Source: Podarcis melisellensis (lineage: Eukaryota). Taken from it: 64,000 bases of DNA. A program made the translations under genes and the position numbers. The notes under the pieces are model-generated. The model saw only the letters and a program-made list of their open reading frames with translations, searched no databases and was not told where the DNA came from. Shown here one piece after another: positions 1 to 64,000 of the stretch. Numbering within the stretch: the first letter of the stretch is position 1; each line of letters begins with the position of its first letter. The stretch lies in the NCBI GenBank assembly GCA_964234715.1, contig OZ174275.1. One strand, written 5' to 3'.

Positions 1-39
1 GACAATAAAGATTATCGTATTGTATTGTATTGTATCGTA
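1..39 (+). mobile_element. 3' tail of a LINE (probably Rex1/Babar), cut by the window edge
   Basis: GACAATAAAG followed by a (TATTG)n-like tail; the same GACAATAAA terminus ends the Rex1-like copy at ~59761. Confidence 0.4.
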
Positions 40-131
40 GTGCCTGCTGCCTCTATAGCACATAAGGACTACAGATTTTCAGATTCGCTGTTTTGAGGCC
101 ATTTCCTATTTGAAAGTTACCATTTATCTGA

Positions 132-269
132 GAGGCATGGTGAACATCTGGCCCTCCAGATGTTGCTGACATCCAACTCCCATCAACCCCAGCAAGTGTG
201 GCCAATGATCAGGGAAGATGGGAGTTGTAGTTCAGGAACAGCTGGAGGGCCAAAGGTCGCTCACATCTG
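132..269. mobile_element. Palindromic non-autonomous hAT-type MITE (degenerate)
   Basis: Inverted arms GGCCCTCCAGATG...AACTCCCATC / GATGGGAGTTGTAGT...CTGGAGGGCC; same family as the TSD-flanked copy at 47764-47899. Confidence 0.75.
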
Positions 270-794
270 GCTTACACTATGTGAAGGGAAGTAAACCTAT
301 TTATGTACGGTTTCCCCTCCCCCATCCCTGAGACTCTCCCAGAGTGTGTGAAAATAAACTGGGGATTATAATCTGGTTTCAAATACCACCCACACATAAT
401 AGGTTGCTATAGAACAACATAGTCTAGACTACAGTTGTGCTGCAATCAGAACGCAAGAAATAACTCACCTCCAGACTTTCAGCACATACCTGAACTTTAT
501 ATTTTTTGATGTGAAAGGACTCTGTCACCCTACCACAACAAATACACTTTAAAAAGCAGGAGTTTTGTGCATCTTGGAAAGTGATGGAGAAAAGTGTGGA
601 GCGAACAAATGACTAACAAGAAGACGTTTAAGCATTGTACAAGGATATTGGGATGAATGCAGGATGGACACTCTTTGTTATATAACCACCCTACAAACAA
701 ATCAGAGCAAATGCTCAAAAAGTGTGGATATAATCTAACCTCTGCATAAGCATTATGCAAGGAAAACAGGGTGGAGTGTTCAATAAATAAGATG

Positions 795-910
795 CTTGTT
801 CAACAGAGTTTTACTCAGAGTAGCCCCACTGAAATTAATGACCATGGCTATGTTAAGTCCATTGATTTCAATAGGTCTGGTCTGAATAAAATTCAGTTCA
901 ATACTACCCT
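795..910. repeat. Imperfect palindromic interspersed repeat (MITE-like hairpin)
   Basis: TTTTACTCAGAGTAG..ACTGAAATTAATG / CATTGATTTCAATAGGTCT..TCTGAATAAAA inverted arms. Confidence 0.5.
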
Positions 911-1171
911 GCGCCTCCTTCCCAATCCAAAATGGACTTTATATAGACACATCACTTCCCCGACCCATTCCTTGATTGTGACCAACAACACGATCCTGTT
1001 CACATCTACTCAGAAGTAATACCAGTGAGTTCCATGGGACTTACTTTAGTGGCTTACAAGTAACAAGTTTCCGTCAGATTATTCTGCTAGGAATTATCTG
1101 CTGAAAAGTTGTAACAAACAACAAACTTCATTGGACAACCAATGTATGCTTGCCTGTCAGCTGTAAAATGT

Positions 1172-1185
1172 CCACTAGAGGGCCA
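1172..1185 (+). promoter_or_regulatory. CTCF-like motif
   Basis: CCACTAGAGGGCCA resembles the CTCF core CCACYAGRKGGC. Confidence 0.35.
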
Positions 1186-1405
1186 CATGTGCACATAGTC
1201 ATACATGAGGTTGCTGCTCCATAAACAACAGCTGGAATATGCAACATCAACTCAGTAGGAAGAAGGGGGATAACTAGAACACTCATCCTTTGGCACACAT
1301 CTTCCAAAAGAGGAAGAACAATAAAACAGAATCAGAACTTCAACTCCCTGTACAATCTATTTTGGACTGAGCTGCTGGCTTACTAGAGTCTTTAAAGGCT
1401 GTCAG

Positions 1406-1407
<2 letters not shown>

Positions 1408-1439
<32 letters not shown>

Positions 1440-1449
1440 CCCCCCCCCC
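1408..1449. repeat. (CT)n microsatellite followed by a C-run
   Basis: Read directly. Confidence 0.95.
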
Positions 1450-2481
1450 GCAGAACAGGACTTTAGAGAATCTTTGCCTGCCCCATCAAAGTGCAGCCCT
1501 TTAAACCAGCTCAGTTATTTTTTTAAAAAAAATTAAGTATTGTGACTTGGTGATTAAAAACCTTTATCAAGCCCCTCTTCAGTGCAACTTTAAAGTGCAA
1601 AAACTATAGCAGCTCCAAGATCTGGTCTATTTTCAAAATCCAAAAAGTCTACTCCTCTGGGGTTGCAAATTCTGCCTTTTGCAACTGGGAAACTTTTTTG
1701 GGGGGTTGTTGTTTTTTACAGCTCCCAGCACCATTCACAATTATGTTAAAAGCTGATTGGAAAGAAAGAAAAAATCTCATCTCATCTCAAGCAACTTAAA
1801 AACTATTGCAAGAGTGTAAAAAGGAACTAGTAAAAATCCTGGAGCGTAAATTGTGAAATCTGATTTTGTTTACATGAAGAACACTTGCTGAACAATCAGT
1901 TCATTCCATAGAGGGTTAAATGAATGGAAACACACTATAAGACAACTGCAAAACAACAACAACAACACCCCACAATTACACCTGCATTATTGCCATCGGT
2001 ACTGCAAGGCAGGTAAAAACGGGCCCTTGATAAATAAACCAAGGTGAAGGCATCTTCATTCAACACATTTTCTCACCAGCAAGAAGAAACCAAAATCTGG
2101 GAACTGCAAAATTGTTTGAGGGGCCCTCCAGTCTGAACAGCCCCCAAACACACACACCCCAAATCACTGTGCAGAAACAAATAAAGACCATTAAGTGCAA
2201 ACATGAAGGCAAGATTCCCCATTAAGTCCTTCAGATGGACACCCCCAGCCTGAGTGTGGCACCAGTAGGCATCTTCTAGTGGTAGGTAAACAGGAGGACT
2301 TCCTTCTGCAAGAACTGCAGCAGTTCCTGGTGCCCCCACCACTGCTTTAGATAGAGTCTCTATTCTGGTTGTTCATCAGTGGGCAGTAGTTATAAAATAT
2401 CTCCATGGAATGTTTCCAATGCCCGTAGGAGCAAGAGAAGTGCTTGAAGCAGAGCTGACCTCTGTAGAAGAAGGGACTTGA

Positions 2482-2693
2482 TTGACAGTAAGAGCTGTTC
2501 TACAGTGGAATTTGCTGCCAAGGAGTGTGGTGGAGTCTCCTTCTTTGGAGGTCTTTAAGCAGAGGCTTGACAACCATATGTCAGGAGTGCTCTGATGGTG
2601 TTTCCTACTTGGCAGGGGGTTGGACTCGATGGCCCTTGTGGTCTCTTCCAACTCTATGATTCTATGATTCTATGATTCTATGATTCTATGATT
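2482..2693 (+). mobile_element. CR1 LINE, 5'-truncated 3' end
   Basis: CR1 ORF2 C-terminus/3'UTR (GGAGTCTCCTTCTTTGGAGGTCTTTAAGCAGAGGCTTGAC...GGTTGGACTCGATGGCC) with (ATTCTATG)n tail. Confidence 0.9.
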
Positions 2694-3772
2694 AAGACTT
2701 CAGACCTGATGCACCCTGGCATCTTCCACGTATGGACTAGTTGGAACTTGTACTGGAAACATGGTTGTTTTGATCTCCACAAACCCAGCACTCACTGCTT
2801 TCAGATGGCTGGTTGGTTGTTGAAGGACACAGACAGATCCAATATGTGCTTGTCGACTTGCATGCACCACACCACACCACTAAACAGGCCCCTGAAGACA
2901 AGCCTTGGCATTCAACATCCCATCAGCAGCTAGCATGAGGACCGTTTTGTCAAGCCTCTGGGTTGGGCTGCACATGAAATTGCTGCGTGCCAGGACCAAA
3001 GGAACCACCTGCCCTTCTTTGCAGCACATCCTGTGGCTGGACATCTTGATACAGTACTCACTCAGCCCACAGGACTCGGCACGACACAGGAGCAATACTG
3101 GAGCAGAGCATTCACAGACATCTCCAGTTCAAACACTGGATAGGCATAGCCTTTCAGCACATTACCTTTGGGAGAGCAGCAGGGGTGCTTGTTATCCTTA
3201 CCAGGCCACTCCACTCTCACCGGCCAAGTGATGATCAGACCCTCCAAAGAGCACTTTACAAGAGTACATTGGATTCTTGTAGGATCAGGGTGGAAGTTGC
3301 TCGCTCCTCGTGCAGGATGCCTTGTTCACCTCTGCTGTCTGCTCATGAAGCCTAGCTTCTCTTTCAGTATTGAACAGCAAGTCCTCTGTGGAGCCTAGCA
3401 GGTTCCAGGAAGGGTAAGTAGATGCCCTCTGCTTGGGCATGCTGGTTTTGGTGGCGATGACTGTAGTAAAAGTAGCTTGATCTTGATCTAGGTTGGATCC
3501 TGCTCCGTTGAAGGAATCCCTAGTAATGCCACCAGCAGGCAGGAATAGTAGAGGTGGGAAGACTTTAAATCAAACCTGAGCCAGAGCTGAATCCAGAGTC
3601 AGAGGGACTGCTGGAGCGTTAATACACGAGTGAATGTCTTCTGTCCAGGTGGGAACCCCTCAAAGGGGGTTGGAAGCATGTTCAGGATAGGCTAGGCTGC
3701 AGCATCTGAAACTTGGGTGCTCCATGATCTGCCCTGCTCTGGCAGGTTGAGAGAGACTGCTTATATTGAGTC

Positions 3773-3862
3773 CATAGCTGTCAACGTTTCCTTTTTTTAA
3801 AGGAAAATTCCCTTATTCTGAATAGGATTCCTCACAAGAAAAGGGAAAAGTTGACAGCTATG
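3773..3862. mobile_element. 90-bp hAT MITE
   Basis: Perfect 13-bp TIR CATAGCTGTCAAC/GTTGACAGCTATG; 8-bp TSD ATTGAGTC (3765-3772, 3863-3870). Confidence 0.92.
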
Positions 3863-4813
3863 ATTGAGTCGCAGCATAAGACCCTGCAAAGCCTCTAAAT
3901 ATGTTTCTTTGTGAATCCTGTACTGGCTTTTTATTGTGGAACATAAATGTCAAAAATAGATTTTACACATTACAGGAAACTGTACGTGTTGAAGTTAATT
4001 TGAAGCGTAAGAGGCTGCAGCAGCCTGTTGCTCAACCTATCTGGAAGTAAGTTGCTTGAGATGACTCTGAGCACTTCCTTGCCATCAATGCAAGACATGA
4101 AGAACTATTTTCTTCTGTCAGTTACGGGAAAAATATGAGCTCAGCTTGGACTTTTTTCTTCAGATAGGTAGGTGGTTCCTAAACCTTCCTATGAACACAG
4201 ACCTGAACTGGTTTAGAAATTTCCAGTTCTAAGTTTTGTTGCAGAAAGCTGCTATGCTCTTATAAACCAGAAACTATTTTATGGCTACCTATTCAAATGC
4301 AATGTCGAGATTATTGGAACTGTTTATGGCGGCATCACTTTCTATGACTCTATTAAAAGGGATATGAAGTTAAATGAGCACAGTAAAGGTGGCACACACC
4401 TTGCATACCTGATCACAAGATGGATAGCTGGCACTGCCCCTGCTGCCTGCCAGAAACTTGCAGAGGAATGCTACTACAAGGAAAGAGGATTGTTCTGCAA
4501 TGTGTGGGGACTTTTCTTGCCAGTGGCCTCGCTAATTGCTAAGCTATCTGATAACTTCTTTCTGAAAATACTTATTGATACCACTGCTGTAGGCTAGATA
4601 CACCTAAATCTTCCCTGTTCCACTTCTAGCTGACATATCGCACAAACAGAATTGATCATATCAATGTGATACATATGTGAGGTCATCAGAATGTTTAAAA
4701 ACAACAATATTCTAGGTTTTTCTGTAAAACACAGTACTATGTATTGCTGCCTTCCTTTGCCATCATTTAAAAACCTGGATGGGAAATAATGGTATTCATA
4801 TTAGCCTTAGACC

Positions 4814-5405
4814 CAGGGCCAACAAGGGGGGGGCTGGTACGAATTACTGGGCCCCAGCAGTCTGGAAGGGGGCCCCTGAGCCCGACTATCTGCATATGTT
4901 TTTTGTAATTCTGAACAATATATATATGTATATATTTCATGTTCAATGCATCCACAAGTCTGAATAATGGCTTGCGAACTTGTGCCATGAATCAAGCATG
5001 TCTGACTCTATACAAACATTCACTTCTGCGCTTTGACAGTAAGGCAATGCTGTCTCATCCTATTATGCGCAGTTGCATTTACATGTTTTCTTAAGGGAAC
5101 ATTGTACAAATGCAACAAAGCTGTTTTGTGATACACATTGTGTTATGTTACACATGCAAGTTTAATGTTTAAAGTGTATGGTTAGTTCAGCAACGACTGT
5201 GTGGGTGCTTATATTATTGATATTAGTCATTACGATCCGAATAGTCTCAACAGGTACAAAAATTATCATATTTATTATTAACATAAAAACAAGATCACAC
5301 ATTTATTTTATATCCTGTGTACAGATTTTTAATCCATCTGCCCTTGCTGTTGGGGGGGGGGCGGATATTTTTTACTGCGGCCCAAACTCACTCTCAGCAA
5401 CCTTG
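4814..5405. mobile_element. Old degenerate non-autonomous hAT-like element
   Basis: Left end CAGGGCCAACAAG; right end reverse-complements to CAAGGTTGCTGAGAG (possible CpG-decayed TIR); flanks CTTAGACC/GTCAGATC match at only 5/8. Confidence 0.35.
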
Positions 5406-6181
5406 GTCAGATCAATTAAGATTATCCAGAAGAGGGGGGGAGAGCCATTTATGGCTATAATGCCGGAAAATGTGTCTTTCTTCCTAACATGAAGGTGGAC
5501 TTTTAATCCTTAACTGTTGAGCAAAATAGTAATAGAATTCAATGAGTAATAACATACAAACAAATAGATGAAAAGCAACAGATGTATGATGGAAAGGCTG
5601 CAAAACAGATAATTCAGAGTCCTCCCTGCACATGTACAGACATTTCCCCCAAAGCTAGTAGTCTCTGCTGTAGTAGTTGAAGGTAATTCTGTTTGCTGAA
5701 AAACTGTGGTCAAGAGAACCCAAATCTCTTCATTGGAGACTTAAAACTGGGGAAGTTGTGATAAGCCGGTATGACAAAATCTGTTATCTGTACAATCTGT
5801 GCTCAGTTCCTAGAGCAAACAGTTCTGGGAATGAGAGCTTTGAGTATGAAGGAAAAGGTATAATACTTTAGGTATGCAAATAGGAAAACTCTGGGCAACA
5901 GTGAGGAGTAGCCTACTCAGTTAGGCGGACTAGAGTGATGTTGCTACCAAACCATCCAGACAGTACTGTGAATTTGAACCACTGGGGTAGAGCATGATGG
6001 AGACACTCACTAGTATCCTGAGATCTCAAACACCATTAGCGTGGGGAAACAGAAGCTGTTTCCTCAGTCCCTTCTCTCATATCATTGGAGGATAGTGGCA
6101 GATAGATTTCTCCACTTTCCGCTCCAAATAATTGAGGCTGCTAGCTTGGCAGCATGAAAAGGAGGCTTAACCAACTGATTA

Positions 6182-6423
6182 CAGTGGTAGCTCGGGTTAC
6201 ATACGCTTCAGGTTACATACGCTTTAGGCTACAGACTCCGCTAACCCAGAAATAGTGCTTCAGGTTAAGAACTTTGCTTCAGGATGAGAACAAAAATCGT
6301 GCTCTGGCGGCACGGCAGTAGCAGGAGGCCCCATTAGCTGAAGTGGTGCCTCAGGTTAAGAACAGTTTCAGGTTAAGAACAGACCTCCAGAATGAATTAA
6401 GTACTTAACCTGAGGTACCACTG
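6182..6423. mobile_element. Tc1/mariner (Tigger/pogo-like) MITE
   Basis: TIR CAGTGGTA(G/C)CTC(G/A)GGTTA, TA TSD on both sides, internal CAGGTTAAGAAC repeats; second copy at 28050-28274. Confidence 0.9.
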
Positions 6424-6789
6424 TATTCAGAATTCTGGGAAAGCAAGAAACGGTTCCATGACACAGTGCTGAGCTGGCCATTCTGTGACTTTTGCTAAGA
6501 TGAGACCTAGCAGGACAAGACTGCATGATCCTATCAGTGATAGCGGGCTGGGAAGCATGGCCATCACTCACAATGCGGGGGTGCCCAGACGCTCATGCCG
6601 TTTTCACAGAGCAAAATCATTTTCACTGAGCTGAGTCCATCCAAAAACATGTGCAATAATTAAATTATCTTTTTTTTAAAAAAATAATCACTGCATCTTC
6701 TGCACATTCAGTATGCATTATCCAATCATGTGTACCAACTATTAAGATACACAGGATATCAAATAATTAATATCAAGTATGAAACAGTA

Positions 6790-7010
6790 CCTTTATCAAG
6801 ATGGAATAGAGTCTCTGGAGACTCATGTGGCTCAAACACTACAAGTTTTAGGGGAGCTGCAAAGACTGTTTTATTTTGCCAGGTCTTGTGCCTGTTAGTT
6901 TTATTTAATTGCTTCTCACTGTTGTTGTTTTGTATTTTATTGGTTTTTAAATTGCAAACCACTTTGAAGGCTTTTTGGTGGGAAAACAAATATTAAATAT
7001 TAATAAAAAG
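6790..7010 (+). mobile_element. Degenerate L2-like LINE 3' end
   Basis: T-rich 3'UTR ending TTGCAAACCACTTTGAAGGC...AATAAA, typical of squamate L2 tails. Confidence 0.35.
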
Positions 7011-7250
7011 GAAATGCTGAAAGCAAAATGTGGGGTTTATATATTATATATTGAACCGCAAATAGCCATTGGATACCTGACAAAAGGATTCACAAGAACA
7101 TATTTGCATGGAAATGGAGCGGCCATCAACTGCTTTATTTAATATATGGAGAATGCACACTATGATCACATGGAATAGGTATCATGAGAAGTATCATAAG
7201 AAGAGAGACTTTTCTGTGCTGTACAACCATATGCTAGATAACATCTAAGG

Positions 7251-8375
7251 CAGTGTTTCCCAACCAGTGTTCCGCGGCACACTAGTGTGCCGCGAGACGT
7301 TGCCTGGTGTGCCGTGGGAGGGAGGCGGGCGAGTCGGGCGGCGAGAGGCCTTAGGCGCCCTGCAGAAAGGCGTCCTCTTTGTGGGTGGGTTCTCCCCCCT
7401 CCCTTAGCGCATCGTATTTAGTTGGGGATTCTGGAGAGGGGGGCGGGGGCGCGCTGGCCCCGAGCGGAACAGACGCGCCGTCGTCCCCACCTCCCTCTCC
7501 TCAGTAGCTCCGAGCCGACTGACTGAGGGTGGGACGCGGCCAGCGGCGTCCTCTCTCTCTCCGCCTCCCAGCACCGCTTTTCCCGAGGCGGGCGCGCGCC
7601 TAAGGCTGAATGGGAGCAGCCTGGAGGCTTGGCGGCCTCTCAGCGGCTCATGATGGGCGTCCCCGAGGCGGGAGGTGCTGAGCAGGGGCTCTGCGAGAGG
7701 GCGCGAGGGATGCGTGGTGGTGCCTGCGCGCGTGACTTAAGAGGGCGACCTGCTGCCTCTCCTCTCTCTCCCCTCCCTCCCCTCATGGGCACGGAGTCCC
7801 CGGCACAGCTTGGCGCTACTACAGCTACAGCTGCTGCTGCTCCTGCTTGGATGAAGGCGGCTGCTTCTTCCTAACGCCCAGCCTCTGAGGGACCGCAGTC
7901 TCCTGCCCTTTTTTTTTTTTGGGGCGGGATGCTGAGGTAAAGGATCCCCTCGAGCGCGCGCGGGCATCTCTTTGGGCAGGGCGCGTGTGGAGGCTTAAGG
8001 TGGGGAGTGTGGAGGGGTTGCCGCTTGCGAGGGGAGGGTTCATATTGTATTGGGCTGCGGTGTGGGCGACACGGCTCTCCAATGGCCAGCCCGCGGAGGA
8101 ACATTGAGTTGGAGCATTTCGAGGAGAGGGACAAAAGGCGCACTGAATAAAGTATTTTATAATTTTTCATATTTCTGTTTACTTACTATTTCATAATAAA
8201 GTAATTATAAAATACTTTCTTTGTGTTTATTTGATTCCTATTAAAGAGAGTTACTTTATATATAGTCAATATAGGCACAGAGTTAATTTTTTAAACATTT
8301 TCTAATGGTGGTGTGCCTCGAGATTTTTTTCATGAAACAAGTGTGCCTTTGCCCAAAAAAGGTTGGGAAACACTG
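7251..8375. mobile_element. Non-autonomous hAT transposon carrying captured host sequence (Pack-TIR-like)
   Basis: Perfect 15-bp TIR CAGTGTTTCCCAACC/GGTTGGGAAACACTG; perfect 8-bp TSD ATCTAAGG (7243-7250, 8376-8383); GTGTGCC subterminal repeats at both ends; GC/CpG-rich interior ~7320-8140. Confidence 0.95.
8082..8150 (+). pseudogene. DCLK2: Captured fragment of DCLK2 exon 1 (start codon plus ~19 codons) inside the hAT element
   Basis: Translates MASPRRNIELEHFEERDKRRTE*; recalled human DCLK2 N-terminus is MASTRSIELEHFEERDKRPRPG (12-residue identity IELEHFEERDKR); the last codons and stop appear to come from transposon-end sequence. Confidence 0.8.
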
Positions 8376-10057
8376 ATCTAAGGAACATGGCACTATGTTT
8401 GCATTTCCTGGAATCATCCTTCCTTCTGCCACATTGGGCATCTTCCTACTTACGTCCCTTACACCTATTTTATAAACCTTATGTTATCAACCATTTGTTC
8501 AGTGCCTTTACAATACAGCCAGTGTAATTCACTGAGAGAATTCAGTTCATTTAAGAACTCGCTGTTAAGAGTTGCATTTCTTTCCTCTCCTAACTCTCAC
8601 TTTCATTCTGTTTTTCCTGCTGCAATTCTTTCCCCACTTCTACCTATATTTTTTCCCCCTGTTCATATCCTGAGAAGCAATGAAATAATTAACATTCACA
8701 AGAAAGTACCATGATCGGATGTTAGACATCCGTGTTACAATAATAGAACAGGGGAGATAACTATAATTTTGCTTGGAAATGTTTTCAAAGTGTCTCCGGC
8801 CAACATCACTTTATAGCTCTACATTCAAATTTTTGACCAGGATCATTAAAGAGGATATAGCTAATGAAGACTTAATGCCTTGAGAACTTACTCTCATCCC
8901 TTCCTCTGATGTGGTCTAAGGTGAGATCTAGGGAAGCAAAATGCTTCTGACAAATAGGAGATTGCTCTGTTTTCTCCTCATCATCAGTCAGTGATAGAGT
9001 ATCACAAAGCACTGGGTTGCAAGAGATGGTGAAGGGGTCAGCATCCTCTCTAGCCAATGAAGAGACTCACATTAATTGAACTGAAGGTGAAATGATGGGA
9101 AAGATGCTTGCATCTCCTTTGCCAATGTCCACCCACCCTGGTCTTCCAGAATCCTTAATTTATTCTTTTCCCCACTCTAAGGAGAATTAATGAGGCTTGA
9201 TTTACAATTAATTCCCTGAACTGATTCTCAGTGTAAAACAAACTTATTTGGAAGTGACATCAACTGCAGACATAAACAACTAACCACTCTCAAACTTGCC
9301 TTTTTTTGGTGGGGCGGGTGTGTGTGACAGAAGGCATGAAGTTGAAACAGAAAATTAAATTTGAATACAGCATCATATATTTCACAATGCATTCCTTCTC
9401 AGTGGATAAGCCATGACAACATTGATTGTGTCTTTTCAGTCTCCTTTTCTTTGGCTCATTCCCTGGACGCTAACCATGCTATAAAAGGCACTGGGTGTAT
9501 TAGTTTCATGTGTGTGAATCTCGGATAATACATTCCAACCATAGCTTCTGACTTTTAAAAGTTCCATAGCCACGAAGTATCTCTCCTTCACACCTCTGCA
9601 ATATGAGGATACCACATGTTGGCTTTTATTCCATGGTGGGTACCATTGTCTCCTATGCAAGGATCATGAGGTAAGTACAGTACTCAGGGTTCAGAAAGGG
9701 GGCTCCATGTTGGCCACAACACTAGGTTCTGGCACACAGGCACCAACACAGCTGCATTGCTTGGAGTATTCTGTTGACTATCTGTGTGAGAGCATTGTTC
9801 CCACAGTGCAGCCGTAAAGGACCACAATGCTGGGCAGGACCACATGAACAGTCCACCCCGCAGGAGCCGCATGAACTGCTCTGAGCTCTATGGAGTGGAA
9901 GCAGCGGGAAATGTAGCACAATAATGCGTTGTGATTAAAATGATGCCTATTCGCATACTTTTGCTTAAGCTTGCGTGCATTTGTCTGGTCGCCAGTTAAA
10001 CTGGAATCTCCTGCCCCCAATATGATATCTGCTGTTATCCTAGCACCAGATTCCTTG

Positions 10058-10365
10058 CTAACTCAGTGGTATAGCACCTGCTACAGATGCACACACAAGT
10101 TCAACACCAAGGCATCTCCAGGTAGAAATGGGGAAGCCCCCGCATGAAATTCTGAAGAGGTGCTCCCAGTCACTGTAGACCAAGGAAAGAGAACTAGTGG
10201 TCCCTTGTTGGGCTACCATTCCCATCATCTCTGACCTTTGGTCATGCTGGCTGAGGCTGATGGGAGTTGGAGTCCAACTATGTCAAGAGGGATAGAAAGG
10301 CACCATCTCTGGCACTGTGCTCAATGGACCAGTGGTCGGACTCAGTATAAGATGGATGCCTAATT
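10058..10365 (+). mobile_element. tRNA-derived SINE with CR1-like tail (Squam2-like), interrupted by a palindromic MITE at ~10181-10311
   Basis: tRNA head (CTCAGTGGTATAGCA..GTTCAA), GGCATCTCCAGGTAG body, tail ATGGACCAGTGGTCGGACTCAGTATAAG. Confidence 0.65.
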
Positions 10366-11484
10366 CGGGCTGCCATGTTATTTTGTGCTTGAGCACATGT
10401 GGTGGTCATGCTTGTGTGCAGGCAGCAAAAACGTCTTTGCAAAAGTAATAAAATTCAATTAATACTTTTTAAAAAGCTTACAAAATGGTATGGTCAATAG
10501 TAAGGGACGGGAGTGATGGCCAATACAGGCTACCTGCAATTACATGGAAGCACTAGTTAATGGGCCCCTATGATATTCCTATAACCACAGTCCCAGAGGT
10601 ATATATCTGTCTATATCTCTAGCTTATTTGCTTGTTTTACTATCTCAACTGACATTCCAGCCATACAACACCCAAAACAGCTAACATCAACCATAGTACT
10701 GCAATGTTTAAAAGAAAGTATTATATAAAACTCAGTAAGTCAATTGAAATATTATTTAGCATTTATATATCAATAAGTCAATTAAAATAGTATTTAGCAT
10801 TTTCAGCTTCCAAACTGACCCACTCTCATTAAAAAGATCTTCACCTGTCATCTCAAGCCTCAGGAAAGTTGGGCATAGACAGGTTTCCCAATGGAGGAGA
10901 GGGTGCCACCACCAAGAAGGCCTGACCCTGTTTCCCGGGCAGCCTGTTATCTTTTGATCAGCAAGTAGGGGTGCATGTCACCCCATGTGGATGTCAAACC
11001 AGTATACATAAGGAAGGAGTTCTAAAGAACACTGGGAGTGCTAGCTGGGTAAAATGTGCTTTCCCCAGCAACACAATTTTCCCATTTTAAAGCTAGGAAC
11101 AAGCAGTTTCTCCCCAGTAACTGTGCTAGATGAAAGAACAACAAATGAATAACTGCAAGGCACTCTTAGCACTAAGTAAAATGTGCAGTGGAAAGGCTCT
11201 TGGAAATGTGGCTGTGCGGGCAGAATTTTTCACGTGGTCTTCTGGGTCACAGTCACAGGTTAGCAATTAGGGGAGGGGACGACAATAAGTTTTAGAAATT
11301 TAAGCAATATCCCTGAGTAAAAGAAGTGCACAAGGCACAATGTGATCTCTGATATAAGCCAATATTAGTTGAATGTTGCCTATGACCCTCAAGGACAGGA
11401 GTCTCCAGTCCCATTTGAAGCCACGAGAGGAACCAACCTGGCACACTGCAATCATACACACTTTATGTCTTGTTACCACAAAGA

Positions 11485-11545
11485 TTGACAAATTGGAAAG
11501 AGTTCAGCAGAGAGCAACCAAATGATTAAGGAGCTGGAGAGAAGG
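11485..11545 (+). mobile_element. CR1 ORF2 fragment
   Basis: Encodes DKLERVQQRAT, then after a frameshift MIKELE; a CR1 hallmark motif. Confidence 0.55.
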
Positions 11546-11939
11546 TGATTTATGGTGCATAATTTAAGTAAACAGTTTTATAGCGTCGACGGGGAGGGGG
11601 TGCTATAGGAAGGTGAAAGCCCAAGGGATGTTGGGGGGGGGGAGGGTTAGGAGAAGAGTATGCAAATATCCGAAGCAAGGAAACCCAATGAAGTCGCAAT
11701 TAATGTGACAAAATATTAAAATATGGTAGGTAAGGGCTGATGCTGTGCTAGTATCCAAGGGGGGGACGGGACAGACGACTCATGAAATAATGAGTGGTTT
11801 CCAGCAGGAACTCTCAACAGGATTCTGCCAGCTTTGGCTCAGATTATTAACCCGCACCATGTTTTATGAAGGCCATATTAGTTCATAATTTCCTGATGCT
11901 GTCACCACTCATTTGCAAGCGAACAAGTGAGAAGCAGCC

Positions 11940-12120
11940 AAAGTTCAGTAGTGGCACACATGCGTTGCACACAGGTCACGGTCTCAGTCTCTTGCATTTC
12001 CAGTTAAAAAGCAGATCAGGTAGCAGGTAACAGGAAAAGGCTTCTACCTGAGACAGGCAGACAACACTGGGCTAGATGGACAAACTGCCTGGCCTGCTAT
12101 AAGGCAGTTTCCTATTTTTC
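11940..12120 (+). mobile_element. Degenerate Squam2-like SINE
   Basis: Tail GCTAGATGGAC...TATAAGGCAGTTTCCTAT. Confidence 0.5.
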
Positions 12121-13538
12121 AGCGCTATTGATGCTTGAGTCCTCTGATCTGTGGTAAGACATGAAGTGCTGTATACTATACTGTCATTGGTACAACCATA
12201 TCCTGTACCAGGGAAGTAGCACAGATGCATTCTGTTTTGCTGCCTACATCAGTCGCAACCTCACCGAAAGCCCTTCCACCATATCTCTAGCATAGAGCAG
12301 TGTACCCATGAAAGGTGACTGAGCAACTGAAATGCTTTTTAGCTTGCAGCAAACATTAGCTGCCCCACTCTTGCCATGTAAGAATTGTGCGTCACATGAC
12401 ATCTCAGTGCAGGACCACTCTGCCACACACCACACTGTACTGGCATAACACCCAGGATCAGCTGAGGCAGTCAGCAGCACAGCACAGGTCATGACTTTGC
12501 AATGATTTGCCAGCAGAGGGGCTCATATAGGATTAAGCTTTAAGGCTGCAATTTTTAGAAGGGTAGGTCCACAGTTAAGCACTAGCAGAATGCACAACTT
12601 AAAGAAATCAGTACAATCAGGCAATAGATTTGTTAGCAGAAACAAACAAACAAACAAAAACCCACACGCCAAAACCGATAGTGGGCAGTTCTCACAGCGT
12701 TACAAATTTTAGCTTCCTTAAGGCTACTGCGGTTGGCAGTCACTAATAGTGACTTTTGCTAATAAACCATTATTTGGTTCAGCTTTAGGAAGCAATCCTC
12801 AGCCTTAGGACACAATCTACACACCATTACAGTGAATAACAAGACACTTCTTGATTTTACTAGAAATGAATCTAACTTATAAAATTATTTTCAAAATAAT
12901 AAATACGTGGCATGTTCAGTTCAGGTCCAGTTTTCTGTTAGATGGTAAATTTATGTTGGGCTTTGTTATATTAAGATTGTTTCTTAATATACAAAACAGA
13001 GACTTTCTACTTTAAAAAAGAATGTCGGGGAAAGAGTTCTACCCTAGCCTTCTCCACAACAGTGCATTAAAAAAAAAAAATATTACGGGAATTTTATTTT
13101 ATTGTATGGAGAAGATTTCACTCCACTTACCAGGTTTCCAGCAATCCTTTGCTTGGGACACAATTGTGCTTGGGTTCCTTTTTTTAACCATTTCCTTCCT
13201 CACAGATAGATCCTGAGTACTCATGCCTCTTCAACAAGGATACTTTTAGCCTTCTTCCAACACTACACTTCCCTTCTCAGGATTTTTCTAGCTTACATGT
13301 CTCCCTGTATAATACATCTTACTATAAACTCGGGAGCAAACAATGCAACCCGAGACACAAAAAAAACATACCAATTGAGGGTTATTTTCTCATGCACAGT
13401 TGATAATTAGCTCTTGAGGATCTGGGTTGCAAGAAAACTGTTTAGGGTTGACACTCTATTTCTGTCTAAAAAGATACATTGTCCTTTCTGAAGAAACTAA
13501 AGAACATGAAAAGGAAAATTAGTATCATGGGGGTCTCA

Positions 13539-13736
<198 letters not shown>

Positions 13737-13789
13737 CTAAACGGGTGAAGGACCAAAGGGAAAGCTTAGAGAGTGGGTAAAATATATTT

Positions 13790-14130
13790 GATTATTGATT
13801 TATTGCATTTACATCCCATCTTGTTCCTCCAACTAGCTCATGGTGGCAAACTTGGTTCTCCCTCTCCCAATGGCGTAGCGTGGGTTGTCAGCACCCAGGG
13901 CAAGGCAAGTAATTTGCGCCCCCTAACCCGTGGATTTGCGCCCCCTAACCCTAACCACCAGATGTTGCACCCGGTGCGGCCGGCCCCCCCTGACCCCCCA
14001 CGCTACGCCACTGCCCTCTCCCACAACAACTCTGGGACTATGTACCCAGTGAGCTACATGGTCAAGTCGGGTCTTAAACCTTGGTTCCCCAGGTTGGGTC
14101 CCAACACTCTAACTACTACACCATGTTGCC
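13790..14130 (-). mobile_element. MIR-derived (Squam3-like) SINE, interrupted by a hAT MITE
   Basis: Reverse-strand tRNA head (ACTCTAACTACTACACCA on +) and CCCACAACAAC core on either side of the MITE. Confidence 0.55.
13868..14013. mobile_element. hAT MITE (CAGTGGCGTAGCGTGGG family), copy 1
   Basis: TIR CA(A/G)TGGCGTAGCGTGGG; 8-bp TSD CCCTCTCC; internal CCCTAA motifs. Confidence 0.9.
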
Positions 14131-16081
14131 TCCTATATGTATCTACAGATGGATAGCCAAAAGCCATAGGAAGTAAAGGTACATAGAGAGAGAGAGAAAG
14201 TTCACCATGGTTATGATAAGCAAAGGTAAGCACTTTGCTGTCGAATCCTACCCACATTTTGTCTGCTGCATCCCTCTTCACTCAGTGGGGTACTCTCAAG
14301 TAAGTGTGCATAAAATGGCTAGCTTCAAGTCCAATTTATTGAAATGGAAGAATTAACTATGTCTCCAAAGCCCTCCAGCTGAATTGAAAGCAAAGGCCTA
14401 TCCATAAAGTATATTAACAAATCAAAGTGGGAGACAAAAGCAAATCTCTCAACACATGGAGAATGGGGCTATTATTCAGAAGGAGGCAAAGGGTGAGGGT
14501 ACTTAAACAAAAATAAGTTTTTTTAAAAAAAACTTTGATACGGTAAATGGGTAGTCTTAGATTCCTGCTTCTGTTCATTGTCAAGAAAGACATCACAAAA
14601 ACAAACCCATTTGTAGCAGAAGCTACTCAAAAGATTTAAATTAGGGGAAAGCACCACCTCATAGAAAGTCACAGGAGGGGGGGGGAAACAAGAAGTAGCA
14701 CCCCCAAACACCAGCTCAGCTTCTACAGCCAAAAAATGTGGAGTCCCTATAAATTTATTTTTCATTCGTATCCCCACCAATAATTCAGAGTGGCATACGT
14801 GATTATCATCTATACCATCCCACTGTATATATGCTATGGTTTTTTATTGTAAATAGAATGCTATTGCAGATAGAATCAGTCTTTCCTTCTCTGGGTTGTG
14901 AGCCTAACCACCCTCACTAGGATGTAAGCTCATTTGCAGTCAGTAGTGCTTGCTATCAAATAAATGTGTTTTAGACTGGATTCAGTTTCTCACATATATA
15001 TCTTAACTATAGAGTGTCGAAATATATGTACATCTCTATTGGTAATCACACATGTTAAGAATTAAACTACTTGTTGTTATGTTCTTCAGACTATCATTTT
15101 GCCTTTCTTTTTTAAATAAAAATAAAGGTAATCTTTTGCTATATGTTAGCAAAATAACAATAAGGATGCTGGCTTGCTGATTTGGTTAGTTGCTATTACA
15201 ATAACAACTAAACTGATAAGAGTTATGGATCTTTAAAAAAAATTACTTCCATATTATTATTATTAGCAGTACTTCTGTGAAATGTAACACTAAAGCAGAA
15301 CCCTAACAAAATCTGGCAAATTCACTACATTCAAACCCAACAGTGTGAATCCAGATGGTGACTCTTAATTCTGTAAGATGTAGTTTTCAGTATCAGAAGA
15401 CATGCTTTAAGTTGAAAAGACTTTGTTTTGCTTGTCAATACCTATAGGGAGTGGCTTCATGTGGAAGGTTGGATTTTCTGGCAAAATGCAAGTTTTAAAG
15501 AATAAAAACCATTATTTGCTTTTCTTTCTTTATTTTTTGCAATGCAGCATTCATATCAGCATTTTCAGGTGCAAATATTATTTCAACACCAGTGCACAGC
15601 ATGCTATGTTTGGCATTTAAATTGATGGGTAACAACACCGTCCCCTCTTTTATAATGTTGAAAGTGCCCAGCCTTTCTCACATCTGCCAGTCTTCCTTTT
15701 TTTTAATAAATGACCTGAGCACCATATAGATTCCCTAACACTTTACAACCTAAGTAAGTACCACCAGTGCCGTCAGCAGTTCAGCTGTGCTGTGCTGTGA
15801 ACAGCATAGTAAGTAGGACTTCCACCTCTTCAAAACAAGGAATTTCATACCAAGGACACACTTCTCCCACGTTTATCTATTCCAAAGTCCTCCTCACAGA
15901 CACGCACACTCCCAAAACGATTGTCTGGGACTGGAAACAAACGGAAGCACAACTGGAGTTGAAGAAAGATGCCTGCAGAACAGACAGGTTCCTTTCATGC
16001 TCCGGTTGTGCCGCAAATCTGAATGAGCATTAGGCTATCGCCCTCTGGTTCTGTGATTAATCTACCAAGGAAGCAGTCTGC

Positions 16082-16210
16082 NNNNNNNNNNNNNNNNNNN
16101 NNNNNNNNNNNNNNNNNNNNNNNNNNNNNNNNNNNNNNNNNNNNNNNNNNNNNNNNNNNNNNNNNNNNNNNNNNNNNNNNNNNNNNNNNNNNNNNNNNNN
16201 NNNNNNNNNN
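16082..16210. other. Assembly gap (N run)
   Basis: Ns. Confidence 1.
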
Positions 16211-17699
16211 AAAGAAATATGAAATAAACACCTGCACCCCTGAAGAAATATAGCATCCAGAGGAGAAAGAAATCCAAGTCACTTAGTAAAAATAAAAGAA
16301 AATGTAGTCTTCGAATTTCCAATGCTCTCAAATCACCTCCAAGCATTTTAAATCTAACGCACTGTATCGGATCAGTAACAGTGTTAACAAAAAGACCTTG
16401 TTAATACAAAGGACATATTCTACGATCAAGCGTTTGTATTAGTTCTTTAACTGGTAGAGTTTGGGGTGTCTCCCCCCCCCTCCAAACGGAATCACAGCCA
16501 ATGCGAATACAGCAAACTCGTTTAACCATTCGATATCCTTCTCTCGAGGCAATTTGAAGACTATTTCTTTGGGCAAATTGCTGGGGGGGAGGGGGGAGAC
16601 AACACAACTCTCCCACTTTTCTTGCAGGATAGTTTTCCTGTCAAAAATAAATGGCAGAATGCGTCTTTCTGAAATGCATACTTAAATTTCGTTTTTTTCA
16701 AAAGTCACCTTAGTCCACTTTGTACCAACAAACCTCAGTAACAGAGACATTTCTAGTGTCTCTCCGTTTTGCAACTACTTGTTGGAGAAGTATTTAATTA
16801 TAGGTGAATTAATTGTTGTTGTTGTTTTAAAAAAAACCAAATATACTGGACAAGGTAAATACTGTACACCTATTGGAAGAAGAAAAAGCCACTCCTGAAA
16901 TCACTAAGAAATTCAACACTTGATTCCAGCTCTTTTCTGGATCCAGAAAGGAAACGTGCTTCGATTTTAACCTGGATCTAAACGGCGAACCAACCCACTC
17001 CCTTGTATCAGTCCAGTTCATCTGGGAAGTTCTTGTCCCCCATCTGCTTTGACCTCATCAGTCAAACGGAAGCATCCGCTTTGCCACGGCAATTGCACTG
17101 CTTAAGGAAATATTGAACCCTTAATTTGCCCTTTTCCTCATTCTAGCCAACCTTTCGCGGGAAAGTTCTCGTAATCCACAGGCACTCCGCCGCTTAGCAA
17201 AATTGATCTAATTATTTCCCCAAACCGGGTCCGAACAGATGCATTGCTGTCCCATTGTCCTGAATTTCAGGAATAACAGGATTGCCACTGGCTCGTTTGG
17301 GAATCTTTTCCTGGCCACCCCTGCAGTCCTACCAGAGAGGAACGCAGCTACTTCTGGAAAGAGGACCGCGTCCCCCTTTCCTGGGGGCAAAATGACAAGT
17401 TGCCCCTCTTGAGACTGTGACAGATCTGGGAAGGGAGGTTAGACTTCCACAAAAGACCTCTTCCCTTCCCTTTCCTTTCCTTTCCTCTCTCCCACATCTC
17501 CTGTTTGCAAACTGTCCTGTCAGCTTGCGGAACATTTCGAATACTTTATTGCTAGTCACGGAAATTGCAGCAACATTCTTTGCTGAGGGGGGAGGAATAT
17601 AAATTCATCGCACAAACCACCCTTGATCTCCCGTGTTGTTGTTGTTTTCCTGAGCAGATGCCAGCCATATCATTTTATAGGATGCATTTCATAATAACA

Positions 17700-17764
<65 letters not shown>
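17700..17764. repeat. (CT)n(CA)n compound microsatellite in VSX2 intron 2
   Basis: Read directly. Confidence 0.95.
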
Positions 17765-17765
<1 letters not shown>

Positions 17766-18467
17766 CCACCAGGAGATTCCGGTTGGGTCAAAGCACTGCT
17801 TTTTAAAGGGTCCCAACACATGCAAAAAAAATTCCTTAATTTATTTCGTTTTTGAAAAGAGAGAAAGAAACAGCCCAAGAGATCCCTGGAGAATGAGGAA
17901 TGCAGAGAGAGGTCTCCGAGGACAGCTTCCCCACCCCACCCCGGTGCTGCGTCTTTTATGACAATGGACCACTAGGCAAGGAAGACGGATTACAATATCC
18001 CCTTGGGAAGGAGAACTGCGGCTCACGGGGAGAAGGGAAAGTGCCACCGTGCAGCCGGTCGGATCAGCCAGGGCGAAGGAGACCCCCCCTGGCCTCCCTT
18101 GGGTCGGAGGTTTCAAGACAAAACAGCACCCAAAGGCCGAACAAATGCCCCGAGAAGCGCGGCCTCCTCCCTGAGCTGCGCCTCGGGTCCATCCGAGGAG
18201 ATGCTGGTGGAGGAGACAGAGGACTCCGTTGGGATGGAGGACCCGGAGAAGGGCGCAACTCTCCTTGGCGCATCTCTGCAGCTCCCCTCTCTGTTGTCCC
18301 AGCCCCACCCGCACCCGCGTGCACAAGGTGATGGGGGGCTCGATCCTGACTCCCTGGATCCTGAGGCCCAAAGGTAGAGACTGGGAGGGCAGGCCAGGCA
18401 ATTGGGGTGGGGGTGGGGAGATCCTCCCTCTCCGCCTCGCGGGGCTTCCGAGCAGCGTCCGCCTTAC

Positions 18468-18552
18468 CTGTGCCGCCTCTTCTTCCGCTTCTTGCTCTGG
18501 CTTAACGAGGATTTGGACATCTTTCTGTCGCTGGACGAAACATCCTCGGAAT
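18468..18552 (-). CDS. VSX2: VSX2 exon 2 (NLS, start of homeodomain)
   Basis: cccag|AT TCC GAG... encodes (D)[28 protein letters not shown]|GTAAG; 85 nt, phases match exons 1 and 3. Confidence 0.98.
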
Positions 18553-19696
18553 CTGGGGACACAGAAAGGCGGCAGCGATGGGCACCAGAGCTCCTGGAGG
18601 GGGTGGGTGTGTTCGGGTGAGTCTCCCCTCCCGGCTCCCCGAGACGCTCCGGGGTGCGAAGCGAGGGAGTCTCGCACTCAGACCTCGCTTCGGATTTCCC
18701 CGGATCGGGGGATCGGGGCGCTGGTCTCGTGCGATCGACTCAGGTTTCGTTCCCTGGCCGGGTTCCCCCTGGCAGCGCTTTGCATCCCGAGGACGCGTCG
18801 CTCTCTGCGCGCTCTTGGCTCCTCTTTTCTCCCTTGCAAACTCGAAGGCCAGTTTCGTTTCCAAGCCTTACGCGACATTTCTCCCCCTTCGAAATGTCAA
18901 TTTTTTAAAAACAGGGGAAAAAAGTATTTATGAATTTAAAAAGTCGATGGCGCATCGCCCCAAAGCTTGCAATTTTGGGGATCCTACTAAATCTTATCGC
19001 TCCCATATTTAAAAGACATGGCAATTAAAAAATGGACTTTGAACCAGGGGAGCTGGAACACAAGGAAGGGTATTTATATATTAGACACTCTCCAATAACA
19101 ACTTTTGCCGTTTCTCCTAATTTTTACCCGTTTAAAATTATTCTGTATTATTATTATTCGTTTGGAAACCGGCCATTGCTTTTCATATTATTTCCTTTTA
19201 TTCCCTTGGCGCTTATGGTAACAAATCGGGACCTTGAGCCCCGACCGCGCTACCTTCAACAGCGCCGAGCCCCGCGTTTCGATCTCATCCCTTCAAAAGG
19301 ATGGAAACCAGCGGCCGGTCCTGTGTTCGAAAGTCGCCCCCTCTCCCTGCCTCCGCAGGCCCCCGCCCCCTTCTCCTTGACCCCCGTCGATTATCTTTCG
19401 TTATGCTTTTATAATGACCGCAGTCTGGGGAAGGAGCTGCTGGGCCACTTTCTGAAAAAGCCGCGATCTGGAAGAAGCGGAGATCGCTGGCGATGGGAAG
19501 GCAAGAAGAGCCTGTGCTGGCCCTGGGAGTCTCCCTCCTGGGTCGGCTGTGTGGGGCTGCCCAGCCTGGAGGGCTGCCTCGCGGGGTTGCCTGGCGAGGC
19601 AGCCGCGGCCTCCGGCTTTCCTGAGGCTGGATCTCTCTTTCTCTCTCTCTCTCCCGGCTGCCCCCTTCCTCGCCCGCCCCACGGCTCTGCCTCTAC

Positions 19697-20171
19697 CTGA
19701 GCTGGCCGTCTGGCTGGTGTCGAGCTGCGCGGGGCCTCGGCCCAGCGGCTGCAGGTGGACGCCGGGCGGGTCGGCCAGCACCTCCAGGAAGGTGGGCTGC
19801 GCGTAGAAGCCGGGCAGGCTGCCGGCGCCGAGCAAGCCCATGCCCATGCCGCCCACCCCGGCGGGGCTGAGCACGGAGCGGGCCGCCAGCAGGTGGCCGG
19901 CGGGCAACGAGTCCAGGGCCGCGCGAGGGTGCGAAGGCGGCTCCTTGTTCAAGCCCAGGATCTCCTGGATGCCGAAGCCGGTGCAGCGAGGCGCCGCGGG
20001 GCCCGAGACGGGCTTGGCCCCCGCGGCTACGGAGCCCACCGGGGCCCCTGCCGCCCCTGGGGGGCCCGAGGCTGTGGGCGGCGGCGGAGGAGGAGCAGGC
20101 GGCGCGCCGTCGGGGGCTTTGAGTTTGGCGGGCAGGCTGTGGGCGAGCGCGTCGCCCGCTTTGCCCGTCAT
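19697..20171 (-). CDS. VSX2: VSX2 (CHX10) exon 1, coding part
   Basis: MTGKAG...[18 protein letters not shown]...FLEVL...DTSQTASS, including the eh1/octapeptide FGIQEILG; donor TCAG|GTAGAG at 19697/19696; 475 nt (phase 1). Confidence 0.98.
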
Positions 20172-20232
20172 GCTGCGACTGGTCCCTGGTGCCCGCTCCG
20201 GGGAATGCTCGGGAGCCCCCGCCTCAGGCCCC

Positions 20233-20305
20233 TTTTATACGCCCAGCCTGGAGCCCGAGCGGGGTCAGAGCCCAGCAGCCAATCACAGGGACCAGCCGCG
20301 ATTAG
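20233..20305 (-). promoter_or_regulatory. VSX2 core promoter: TATA box, CCAAT box, TAATCG homeodomain site
   Basis: TATAAAA on - at 20239-20233 (~62 bp before the ATG); CCAATC at 20279-20284; CGATTAG at ~20299-20305. Confidence 0.7.
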
Positions 20306-21524
20306 GAATTCCAAAAAGCCAAATATGGGGGGAGGTGAAGAGACAGAGAGGAGGAGGAGGAGGAGGAGGGGGAAGACCCGTCGCGGGGGGGGGGAGAGGG
20401 AGGGCGGCCTGGGGCGCGCGGGCAGCTGCGCGCAGAGCTAGAGCCTAAGCGGCAGGTAAGACGGCTGCCAGCAACGGAGGGCAGTTTGTTGGGTGTCGTC
20501 GCTCTGGAGGGGTCAGAAGGGGGAACCCGCCGCGGCCGCTTGAAGAAGCTCTGGATGTGACAGGTGGGTGGGAGACCCCGCAGCACCCAAGAGGCGACTG
20601 TGAGGCAGAGCGGAAAGGGGTTGTTTGGCTGCCCTGTCCAAGAACAGGGCCCTTGCGCGCGCGCCCAGGGTGGGTGAGAGGAGAAAGGGCGGGAAGGAGG
20701 GAGCCCCGCGTAGTGCTGACAGGAGGGCGCGCGCTGCAGGGGCCTTTTCCTGGAACATGGTCAGCAGGCTCAGAAGGCTGCAGCCCTCGCGTGAGAAGTG
20801 GGGTGGAGGCGGCGGGGAGCGGAGGAGAAGGGAAGGCGCGACGAGAGGGAGCCGACGCCTGGGAAGCGTTTCGTTGCCTTGGCTTGACCGAGCGAATAGA
20901 GGCAGCGAGGCGAGCGCGGCGCGTCTTATACAAGTCACGGCGACAGTTCCCTCGCCCAGTTCACCAATGAAATCATCCCAGTTCCTTAGAGGGTTATTCA
21001 AATCCGAATTCACACCTCTTCTTCTTCTCTCTCTATTATTTTTTTTTAAAGAACGAATCGCCGCGTAGGCAGGCAGGTGGGCTGATCGGAGACTTTGCAG
21101 TTTGCTGTACAAACTTTGGCAGCAACGGGTGCCTTTTCCCAGTTATCAGTTTCGCAATTTGGATTTGGAGAAAACAACTGGGGAAAGATATCGAAATGTG
21201 GAAAGAATGATTTCCATATCGAAATATGGAAATAATCTTGTGGTGTGTTTAATTATACGTTGAATAGTGGCAGATAATAATAAATAAATAAACAGTTTGG
21301 AAATTCGTTCACAGGAATCACTGCAGCAAACTGGATTTGTGGTGGCATGGAAAATGTGCATACTTCGCGCTGTTTTCAATAGGTGCTACAACTATAATGT
21401 AAGATGAAATATACAGGTGCCATTTTGAATGAATGAATGCGAATGAGAAGACAATGGGGAACAGAGGGCGAAAGCAATTCAGTACTAGCGCCCATCTAAA
21501 AAATGAGGGCTGCTTCTTGTCTTG

Positions 21525-21560
21525 CAGTAATTAGCCTTCCATAATGCAAATTTAATGCTA
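21525..21560. promoter_or_regulatory. Candidate POU/homeodomain element upstream of VSX2
   Basis: TAATTAG at 21528-21534 and octamer ATGCAAAT at 21544-21551 flanked by TAAT cores. Confidence 0.4.
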
Positions 21561-22472
21561 TCCTTTTAATACTAACATTGTTGAAGGTGGATTCTTGGAA
21601 GCAAAACGAATAACCTAAGTTGAAAGAAATCATATGAACCAAACTAAAAGCAAACTATAGTTTACTTTTATCGACTATAGATCAAAGGTCTCCATTCAAC
21701 TTTTGAAGTAAAAGCTTTGTACATTCAAAATTGATTTCACCCAGAAAATTTTACTAAACCATTGTTTAGCCAAAAAGTAAGGTTTTCAACTGACATTTTA
21801 AAATTTTGCACCTGTTTCCAAGGATGTGATATTTGTATTGTGAAAATTAAAGTTCATCTCCTGTGCTGAATCAAATCTTATTTAGAATTGCATTCAGTTT
21901 TTAAAATAACTGACATATACTTCTTTTAAAAAATAAATTTATATTGCTATCCATTCATTTTATATTAGTGGAGGAGGTGAAAGTGAGTCACAGTAAAATA
22001 TCAAATTTTCTAATTGGTTGTGTGTTCAAATATTCAGCCAAGTAAATTAATAATAATATTTGATTTGGAAACACAAACACATCTTGTTTGTTTCTGACCT
22101 AAAAGTAAGGTTTAGTTGAAAGTTATTCATGAGCACAGGAGATAATCAGATTTGAACTGAAATTATATAGTCTAACACCTCACCCATTCTTCAGATATAG
22201 TAAACCCCTACATACAGTATAGTAAAGGAAAGAATCTTCAGGGGACAGGGGACATTGCAGAATATAAAGGATCTTTTTGTTTTCTAGCTTCTCTGATGAA
22301 GCTCCGGATTTTCTGGTATATCCAGCTGCTGCCTTTTGTTTTATGCTTAAATTATATAAACTGCTCAGGAAATGAGTTTTGTTTTTTGTTTTGTTTACAT
22401 TTTCCAAAGTTTTCCTCAAAACAACTTCATGCAACACAACATTCCTGTGTTGATATAATCTTTGTGTAGAAT

Positions 22473-22980
22473 CTTTGGCCATCACTCATAGCCCAGTAAG
22501 ATTGTCTTCCATAACCATGGTCTTAACAGTGAGTCTTTAAGTAACTGTGGAGGCCAATTCTGGATCCACATGTCCTTCCACAGTGGGGACATAGGTTTCT
22601 AGGCTGGAGCTGAACACAGTGAAGGTTTGCCAGATGTGCCTTCCTCTTAGCACGTTTCTCCTTTTTGTCCTGAGTTAGAGTGTCTTCAAAGTCCATGACA
22701 CCTTTGGTAAAGGCTGTTCTCCAATTGGAGTGCTCGCAGGCCAGTGTTTCCCAATTGTTGGTGTTTATACTACATTTTTTTAGATTTGCCTTGAGTGAGT
22801 CTTTAAACCTCTTTTGTTGACAGCTAGCATTATGCTTTCCATTTTTAAGTTTGGAATAGAGTAGTTGCTTTGGAAGACGATAATCAGGCATCTGAACAAC
22901 ATGACCAGACAAAGTTGATTTTGAAGAATCATTGCTTTGACACTGGTGATCTTTGCTTCTTCTTCCACTAGTACACTAAC
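22473..22980 (-). mobile_element. RTE-clade LINE 3' fragment (degenerate)
   Basis: ORF ...GHVVQMPDYRLPKQLLYSKL...WETLA...CPHCGRTCGSRIGLHSYLKTH: RTE C-terminus with a degenerate C2H2 finger. Confidence 0.88.
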
Positions 22981-23723
22981 ACAAGTGTGTCATAAGATAG
23001 ATAGATCAATCCTAGGACTTGATACGAGAGCATGCGATACAGCCACCTGACTGAAATGAGTGTCTTCTCAGTACCTGAGTGAGAGATTGCCTAGGAATTC
23101 CATGATGTGGGAAATAAATGTTCTGAATAAATAAATTTAAGAAACCACGCATGTGAGCATGAGATGAGACAAAAAAATTACTACTGGAATTCCTACATAG
23201 TTCCTGCTGGTCTAACATTTACCAGGCATCACTCACATGTTTTCATGGTTGGATCTACAACCATGAGATCTAGATATGCATTTAAAAAATTAAAATAAAT
23301 GGAAACTAAGATTCCCAGGACTATAAATAGGGTGCCACATTTTGTTAGAACACTAAATAGAGTTTTCTAGATAGCTTCCAGAATCCTCTCAATAGCTTGG
23401 TATTTTCCTTGATCCATATGCTTGATCTGTGGCAAAAAATCTTATTCTTTTGCTAACGAAAGTGTTTTTGCATATAATAAGTCACAAAAGTTTGATGTGT
23501 TGCTTTCCTCATAAGAAAGCTCAGATAAGACTGGAACTGGGGGGGGGGGGGGGATCTCTGCCTGAGAGCTGAATCTGGAATCCTACTGTCAAACAGCAAT
23601 CCAGAATAACAATAAAGTGTATCTTGGCAACTGCTTTACACTCTCACATGTGCCATTTCAGGTATGTTCAGCAACGCCGCCTGTTAAAAACAATGCTATT
23701 TATAATAACAGATTTAAGTAACA

Positions 23724-23737
23724 GTGCCATCTACTGG
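23724..23737 (-). promoter_or_regulatory. CTCF-like motif
   Basis: CCAGTAGATGGCAC on the minus strand. Confidence 0.45.
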
Positions 23738-24599
23738 CAGCTAAATAAATAATCACACCATGGACCCCAAGTACTTTATTGTTGCCCAGCTAACTTTGAA
23801 TGAATTCACCAAGACAGCTGGGTGTTGTTGTATTAATGCCATAGCTAGTTTATATATCACCGCTAAGAAGGGCCTTAATGAAAGTACTTTGTAAGAATTA
23901 ATTTGTGGTGGTAGAATAAATACAATGGCCAGAATCTAACACAATGGGCTTTCCATGAGCTTAAGAACATTTCACTCTGTGTTGGAATGGGCTGTGAACA
24001 GTAGAATACAAATTTTTGGTTCTTCTTATCACCCACTATATATCTAATTTAGGAAGAGAACTGTTGCTCTTTGGTGACAAGAAGCTCAGTGTTTCTTTGG
24101 AATCTAAAAAGCAAAAAGTATAGTTTTTATCTAGGAAGCCATTGCTTTCCAAGCTTCAAAGGGCATTTAAAAAACAACCATATATGATATCTAGCCATGC
24201 CCTGGATGCCTGCATTTCTCAGAAGAGACACGTGGCCACATTTGCCACTCACTTGCTTTTGGCACTTGATACCAACATGAATTTGTTAATTCATTCAATC
24301 TGATTCAGATGAGAACCTGTGCATTATCCTGAGCCAGTTGACACCTAAAGATTAAAAAAAAAGCATTTGTTTCCACTAGGCAGGATAATGGCATTCTGAT
24401 GGAAGTACTGTGGGGGGAGAGGGAAAGGGAGAAGGCTTTAATATGGCACAATACAACAACCTTCTTAACAGTAGTAAACTTTGGGCTTAAACCAGAGCTC
24501 TGGTTTCTCACTAAAGGAGACAAATATTTCGTGATGCTTTAGTAGAAAGACTCCAGGTGGGAAAAGTATATGGATCCTTTAATTCCTGAATGGTTACAG

Positions 24600-25140
24600 A
24601 GACTGGCTTATTTGCGACATTTGTATGCCGCCCCGTGACATAAAGTTATCTGGGCGGCTTATAATAAATAAGTAAGAATACAACTGAATACAAAGCAAGA
24701 CCTAACACCATAAAATCAGAAGCAACATAAATACAGCAAAGACAAAACTCGCCACATCCCCAAAGTTAAATAAGAGTTTTGAAAACCAAACTATGCAAGT
24801 TATTTATATGGCCTTGGTAAACAGAAAAGTCTTTATAGATTTTTATTTTTTATAGGCTGCTATCAAAGTTATCACAAAAATGGTACCAGGTAAAGCTCAT
24901 TGAGAAGGCTTCTCCATAAGCAGGGTGCCACTGCCTAAAAGGCCCTTTCTCTGATAGCCATCTATTTCACTTCATTTGTCAGGGACACTTAGCATGGCCA
25001 CTGAAGGGAATCTTAAGGTTCAGCGAGTACATATGGGAGTGGGAGACAGTAGTCTTTCAGAAATCCTGGTCCCAAGTCCTTCAGAACCTTAAAGTTGAAA
25101 CAAGCACTTTAAATTGAACCTGGATACTTCATTACAACCA
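24600..25140 (-). mobile_element. Degenerate L2 LINE 3' end
   Basis: Antisense L2 features (GTATGCCGCCC..GGGCGGCTT tail; CAGGGTGCCACTGCCTAAAAGGCCCT; ACTTTAAATTGAACCTGGA). Confidence 0.55.
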
Positions 25141-25146
25141 CCCTGT

Positions 25147-25660
25147 CATAAGAGCATAAGAAGAGCTTGCTGGATCAGGCAGATGGCCCTTCCTGTCCAG
25201 CATCCTGCTTTCACAGTGGCCAACCAGATGCCTGTGGGAAACCCACGATCATGGCTCAAGCACAAGAGCACCTGCCCCTCCTGTGGTTTCCAGCAACTGG
25301 TATTCAGAAGCATTGCTGCCTCCCAGTGGCGTAGCGTGGGGGGTGCAGGGGGCGCAAATCCACGGGTCAGGGGGCGCAAATTACTTGCCTTGCCCCGGGT
25401 GCTGACAACCCATGCTACGCCACTGCTGCCTCCAACTGTGGAGGCTGAGCAGAGCCATGATGGCCTGTAGCCTTCGATATCTCTTTTCTCCATGAATTTG
25501 TCTAATCCTCTTTTAAAGCCATCTTAGGTTGGTGGCCAACACAGCCTCCTGTGGAAGCGAGTTCCATAGTCTTGTGCGAAGAAGAAGTACTTTTTTTTTA
25601 TCTTCCCTGAATCTTCCAACATACAGCTTCTTTGGGTGTCCAGGAGTTCTAGTATGGTAA
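25147..25660 (-). mobile_element. CR1 LINE 3' end, interrupted by a hAT MITE
   Basis: CATAAGAGCATAAGAAGAGC..TGCTGGATCAGG tail and antisense ORF2 end (TCTAATCCTCTTTTAAAGCC...GAGTTCCATAG). Confidence 0.85.
25324..25425. mobile_element. hAT MITE (CAGTGGCGTAGCGTGGG family), copy 2
   Basis: TIR CAGTGGCGTAGC; 8-bp TSD CTGCCTCC. Confidence 0.92.
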
Positions 25661-25912
25661 GCTGGCATGTGAAATCAGCCACATTGCAAATTGTGTGAGA
25701 TACTTGTTGGTACACTGGTGATTTGTGCTTTTGTCACCTGACTTTGTGCACATTTGTTTGTATTTCTATAAACACTCGAATTACGTTTTTTAAGTAATTT
25801 ATTTTATTCATTATGGAGAATCATCCCAGATATGCTTGTTGTTTCCTTTTCTTAGGTTCCATATACAAAAAAACACACCCTCACACAACTCTCTTGTAGA
25901 AGGTCTTCATGT

Positions 25913-25926
25913 TCACTAGGTGGCAC
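25913..25926 (+). promoter_or_regulatory. CTCF-like motif
   Basis: TCACTAGGTGGCAC. Confidence 0.35.
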
Positions 25927-26684
25927 TGTCTCTGTGTGGTGTGGGACCCACCTGAATACTAAGGCAAAATGCTCTATGTACCTGGGGTATCAGAGGACCT
26001 CAGCCTGGAAACAGAAACTAATTTTATAACAAGACACCTTGTGGAACAGATAACTGAAGTCTCTTATCTGATGATGAATTTGAGAAGCATATGTACCTGC
26101 ACACACGTTTTGTTAGAAGAACTGGGCATCACCACCGTTTGTGTCCCTTAAATCTGTGAATATTTTAATATAATCTGTTTTCAGCTATCGTTATAACAGA
26201 TATAAAAATGACCTGACACTGTTACTTAATTAGAATGTGCTGCAACATTGCCAGAGCAACATTCATCTAAGCCAAATATTCTGTCTCAGATGCTTGGGAG
26301 GTGAAAGAGGGGGGGGGGACCTATTACCTGCCAAGAGGAAATATCTCTTTGGGATCTCATTAGCTGCAACCCAGGCGATGATAAGAAATTAACTGAATAT
26401 TTTAAAAAGTATTTAATCTCAACCAACAGGAATAGAGTTCCAGCTGCTTTCATGGTATTTGGCCAATATCAAAGTGTCAAGGAAGAACACATTCTAAAAT
26501 ACAGATTATTGAACAATTTATACAATCATCATATCCATGTGTAAAATTATTTTGAAAACAGCCATGCAGTTTTCCTGGATGTAAACACTAAGTACATGAT
26601 CCAGTGAAAATTAAGCACTCCTTTGATTTCAATGGGAAAGGGAGAAGTACATGAGAAACTCTTCCACTAAACTCTCTGGGAAGT

Positions 26685-27023
26685 AAAGGTAAAGGGGCCC
26701 CCGGACCGATAGGTCCACTCGTGGACGACTCTGGGGTTGCGGCGCTCATCTCGCTTTATTGGCCGAGGGAGCTGGCGTACAGCTTCCAGGTCATATGGCC
26801 AGGATGACTAAGCCACTTCTGGCGAACCAGAGCAGTGCACGGAAACGCCATTTACCTTCCCGCTGGAGCGGTACCTATTTATCTACTTGCACTTTGACAT
26901 GCTTTCAAACTGCTAGGTTGGCAGGAGCTGGGACAGAGCAATGGGAGCTCACCCCGTCGCGGGGATTCGAACTGCTGACCTTCTGATCGGCAAGTCCTAG
27001 GCTCTGGTTTAACCCACAGCGCC
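26685..27023 (-). mobile_element. Sauria (Squam1) SINE
   Basis: Antisense (ACCTTT)n tail AAAGGTAAAGG and head GGTTTAACCCACAGCGCC; highly similar to copies at 43194 and 59214. Confidence 0.93.
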
Positions 27024-28049
27024 TGACAGGAAGGCTGGAAGCGGGGCGTGACTGACCTACTGCCCTAATGCCAATGAACAGAAGCCTGCATATATATATA
27101 TTCTCCCCAATATAAATGTGTAACGCAAATTGTTAGGGCATTTTCACTAGTGTCTTTAAACCCACTTCAATTATTACTCACAAATACTTCACAATATCAA
27201 AAGCTGATTCATGTGTCTCCTTCGAGCAGCACATTCCCATGCTTGTCTAGCCATTGTTACTCTCCTGCTCAGCGTATAATGAATACAAAAGCCTTTATTA
27301 TAATGGTAGAGGCAAAATGAAAAAATATCCTTTCCCAAAATATGGCTCAATAGCAGTTGATAGAAGACCAGTTGTAGCACTGAATGTCTTCACAGGTGAC
27401 ACAAAAAGAACACAAAAGTTGATATGTGAATTCGCAGAACGAAAACTGGACTCTGTGCATTCAGAAATGAATCACTGCAATCCGCAGGTGTACTCAAATT
27501 GTGCAAGAGAGACTAAAGATAATTATGAATAACACTTGAACACAAATTGCTCTTTGACTTACCTATGCCTCACCACTGCAAAGATAGCCACAAACACTTC
27601 AGAATAAAAAGCAAAATATTGTTGATTAATTGCAACTCTGGTTGTTGTTCTAAGGTTTATATGGATTGTATTCATGGCCAGGATTTTAAAAACTGTAAAA
27701 CAAGTTCTGTTAGTCCAAAGACGTTTTAGATTTGTTTTTATCAAACAGCACTACCTGACCTCCCAATATGCTGCATGGCAATGCTTTAAAAACAAAGTTT
27801 TCATGCATGCTTTTAGAAGTTTGTGGTATTGCTCAAAAGCAAAAAATCCCATGGGGCCAGTTGAAGTTCCTGATGTGAGCCTAAACAGCTATTTGGATCT
27901 TAGCCAGTAATTCTTCCCACCATAACAAGAGCAACTTCCCCCCTAATGCTGGAGTGATGCGAGTCCTTTATTCACAATATAGCATGAACACTGCAGAAAT
28001 GCAGTTGTAGAGGCACCGTGCAGCTTATATGCTTCATTATTATTTAGTA

Positions 28050-28274
28050 CAGTGGTACCTTGGGTTACAGACGCTTCAGGTTACAGACGCTTCAGGTTAC
28101 AGACTCTGCTAACCCAGAAATAGAACCTTGGGTTAAGAACTTTGCTTCAGGATGAGAACAGAAATCGCATGGCAGCAGGCCCCATTAGCTAAAGTGGTAC
28201 CTCAGGTTAAGAGCAGTTTCAGGTTAAGAACGGACCTCCAGAACAAATTAAGTTCTTAACACGAGGTACCACTG
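28050..28274. mobile_element. Tc1/mariner MITE, same family as 6182-6423
   Basis: TIR CAGTGGTACCT/AGGTACCACTG; TA on left, CA on right. Confidence 0.88.
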
Positions 28275-28379
28275 CATAAGTATTTTTATACTAGCCTTCA
28301 GTCACATTCTAAGGGCACTTTACAAAAGAAAGAAAACAATTGAAATGTGAACAAAAAACACCAGAATAAACAAAAAGCC

Positions 28380-28380
<1 letters not shown>

Positions 28381-28421
<41 letters not shown>
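28381..28421. repeat. (AAT)n microsatellite
   Basis: Read directly. Confidence 0.95.
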
Positions 28422-31400
28422 GAGATGTAATGGCACAAAATAGCTGGGTTACAATTGTATCTAAAAAGCTCTGATTTGGCATAAGGCAGTTTCCTGTGCT
28501 CTATGTTCCTTATAATAGTTTTACCACATATCCTTGTGGCATGTTTTTTTAAAAAATCAATTTTAAAAGAACTTCAATATTACATGGGCAAGGGTCAGGG
28601 AAGGCTATGGGTAGAATTCAGTGTTGCGCTGTCACAAACATTCTGCCTTCAAAAGCATTTCAGCTTGCCAGAAAGAACTGTCTCCCTCGCTTCCTCCATG
28701 CACTGTTCTAAGGGTTTTCTCTACCCTCTGAACCAATTTCAGGGGCACAGGAGGCACACAGGGGCCAGAGAGGCAGAAAAGCCCCACTGGGCAAGCAGAA
28801 ACCCATGAACAGGACTGCCACTGACAAAGTTCGGTCAATCTCACCTATGTCTACTTATTAATGATATCACAGATGCTTTCCAATACGTGTTGGTGCAAAA
28901 CTGACAAGTGTTCATCATAACATATGGTAGGTACTTGTGCTTCTGCTGGGAAATAACATATATTGCACTTAATAAGACTAAAGACATCGCTGAGTGGACA
29001 TTAATCATAACTAAAAGTACAGAGCATTCATCCAAAGGAGAATCAACATTAACTTGTTAAAATATTTTGCTGTTTTGTCCCTCTGAAACTAACACGCCAA
29101 AGAAAAGCTTGTCACGACTTTTTACCAACTCCCTATTCATATCCACCTACAAATTCTTAATAACATCTCCTGTAATTTGTGAGCTCTTTTATGAAAGCTA
29201 AAATAATCCTAGAGGCAAATGGTCATGACTTATTGTCCAAGCAACTGACTGTAATAAGTACAGTATGTGCAGTACATGTGATATAATGTTGCTATGCAGG
29301 ACAATAAGCAGATGTTTGCAAATGTTTTAAAATTCTCAGCTTCTGTGACCACAAAACTAATTTAGATCCTTAGTTAAATCCTAAACATGTTCCCTGCCAC
29401 CCACCAAAAAAACACCCACTCTCCTCAATTGGATTTATTCCCAGGTAAGTGTGTTTCTGATTGCACCCTTAAACTACCACCTATTACTATGCAGCTGTAA
29501 TATCCAGTGTCACATAAATGTTAATTTGGAAATCTGTTCATTTGATTAGATTATATAATTTCTATACCGCTTAATATTTTAAAAATATGTCTAAGCGGTG
29601 TACAAAAAAAACTGAAGCAACAACAGGCAACTTAAACAAAATATTACAAAAATACATAGCTACATATAAAAAATGTTACATTAAGACAAAGTTACTAATA
29701 TAGAGAGATCAATTCATTTTCCTTCTGGCACACCCTCTCTCTTAGCCTCCAAGTTTTATGGACCTAAGATCATATTCTATCTATTGGTTTACTTTGTTTC
29801 TCAGCTGCATGTTAAAGCTACATATTATATTTCAGCACCTGAAATTATCTGAATTTGGTTTATAGATCAAAGTATAATTATTTTTGTTTTAAATTTTACA
29901 TTTGTTTCTGTATGTGTTCTCAGGCTTAATGATGAAGAGCTAGAGGATGTCTACCATGGTCTATAAATTCCTCATAAATTGGTAGCTTTAGTGTTTGGTC
30001 ATGAAGATGGTACCTTTAATCACCCTTTGAACTGGTGCCTGCAATAACAAATCAAACAAGTCAATGTATAACATGTGGCTTTGTGGAAGACATCCAAGCT
30101 TGGTACTCAGAAGACACAAAGGGGTTCTGTCTCATTTTCACAAGATTGTCCCGTTTTCTTCTGGATGATATGAAACTAACTATCTCATTGGCTCCTATTA
30201 TTCTTGATGAAGAGATCTGAACCTTTAAAAACAGAAGCAACCTTTCATACGGAGCAAGTACCTGCAGACTTTGCTATGGTCAGTGTGGCTATGTGCATAC
30301 CCTGTTTCAATGAGCTTGTGTGAGATACTTGCTTGTGTAAGTTATTTGCTTGATGGCACACAACTTGGCATTGTATCTGAGATTTCACCTCAATGGGGCT
30401 TTAAAAAATAATATTAAGAAAATATTTGGAATTAGCTAATTTACAAACACTGTACATAGACAAAAGGAGGAAAACGTATCACTAGCCTTAGCAGAAATTT
30501 ATTAATTGCTATAGTGATAAATGCATTAATTACCAGAAAACGTATTTTAGACAACAGCCACTGAAACATCCTATTTTTGTTATTTAATCATTTGTTATAT
30601 ATCTATTTCTTTGAACATATTTGATATATATACTTACTCTCTCTTTTTGAAAATAAAAAATATTATAAAAATAAAAATAGTTTCTAGTCCTCATAGTGTA
30701 TAATGTTTAAGTTGGAAATGAGACTGGGGGCTGTTAAGGGATCTGGGAAGAATTTTAATTGAACAAAGAATCAGGATCCATGCCATACTCACCTATTCTC
30801 TATCCATATCCACTATATTTCTTCTCACTGAAACTGTTTATATCCAAATTCCATGCTCTTCTTCTTCCTTCACTGGCCACTACCATCCCATTCCTAACTA
30901 GAAAACTCTAAAACTCTGGACTCTTATTAGACTCTGACTAAAATGTTCTCCTAGGAAAGGCTTACATGCATGACTCAAAACAAATGCTCTCCCCACCCTT
31001 GGAACCACAGCATTTCCCTTTTTAGTACTTCAGAAGCAAACACTTCCTCCTCTATGTTGTTCTGTATAATGCAAGATTTTGAAGGGCAGAAACTGCTGAA
31101 GTGCACAGCACAGTTAATAGTTATTGACTGTGCAAGGAAACAAGAACATTTCCCATCCTGCAGGAACTTGAGCTGTAACAGAGAATACTACTTATTTGTT
31201 CATTCTCAGCTCTTATCTTCGTTATGGAATTTTAGGAGCCAATCTAGCTGAATCCTTATACTCTCCTGATGGTTTATTCAAAGGTCCATCTGGGTCATAT
31301 TAATTACTATCCTTCTCCTCCCAATACTATACATCTCAAGTAGCTTCTAAAAGGGTTTTTAAAGACAGGTTCGAACTATAAAAGGTAGGTGCACCTATCT

Positions 31401-32019
31401 TGAATTCTGATTTCCAAACTACATTCTGATTACATTTTTTGCTTATGTTCTCTTTAATAACGGCTAGAAACACAATGGCGTTTGAAACAGCACTGAAACT
31501 GTATGCTTTCAGAAGCATATCCTTCAACAATGAGATCAAATAGTATAGCAAAATGTCCAGTGACAACAATGCCTTCTTATTAGGCATCCACAATTCAGCA
31601 AAGAAACAGAAGAATTAAAATCCAAAATTATACTACTCTTACCTACAGTGGTGCTAAGGAGCTACGGGTATAAAGGTGATCCTTTAAAATAAATGGTTAC
31701 ACATCCCAAAGGGCTATTGAGTTAGAAAAGGGTTTACCTAGCAAATAAGAGTTCAGACTGAAAAGAGCTTAGGATGGCTTGAGTAAGTGTGCTACAACAA
31801 ACAACAACAACAATCAAGAGCTAAGCAGTACTATGTCTTCCATAGCAAAGGATGCTAACGGAAGAACCCAAGCTGCAGGTACTCTCAGTTTACTGAAGAA
31901 TTCGGTTCTCTACATACTTCAGAATGTTGACACTAAAGAGATGGCAAATGGCAAATGGTTCATATTAGTCATTAGCATTCCTGTTACTTTATAGGTGAGG
32001 AATTGAGATGGAGGGGTCA

Positions 32020-32200
32020 GGAGCATAGCTCAGCAGCAGAGTGGATGTTTTGCAAGAAAGAGATCTTAGGTTCAATTCCTGGCACTTCCCTCTTGGGAAA
32101 TGGGAAACACTTCCAGGAGAGCTAATATCACTCAGAGCAACAGGGGGGGCTAGATGGACAAATAAACCTGATATGGCAGAAGGTAGGCTCCCTGTTTTCC
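32020..32200 (+). mobile_element. Degenerate Squam2-like SINE
   Basis: ATAGCTCAG..GGTTCAATTCCTGGCA head and GCTAGATGGAC tail. Confidence 0.5.
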
Positions 32201-32660
32201 ATGGTTACCCAGCGAATTCAGTGCTGAGCGAGGATGGAACCTGAAGACCAGCTGTAGACCTCTAGCCACAGAGGGTCATAAAAACTCAAAAGTACCCATT
32301 CCTTTGGATTTTCCTGGCTCTTGGATGACAAGGACGCACAAAGCAAACATGACACAGGTGAGAGAAGTAATTGGAAGGAATATATGTGAAGAGATGTCAT
32401 GAGAAAAGAATGATCTTTGGGTTTGGGTTTCTCTCTTGGGCATAATATCCAATCAGCACCTTTAGAAGTCTCAGTCTTAGTTGGGTTATACCACTTTCGC
32501 ACAAGGAGGGAACGGGAGTCCAGTGGAGTCCCATTTCAACTGTATACTTTCTTCAGGGAGATTTTAATTTGTGTAAATGAGTGTTTTTAATTTGGCATAC
32601 TACGCTTTATCTCTATTATCATCTCATTTGATTTTAAACCCAGTTTCACCCTCCTGACTG

Positions 32661-32810
32661 AATTCCATTTGATACATTAGGAGTAATTCTCTTCCCAAAG
32701 GGTTAGACGTTTTCTCTCAACATAAAAGTCGCTTATTTTGGATAAAGAGACGATTAGATTTATCTTTAATATTTTAATGGCAGTCAGGATTATTGGGTGG
32801 GCAGCCCCGG
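32661..32810 (-). promoter_or_regulatory. Probable orthologue of the Vsx2/Chx10 bipolar-cell enhancer
   Basis: Minus strand reads TAATCCTGACTGCCATTAAAATATTAAAGATAAATCTAATCGTCTCTTTATCCAAAATAAGCGACTTTTATGTTGAGAGAAAACGTCTAACCC...CTAATGTATCAAATGGAATT, matching my recollection of the mouse ~164-bp element; contains TAATCC and TAATCG sites. Confidence 0.8.
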
Positions 32811-34049
32811 TTTCGTTTGTTGGTGAGGGATTAGACTCTAATAAACTATTCAGATTGAGATTTTCTCCCTGTTTTTTCCCCAGAAAGTACTTGTATTTAT
32901 GTTTTTTTTTTTTAAAAAACACAACACTTATTTTTAAGTCATAAATTCCATTTGCTGGTTCCTATTAGTATTAAATCAAGTTGATTACATTCGTAGTGAC
33001 TATCTGCACATATATCTTTTTAATTTTAACATGCACAGCATAAAATCTTTAATGATGCCATTGCAGAGACCTCCAACATGCATTCCTGTTAAAACAGATG
33101 AAAACTACGATCTACTCTAGAACCACAGGGATAAAGTGTGGATGGAGAAGAGCCAGAAGTGAGCAGTTTCCTAAACTGCCTACCCAAGCTTTAGGCTGAA
33201 TTCTTACATAACTTTTTTTCTGACATGAGAAGTAATATCTATGTGTGTAGCAGGGGCACTGTTATGTTTCTAATTTACATCTGATAGCTATGTCCTGAAG
33301 CCACAACTAGCAAAGGTAGTAGAACAACTAGCCTTTAGCTTGCTGGAGACAGACAATAGCCTCTAAAAGAGCCGGAGTTGTGTTGCTTGCTCTGAACACA
33401 CACATTTCTTTTCTTTTTTGAAGTGTCATCTCTGGTCAATTTTTTTCCCAGGCTTTTGAAGCACTGAAAAAACCTGTGGTGATTGTGGAGTAAATATACA
33501 TAACAGAGGTACATACCTCTGAAGAAGAAAAGCATATTCTGCCTGCAGCCTAGAGGAAAAAAACTAGTTCTATCAACATATAAAGACTATGCAAAACTTC
33601 ATCACATGTCCACGAGGTGTGTTCTCAAACCCATGTTTACCAAGGTAATATACCTGTGGGGAGGAGGTACAGGAGGGTTAGAGGAGAACCAACAGGCAGG
33701 AGTTAACTCATTTAACACATACACAAACACTCCCAGGAACACATTTCCTCTTCTGTAGGTTTTATTCCTATAAAGATTTCATATGCCCTGATGTCACTAC
33801 GCTGCATATCAGGGCAAAAATTGTACAAAAGTGTGTGGGGGGGTGTTGGTGTCTGTTCAGGGGGTCTCTTTGGTGAAATGCCAACAGGTCTGAGGTGTTC
33901 TGATACACCCGAGTGTTTAATATGTTCTAGTTCACATTCCCTTAAAAAACTGCACAATCTGGCAAATCGAAAGGGATCTCTTCTCTAAAACCGGTACGAG
34001 ATGAAAGCCAGTGCCCTGAGGTCAAAACCCAACATGCCTTCTCTGCCTT

Positions 34050-34830
34050 TCTCGGATTGGTTTTTTTTTGTTAAGGCTAATCGGAAACTTGGTAATAGAA
34101 TAAAATGTCAGCAAAGTAGAAATCAATAAAGTGCTAATACTCCGGGACTTTCACTGCTAGGCCAACCCTCGTCCCTCCTCCCTCTTCCCTTCCCTTCCTC
34201 CCTCTCCCCCCATCCCCTCGCCAGCCACCCGCCTCATCTTGCCCCTTTGATTTCAGTCCCTTCTCTAATCCCCACCTCATCAGCTCTCGGGAAGGGTTGA
34301 TCTGCAGCAGAAAATCCCTCATTCGGGGCAAAATCAGCTTAATTTGCAGCAATTTGTAGCAGGTCTTTGCTGGGATTTGAGTCTCAAATTATCCTGGCGG
34401 GTGGGGGCGGCAGGCCGCGCAATATGGGCCGCGATTTCTCTAGTCCTCCCGGTTTGCAGAGATTTGTCTGGGGAATAATTACAGCTGCTACGCCGGCCTG
34501 GGGTCCCCTCCCTGGGCTCGGAGATCCCCAACCCCAACGGCAGGGCCTGGCACCAGGATAGCAGCCAAACACGGAGCCCTCGGATTAGCAGCTCGAATGG
34601 CAAATGCAAAGCAACAATTAATAATAAAAAATGGGCGCCTCCCTCCCGCCTCTGTCTTGGAGGGAAGGGGCAGGCAGGCAAGCAGGCAGGCTGGTCTTGC
34701 TCCTGGGCTTATAATGGAGACGCGAGGAAAGGGAAGGAGAAGAGAAGGGGACCTTGTGGCCTCAGGCCTAGAGATCAGAGGGGGACTTTCTTCTAATGCA
34801 GCTAATTACAGCCATAGCGTTGCTGCTTTG
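34050..34830. promoter_or_regulatory. CpG-containing candidate enhancer with K50 and Q50 homeodomain sites
   Basis: TAATCG ~34078, TAATCC 34266-34271, GGATTA 34582-34587, CTAATTA ~34802; no TE hallmarks. Confidence 0.5.
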
Positions 34831-34904
34831 CCTGGCAACTCGTCATGGGATCCCCCACAGCACCCCTACAATAGGGCACCCCCAACAAGTATAGCCTGCA
34901 CATA

Positions 34905-35397
34905 TAGTGGTACCTTGATTCTCAAACGGCTTGGTACTCAAATAACTTGGAACGCAAACACTGCAAACCCGGAAGTAAGTGTTCCGGTTTACGAACATTT
35001 TTGGAAGCTGAATGTGCTCCGTTTTGAGTGCCACGCTGCTGTTTTGAGTGTTATGCTGAGGTCTGTCCGTTTTTGCTTTTTACCGTATTTTGTGTTTTTG
35101 TTTCTGCAGCTCTTTTTTGTTTTGTTTTTGTGACTGTGTGGAGCCCAGTTCAGCTACCGACTGATTGATTGTGTGACTGCATTACATTGTTTATTGCTTT
35201 CATTTTGTGGATCAGTAGTCTCGTTAGATAGTAAAATTCATGTTAAATTGCTGCTTTAGGGGTTGTTTTTAAAAGTCTGGAACAGATTAATCCATTTTGC
35301 ATTACTTTATATGGGAAAGTGCGCCTTGGTTTTGGAACGCTTTGGTTTTGGAACGGACTTCTGGAACGGATTAAGTTTGAGAACCAAGGTACCACTG
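34905..35397. mobile_element. Tc1/mariner (Tigger-like) non-autonomous element
   Basis: TIR (T/C)AGTGGTACCTTG.TTCTCAAAC / GTTTGAGAACCAAGGTACCACTG; TA TSD. Confidence 0.88.
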
Positions 35398-35539
35398 TAT
35401 AGCCTCAAACTGAAAAGTTCCCACAACTTGGCAACTCGTCATGTCACCTCACCTGTAACAACCTCATAACGCCAAAGGAGCCTTTTAATAGAAAGGGATG
35501 GGTAGGAACAAGACAGATTGTTTTGAGAGGTTTCCTCCA

Positions 35540-35725
35540 AGTCACTGATCTAGGGGCTTCCAATCCATGCTCTTTGTGCCATGAGACTTGCCTTGAACAA
35601 GTCACTATCTCTGAGCCTAACCTACTTCACAGGGTGGCTATGCAGATAAAAGGGGCTGGAGAGCTGTATATGAAACCTTGAGATCCTAGGGGGAAACAGG
35701 GGGGGGGGATATAAATTAAATTAAA
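35540..35725 (+). mobile_element. MIR/Squam3-like SINE remnant
   Basis: Core CCTTGAACAAGTCACTATCTCTGAGCCTAACCTACTTCACAGGGTGG. Confidence 0.55.
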
Positions 35726-36036
35726 GAAACCTCCACAAAACCCCTGTCCACCTACTGAAGTATCCCAAACACCCCATTTGGAAATGATTGAAGAAGGTGC
35801 ACTAAGTCAAGTCAGTTCAAACATGTCTGCTTGCAGGCAATGTGTCCCAAGCTGCTGTTCATTAAAGCCACTTTCCTCAAAGCATCACTTCTCTTTTTGC
35901 TTTCCTTTAAATGTCCTGGAACTTTGTGGTGCCTGGCAGTAAGTGTGAAGCATACACAGAAAATGTCCAGGTACAATACAATAGCTTCACCTTGCCATAA
36001 AAGTGCACTCACATACTTATTATAAGGCGGCATGCG

Positions 36037-36144
36037 GATGGTGTTAGACTACAGCTCCCAGAAACTGACTATGGGGGGTGCTGGCTGGGGGTGAAAGGAA
36101 TGGAGTCCCATACCACCTGGAGGGCCACAGAACTGCCATCCCTG
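36037..36144. mobile_element. Partial palindromic hAT MITE (family of 47764-47899)
   Basis: ACTACAGCTCCCA...CTGGAGGGCCACAG..CCATCCCTG. Confidence 0.5.
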
Positions 36145-37932
36145 TTACAAGGTTTTGCCTTCTACTCACTGCTGCCCATGCCTCTTCTCTGTTATTCAGC
36201 AGCACAACATAACTGGAGGTGCACCATTCTTTTAACTTCCCTTGTTTCAGTCTTCTGAAAAATGAACCAAGCAGCAAAATCCATTGCCTCCCTCCCAGAG
36301 ACAGAGCCCTGAGTGGTTGCTTGTTGTATGTGGCTGGACGGCATAACTAGCTATTATCTGGACGTCCTATCCCCTGTTGCTTATTGACCCATATTTCATG
36401 AGAGCAATACAGCAACTAAGAATTAAAACTGTGTAACAAGATAATGACTGGGTTGCCAGAGATTGTGGAGAAACCACAGGTCCAACACAGGAACATTTGG
36501 GCAAACATATTCACCATATTAAAGGAATTGGGTATTTATGATAAATCCTCATCCCAGTCTTTATCTTATGTTTTCATTCATTCTATATTACTGGGGGGGG
36601 ACCTTAAAAAGTAGAGATTGAGTATAACCACTCTGTTGGAATTTGAACTCTTAAGTCCCCAGGTTCAAAACCAAGACTGAGAGATGAACTACGTATTCTA
36701 GACCAAGAATTGGGAATCTGTGCCTTTTCCATATCTGCCATCATTTGAGACTATTGGCCATGCTGACTGGGGCTGATGGAAATTGGAGCGAAAAAGCATC
36801 TGGAGTGCCATATGTATTGTTTTAAGGAATGCTGTTATATGATCCCACTTAGCTGCCCTACTCAGCACCTGGGCAGTCACTTTCAGCATGAACAGCAGTT
36901 TTCAAGAGAAGCGCCATGTAGAGCTCATTGCAGTAGTCCAGTCATGAGGTCATCAGATTGGATTACTGAGGCCAGCCTACCAAAGTTCAAGAAGAGCCAT
37001 AACTGGCAAGCCAGCCATAACTGGATAAAGGCACTCTTTGTCACTGACAAATCTGCAGCCACTCAGTTACCTTGCCCTAAAAGGATCCTAGCAATTGGGG
37101 AGTAGTTGTCCAACACTGCAAGGTTTAGTGAGCCCAGCTCTTAAGGACGGGCCACACCTTCACCTCTTTGAAGGTGACAGGCATTACTCCTTCCTGCACT
37201 TGCAGCATTAATCAGTCATGGATCTGCCCAGCTAGCTCTTATAAGGCCAAGATGGGCAAGAATCCAGAGGACACATGGTTGGCTAATCTCTGTGCTTGTC
37301 CTCCTGTCCACATCATCAGGACACAAATGCTAAAACTGCTCCCATAAAATGTGACCAGATGGCATTCTGGACACCTTGACAAGAACTGCAGTAACCGTGG
37401 CTTCAAATTCAGAGCAAATGCCAGCGATTTTACCTTTGGAAAATTGTTACAGCAGGCTGTACCAAATCCTGGCCAGGCTTAATGGGCCTGGACACAACCC
37501 TAAAAAACTCTGCTGGACAGTTCACTGAGGATGCAATGGTGGTAGAGAAGTAAGCTTCCTTTACCACCACCATATGGTAGGTTCAATTACACGCTCTAAG
37601 CTGTGTTTGGTCATATTCACTTGTATCACTTGCATTCTAGCCATCTACCAGTCTGTTTATGTCCCAGAGCTCCTTGGAAAACCAGGGAGCTTTCCAGACT
37701 CCACTGCACTGGAGAAAGCCCTTGAGAACAAGCAATACTGTTCACGGCCCTTTCCAGAGCAAAACCAAGGCGTCGGCAGGAGTTACACACACTCATGCCA
37801 ACAGAAAGCCCTCCCTCCAAAAAAAGCATTCAGGAATCCCTTGGGAGTCCATAAGCCTCAAGGGACAAACCATCTGAATTGGTCACTCCTGCAAAGATTA
37901 GTTGCTTCCAATCCAACCCTTTTATTTTTATA

Positions 37933-38021
37933 GATGACAGATAGATAGATGGTACATGATAGATAGATAGATGATAGATAGATAGATGATAGACAGACAG
38001 ACAGATAGATAGACAGATGAT
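37933..38021. repeat. (GATA)n/(GACA)n microsatellite running into the gap
   Basis: Read directly. Confidence 0.95.
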
Positions 38022-38510
38022 NNNNNNNNNNNNNNNNNNNNNNNNNNNNNNNNNNNNNNNNNNNNNNNNNNNNNNNNNNNNNNNNNNNNNNNNNNNNNNN
38101 NNNNNNNNNNNNNNNNNNNNNNNNNNNNNNNNNNNNNNNNNNNNNNNNNNNNNNNNNNNNNNNNNNNNNNNNNNNNNNNNNNNNNNNNNNNNNNNNNNNN
38201 NNNNNNNNNNNNNNNNNNNNNNNNNNNNNNNNNNNNNNNNNNNNNNNNNNNNNNNNNNNNNNNNNNNNNNNNNNNNNNNNNNNNNNNNNNNNNNNNNNNN
38301 NNNNNNNNNNNNNNNNNNNNNNNNNNNNNNNNNNNNNNNNNNNNNNNNNNNNNNNNNNNNNNNNNNNNNNNNNNNNNNNNNNNNNNNNNNNNNNNNNNNN
38401 NNNNNNNNNNNNNNNNNNNNNNNNNNNNNNNNNNNNNNNNNNNNNNNNNNNNNNNNNNNNNNNNNNNNNNNNNNNNNNNNNNNNNNNNNNNNNNNNNNNN
38501 NNNNNNNNNN
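38022..38510. other. Assembly gap (N run)
   Basis: Ns. Confidence 1.
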
Positions 38511-38751
38511 CCCTCAAATGAGTGGTCTCTATATTCCCTGCATTTGCATTTTATTGTCTAAACTCCGGCATATGCATTTTCAGCATCCTGAGCCCAACTG
38601 AGCCCCTCAACCTTACTCCCCAAACCTGAACGAACGAGCTTCTGTTTGCCCTCTAGGCCTCCTATAGCTGCTGCTTTTGCCCTAAACTGATCAGCAACAA
38701 CAGAGTTTGGGTTTGTCTCTTAACCTTTACTTTTATTTTCAGTCACATCTC

Positions 38752-40307
38752 TTTTTTTATAATATTTTTTATTAGCATTTTTAAAATACAGTACACCAAA
38801 ACAAACAATATCACATATGTTTTAACATAGTTTCATAACTTCTTTGGACTCCCTCACGTCTCCCGCTCCCACTTTCATCCCAATAATATTTCCCAGCAAT
38901 TTATCGCCTTATTTCCAATCTTCATATCTTACTTTCTCTTATTACTTCTCTGATTTCAAATGCCCTATTTTCAAGTCCCTAAAGTTTTAAATATAATCCA
39001 ATAATTATCCGAAAGAAGAAAGAAAATTTTTCCCTAAATCTTACTCAAACTCATAACTCCATCTAATTTAGTGGTGCCAAATTATTTATGATCTAGCATC
39101 CTTCTTAACATTCAACCAGATTACAATGTTTCTGTAGATAAATCTTGAATTTCTTCCAATCTTCTTCAACCTTCTCCTCTCCCAGGTCTCGGATTCTGCC
39201 GGTCATCTCAGCCAGTTCCATATATTCTATCAGTTGCGTCTGCCATTCTTCCAGTGTGGGTAAATCTTGGGTTTTCCAATGCTTAGCTACGAGTATCCTG
39301 GCTGCCGTTGTTGCATACAAAAAGAAAATACGGTCCTCTTTTAACACCCTCTGGCCGACAATACCCAAGAGGAAGGCCTCCGGTTTCTTAGGAAAGGTAT
39401 ACTTAAATACCTTTTTCAGCTCATTATATATCATCTCCCAGAAGGCCTTCACTTTAGGGCAGGTCCACCAGAGGTGAAAAAATGTTCCTTCATTCTCTTT
39501 GCATTTCCAACATTTATTATCAGACAAGTGGTATATTTTTGCAAGTTTGACTGGGGTCATGTACCATCTGTATATCATTTTCATCACATTTTCTTTCAAA
39601 GCATTGCATGCAGTGAAATTCAACCCAGCAGTCCACAACCTTTCCCAGTCCTCAAACATAATATTATGCCCAATATCTTGTGCCCACTTAATCATAGCCG
39701 ATGTTACCGTTTCATCTTGTGTATTCCATTTTAACAGCAAGTTATACATTCTTGAAAGTACCTTAGTCTTAGGCTCTAACAGTTCCGTTTCCAACTTCGA
39801 TTTCTCCACCTGGAACCCTAACTTTTTGTCAAGTTTAAAAACTTCCTTAATCTGAGCGTAATGTAACCAGTCTCGCACTTTATCTCTCATTTTCTGCATA
39901 CTCTGCAATTTCCAGTTCTCTCCATCTGTTTCTAGTATTTCCCAATACTTTGGCCAATTGGCCTCCATGTTGAGTCTTTTTCGGGCCTTAGCTTCCAATG
40001 GTGATAGCCACCTTGGAGTTTTATTTTCCAGTAAGTCTTTATATTTTGTCCAGACATTAAACACTGCTTTTCTGACAATATGGTTCTTGAAAACCTTGTT
40101 AATCTTAACCTTGTCATACCATAGATATACATGCCAACCAAAACCATTATAGAAGCCTTCCAAATCCAATACGTCAGTGTCTTCAAGAAGTAGCCAATCT
40201 TTTAACCAGCAGAAAGCTGCTGATTCATAATACAGCCTTAAGTCTGGCAGGGCAAAGCCCCCTCTTTCTTTCGCATCTCTTAGTATCTTAAACTTAATTC
40301 TGGGCTT
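38752..40307 (-). mobile_element. 5'-truncated L1-clade LINE with an intact ORF2 C-terminal frame
   Basis: Open frame ~40307-39105: KPRIK...ERGGFALPDLRLYY...KCWKCKENEGTFFHLWWTCPKV (CCHC knuckle); A-rich tail; 16-bp TSD TTTTCAGTCACATCTC (38736-38751, 40308-40323). Confidence 0.95.
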
Positions 40308-40492
40308 TTTTCAGTCACATCTCGAACACCATGCAGGGCATGAAGGTGACATCCTTCCCTGTTTGTAACCTCCCACCCCCCCAGCATAGTGCCTCCGAAG
40401 TTCCATTTAGATAGCATGGCTCTTATAGCCATGAATTTGCCTGTCCCTTTTGCCCTAGTCCTTTGGAATTCTTGATTCTTTTGGGATCCCAC

Positions 40493-40666
40493 NNNNNNNN
40501 NNNNNNNNNNNNNNNNNNNNNNNNNNNNNNNNNNNNNNNNNNNNNNNNNNNNNNNNNNNNNNNNNNNNNNNNNNNNNNNNNNNNNNNNNNNNNNNNNNNN
40601 NNNNNNNNNNNNNNNNNNNNNNNNNNNNNNNNNNNNNNNNNNNNNNNNNNNNNNNNNNNNNNNNNN
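40493..40666. other. Assembly gap (N run)
   Basis: Ns. Confidence 1.
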
Positions 40667-40821
40667 ATTTTCTCAGTTTTTACTATCGCAGGAATTTTAC
40701 TAGTCGCAGGAAAAGTAGATTTCTGTCCAGTCTCTATCCTTAGTTATTTTGTTGACATTGCCTCTTGCCTGTTCCGCTGATTTTCACACAAAAGCAGAAC
40801 ATGTAATATCTTCATCTAAAC

Positions 40822-41154
40822 CAGGGGTCTGCAACCCGCGGCTCCGGAGCCGCATGTGGCTCTTTTACACCTTTGCTGCGGCTCCGGGCAGATACTAGCA
40901 AGGGGAGGAGGCGCATTGTGCGCCCCAACACTCCCCACTGTGGCGGGTGCTGTACTGGCTGTGACGTCACATGGGGGCGGTGCGTGCGTTAGTCACTCAC
41001 CGTCCCGACGTCATCTTCCCGCCCGCTGTCAGATCGCGGCTCCGGAGATATATTTGTTGTAAATGTCGCAATGGTTTTGCGGCTCCCAGATTTTTTTTTT
41101 CCTTCGGAAACGGGTCCAAGTGGCTCTTTTTATCTTAAAGGCTGCAGACCCCTG
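40822..41154. mobile_element. Non-autonomous hAT element with a GC-rich promoter-like interior
   Basis: TIR CAGGGGTCTGCA/TGCAGACCCCTG; perfect 8-bp TSD ATCTAAAC; GCGGCTCC subterminal repeats. Confidence 0.93.
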
Positions 41155-41164
41155 ATCTAAACCT

Positions 41165-41600
41165 CTAAACCTTTCCCTGAGCTACTGCTATCTCCTTTGC
41201 CTCCCAGATGCGCAACTTTGGGACTGCATTTGATTCCTTCCTTTCTGTCTCCTCCTACGTTTAAGCAGTCACCAAATCCTGCAGCTTCTTCATTTTCTTC
41301 ATCTCTAAGATCTGCCCTTCTCTCCCAATGCTATGGATAAAATGCTTATCCATGCTGTTGACATCTCTTGTCTAGACGATTGTCACCTCCTCCATGTCAG
41401 CCTTCCCTTCTGCCGCATCTCCTTCTTCATTCAGTTCACAATGCCTCTGCTAAAATCATCTTTCTTTCTTGTCATTTCTATGATCTCATCACCCTCTTCA
41501 CACTCTCTGTCACTCTCTGCATCAATTTTAAGATCCTACTAGTTCTTACTTTTAAAGCTCTCCATTTTTCTTCCCACTGTACCTTTCCCCTGCCTTCTCT
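41165..41600 (+). mobile_element. Old L2 ORF2 fragment (probably continuous with ~40740-40820, the host of the hAT)
   Basis: KMLIHAVDISCLDDC resembles the L2 motif KTLIHALVISRLDYC. Confidence 0.65.
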
Positions 41601-41614
41601 TTGCCCTTTATCAC

Positions 41615-41795
41615 CATTTATTTCATAAGCACAAACCAGCATATATTATGGTTCTCCCCCTATACTTTTTCCTCACAACAAGCCTGTGAGGTAGGTTAGT
41701 CTGAGAGACAGTGACTGGTCCAAGCTCAGTTATGGCTGAGCCGGAAATTGAAACTTGGGTCCTAGACCAGTGCTCTAACCACTACACTGCACTGC
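41615..41795 (-). mobile_element. MIR/Squam3-like SINE
   Basis: CCTCACAACAAGCCTGTGAGGTAGGTTAG..GTGACTGGTCCAAG..CTAACCACTACAC. Confidence 0.65.
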
Positions 41796-42299
41796 CTCTA
41801 CTTGGCTAAATTCCTGGTTATTTAGTGCTACCTGGCTCCTAGCTCATGTCCCAAGCTCCACTACCCATTTTTCAATCCCAGCACTCACTTCCCCAGCCAG
41901 TTTGTTCTGTCCAATATAGTTTGTACGGCCTCTGGGCTATGATTTGTATCATTTGGGCGGATGGGTGTCCCTAGCACATTGTGGGTGCAATTCCTAGTAA
42001 GGAAGAGAAGGAAGAGAGAATAATTGAGGAAACCAGGGCAGCTGAAAGCTCTTATTGGTCGGATGCTCTTCAGAGATCTGTAATTAACATAGGTGCATCA
42101 AAAAGACCATCAAGGGTTTAGGTCACTTAATACAGACTTGACTAACAAGCAAGAGAAAGTGGAGAGATGTATGTTTATAGGAGACGAAACCTAAAAGAAA
42201 ATGAAAAAAGGAGAAGGGAAGAGCAAACAAGAGAACATCTAAGGGAGAAGGAAAATGGAGCGGGGAGATGGAGGGAGGGAGAGATTGAAGGGGGCCAGA

Positions 42300-42580
42300 G
42301 ACTGTATTTTCTATAATTATTGTGGATTGGCTCGGATTAAGGGCAACTAGCTATCTCTTGGTTTTTCCTTTTTATATAACAACTAATCTCCTTCTAATCA
42401 GTTATTATTAAATTATATTCCATTTTTAATTCATTCACAGATCACTGGTGGCACAATTCGGACATCTGGACAGATAATTGAATAGAGATAATTTATGTAA
42501 ATGAGGAACAGTTGTGTACAGAGGTGGGGGAGGGGAGAGTCCAGCTTTTACAAGGCCACTGACCTAATCAGAAATCTCTG
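42300..42580. promoter_or_regulatory. Candidate homeodomain-rich enhancer
   Basis: GGATTA 42334-42339, CTAATCTC, two CTAATCA, several TAATT; not TE-like. Confidence 0.4.
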
Positions 42581-42964
42581 GGAGCTGCCCCTGTTCTCCG
42601 TTAGGACATAGCAGGTTCAAGGTCAAGATGGTCTTTGTACTAAGTTACTGGCAGGAAAAGAAGCACGGGGTGTGGTGCTAAAGGTCACTCCATCTTGGTT
42701 CCACACAGGCTGAGAAGTTTTGGATGCCACCCTGCTCTAAATGGCAAATCACCCCTAAAATTTTATATATTCTCCTTGTATATTGAGCAGGGGAAAGTAT
42801 CTGGCAGTTATCACGACAGATAAAAAATACAACACTTACAATGAATAATTAAAAGGGACTTTTTAACCTGCCTTTTGAAACTCCTTACAGAGATACTGCA
42901 AATAAATAGGGCTTTACTATTCTGAACTGAAATATGTGTATTTTTACTTGTTTAAATTGCATAA

Positions 42965-43103
42965 AGCTAAGTTGGTAGAGCATGAGAATCTTAATCTCAG
43001 GGTCGTGGGTTCAAACCCCATGTTGGGCAAAAGATTCCTGCATTGCAGGGAGTTGGACTAGATGACCCTTGTGGTTCCTTCTAATTCTACAGTTCTTTAT
43101 TCT
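42965..43103 (+). mobile_element. tRNA-Lys-derived SINE with CR1 tail (lacertid P.s.1/POM-like)
   Basis: GTTGGTAGAGCATGAGAATCTTAATCTCAGGGTCGTGGGTTCAAACCCCATGTTGGGC fused to GTTGGACTAGATGACC..ATTCT tail. Confidence 0.8.
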
Positions 43104-43193
43104 GTATCTTACTTATGTGTCTGGCAAGGGGATGCATATTTTCTGTGTGGAGCATAAAGTTAACTTGAAGTCCTAGCGAGTGCCCCAGAGCAT

Positions 43194-43544
43194 AAAGGTA
43201 AAGGGACCCCTGACCATTAGGTCCAGTAGTGACCGACTCTGGGGTTGCGGTGCTCATCTCGCTTTATTGGCCGAGGGAGCCGGCATACAGCTTCCGGGTC
43301 ATGTGGCCAGCATGACTAAGCCGCTTCTGGCGAACCAGAGCAGTGCACGGAAACGCCGTTTACCTTCCCACTGGAGCGGTACCTATGTATCTACTTGCAC
43401 TTTGACATGCTTTCAAACTGCTAGGTTGGCAGGAGCAGGGACCGAGCAATGGGAGCTCACCCCGTCGTGGGGATTCGAACCGCCGACCTTCTGATCAGCA
43501 AGTCCTAGGCTCTGTGGTTTAACCCACAGCGCCACCCACGTGTC
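43194..43544 (-). mobile_element. Sauria (Squam1) SINE
   Basis: Full length; TSD TGCCCCAGAGCATA/TGCCCCAAGGCATA. Confidence 0.93.
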
Positions 43545-43689
43545 ATGCCCCAAGGCATAGACATCCATTATTGCATGTGTACAGGAAGCCACGTCTCTCT
43601 CTGAGGGCAGGGATTTTAAAAGCTCCAAATCATATTGTAACCTGAGGGGAGGGGCAGATGATTGACAGGGGGAGCCTATTTTGGCAGGT

Positions 43690-44076
43690 GGGGGGTGTGG
43701 GTGGCTCTGTGGTATAAACCACTGAGCCTCTTGGGCTTGCCAGTCGGAAGTTTGGCAGTTCGAATCCGCTGGACAGGGTGAGCTCCCATTGCTTTGTCCC
43801 AGCTCCTGCCAACCTAGCAGTTCGAAAGCATGCCAGTGCAAGTAGATAAATAGGTATCACTGCGGCAGGAAGGTAAATGGTATTTCCATGCGCTCTGGCT
43901 TCCATCATGGTGTCCCGTTGCACCAGAAGCAGTTTAGTCATGCTGGCCACATGACCCGGAAAGCTGTCAGTGGACAAACCCCGTCTCCCTCTGCCTGAAA
44001 AGTGAGATGAGTGCCATATCCCACAGTTGCCTTTGACTGGACTTAACTGGCCAAGGGTCCTTTACCTTTTACCTTT
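43690..44076 (+). mobile_element. Sauria (Squam1) SINE, different subfamily
   Basis: Head GGGTGGCTCTGTGGTATAAACC, tail CCTTTACCTTTTACCTTT; TSD TATTTTGGCAGGT/TATATTGGCAGGT. Confidence 0.9.
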
Positions 44077-44899
44077 ATATTGGCAGGTAGCCACCCAAGA
44101 AGCCCAGTAGATCAAGGGGATCTCATCATGACAACAAACACTTTGAAGCCAGGGAGGGTTTAAGGAACAAAAGGCTACTTGTGAGTAGGGCTTCTACTGA
44201 GAGCCTGTTGAGTTTTAGGGACTGTGTAGACCAGGGATAGAAAACTGTATGTATCCAATTTTGTTGTGGTTTTGCTCAAAAGGGAATATTTTGGGTCTCT
44301 CTAATTCTTCTGTGTAATATCTTGTCCTTAAAACCCCTTCATTTTTTCAATTTAGTAAACATTTTGTTTCTTAAACCTGTGTGGTCTCAAGTTAAGGTAA
44401 ACAGCTTACAAATGTAACCTTCAGCTACCTAAGAAGGTTTCAGAGAGACCCCGGGGAACCTTTGGAGGCTGTTTGATAAGAGGCAGCTGGTAAATCGATC
44501 CCTTATCTGGTGGCAGCAAGTACCTCAAATGGGGGAATGGTGGGTGTAAGTTGTGGCCAGGTCTCTCTTCCCCAGGCAGCATAAGACCCAAGTGGTTGGC
44601 CCAATCACAGGCACCAAGGTAACAATGCATGATTGAAGACAGGTCAGTCTGGGCATATAGGACTCCCCACCTGCGTATCTAGAAAATTGAGCATAAGGTC
44701 CCTTGATCCTATCTGGCTGTGCACAGCATTTTCCCTTTAGTCACCTTGTGCTGAGATCAATAGTTAAACTTTACAGTGCAACCCTATACATGTTGACTCA
44801 GAAGCAAGTCCCACTATATTTTATAGGGTAAGTGTACAGAGGATTACAGCAGTCTAAAGGTTTCAGGTCCAATGTGCTCAAAAAGTTTGCCAGAAACAA

Positions 44900-45365
44900 A
44901 GTGGATGCTGGGGACTGTCCATTTTGGTTTCTCGGTTTCTCATTTTTCCAACTTTAACTTCAATTCTTCACATTTCCACATCAGTTTGTGATTTTTTCTT
45001 TTTCTTTTTAAATGTCATTTTGACAATTCACCAGTGTTTTGATGTAAATTGCTCCTAATAGACACATTTGTGTATGCAATTTTGCCTAACATTTTTGCCA
45101 AACATCCATAGTATATTGAAGCATTTTGTGAGTTAGTTTCACTATTATAGGCATTTTTATGCACACTTCACCATGTAATATGCATTTTTTGGGGTCATAT
45201 ATTACTTGCCTGGAGACCTGCATTGCAAAATTTGGGAAAATGTTAATTTGGAAGGATGGCTGCGTTTTGGGTTGTGTAATGTTTCAGAATAAGAAAGGGA
45301 GTGTGAATTAGGTAGTTCCACGTTTAAAGGTGAACTCACTCACTCAAGTTTCAGCCCCATCTCTA
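44900..45365. mobile_element. Degenerate non-autonomous DNA-transposon-like repeat
   Basis: GGATG..GGG start and CCCCATCTCTA end around a T-rich interior; family recognition tentative. Confidence 0.35.
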
Positions 45366-45589
45366 GTGGACGGCTGAACCACAATGAAGATTGGATCCTG
45401 GAAATGCCACATTCTGTTGGATCTTGCTGCCGGTGAATGGGGCAGGGAGAGTAAAAACACTGTCATTGCTTTTGTAGGTCTAGCTAGTTCCATTCACCAT
45501 CATTCCATCCTGTAACCCTCAGAATTCAAGTTCAAATTGCTTCTGCCTGCAGAACTCAAGCCTTAGGAATTCTGCAGTCGTTTCCCTCT

Positions 45590-45800
45590 CTGATCATATA
45601 TTATTTTGATAGCGTAGAATTGCAGTCATTACTTTGAATGGTTAACCTTTGACCTTGAGGTCATCTAGAGTGTTTCCTGTTAACACGGAGGATACAAGGT
45701 TTGTGAAACTGTTCTGCCGCAAACCAATAATCTCTAATTGCGAGGCAACAATATTGTTGCATCAAATAGGATGCAAGATGTGATAGGCATTTTTGAATGG
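45590..45800. promoter_or_regulatory. Candidate enhancer: nuclear-receptor half-site cluster plus SOX palindrome
   Basis: TAACCTTTGACCTTGAGGTCA (~45643-45663); perfect palindrome GCAACAATATTGTTGC 45745-45760; TAATCT and CTAATTG. Confidence 0.4.
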
Positions 45801-46009
45801 TGGAAAGGGAAAGTTCATTTCATCAGGCAAAATAATTTCATTTGATAACTTTACAGAAGAAAAGAGAAAGAAGGGAAGATTTAGCATGCTTCTGAATGCC
45901 ACTAACTGGGAGAGGGTTATTGCCCTCATGCCTTGAATGTGGGCTTCTCATAGATATCTGGTTGGCCACCAAGAGAAACAGGTTGCTGGACTAAATATAC
46001 CTTTGATGC

Positions 46010-46165
46010 ACAGGAATATAGCAACCTGTCTTACACTGAGTAAAACCATTGGTCTATTTAGCCCAGTACACTGCCTACACTGGCTTGCAGCAGCTCTCTG
46101 GGATATCAGATGGGGACAATTCCCAGCACTCCCTGAGTATGCAGGGGATTGAACCTGTGCCCTGC
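46010..46165 (-). mobile_element. Squam2-like SINE
   Basis: Antisense tail CTTACACTGAGT..ACCATTGGTCTATTTAGCCCAGTA and head GGGGATTGAACCT. Confidence 0.6.
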
Positions 46166-46175
46166 TCCAGAGTTA

Positions 46176-46416
46176 GAAGAAGAGTTTGGATTTGATATCC
46201 CGCTTTATCACTACCCAAAGGAGTCTCAAAGCGGCTAACATTCTCCTTTCCCTTTCTCCCCCACAACAAACACTCTGTGAGGTGAGTGGGGCTGAGAGAC
46301 TTCAGAGAAGTGTGACTGGCCCAAGGTCACCCAGCAGCTGCATGTGGAGGAGCGGAGACACAAACCCAGTTCCCCAGATTATGAGACTACCGCTCTTAAC
46401 CACTATACCACACTGG
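46176..46416 (-). mobile_element. Squam3-like (MIR-derived) SINE, relatively young
   Basis: AGAAGAAGAG tail, CCCCACAACAAACACTCTGTGAGGTGAG core, CTCTTAACCACTATACCACACTGG head. Confidence 0.8.
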
Positions 46417-46424
46417 TTATGATG

Positions 46425-46600
46425 CCAGTGTGTGGTCTGACTACATATGAGAGACCACCACCTTGATGAAGCCAAGCAGGACTGAGGCTTGTGGTCTGGT
46501 TAGTTCATAGATGGGTGGCTGCTTAGAAACTGCCCATATGATGTCTTCAGCCCCACAATGGAAGAAAGACGGGGTGCAAATGTAAGAAAATAAACCAATA
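46425..46600 (+). mobile_element. 5S rRNA-derived SINE remnant
   Basis: GAAGCCAAGCAGG..GGTCTGGTTAGT..GATGGG resembles the 5S A/C boxes; tail ATGGAAGAAAGACGGGG..AAATAAA. Confidence 0.5.
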
Positions 46601-47460
46601 ATCCAATAAATCATGACCACAGAAGGACCTGGAACACCTCAACTATTTTCTCTGTTGTAACATAGGTGTTAAGGTTGGAATGTATGTACATCTATGGATT
46701 GGAAGAGGGTTACAGAAACATATAATTTCATTCTCAGGGGAGGAGGAAGAACATAAATACTTACACTCATGTCCAGAAGTGGTTAAATACTCAAGGTTAT
46801 GGCCTAGGATAAGGCCACAGACTTGCATAGTAGTCAAAATCACTTTCCGTTTTTCAGCCTGACATATTTTGCAAGAGTTTGGACAATAATCACAGCATGC
46901 AGGCCAAATTTCACTTGCCAAATGTAATACAGAAATAGCACTTAAGAGGCTCTCTTTGCTGTCAGGATCATTGCGGATTTGTTACTGTGAATGGAAAGCA
47001 ACAGGAAGTTAAGAGTCCAATATATTTCTAGTGTATGTTTCACAGAATCTAGTCTGGAGGCTAGAAATTCACTGAATAAAGGCAAAGAGTGAATCTTTGC
47101 TGCCAAAATTAAATCAGGCATCATCTGCACCACCACCCCGCCCCGTGCAGCATAATCTGAAAACGGCAGAAATATTTGTTGCATTTCACACCAGCACAAT
47201 CCAGACAGGAAAGAAAATATTCATTGAAAGTCACATTGAGGCATTTCTTTTCGGTTTAAAATGTACATCTTTGAGTTTGTGATTTTTCGATTTAAGATAG
47301 ACGCTTTAGGGGCAACTTATTGTGAACAAACTACCTCAGCCCTCTTCTTGGACTCCAGTGTAGGCCACAAACTTCATTTATATTTCATTTGTTTAATATT
47401 TTCATTTTCTCACGTTACAACCCTGTGGGTAGAAGAAAGTCAAGAGGGGCTTGCTTCTAT

Positions 47461-47619
47461 GGCTGTGTACACACCATACCTTTGAAGAACATTTAAAGTA
47501 CATCCTCCCCCCAAAAAGGAATCACAGGAACTGTAGTTTGTTAAGGGCTCTGTGTGGGGTAAACTACAATTCCCATGATTCTTTGGGGCGATATTTAAAT
47601 GTGTGGTGTGTATGCAGCC
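47461..47619. mobile_element. PIF/Harbinger-like MITE
   Basis: Imperfect TIR GGCTGTGTACACACCA/TGGTGTGTATGCAGCC; 3-bp TAT on both flanks; internal hairpin GGAACTGTAGTTT/AAACTACAATTCC. Confidence 0.65.
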
Positions 47620-47644
47620 TATGGCTTGGATCAATATGCCTATG

Positions 47645-47965
47645 AGCTATATCACAGTGGTAGAGCAACTTATGTGCATGCAGAAGATCCCAGATTCAAT
47701 CCCCAACATAGGGTTGGGAGAAAACCCTGTCTGAGCTGCTGCCAGTCAGTGTACAGTGTAGAGCAGGCTTCCTCAACCTCGGCCCTCCAGATGATTTGAG
47801 ACTACAATCCCCATCATCCCTGACCACTGGTCCTGCTAGCTAGGGATCATGGGAGTTGTAGGCCAGAAACATCTGGAGGGCCAAGGTGGAAGAAGCCTGG
47901 TGTAGAGAATACTGAGCCAAATGGACCAACTCTGCCTGATTCAGTATAAGGCAGTTTCCTATGTA
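47645..47965 (+). mobile_element. Squam2-like SINE interrupted by a hAT MITE
   Basis: Head CAGTGGTAGAGCA..GCATGCAGAAGATCCCAGATTCAATCCC; tail TCAGTATAAGGCAGTTTCCTATGT. Confidence 0.75.
47764..47899. mobile_element. Palindromic hAT MITE
   Basis: TIR CAGGCTTC/GAAGCCTG with long inverted arms; 8-bp TSD GTGTAGAG. Confidence 0.92.
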
Positions 47966-48284
47966 CTCGTGCTAGTTTTGGGGATCAATGGAGTTGGTGG
48001 AGTTGGTGTTTTGTAACAATTGAACTTATGTACAAATAAGGACTGCTGCACTAAAAAAGGACGAAAACCACTTGATCTTCCAACGTACCCAAGACAGTCA
48101 CTCATTCTCGTAGCCTGGAACCCTCTGTACCCCAAGACACAAGAATGGTGTTCATCAACATGGTGTTTAAGCAGTACCTAGAGCCAGTTCACTAAAACTG
48201 GTTGAATATTTACCAGGGGGCAGTTTTAGCCTTCCATGTTGTGGAAAAATCAGTTTCTCAAAAGCTGGGCAACCAAAGAGTCCA

Positions 48285-48430
48285 AAACGATGGTCTGAAA
48301 ACTGGTTGCAACGAAAATAGAATATTTGTATTTCATCCAGGAATGCTTGAAGATGAACAGCGATGATCTTCTTGGTCACCTTGTTCAACAATGATATATT
48401 TGAAACTTGTATATCATTTGAAGAATCCAA
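48285..48430 (-). mobile_element. L2 reverse-transcriptase fragment
   Basis: VSNISLLNKVTKKIIAVHLQAFLDE resembles L2 PVSNLPFLGKVIERVVAxQLQAFLDE. Confidence 0.6.
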
Positions 48431-48778
48431 TTGTACAGTTGTTACATTGAAGACCCTTCTATCTGAGACTTACTTGATGCCACATTAATCATTGTACCAT
48501 TCTTCGAAGTTTCCACTGAATCCACTTGCAGTACCGAAGACCATATATATATATATATATATACAAATCCGCACTGAAAACTGGTTTGCTTCTTCAGCAC
48601 GAAGGGAAATTTCCAGGAAACTGTCAGCTGTTGTCTTTTATTATTTTCATTACGGTCTCAATAATCACTCTTCAGATTACCAATGAGCAGGGGTGGTTTC
48701 TGGAACTATTTTATCACATGCTCTAAAGTACTTCCTCAAACAGGTCAGTGTAATTTCAGTCTTGTCAAGAATTTAAAC

Positions 48779-49402
48779 CATGGGTAGGCAAACTAGAGGG
48801 ACGCGGGTGGTGCTGTGGGTAAAACCTCAGCGCCTAGGACTTGCCGATCGCATGGTCGGCGGTTCGAATCCCCGCGGCGGGGTGAACTCCCGGCGTTTGG
48901 TCCCAGCTCCTGCCCACCTAGCAGTTCGAAAGCACCCTTAAGTGCAAGTAGATAAATAGGTACCGCTTTATAGTGGGAAGGTAAACGGCATTTCCGTGTG
49001 CTGCTCTGGTGCCGGTTCGCTAGAGCAGCTTCATCACGCTGGCCACGTGACCCGGAAGTGTCTGCGGACAGCGCTGGCTCCCAGCCTCTAGAGTGAGATG
49101 AGCGCACAACCCTAGAGTCTGTCAAGACTGGCCCGTACGGGCAGGGGTACCTTTACCTTTAGGCAAACTAAGGCCTGGGGGCCGGATCCAGCCCAATCAC
49201 CTTCTAAATCCAGCCTGCGGGTGGTCCGGGAATCAGCATGTTTTTACATGAGTAGAATGTGTCCTTTTATTTAAAATGCATCTCTGGGTTATTTGTGGGG
49301 CATAGGAATTCATTCTCCTCCCCCCAAAAATATAGTCTGGTCCCCTACAAGGTCTGAGGGACTGTGGACCAGCCCCCTGCTGAAAAAGTTTGCTGACCCC
49401 TG
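48779..49402. mobile_element. Charlie/OC1-like non-autonomous hAT, interrupted by a Sauria SINE
   Basis: Ends CATGGGTAGGCAAACT / AGTTTGCTGACCCCTG; subterminal GCCCCCTGCTGAAAAAGTTTG. Confidence 0.8.
48796..49160 (+). mobile_element. Sauria (Squam1) SINE
   Basis: Head GGGACGCGGGTGGTGCTGTGGG, tail ACCTTTACCTTT; TSD AGGCAAACTA. Confidence 0.93.
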
Positions 49403-50365
49403 GTTTCGACTGTGGCACTTCTATGGGTAGTATAATGGGGAAGCTGTACCATGGGGCAAGGGGCAAGCGGAGGAAATGCCCCTGCCCCAATTGCCATGCT
49501 AACACTTTTCACCCCACCATGTGCTGGCAGAAGACTATGGCACAGTGTGCTTCAAATCATGTTGTTGGTCAGGCTGCAAACCTAAACAAGCTTTCTCAGA
49601 GGCAAAGAAAACTGAAACCTTTCTGAGCAAATATGCTTAGTACTGGAGCATTAATGTGAAACATAAATGTTTCCATTTAGAATAGTTTAATAGATTTAAG
49701 AGAGCATACACCTCAAGATTTACTTCATTCCTTCTTTGCTCACCTCTCTCTTTTTTTACCTGCTCCTGCCACCTGCTGCCCCTCTAAACCCCGAGCAATT
49801 TCAAGAAGCATGGAAGTGTTATGGTGATGCTGGCCGCTGTTGGTTTCTTCTTGTAGCTGAAAATGAAGAATGAGAACAATGACATTTCTGCACATGAGCA
49901 GCAAATTTTCAAAGGGTTCCATGAGAATGCAAAATATATTGCTAGACATTTGTTACTGCAGGCAAGGTAGGAACACACTGTCCCTCTGAAGTTCTCCCTA
50001 GATCTGGGCTGTACCTGTCCTACTTCCAAACACAGTAGCTGCCAGAAGCTCAGTAAATTTAATCATCAATTCCTTTAGTACACCAAGGATATGCAACAAA
50101 TGGGCCTGCTGGTATGTTTACATTGCCCAGTTAGTCCCTTAGCAACTCTTCAACAACTAAGTGTACAAACTTTTATTAAATTAGCATTCACTTTGTTTTC
50201 AGGTCCTTAGGTGTTTTGTTATCACACTCACATGAAAAACAGATCTCCTTATTGCCTCCTCCTTTATTTTCCTTTGCATTGAATGTGAATATCTGCTATA
50301 CACCGAACCCAACTGGAATGCATGGTAAAGTGTGTATCATACTTTATGCATGGTAATGTATACAC

Positions 50366-50712
50366 TGGGCTGGAGGAGACTCTTGAGAGTCCCATGGACT
50401 GCAAGAAGATCAAACCTATCCATTCTTAAGGAAATCAGCCCGGAGTGCTCACTGGAAGGACAGATCGTGAAGCTGAGGCTCCAATACTTTGGCCACCTCA
50501 TGAGAAGAGAAGACTCCCTGGAAAAGACCCTGATGTTGGGAAAGATGGAGGGCACAAGGAGAAGGGGACGACAGAGGACAAGATGGTTGGACAGTGTTCT
50601 CGAAGCTACCAGCATGAGTTTGACCAAACTGCGGGAGGCAGTGGAAGACAGGAGTGCCTGGTGTGCTCTGGTCCATGGGGTCACAAAGAGTCGGACACGA
50701 CTAAACGACAAC
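50366..50712 (+). mobile_element. BovB (RTE) LINE 3' end
   Basis: WRRLLRVPWTARRSNLSILKEISPECSLEG...LVHGVTKSRTRLN; (CAA)n tail; TSD AATGTA(T/C)ACAC. Confidence 0.95.
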
Positions 50713-50847
50713 AATGTACACACATACATTTCAGAATTGATTGGCTAAATTTTTGTTGTTGTTCAGATATCACGCTGTCAGTGATTTCCCCCATGGTAAC
50801 TACTTCACTTCAGGGTTGTTCACACAACCTAGTTTAGTTACTAGGTG

Positions 50848-50988
50848 TAGTTCAATCGGTACAGCATGAAACTCTTAATTTCAGGGTTGAGATTTCAAGC
50901 CCCATGTTGGGCAAAAGATTCCTGTATTTCAGGGGGTGGGACTAGATGACCCTCATAGTCCCTTCCAATTCTACAATTCTAGGATTCT
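50848..50988 (+). mobile_element. tRNA-Lys/CR1-tail SINE (P.s.1-like)
   Basis: Similar to 42965-43103. Confidence 0.75.
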
Positions 50989-51419
50989 ACTACTAGGGTA
51001 GTAGGGCTGCCCTGCCCACAAGTTGAGGCCTCTGGGTCATGGTATGCTCACCCTGAACTGCCAAGGCAACAGAAGTAGTTATTGCTCTGTGCTGGGAAGC
51101 AAGTGAGAATAAACTGCTACAGATAACATTGTAAAAGTCTCTTTTGGTCGGTGTTATTATTGCTCTATTTTTGGTTATTGCAGCCTCTCTGTCCCTTACC
51201 ATTCAACAGCAGTATTTCTGCACAGCACACTAAATGATAACAGGCCCCACTCACTGTGCCACAAGATCTTATTTTTGAGATTGCAAATTCTTCCTGTTAT
51301 TGCACTGCACCAGTAGCATGCTCTATAGGGCTCCTTGCTACCTGCCTGTTCTGTATTCGTCTGTACTTCTTTCGGAAGGAGTCGCTCCCTGGTGTGCTCT
51401 GTAGTTTCATTGTTGTGGC

Positions 51420-52180
51420 TGCTTTAAACTTAATCCGGATAGTTAACTCTCATTTTATTTTGCAGTGTGCTCCCGCCCCCCTTTCTAACAAAGCTTGTCA
51501 CGCTCTGTTTAATTGAATTGCATTATATATGCTTTGTTAAAGGCTCTTCTCTTTCTGAAGTGCTGCTCGCTGTATTGCCCCCCTCCGGTAGAGTGACAGA
51601 GGCCTCCCCCCTTAAGCTTCTCCCTCTTGGGCCATCAACAAGCCCTCCACTTTTCCTCCTGGTGGCTTTCCACAGACAGACCCCCCCCTTTTTCCTCCCC
51701 ACCAATCTCCTTATTACTAACCCCCCCCCTTTTTAGGCTCTGACTCACAGACACCATTAGTAGCTCCCCTTTTCCCCTCCCCTCCCATAATCTATCTACA
51801 TATTAAAATGAGTTTGTCCCTGATTTACATGCGTAAGAAGGGATGTAATAATGAGGACGTAGATTAGAAGATTTAGCACAATCGTTTGTGTAGATTGTGT
51901 CCCATCAAAGGGCAGCCTCTGACGAGCCGAGATTAAGGAGCAAACAGCTGCCGCTGGAATTCAGTCCATTTGTTTGTTTGCTGTTTTCTCTCTTGACTCC
52001 AGCAAACAGTCTCATTAACATGCAAGTGATTTGCTCCTTAAGCCTCCCCCCACCACCCACCTCCTGTGTATTATTGGGGGAGTTGCTGACAAGAGCTTTG
52101 GAGAGACCAGGCATGGCCCACTTCTGAGAGATCGGCATGCAAATCAAGATTAAAATGGGCAGTAATTAAAACATAAAGAG
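51420..52180. promoter_or_regulatory. Large candidate distal VSX2 enhancer
   Basis: TAATCC 51431-51436, TCF/LEF CATCAAAG 51903-51910, several AGATTA, octamer ATGCAAAT 52137-52144, TAATTA; no TE hallmarks. Confidence 0.55.
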
Positions 52181-54845
52181 AGGGGGCAGGACACCTTTGG
52201 GGAGGGGGAGGTCTTGAGGTTGGGGATCTCAAGGCAACGGAGGGCGGGGTGAGGACCTAACAAGATCCGCTGCCCCCTTAGATTTATCTCACACGTGCCT
52301 AGAGCCTTCTCATCTCTCGCCAGCAAAATGTATAGCTTCCTGTCAACATCATTTACCATATTTGTGGGTTTCAGTGGCCTTCTTGCAGACTTGGTCCATA
52401 TGGCCTTTGACAGGGAGGGCTTCCGTGTCCAGTTCCCACTTGTTGAAATCTGTGCTTCCTTTGCAGTCCAGGTTGCCCTTTTAAACTGCACTTACATGCA
52501 AAGCGTGGGATTAGACCGTATTCCTGGATGTTCCTTTGGGAAAGCGGCAGGGCTTAGTTTCTTTGGAAACTGTTTTCAGTGCCAGGGATCGGATGCTAAA
52601 GAGAGATTCTGGGCACATGCAAAGTACCTTTAAGGGGATGCAAAGCCTTGGAGAGCCACTGCCAGTCAGTGTAGGAAATTTTGAACTAGATGAACCAATG
52701 GTCAAACTCAGTATATGTTCCCAGTGTCACTAGTACTGAGTGGCTGTAACTTGCACACCTGTAACTGGGGTCAAGTCAGAGGGTCTGGCTTCCAGGCATA
52801 TTTGAGCCCTGGAACTTATTGTTTTACAAATTAGCACTGAACTTCTGTGGTACGAAACTGCAGAATTACATACATCCGCATGACAGGGATGAGAGGAGTA
52901 GGGAGAATATCATAGTATTTGTGTCAGTTCCCAAGGATATTGAGCTCAGCATGCTTTCTGTTAGTGAGAAAACGAAAGCCGACTGATGATAACCCAAGAG
53001 TGGCTTGCTAGATCCTCAGAGCGGCTGGAATATTTCTAATGCTCAGGTCCATAAAAGGAAGACTTGTTCATGATCTGAGATGGCTCTCTTTTGTTTTCCT
53101 CCCTTGCTTGCCAATGGCTAGTTGATATTTTTAGGGCTAACACGATCCTTACTCGGTTACCTTTGATAGATAATCTTGACCCGGTGAACAGTGGGATCTG
53201 GTGGGCCACTGAGCTAGGACACACATGATGTGCTTGAGTTGGGGGCTCAATGTGGATGCTATTTGCTTTTGGCAGAACTGATTCTTCTTTACAGACTAGC
53301 ACTGTCCGACTGGGTACTTGCTGCTCCTTCATGCTCAGTATGTGTCATTTGCAAATAAATAGTTACTGCAAAATTTCCATCCTCTTCTATGTGAGCTTTT
53401 AATTACCTATTAAACAGCTGCATAATTATTTTAACCGTCTTTTGCTTTGTCTAGCCATAAGTTTTCACCCCATCTCCCAGTTTCCTCCCTTCTACTCCCA
53501 CACCTTCCCCAAGTGACAGTTCCTCATACTGACAGTTTTGGTATTGTCTCAAAAGAAGATCCCTGCAAAAGCAGAATCAGTTCTACTCAGTATATCTGAT
53601 CCAGTCCCTGTGAGGTTTGGATTTGGCACCAAATTTAAAAGGCACTGCAAGTCCTGCTTGCTAATCAGCAATAGTGAGAGCACTTAAAGGTTCCGAATTC
53701 TTACTTTTGCAGCCATGATCTTACCTGTCCCTCACCTGACATCATGTTAGAGGGACATGGCTTGGAGAAAATGGCTTAGCAGGCCAAATTAGTACCCCTG
53801 CTGTGGGCCAGAATCCCCCCACTGCTGCCTTAAAAAATTAACAGTGTGACAGTTTTAATTTGCTGTGGAGCTGGTAGTTTAACCTCCAACCAAATTGTAT
53901 TATGATCATTTATTGAATTTATATCCCACCCTTCATCCCAAAATGGTTCACTTTGCATGTAAAGCTAAGCTAAAACACAGCTTACAGTGACCCCACAAGC
54001 ATGTGGTACCCTAGAGAGATTACGGCCACTTTTTTCTTCCTCCAGTCCCGCTGCTGCTGGGCTGGTGCAAGCTTAGGTATAGTTTGTCATCTGAACCTGG
54101 ACTTGTGGCAAGTCACCTCAAGGCAAACCATAAGTTGTCAACCAAGAACAAACCTTGGTGACTGGCTTCACCACCTCCAAATAAACTAAAAAAAAAAATT
54201 AGTTTATTTTTTGGTTACTATTTTGTTAATGTTGTTAATATTGTTTTATAGATTACGAATGCTGTACTACATTGTGAATCCTATAATATGACTTTTGTTG
54301 TATTTGTGCTGCTTAGCCTTTTTCTTAGTTGTTTTGTTAATAGTGATTTATAGATTGCAATTGCTTTACTGATGGTGTGAAATAGTTTTACTGATGATTA
54401 GTTAATTATTCTATGCTGTATTTGTGATGTTCTATTATGTTGTTGTTATTTATTGTTTGTAAGCCGCTTTGCAATTCACTTGAATGAAAGGTGGCTTCGG
54501 AATATAATAAATCAAACCATTATTCCCTGGACCCACCCGGTCCACCTCCTCCTTCTAACACTTATCAGTCATATGGGGATCCAAAATTCACCAGCTCTTT
54601 TTGAAGTTGGCAAAAGGGGTCCGGGTGAGCTTCAAGTCGTCATAGGAGGTTCTAGATGCTGAAACTGTCAAATTGGGTATAAATACTGAAATTTTGTGTC
54701 CATAATCACTACCTCATGATGACAAAGTCTGTCACCCCTTACAGTTCTACCTTTGGAAACAGCTCCCTTATGAAGGCTTAAGGGTGGGGCAAGGCAGGTG
54801 GAAAAAAGCAATTGCTTGATGGACAGAAGGAAGTCTCTCCCCTCT

Positions 54846-55289
54846 CAGGGTTCGAAATTAGCAGGGTGCCAGGCACATTTTGCGCCTAAATATTCTCCAT
54901 TTGTGAGCACCTCCAAAAGTGTAGGTGCCATTTTTTGCACCTGACTGACACTCAAGGATTGCTGAAATGTATGTGCTTTGAAGCCTTGAAGTATATTTTA
55001 AGGATAGACAATATGCTAAGGAGTTTAACGATAAAGAGTAGCGTGCTTTGAAAACTGAAGTAGGGTACCTATATTTTTTATGTAAACACCAAATTAAACA
55101 TGTATTAACAATTTCTGCTAAAAATGTGTCACTAATGTGAATTGAATATTAATTCATATTTATCAAAAGAATTAATCAAATGTTGCCACCACCCCCCAAG
55201 TGGCGACTAGACATTCTGTTTTGGCGCCCACAACCCAGGTCCCAGAAGCCATTTGGCTCCTAGCTTTTCTATCCTAGTTTCTAACACTG
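54846..55289. mobile_element. Non-autonomous DNA transposon (hAT-like)
   Basis: Imperfect TIR CAGGGTTCGAAATTAG / CTAGTTTCTAACACTG; no clear TSD. Confidence 0.5.
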
Positions 55290-55847
55290 CTCACAGTTTT
55301 CCGTCTGGAAAGAGTTTCCTTATGAAGGCTCCTTGTGACAGTGGGTGATGCCTGCTGCCTTGAAAGAAGTGGAAGCATGATTTCTCTTGCAGGACCTTCC
55401 TAGACCCAAATTCTCTTAATCTATCCTTTGTTCTCTTAATGGCCCACAACCCAAACACAGGAAGCTAGGTGGGCTTAATTTGCTTCTAACACTTTCTGGG
55501 TCCAGGGAATATAGGTGTCTGGCACCCACAAACTCATAATGGTACAATGGGAGAATTCTGCTCTGCCCCACAGCAATTAAGCTATGAGTTACTGGAAGGT
55601 TGTATTTTATATCCCAGGCTGTTTAACAACTATATAAAGCTGCAGGGAGAGTTCATAGGGGTTTTGGAATTCTGTGCCATATGTATGCTGACGACACCAA
55701 GCACCAGGCTATTAAACTGAAGCTGAATCCTGATAAGATGAAAACTCTTGAGGAGAGGCTGGTCAAGTTATTTTGGCCCCTGAGACAGACTATGGGAATT
55801 GACTGTGTTAAATGAAAGGGTGGTGTCGTGCAGTTTTTATTGAAATT

Positions 55848-55879
<32 letters not shown>

Positions 55880-55902
55880 AGGGAGGGAGGGAGGGAGGGA
55901 GA
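55848..55902. repeat. (GA)n/(GGGA)n microsatellite
   Basis: Read directly. Confidence 0.95.
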
Positions 55903-57084
55903 GTTTTAATTCTATTAATGTTTAATTGTTATCGAACGGTTGTTTTTCTATTTTTTGTGATTCTTGTTTTTATTGGTCAGGGGTCCTGTCAAGGGAAAAG
56001 GCAGAATATAAATATAAATATAGCATTAGTATTAGTATTAGTAATACTAATACCCCACTGTGCATTTGCTTTCCTTGGCAGTAAAATTACAGCAATAATA
56101 AATTTAATAATTAACATTTTAATGATCATTCATGACACTCAAAACCAATTGCCCAAGGCAGCCACTTCAATCTGCCTAATGATAGGGCTGGGTGTAGGAC
56201 ATTACAAGGCATTGCATTCAAACAGTTTCTTTCTGAGATCATTCTTGACCTAGGGCTTCTTCAGGAAATGTGATGATTTTTACTACTATTGCTATGATGT
56301 CACAAATTGACATCCTGTGTACTCCATTCTGTTATCTGGGGATTCTGATCTAATCTTGATCACTAATGCAGTGCAAATCCAACACACCGGGTGATAATCT
56401 GGCTACACAAAAATGGATTTTGAGACATAATCAAATCCTTTCATTTTAATGTGTGTTTTTTGCAATATATGTGATTTAAAGTGATTCTATTTTTCTCTTG
56501 AGCTGTTCTTCACTAGCTGCTTAAGAAGTTTACAAAAGCATTTATGAAACACCTTATTTGGGTTTGTTCTCCTGGTTTTTCTACCCAGGGCGGAACTTGA
56601 TGCAAACCAATTATATAATGAGGAATTTGGATGCCTGGCAACAAACCATTTCCCGTGCCTAGGAATGGGTTTTCTCTTTCTTTGAAATCCTGTCTCCTTT
56701 TAAAAACAAAAACTGAGGCAACATAATTTTAATTGTCTTTCAAATAATGTCTTTGACCTAAATGAAAAAGAGGCAAAGATATAAAAAGAACAAGCTGAAA
56801 GGGAGCTTGTTGACTCGTTCCAGGTGGCATTTTGATACTGTAAACTGCCCTGTGATCCTCAGATGAAGGGCAGTATACAGATTAAATAAGTAAACAAAAC
56901 TCCCAAGTCCATAGATCGAATGCAAACCATTCATGCTTATGGTTTTTCCCCCAAGGTAGCATTTACTGCACTCATGAATGAAGGTTCCTCATGTCTGCCT
57001 GAACTGCCTAAATTCAGACTTGGAAAACCCAATGTGGCGGTGTAGGGAAACATTGCTGGATGGGTGATGATAACCACAAACATA

Positions 57085-57260
57085 TGAACATAGGACACTA
57101 CCTTATACCAGGTCACACCACTGGTCCATTTAGTTCAGTTTTGTCAACACTGACTGGCAATAGTTCTTCAAACTTCCAGGCAGGAGTCTTTCCCACCCTG
57201 CCTCGACACACCAGGGACTGAGCAAAACCATGCGTTCAACCACACAAGCCAGATGAGCAG
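57085..57260 (-). mobile_element. Squam2-like SINE
   Basis: Antisense tail ACATAGGA..CCTTATAC..CCACTGGTCCATTTAGTTCAG. Confidence 0.6.
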
Positions 57261-57589
57261 ACTGGGCAGACTGGACTACAACTATAGGGCAGATATGCCT
57301 TACAGGTTCACCTTTTGGTGGCATCTCAGTGAAGGCACAAGAAGTCCTACCACAGCATCACCTTCAGAGAAGGACGACTCAGCCAATGCATCTTCTCCCA
57401 ACTGCCTTACGTTGCATCCAGAGACTCTGGGGGGTTGAAGGAAGGAAGTGTGGGGTGGTGGTGGCCGACCGAAGGGGTCTGTGTGCCTTTAAGAAGTTCC
57501 TGGCTGTCCTGGTGTCTGTGGTGCAGTGAGGCAGGGAATGCGCCGCTGATACTAACCAAGTTTGCCAGCCATGCTTTTCTCATGGCTCC

Positions 57590-57740
57590 CACACAATGGC
57601 CCGTTTTTTGCCCACCTGCCGATAATGCTTAATTAGGCGAGGAGTTGATTAATTTGAGGTAATTGACAGCTAATTACGGTCCTGAGGGCTCATTAATTTG
57701 ACGTCTTGTCTCAGTGAATTGGCTGAAGGGGGTCAGGTGA
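57590..57740. promoter_or_regulatory. Dense Q50-homeodomain/MEIS motif cluster (candidate enhancer)
   Basis: CTTAATTAG, GATTAATT, TAATTGACAGCTAATTA (TGACAG 57664-57669), CATTAATT within ~80 bp. Confidence 0.55.
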
Positions 57741-58377
57741 TGTGCGATCTCCCCTCCCCCCCTTCCTTCTCGTGCTTGTGTCTACTTGTTCCTCTCAAGC
57801 ACGGTGGAACTGCGGGAATTCACCTGCATGCATTGCTGGAGAACAGTTCCATGGAGGGGGGAGAGGCATAAAGCTTACTAGAGGGGAAAAATAAGTGTTG
57901 TGGGGCAGGAGGGACACAAATCGAGGGAAGCAGGAAGCAGTCCCCAAAGAGATTTTAACTTATTGGCCTTAGCTCATTGACTCGGTTCTTGCAGGGGATG
58001 TACCTGAGCTTGGAATGAAGGAGCACTGGAATGTCTACAAGGCACAGTCACAGCTGGATCAAAACAGATGCTCTCCAGACTAGGGCAAAGGGACACCGGT
58101 GAGAACATAAATCATGTTAATAAGGGAGTACATCTCATATAGGTACACTGAAGAGCAGCCTTGTATTCTTTTCTGCATCAAGATATACAAGTTGCAGAGA
58201 TGGTGCTCTTCATGTGAGGCTGGTAGGCATTCTACTGGTGCCTTCAAGATGTTTTGGATTACAATTCCCACCATTGGCAGCCAGCACAGCCATGCTAGCC
58301 TGGATTGATGGGAGTTGCAGGCCAAAATTTATGGAGGGCATCAGATTTGTAAAGCTAGACTATAGACTGTAGCCAAT

Positions 58378-58485
58378 GATAGCTTATGCCATAAAAAGTG
58401 TTAGTCTTTAAGGTGCCTCAAGACCCTTGATGCTTTTTCAAAATATACTGATACAAGAGAAACCATTAAGTCTGCCACTCTGACC
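58378..58485 (+). mobile_element. Penelope-like element terminal fragment
   Basis: AGCTTATGCCATAAAAAGTGTTAGTCTTTAAGGTGCC resembles recalled sauropsid Penelope termini. Confidence 0.55.
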
Positions 58486-59015
58486 TTCTTATTTGGTGGC
58501 ACAATCTCACAGAAGGGTTTCATATGCTTCTTATTCTCCAGGTTAGACTGCAACAGTCTTATGCTCAAGGCATATTTAATGACGACGCCCTCCAAACCTA
58601 TTCTTGAACCCTTAAAGGGACTGGTTTTTAAATGCTGCTACAATGTTGGTTACCGTGGTTCTGATTTTGAAGTGGTTTCAAGGAAAACATGGGAAACATT
58701 ACATCAGAATTGAGAGCTGGACCATAAAGAAGGCTGATTGCCGAAGAATTGATGCTTTTGAATTATGGTGCTGGAGGAGACTCTTGAGAGACCCATGGAC
58801 TGCAAGAAGATCAAACCTCTCCATTCTGAAGGAAATCAGCCCTGAGTGCTCACTGGAAGGACAGATCCTGAAGCTGAGGCTCCAATACTTTGGCCACCTC
58901 ATGAGAAAAGAATACTCCCTGGAAAAGACCCTGATGTTGGGAAAGATTGAGGGCACAAGGAGAAGGGGACAACAGAAGACGAGATGGTTGGACGGTGTTC
59001 TCAAAGCTACTAACA

Positions 59016-59787
59016 GCCACGGACAGAAAGTCTCTACAGAGGGTGGTGAATACAGCACATGATATCATGGGCTGTCCCTTGAGTCCGCTAGATGACATCA
59101 CAAGGGATTGTTGCCTTAGGAGAGCAAGAAAAATTCTCAGGGATGACTCATACCCCAGCCATCACCTCTTTAATCTACCCTTGGGCAGGAGATATAGAAG
59201 TATAATCAGCCATAAAGGTAAAGGGACTCCTGACCATTAGGTCCAGTCATGGCCGACTCTGGGGTTGCGGCGCTCATCTCGCTTTATTGGCCGAGGGAGC
59301 CGGCGTACAGCTTCCGGGTCATGTGGCCAGCATGACTAAGCTGCTTCTGGCGAACCCGAGCAGCGCACGGAAATGCCGTTTACCTTCCCGCCGGAGCGGT
59401 ACCTATTTATCTACTTGCACTTTGACATGTTTTCTAACTGCTAGGTTGGCAGGAGCAGGGACCAAGCAACGGGAGCTCACCCCATCGTGGGGATTCGAAC
59501 CACCAACCTTCTTATTGGCAAGTCCTAGTCTCTGTGGTTTAACCCACAGCGCCACCGGCGTTCCATAATCAGCCGTACCAACAGGCTAAAAAATAGCTTC
59601 TATCCGTGGGCTGTTAGGGTGTTGAATGGAAAATAACATAGCAAAATTGACTTGCGAGGTGGTGTGTTGTTCGATAAGCACACAGAGTGCAACGAGATTG
59701 AGTGTTTTTTTGGGGGGGGAGGGAGGCTCGTTTAATTTCATTGTACACAGGTTGTACAATGACAATAAATGTATTATTTTTATTATT
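59016..59787 (+). mobile_element. Rex1/Babar LINE 3' fragment nested in BovB
   Basis: ATDRKSLQRVVNTAHDIMGCPL...HHLFNLPLGRRYRSIIS|RTNRLKNSFYPWAVRVLN; 3' end CATTGTAC..GTACAATGACAATAAA plus (TTA)n. Confidence 0.85.
59214..59564 (-). mobile_element. Sauria (Squam1) SINE nested in the Rex1 fragment
   Basis: Full-length antisense copy; TSD ATAATCAGCC(A/G)TA. Confidence 0.93.
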
Positions 59788-60521
59788 AACATGAGTTTGA
59801 CCAAACTGCGGGAGGCAGTGGAAGACAGGAGTACCTGTCGTGCTCTGGTCCATGGGGTCATGACTAAATGACTAAACAACAACAAATCAGTGATCACGGT
59901 TTTCATCCTAGTGAAGGTGCAAAGTAGGACCATCAGATCACCAGCTTCCCACAGAACAATTGACAGAAGCTTGATCACAGAATGCCACAAGGAGAATTAA
60001 GAACTTCAGAAAATTTGAGCAAGTGATCCAAGCCACAAGCTGAAGTATAAGGCAAGAAGCAAATGAAAATGCCCACTAGTTAAAATACAGGAGTCTGGAT
60101 GAATTGTTTAAAATACATGATCAAAACTAAATTGAAAATAAAATAATACAATTTTCCATATCTACAAAACCAGTTGTTGTGTATGTGCGCGCATGCGCAT
60201 TTTGCAGGGGGTGGGGAGATGCTATCAAATTCATTCTGGTTGCTCCAAATGAGATGTCATCAATGCGTTCTATAATTATAGCAAGATGTTCTTATGCTTA
60301 TAAGAAAAGCTAACAGCAAAAATGATTAACAAACGTCTTTTCAGTACATTGTTATTGATATAAGTTACATTTCTGCTGCCCTTGTTCAGCTAAGAGATCC
60401 AGGTCATTCTCAGTCTTCTGGAATTCCACTGGCTGCACACTTCCAGGGTCAAAGCAGCAAGTTTCACCTTTCTAGTTTGTTCCTTGTACCCTTCCTCCCT
60501 GCAAATAGCACATGTCCTAGG

Positions 60522-60690
60522 CATAGCTGTCAACTTTCAGATTTGAAAATAAGGGATCAGCAGCCTCATCTGTCCCGGGGAGAGTCTACGGGATATCTAA
60601 CAATCCGGGATAGCAGCGGGAAGCAGTAGGAAACGGTACTGGAATAAGGGAATTTCCCACACAAAAAAAAAGGGAAGGTTGACAGCTATG
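60522..60690. mobile_element. hAT MITE, same TIR family as 3773-3862
   Basis: TIR CATAGCTGTCAAC/GTTGACAGCTATG; 8-bp TSD GTCCTAGG. Confidence 0.92.
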
Positions 60691-61049
60691 GTCCTAGGAG
60701 CTACATATTTGCTAAACTTTAGATTCACTGGATATAATAAAACAGTAAATCCAAACCATCCTAAACATACTTATATTAAAGGGAAGCATGAAGAATTAAT
60801 AAATCAATGAGTTTTTCTAGCAGATCCTTGTTTGCCTATTTCCTCTTCCTTCTTCCCAGAGCACCTTTAGGTTTCAAAAAGGACATATTTTCCTATGACA
60901 TCACACAACCTCCCAAATCTCCTGTGTTTGTCCACTCCTCAGATTGGGGAGCGGGGGAGGATAGCTTTTTGTAGTCCCATCCTTCCCACCCCTGCTTGGC
61001 TTTCCTTGGGGATGCAATACTCTATAGCGCTGACTGTTGCAATGAAATA

Positions 61050-61215
61050 ATGTACCAGGATGCGGTCTGAGGCAATGCAAAATAACTACATTGCTGAAGC
61101 TAAGCAGGTCTGTGTCTGCTTTGTGCCTAGAATGGGAACCTCCTGGAAATAGTATGTATGCTGCTGCCTGTTTCAGAATGGAGGAAAGACAGTATATTGT
61201 GGGATATTTAAAATG
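61050..61215 (+). mobile_element. 5S rRNA-derived SINE remnant
   Basis: GAAGCTAAGCAGGTC...ATGGGAACCTCCTGGAAATA..TGCTG aligns by eye to the 3' half of 5S rRNA; tail like 46425-46600. Confidence 0.55.
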
Positions 61216-62310
61216 CAGGCAAAAACCAACAGCTCATGTTTTGCCAGACAGGCGCATGATAGGAGCTGAAGATCATAGAGTTTTCCTGTAAGTTTGCAAG
61301 AGAGAACTCTGTGAGAGACACTCCCGCTGTGCCCTGACAGGAACTATATATATTCTCTTACCTGCCTGGGCACGTTCTCTTTTTCGTCTCTTCCTCATCG
61401 CTTTCCACCAAGTAAGAAATGTGAGAACATCTGCTGAGTCTGAGCTCCAATGCTCAGACTCCATTTTAAACTAGACTAAAGTATAATTTTGTAACTGAAT
61501 TACCATTTTAAACCTCCCCGAACAAAGCTGATGAATCTGTTACTCTTCAGCAAGTATTCTGAGTAAATGTTATTTTTACCTTTTACAAGACTATCTATAT
61601 GATTATTGTTTTAAGGGGAAGAACCAAGAAAATGCAGTTTGCCTTAAGGCACCCTGGATTACTTAAATTAAAAGGCAAAAACTAGCCTATTTAAGCTTCC
61701 CTTTTAAGCTACAAAGGGATGGCACTCTGTTGAACTCACAAACGTGAGGAAGGAAGGATAATATATAATAAATATATCCTCCACTAGCATCTATTCACAT
61801 CCCAATAGATATAAAGGTATGATAAAAATGAAGACACAGATGCTCAAGCTCCCGTCTTTAATGCAACCTGATGCATGAGGCTAAAGGTTTTACTTTAATT
61901 TTATTTTTAAAGTAAAGGTGTGAGGGCAGTTCAAGAGGCAAATATGAATGCCTGGGCAACGGAGATGACAAGCTGCTGACAACATGGAAACTAGATGTTC
62001 TTGACTCATGGCATTTCCAGATATAATCCAGGAGCTGAGCATTAAGTGTGCAAAAGCAGATCACTTACAAATTGATATTATATGGTCCCTTTAAATGGCT
62101 CTGCAGCTATATTTTTGTGGACGTTGGCATATGTTGATCTTTACCCACATATATTTTTGGTGTCCAATCTTAAAAAACCTGTGAGTCATGCTACATAATG
62201 GTTGATGATTAATGGTTCCTAGAACTAAAAAGAAAAGAAAAGAAAAACATGGACAGGCTTTTGTGTCCTTTACATGAGAAGACTCAACATTTTGAACTAA
62301 TGTAACCCAA

Positions 62311-62562
62311 AATCTATGCCAGGGTCCATTTTGCAACCTAAACCTTTTCTGTTATTTTGTACATCTCATTGGGACATATGCAGGATATGATTAATAAGCA
62401 ACAATAGTACATATTTTGAAAAATAATATTGCATATAATCTATCCCAGGGTCCATTTTGCAACCTAAACCTTTTCTGTTATTTTGTACATCTCATTGGGA
62501 CATATGCAGGATATGATTAATAAGCAACAATAGTACATATTTTGAAAAATAATATTGCATAT
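62311..62562 (+). repeat. 126-bp direct tandem duplication
   Basis: 62311-62436 and 62437-62562 identical except one base (AATCTATG/AATCTATC). Confidence 0.95.
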
Positions 62563-62664
62563 AATTTGCATAATTTATTTGACTTCAGCTAGTGTTAAGA
62601 AATGCAGAGCAATGCGCTGGCAATCTTAGTTCCTCCCATTTTCCTCCTGTTTTCTGTGATTGAA

Positions 62665-62980
62665 AACATGAGAAGAGCTATGCTGGATCAGACCAAAAGC
62701 CTACTCTATTCAACACAGTGGCCAACCAGATCAGTGGCGTAGCGTGGGGGGTGCAGGGGAGGCCGGCCACACCGGGCGCAACATCTGGGGGGGCGCGCTC
62801 ACACTCGCAGCTCTCTACCCCTACCGGGTTAGGGGGCGCAAATTACTTGCCTTGCCCCGGGTGCTGACAACCCACGCTATGCCACTGAACCAGATGGCTG
62901 CAAGCAGGACCCAAGTACAACAGTGCTCTCCCTATTTGCAATTCCCAGCAACTGGTATTCAGAAGGATAACACCTCCAAT
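62665..62980 (-). mobile_element. CR1 3' end interrupted by a hAT MITE
   Basis: AGAAGAGCTATGCTGGATCAG..CACAGTGGCCAACCAGATG..CCAGCAACTGGTATTCAGAAG, same family as 25147-25660. Confidence 0.75.
62732..62887. mobile_element. hAT MITE (CAGTGGCGTAGCGTGGG family), copy 3
   Basis: TIR CAGTGGC(G/A)TAGCGTGGG; 8-bp TSD AACCAGAT. Confidence 0.92.
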
Positions 62981-63029
62981 ATTTGATTGATTGATTACAT
63001 TTATATATCACACTTTTTTTCCAAGGAGC

Positions 63030-63325
63030 TTGTCAATATTCTTCTTAAACTATGGTGACCGGAAGCAGACACTGTACCCCAGGTGAGGTCTGACCAAAGC
63101 AGACTAGAGTGGGCACATTACTTCCCTTGACCTGGGCACTTATACTTGTGTTGATTTTATTGATTTAACATAATCATAATATAAAAACTAATAAACTTTT
63201 TGAAAAGTGATGACCAGAATAACACACATTATTCCAAGTGTGGTCTCACCATAGGCAGTTTTATTTTTCAATCCCTTTCCTAATGGTCCCTAACATGCAT
63301 TTCACCTTTTTCACAGCTGCATCCC
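63030..63325 (-). mobile_element. CR1 ORF2 fragments
   Basis: Antisense CCAGAA..ACACA.TATTCCAAGTGTGGTCTCACCA (LVRPHLEYCVQFW-like) appears twice. Confidence 0.55.
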
Positions 63326-64000
63326 TTTCTATCTGTGTATACTGAATCACATTTGCCATTTTAATACCCTTAAGTGTATTGGCAACATTCACACATTTTA
63401 AACATAATGGAAAGAAACTTTATCTGTAAAAATATTTCAGATAAATATAGCCAAGATTATCAGGATGCCAAAACTCTGAGCTGCGTAGTATCATGGACTA
63501 CGGCGACATCCTAATCCAGGTTATCATAAGGTGCTCATGTATCCTACTTCACAAAGGAGGAGTCCTCTACATGAAAGGATGTTTTTAATTATTATCTTTC
63601 TAGCAGATAAATGGTTCCTAGAACTAAAAATAAAGTAAGATGGGAGAATGGAAGGTCTTGAAATTTGTCAATCAACAGTTAACACCTGGATAGCAGATTA
63701 AAGTTAAATTGGTCACTATGGTGAGATGTACTGTACCTCTATTAAAATGACAGCAATTATTCCCGAATTTGTATTTATTCAAAGAAATTAGCATATGCAG
63801 TGTTTATACAAATCTGTTTCTTTCTTTCTTTTTTGTCCTCCTCTGTGATGATGCATTTCCTCTTTCTTGGCAAATTGTAAGTGACCATGTTACATAATGC
63901 TTAATATTCTACAAGGAAGGCTCAAGCAGTATGTGGACCGAGCACTCCCAGAAGTGCAAGCTGGATTTAGAAGAGGCAGAGGAACCAAAGACCAAATTGC

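Follow-up and report, generated by a model that had tools for sequence, protein, structure and literature searches.

The element at positions 7251-8375 of the window (the whole stretch of DNA analysed, 64 kb long) probably belongs to a cargo-bearing subfamily, itself multicopy, of a nonautonomous hAT transposon that is very abundant, the cargo having come from the 5′ end of a host gene, most likely DCLK2. An earlier note on this DNA had described the element as mobile together with its cargo, and this is what the contigs of related genomes show: the site is empty in two relatives, and the junction between cargo and transposon is multicopy in three species.

The comparative evidence comes from public reads in the form of Logan contigs (k = 31), aligned to positions 6600-9000 of the window. 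The runs are X1 (organism A, which may be the source sample), X5 (organism B), X12 (organism G), and X15 (organism H), the last having an assembly of transcriptome size and bearing only the label "RNA?". Copy numbers are expressed as the k-mer depth of contigs relative to that of the unique flank, and contig depth is not in itself a copy number.

Anatomy of the Element and of Its Cargo-Free Relatives

The element is 1125 bp long and is delimited by perfect 15-bp TIRs, CAGTGTTTCCCAACC on the left and its exact reverse complement on the right, and by a perfect 8-bp TSD, ATCTAAGG, that abuts both ends, exactly as first described. The TIR 15-mer occurs in its exact form at only two places in the 64-kb window, which are the two ends of the element. 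A near-TIR at 22742 (two mismatches) was considered as another copy and rejected, the sequence beyond 13 matching bases being unrelated. Hallmarks of hAT transposons are an 8-bp TSD and short TIRs (~10-25 bp) that start with CAG or TAG. The present element has an 8-bp TSD and a 15-bp TIR starting with CAG, and it belongs to a repeated family with presence and absence of copies among relatives. The target sites of these transposons reportedly follow the pattern nnnTAnnn in the Buster/Charlie clade and nTnnnnAn in the Ac clade; at the one site examined, ATCTAAGG fits the former, and only the T of the latter is matched. Contigs of other copies (15 in X1, 14 in X12, and 6 in X15) align over the last seven letters of the flank (7244-7250) and then diverge, with low agreement. 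These shared letters hint at a preferred target motif like TCTAAGG.

Another hAT, which belongs to a different family, lies at 40822-41154 of the window. It has CAGGGGTCTGCAACC and CAGGGGTCTGCAGCC as TIRs (14 of 15 positions match), a TSD of ATCTAAAC on both sides (40814-41162), and a GC-rich middle that contains TGACGTCA. It adjoins a run of N at 40493-40666. The TSDs of both hATs start with ATCTAA and fit nnnTAnnn.

Between its TIRs, the element of interest has three parts (Table 1). They had been described as ~70 bp of left transposon end, ~820 bp of CpG-island-like cargo, and ~235 bp of AT-rich right end; the measured lengths are 69, 819, and 237 bp, and the division is independently confirmed by contigs of other copies that join 7319 directly to 8146. 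The middle (7320-8138) has a GC content of 0.66 and 66 CpG, with a CpG o/e of 0.75 versus 0.21-0.23 in the flanking intron. This is the composition of a typical vertebrate CpG island. The middle also ends in an ORF, as had been claimed, with codons 1-19 lying in the cargo. A Pfam search with the ORFs of the cargo gave no domain, and the element has no transposase ORF.

The boundaries of the three parts can be placed by comparison with other members of the family. All four organisms have contigs in which 7319 is linked to 8146-8149 by 10-30 AT-rich letters (AAAATTGAAAAATTCGAAAGATTT...), so that the present copy has 819-826 bp where canonical copies have a linker of 10-30 nt. These joints show that the boundaries between arms and cargo had been drawn correctly. 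Loose contig ends at 8138 in X5 and X15 reveal other elements that have sequence in common with this one from 8138/8139 onward, and because their similarity starts only there, the right boundary of the cargo lies at this position. For the left breakpoint there are two candidates, 7320 and 7350. A composite transposon made of two elements was also considered and rejected, as the cargo replaces just the ~27-nt linker and there are no internal TIRs.

The canonical, cargo-free element is a MITE of roughly 330 bp that is present in the order of 10^4 copies, as judged by k-mer depth in organisms A, B, and G. In X1, the summed depth reaches ~1,000,000 in the left arm and 500,000-950,000 in the right arm, versus 67-81 in the unique flank. 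The cargo-free MITE is abundant in the transcriptome-sized run of organism H as well. Even shorter forms exist, in which 7314 or 7316 is joined to 8353 through 7-9 letters.

Table 1. Parts of the element, exon of the host gene, and contigs that match the cargo (positions refer to the window)
Feature	Position	Strand	Basis or remarks
TSD, left copy, ATCTAAGG	7243..7250	.	At the 7242->8376 joint of the B and G contigs, 8 letters can be placed on either side
Left hAT arm, 69 bp	7251..7319	+	TIR 7251-7265; GTGTGCC subterminal motifs at 7285 and 7307; the canonical joint departs at 7319
GC-rich stretch, 30 bp	7320..7349	+	Common to a much larger subfamily; loose contig ends at 7349
Core cargo, 789 bp, presumed host 5′ gene end	7350..8138	+	GC 0.65; CpG o/e 0.73; without counterpart in the canonical element
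Short ORF, MASPRRNIELEHFEERDKRRTE, then stop	8082..8150	+	Codons 1-19 are cargo; codons 20-22 and the stop are transposon arm
Right hAT arm, 237 bp	8139..8375	+	GC 0.27; TIR 8361-8375; composition, motifs, contig depth
Right-arm motifs	within 8139..8375	+	AATAAA at 8146 and 8195; 19-nt hairpin 8146-8164/8203-8221; GTGTGCC at 8311 and 8341
TSD, right copy, ATCTAAGG	8376..8383	.	Sequence and empty-site contigs
VSX2-like homeodomain exon, then gtaa	13554..13676	-	Pfam Homeodomain, E 4e-12
Contig, X1 (A), record 6	7986-8166		0 differences; depth 6785 vs flank 67-81; about 90x
Contig, X1 (A), record 5	7618-7732		1 difference; depth 3636 vs flank 67-81; about 48x
Contig, X5 (B), record 29	8065-8156		0 differences; depth 193 vs flank 12.1; about 16x
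Contigs, X5 (B), records 25, 26, 28			0-5 differences; depth 191-206 vs flank 12.1; about 16x
Contig, X5 (B), record 25	7306-7561		Depth 191
Contig, X12 (G), record 15	7985-8139		0 differences; depth 2266 vs flank 72; about 31x
Contig, X12 (G), record 13	7551-7908		2 differences; depth 754 vs flank 72; about 10x

An Insertion Specific to One Lineage

The earlier note had proposed a search for the empty site in relatives, and this site is found in organisms B and G, which carry a single ATCTAAGG without the element. One contig of 2743 bp in organism B and one of 2726 bp in organism G skip from 7242 to 8376, each with more than 600 bp of flank aligned on either side. The gap is 1133 bp in both, that is, the element plus one TSD, the 8 letters of which fit on either side. 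In organism A (X1), contigs run from the flank into the TIRs at both ends (7163-7273 and 8357-9000) with 0 differences, and no contig of this organism skips from 7242 to 8376. Hence, the insertion is real, precise, and lineage-specific. Since hATs usually leave footprints when they excise, it is far less likely that the element was lost precisely from two species. The insertion occurred in the lineage of this genome after its split from the two sampled relatives.

The element lies in a gene of the minus strand, ~5.2 kb downstream of the third coding exon and inside the following intron, and its ORF is antisense to this gene. Upstream of the homeodomain exon, further exon motifs are found in the expected order at ~18493 and ~19979, also on the minus strand, and we take the three motifs to be exons 1-3 of VSX2 (CHX10). 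Exon 4 (WFQNRR/CVC) is absent from the 64-kb window, which makes intron 3 longer than 13.5 kb. The location first given, intron 3 of VSX2, is borne out by the position downstream of the homeodomain exon of a minus-strand gene, the identity of which as VSX2 is our presumption. Intron 2 of this VSX2-like gene contains a run of N at 16082-16210.

Copies of the Chimera in Other Species

Contigs of the core cargo in organisms A, B, and G have 10-90 times the depth of the flank (Table 1). At position 7904, up to 19 distinct contigs with the majority letter are found in the single run X1, which makes a single-copy locus impossible. Only one (A) of the three species that have a multicopy junction between cargo and right arm has the locus occupied. 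Identical junctions are multicopy in A, B, and G. The capture is therefore older than the divergence of these three species, and the copy in the window came by transposition. The further copies that the earlier note had proposed to count are thus present, with a junction of cargo and arm at 16-90 times flank depth in three species; they are counted here by their junctions and not by the TSD of each copy. Compared with the majority of the family, the present copy has ~7 differences in the cargo (at 7654, 7725 [an additional GC], 7904, 7921-2, and 7953), those at 7654 and 7904 being changes of CpG to TpG. This copy is young, but not brand new.

The left end of the cargo is shared more widely than the rest. 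Loose contig ends at 7349 are found in 16 contigs of X1, 9 of X5, 3 of X12, and 1 of X15, which belong to a subfamily that has 7320-7349 and then continues differently (GGGGCGGCGGCGGCGAGCAC...). The bin 7329-7409 has a depth of ~90,000 in X1, and this subfamily has ~1000 copies, roughly 10-fold more than the cargo-bearing one. Since 7320-7349 is common to the larger subfamily, the history of the element is more complex than one clean capture.

Organism H provides a different type of match. A contig of 864 bp (record 21 of X15) matches 7350-7920 only, with 11 substitutions and several indels, including an 8-bp deletion at 7697, and its other 287 letters lie off the stretch and are unlike the left arm. 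It may represent the parent locus or another subfamily. This contig has a depth of 18, with a flank depth of 0, in the run labelled "RNA?", and it tells no more than that an apparent transcriptome contains some sequence resembling the cargo.

Two alternatives bear on the same contigs. The first is a single-copy Pack-TIR formed at this very site, where a gap or double-strand break in a resident hAT would have been filled from the DCLK2 locus, as in the gap-filling model of Tan et al. (2021), who ascribe most animal Pack-TIRs to this process (PMC8277862). However, organisms B and G show a clean empty site and not a cargo-free hAT, and the same junction of cargo and arm is found at ~16-90 times flank depth in three species. 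Capture on site by gap filling is contradicted by these observations, and we regard it as very improbable.

The second alternative is an assembly artefact in which a GC-rich block was misjoined into the middle of a hAT copy. In its favor, none of the Logan contigs reaches from one end of the element to the other. The breaks fall inside the repeated arms, into which the junction contigs extend by 11-28 letters, below the 31-letter bridging rule; such a short reach is expected where a k = 31 graph meets a repeat of 10^4 copies. A contig of native DCLK2 would not run on as CGCACTGAATAAAGTATT, and exact matches at the junction are therefore still specific. Against a misjoin, the X1 contigs from flank to TIR (7163-7273 and 8357-9000) and from cargo to arm (7986-8166) each have 0 differences, the same junctions appear in independent runs of other species, and the TSD is exact and matched by the empty sites. 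Misassembly is rejected on these three lines of evidence, and we give it hardly any credence. A mobile, multicopy chimera remains the preferred explanation.

Probable Host Origin of the Cargo

The attribution of the cargo to DCLK2 starts from the peptide encoded at its right end. The N-terminus of human DCLK2 presumably reads MASTRSIELEHFEERDKRPRP, in which case a run of 12 residues, IELEHFEERDKR, would be identical between DCLK2 and the ORF peptide (MAS..R.IELEHFEERDKR). The residues that resemble this presumed N-terminus stop at codon 19, that is, at the boundary between cargo and arm defined by the reads (8138). This coincidence, the position right after the ATG, and the CpG-island composition upstream make an origin from the 5′ end of DCLK2 likely, and we hold it with rather good confidence, though as a lead rather than a result. 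The captured part may be 5′UTR, and any true promoter within it is putative.

None of the database searches links the cargo to DCLK2. A phmmer search with a 30-aa stretch against 1.84 billion protein representatives gave no DCLK at E <= 0.001, the sole match being an unrelated repeat protein (P0001). The 19-residue match is estimated to score ~30-34 bits, with E near 1, and is thus below the reach of this threshold. Against PDB, which holds no DCLK N-terminus, phmmer at E <= 10 gave only an unrelated designed repeat protein. In a word-index protein search, neither the 47-aa ORF nor the 99-aa ORF of the antisense strand had matches among proteins of 0.55-1.75 times the query length, a range that leaves out full-length proteins, in a collection apparently without ORFs of lizard contigs. 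The peptide strings are absent from literature full text, and no contig of the native locus, with the cargo running on into DCLK2 coding sequence, is found among the contigs listed.

The middle could instead not be host-derived at all, but represent internal sequence of the transposon itself (e.g., a remnant of the 5′ region of a longer or autonomous parent) or another repeat, the likeness to DCLK2 being due to chance or to an incorrect DCLK2 N-terminus. Such an origin would fit with a middle that itself occurs in tens of copies in three or more species, with the sharing of its first 30 bp by a subfamily ~10-fold larger, and with database searches of which none gave DCLK2. Yet the canonical element, at ~10^4 copies, is entirely without this middle, which has the composition of a vertebrate CpG island and lacks Pfam domains, that of a transposase included. 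If the presumed N-terminus is right, an exact run of 12 residues right after the ATG, ending at the mapped boundary, is also very unlikely to arise by chance. We therefore consider an origin within the transposon unlikely and favor capture from the 5′ end of a host gene.

Proposed Route of Acquisition and Spread

Under the favored reading, the short AT-rich middle of a ~330-bp MITE would have been replaced, before the sampled species diverged, by ~790-820 bp of host DNA, namely a CpG-island-like 5′ region together with the 19 initial codons of what is most likely DCLK2. Most plausibly, this DNA would have been acquired by a template switch while a copy of the transposon was being repaired or replicated, with GGGA at 7316-7323 as a possible microhomology at the left junction. 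The chimera would then have been mobilized in trans by a hAT transposase. It retained both arms with their subterminal motifs and was amplified to tens of copies, one of which landed antisense in intron 3 of VSX2. The earlier note had implied a capture at this very element, by gap repair. The site was empty before the insertion and the same junctions occur in other species, which places the capture earlier and elsewhere; gap repair may still have given rise to the family, though not through an event at this locus.

The transposon arm supplies both the stop codon and the AATAAA at 8146. The 22-codon ORF would thus have arisen by accident at the junction, and a functional protein is unlikely to be made from it. 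Biologically, the element would most likely act as a dispersed CpG-island or promoter-like cassette and as a source of homology to the 5′ end of the parent gene. A putative "mini unit" of promoter plus poly(A) signal, antisense to VSX2, is possible. It may be asked whether the dispersed CpG islands are unmethylated and start transcripts, which here would be antisense within VSX2, and whether the parent gene is affected in turn by small RNAs directed at the copies.

The cargo described here may be one among several. Contigs that share an arm with the element (7285-7349 or 8138-8303) run into other, mostly GC-rich sequences, such as GGGGCGGCGGCGGCGAGCAC beyond 7349 and GTGACGCTGCGCGCTGACGTCACGGGGCTG ahead of 8303. 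The loose ends number 280, and the ones listed include alternative middles, mostly GC-rich, at the same arm boundaries in four organisms. Many contigs that share one arm and then diverge suggest that this hAT family has many different middles. Tentatively, and with somewhat more doubt than belief, we propose that one abundant, recently active family of lizard hAT MITEs repeatedly acquires fragments of CpG islands, promoters, and first exons and amplifies them to tens or thousands of copies. If true, the scale of repeated capture would be far above that of animal reports and comparable to that of rice Pack-MULEs, with promoter-like cassettes scattered through introns. Such a family-wide pattern of capture, rather than the single copy, would be the interesting finding.

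Comparison with Known Systems

Capture of gene fragments by cut-and-paste transposons is well established in plants, and in animals it mostly concerns single, immobile copies. The Pack-MULEs of grasses reportedly carry and amplify gene fragments, with a reported bias to GC-rich 5′ parts. Those of rice and other grasses resemble the lizard element in being TIR elements that carry and amplify fragments of host genes, but they belong to Mutator, with 9-10-bp TSDs and long TIRs, and are found in plants, whereas the lizard element is a hAT in a vertebrate. Among vertebrates, Helitrons of vespertilionid bats are said to capture promoters and first exons. They too are DNA transposons that disperse fragments of host promoters and 5′ exons in many copies, but they move by the rolling-circle mode and are without TIRs or TSDs.

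Lizard hATs with foreign DNA have also been described. In Anolis, hobo_AC and other hAT families take in "extraneous DNA", which consists for the most part of other transposons and of large pieces of the genome (Novick et al. 2011, PMC3014272). These families resemble the present one in being recently active and in having nonautonomous members with foreign DNA, but no mention is made there of fragments of promoters or first exons from named genes.

The closest systems are animal Pack-TIRs, of which 370 were found in 100 genomes, including 208 hATs (Tan et al. 2021, Nat Commun, PMC8277862). In view of these numbers, the earlier remark that such capture is rarely described in vertebrates is dated. 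The sole lizard in that survey (anoCar2), with 77 consensus TIR TEs, gave no Pack-TIR. Nearly all Pack-TIRs are single-copy, which was attributed to transposition-independent gap filling. Four of the 370 are multicopy (three in frog and one in alligator), one of them being a hAT with a 5′UTR in three copies, and a polymorphic family with four copies was reported in fly (PMC8277862). The element in the window has the features of a Pack-TIR, with nonconsensus internal sequence between intact TIRs and a TSD, and its chimeric junctions recur in multiple copies. It is most similar to Pack-hAT-N8_XT of Xenopus tropicalis (PMC8277862), which is also a nonautonomous hAT with a 5′ fragment of a host gene in its middle (the 5′UTR of CAPSL in the frog) and which has TIRs, 8-bp TSDs, spread by transposition after capture, and empty orthologous sites in relatives. 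Unlike the lizard cargo, which includes a start codon and 19 codons, the frog one is 5′UTR, and the frog element has three copies, whereas the lizard element stands at ~16 to 90 by contig depth (which is not a copy number) and occurs in several species. Hence, the element is of an already known kind, the animal Pack-hAT, and stands out by how many copies it has, by its occurrence in several species, and by having been active recently. A mobile hAT chimera of a vertebrate, with dozens of copies, in several species and with species-specific insertions, would clearly exemplify how host regulatory DNA can be spread by transposition and would offer a natural system for asking how the 5′ ends of genes are picked up.
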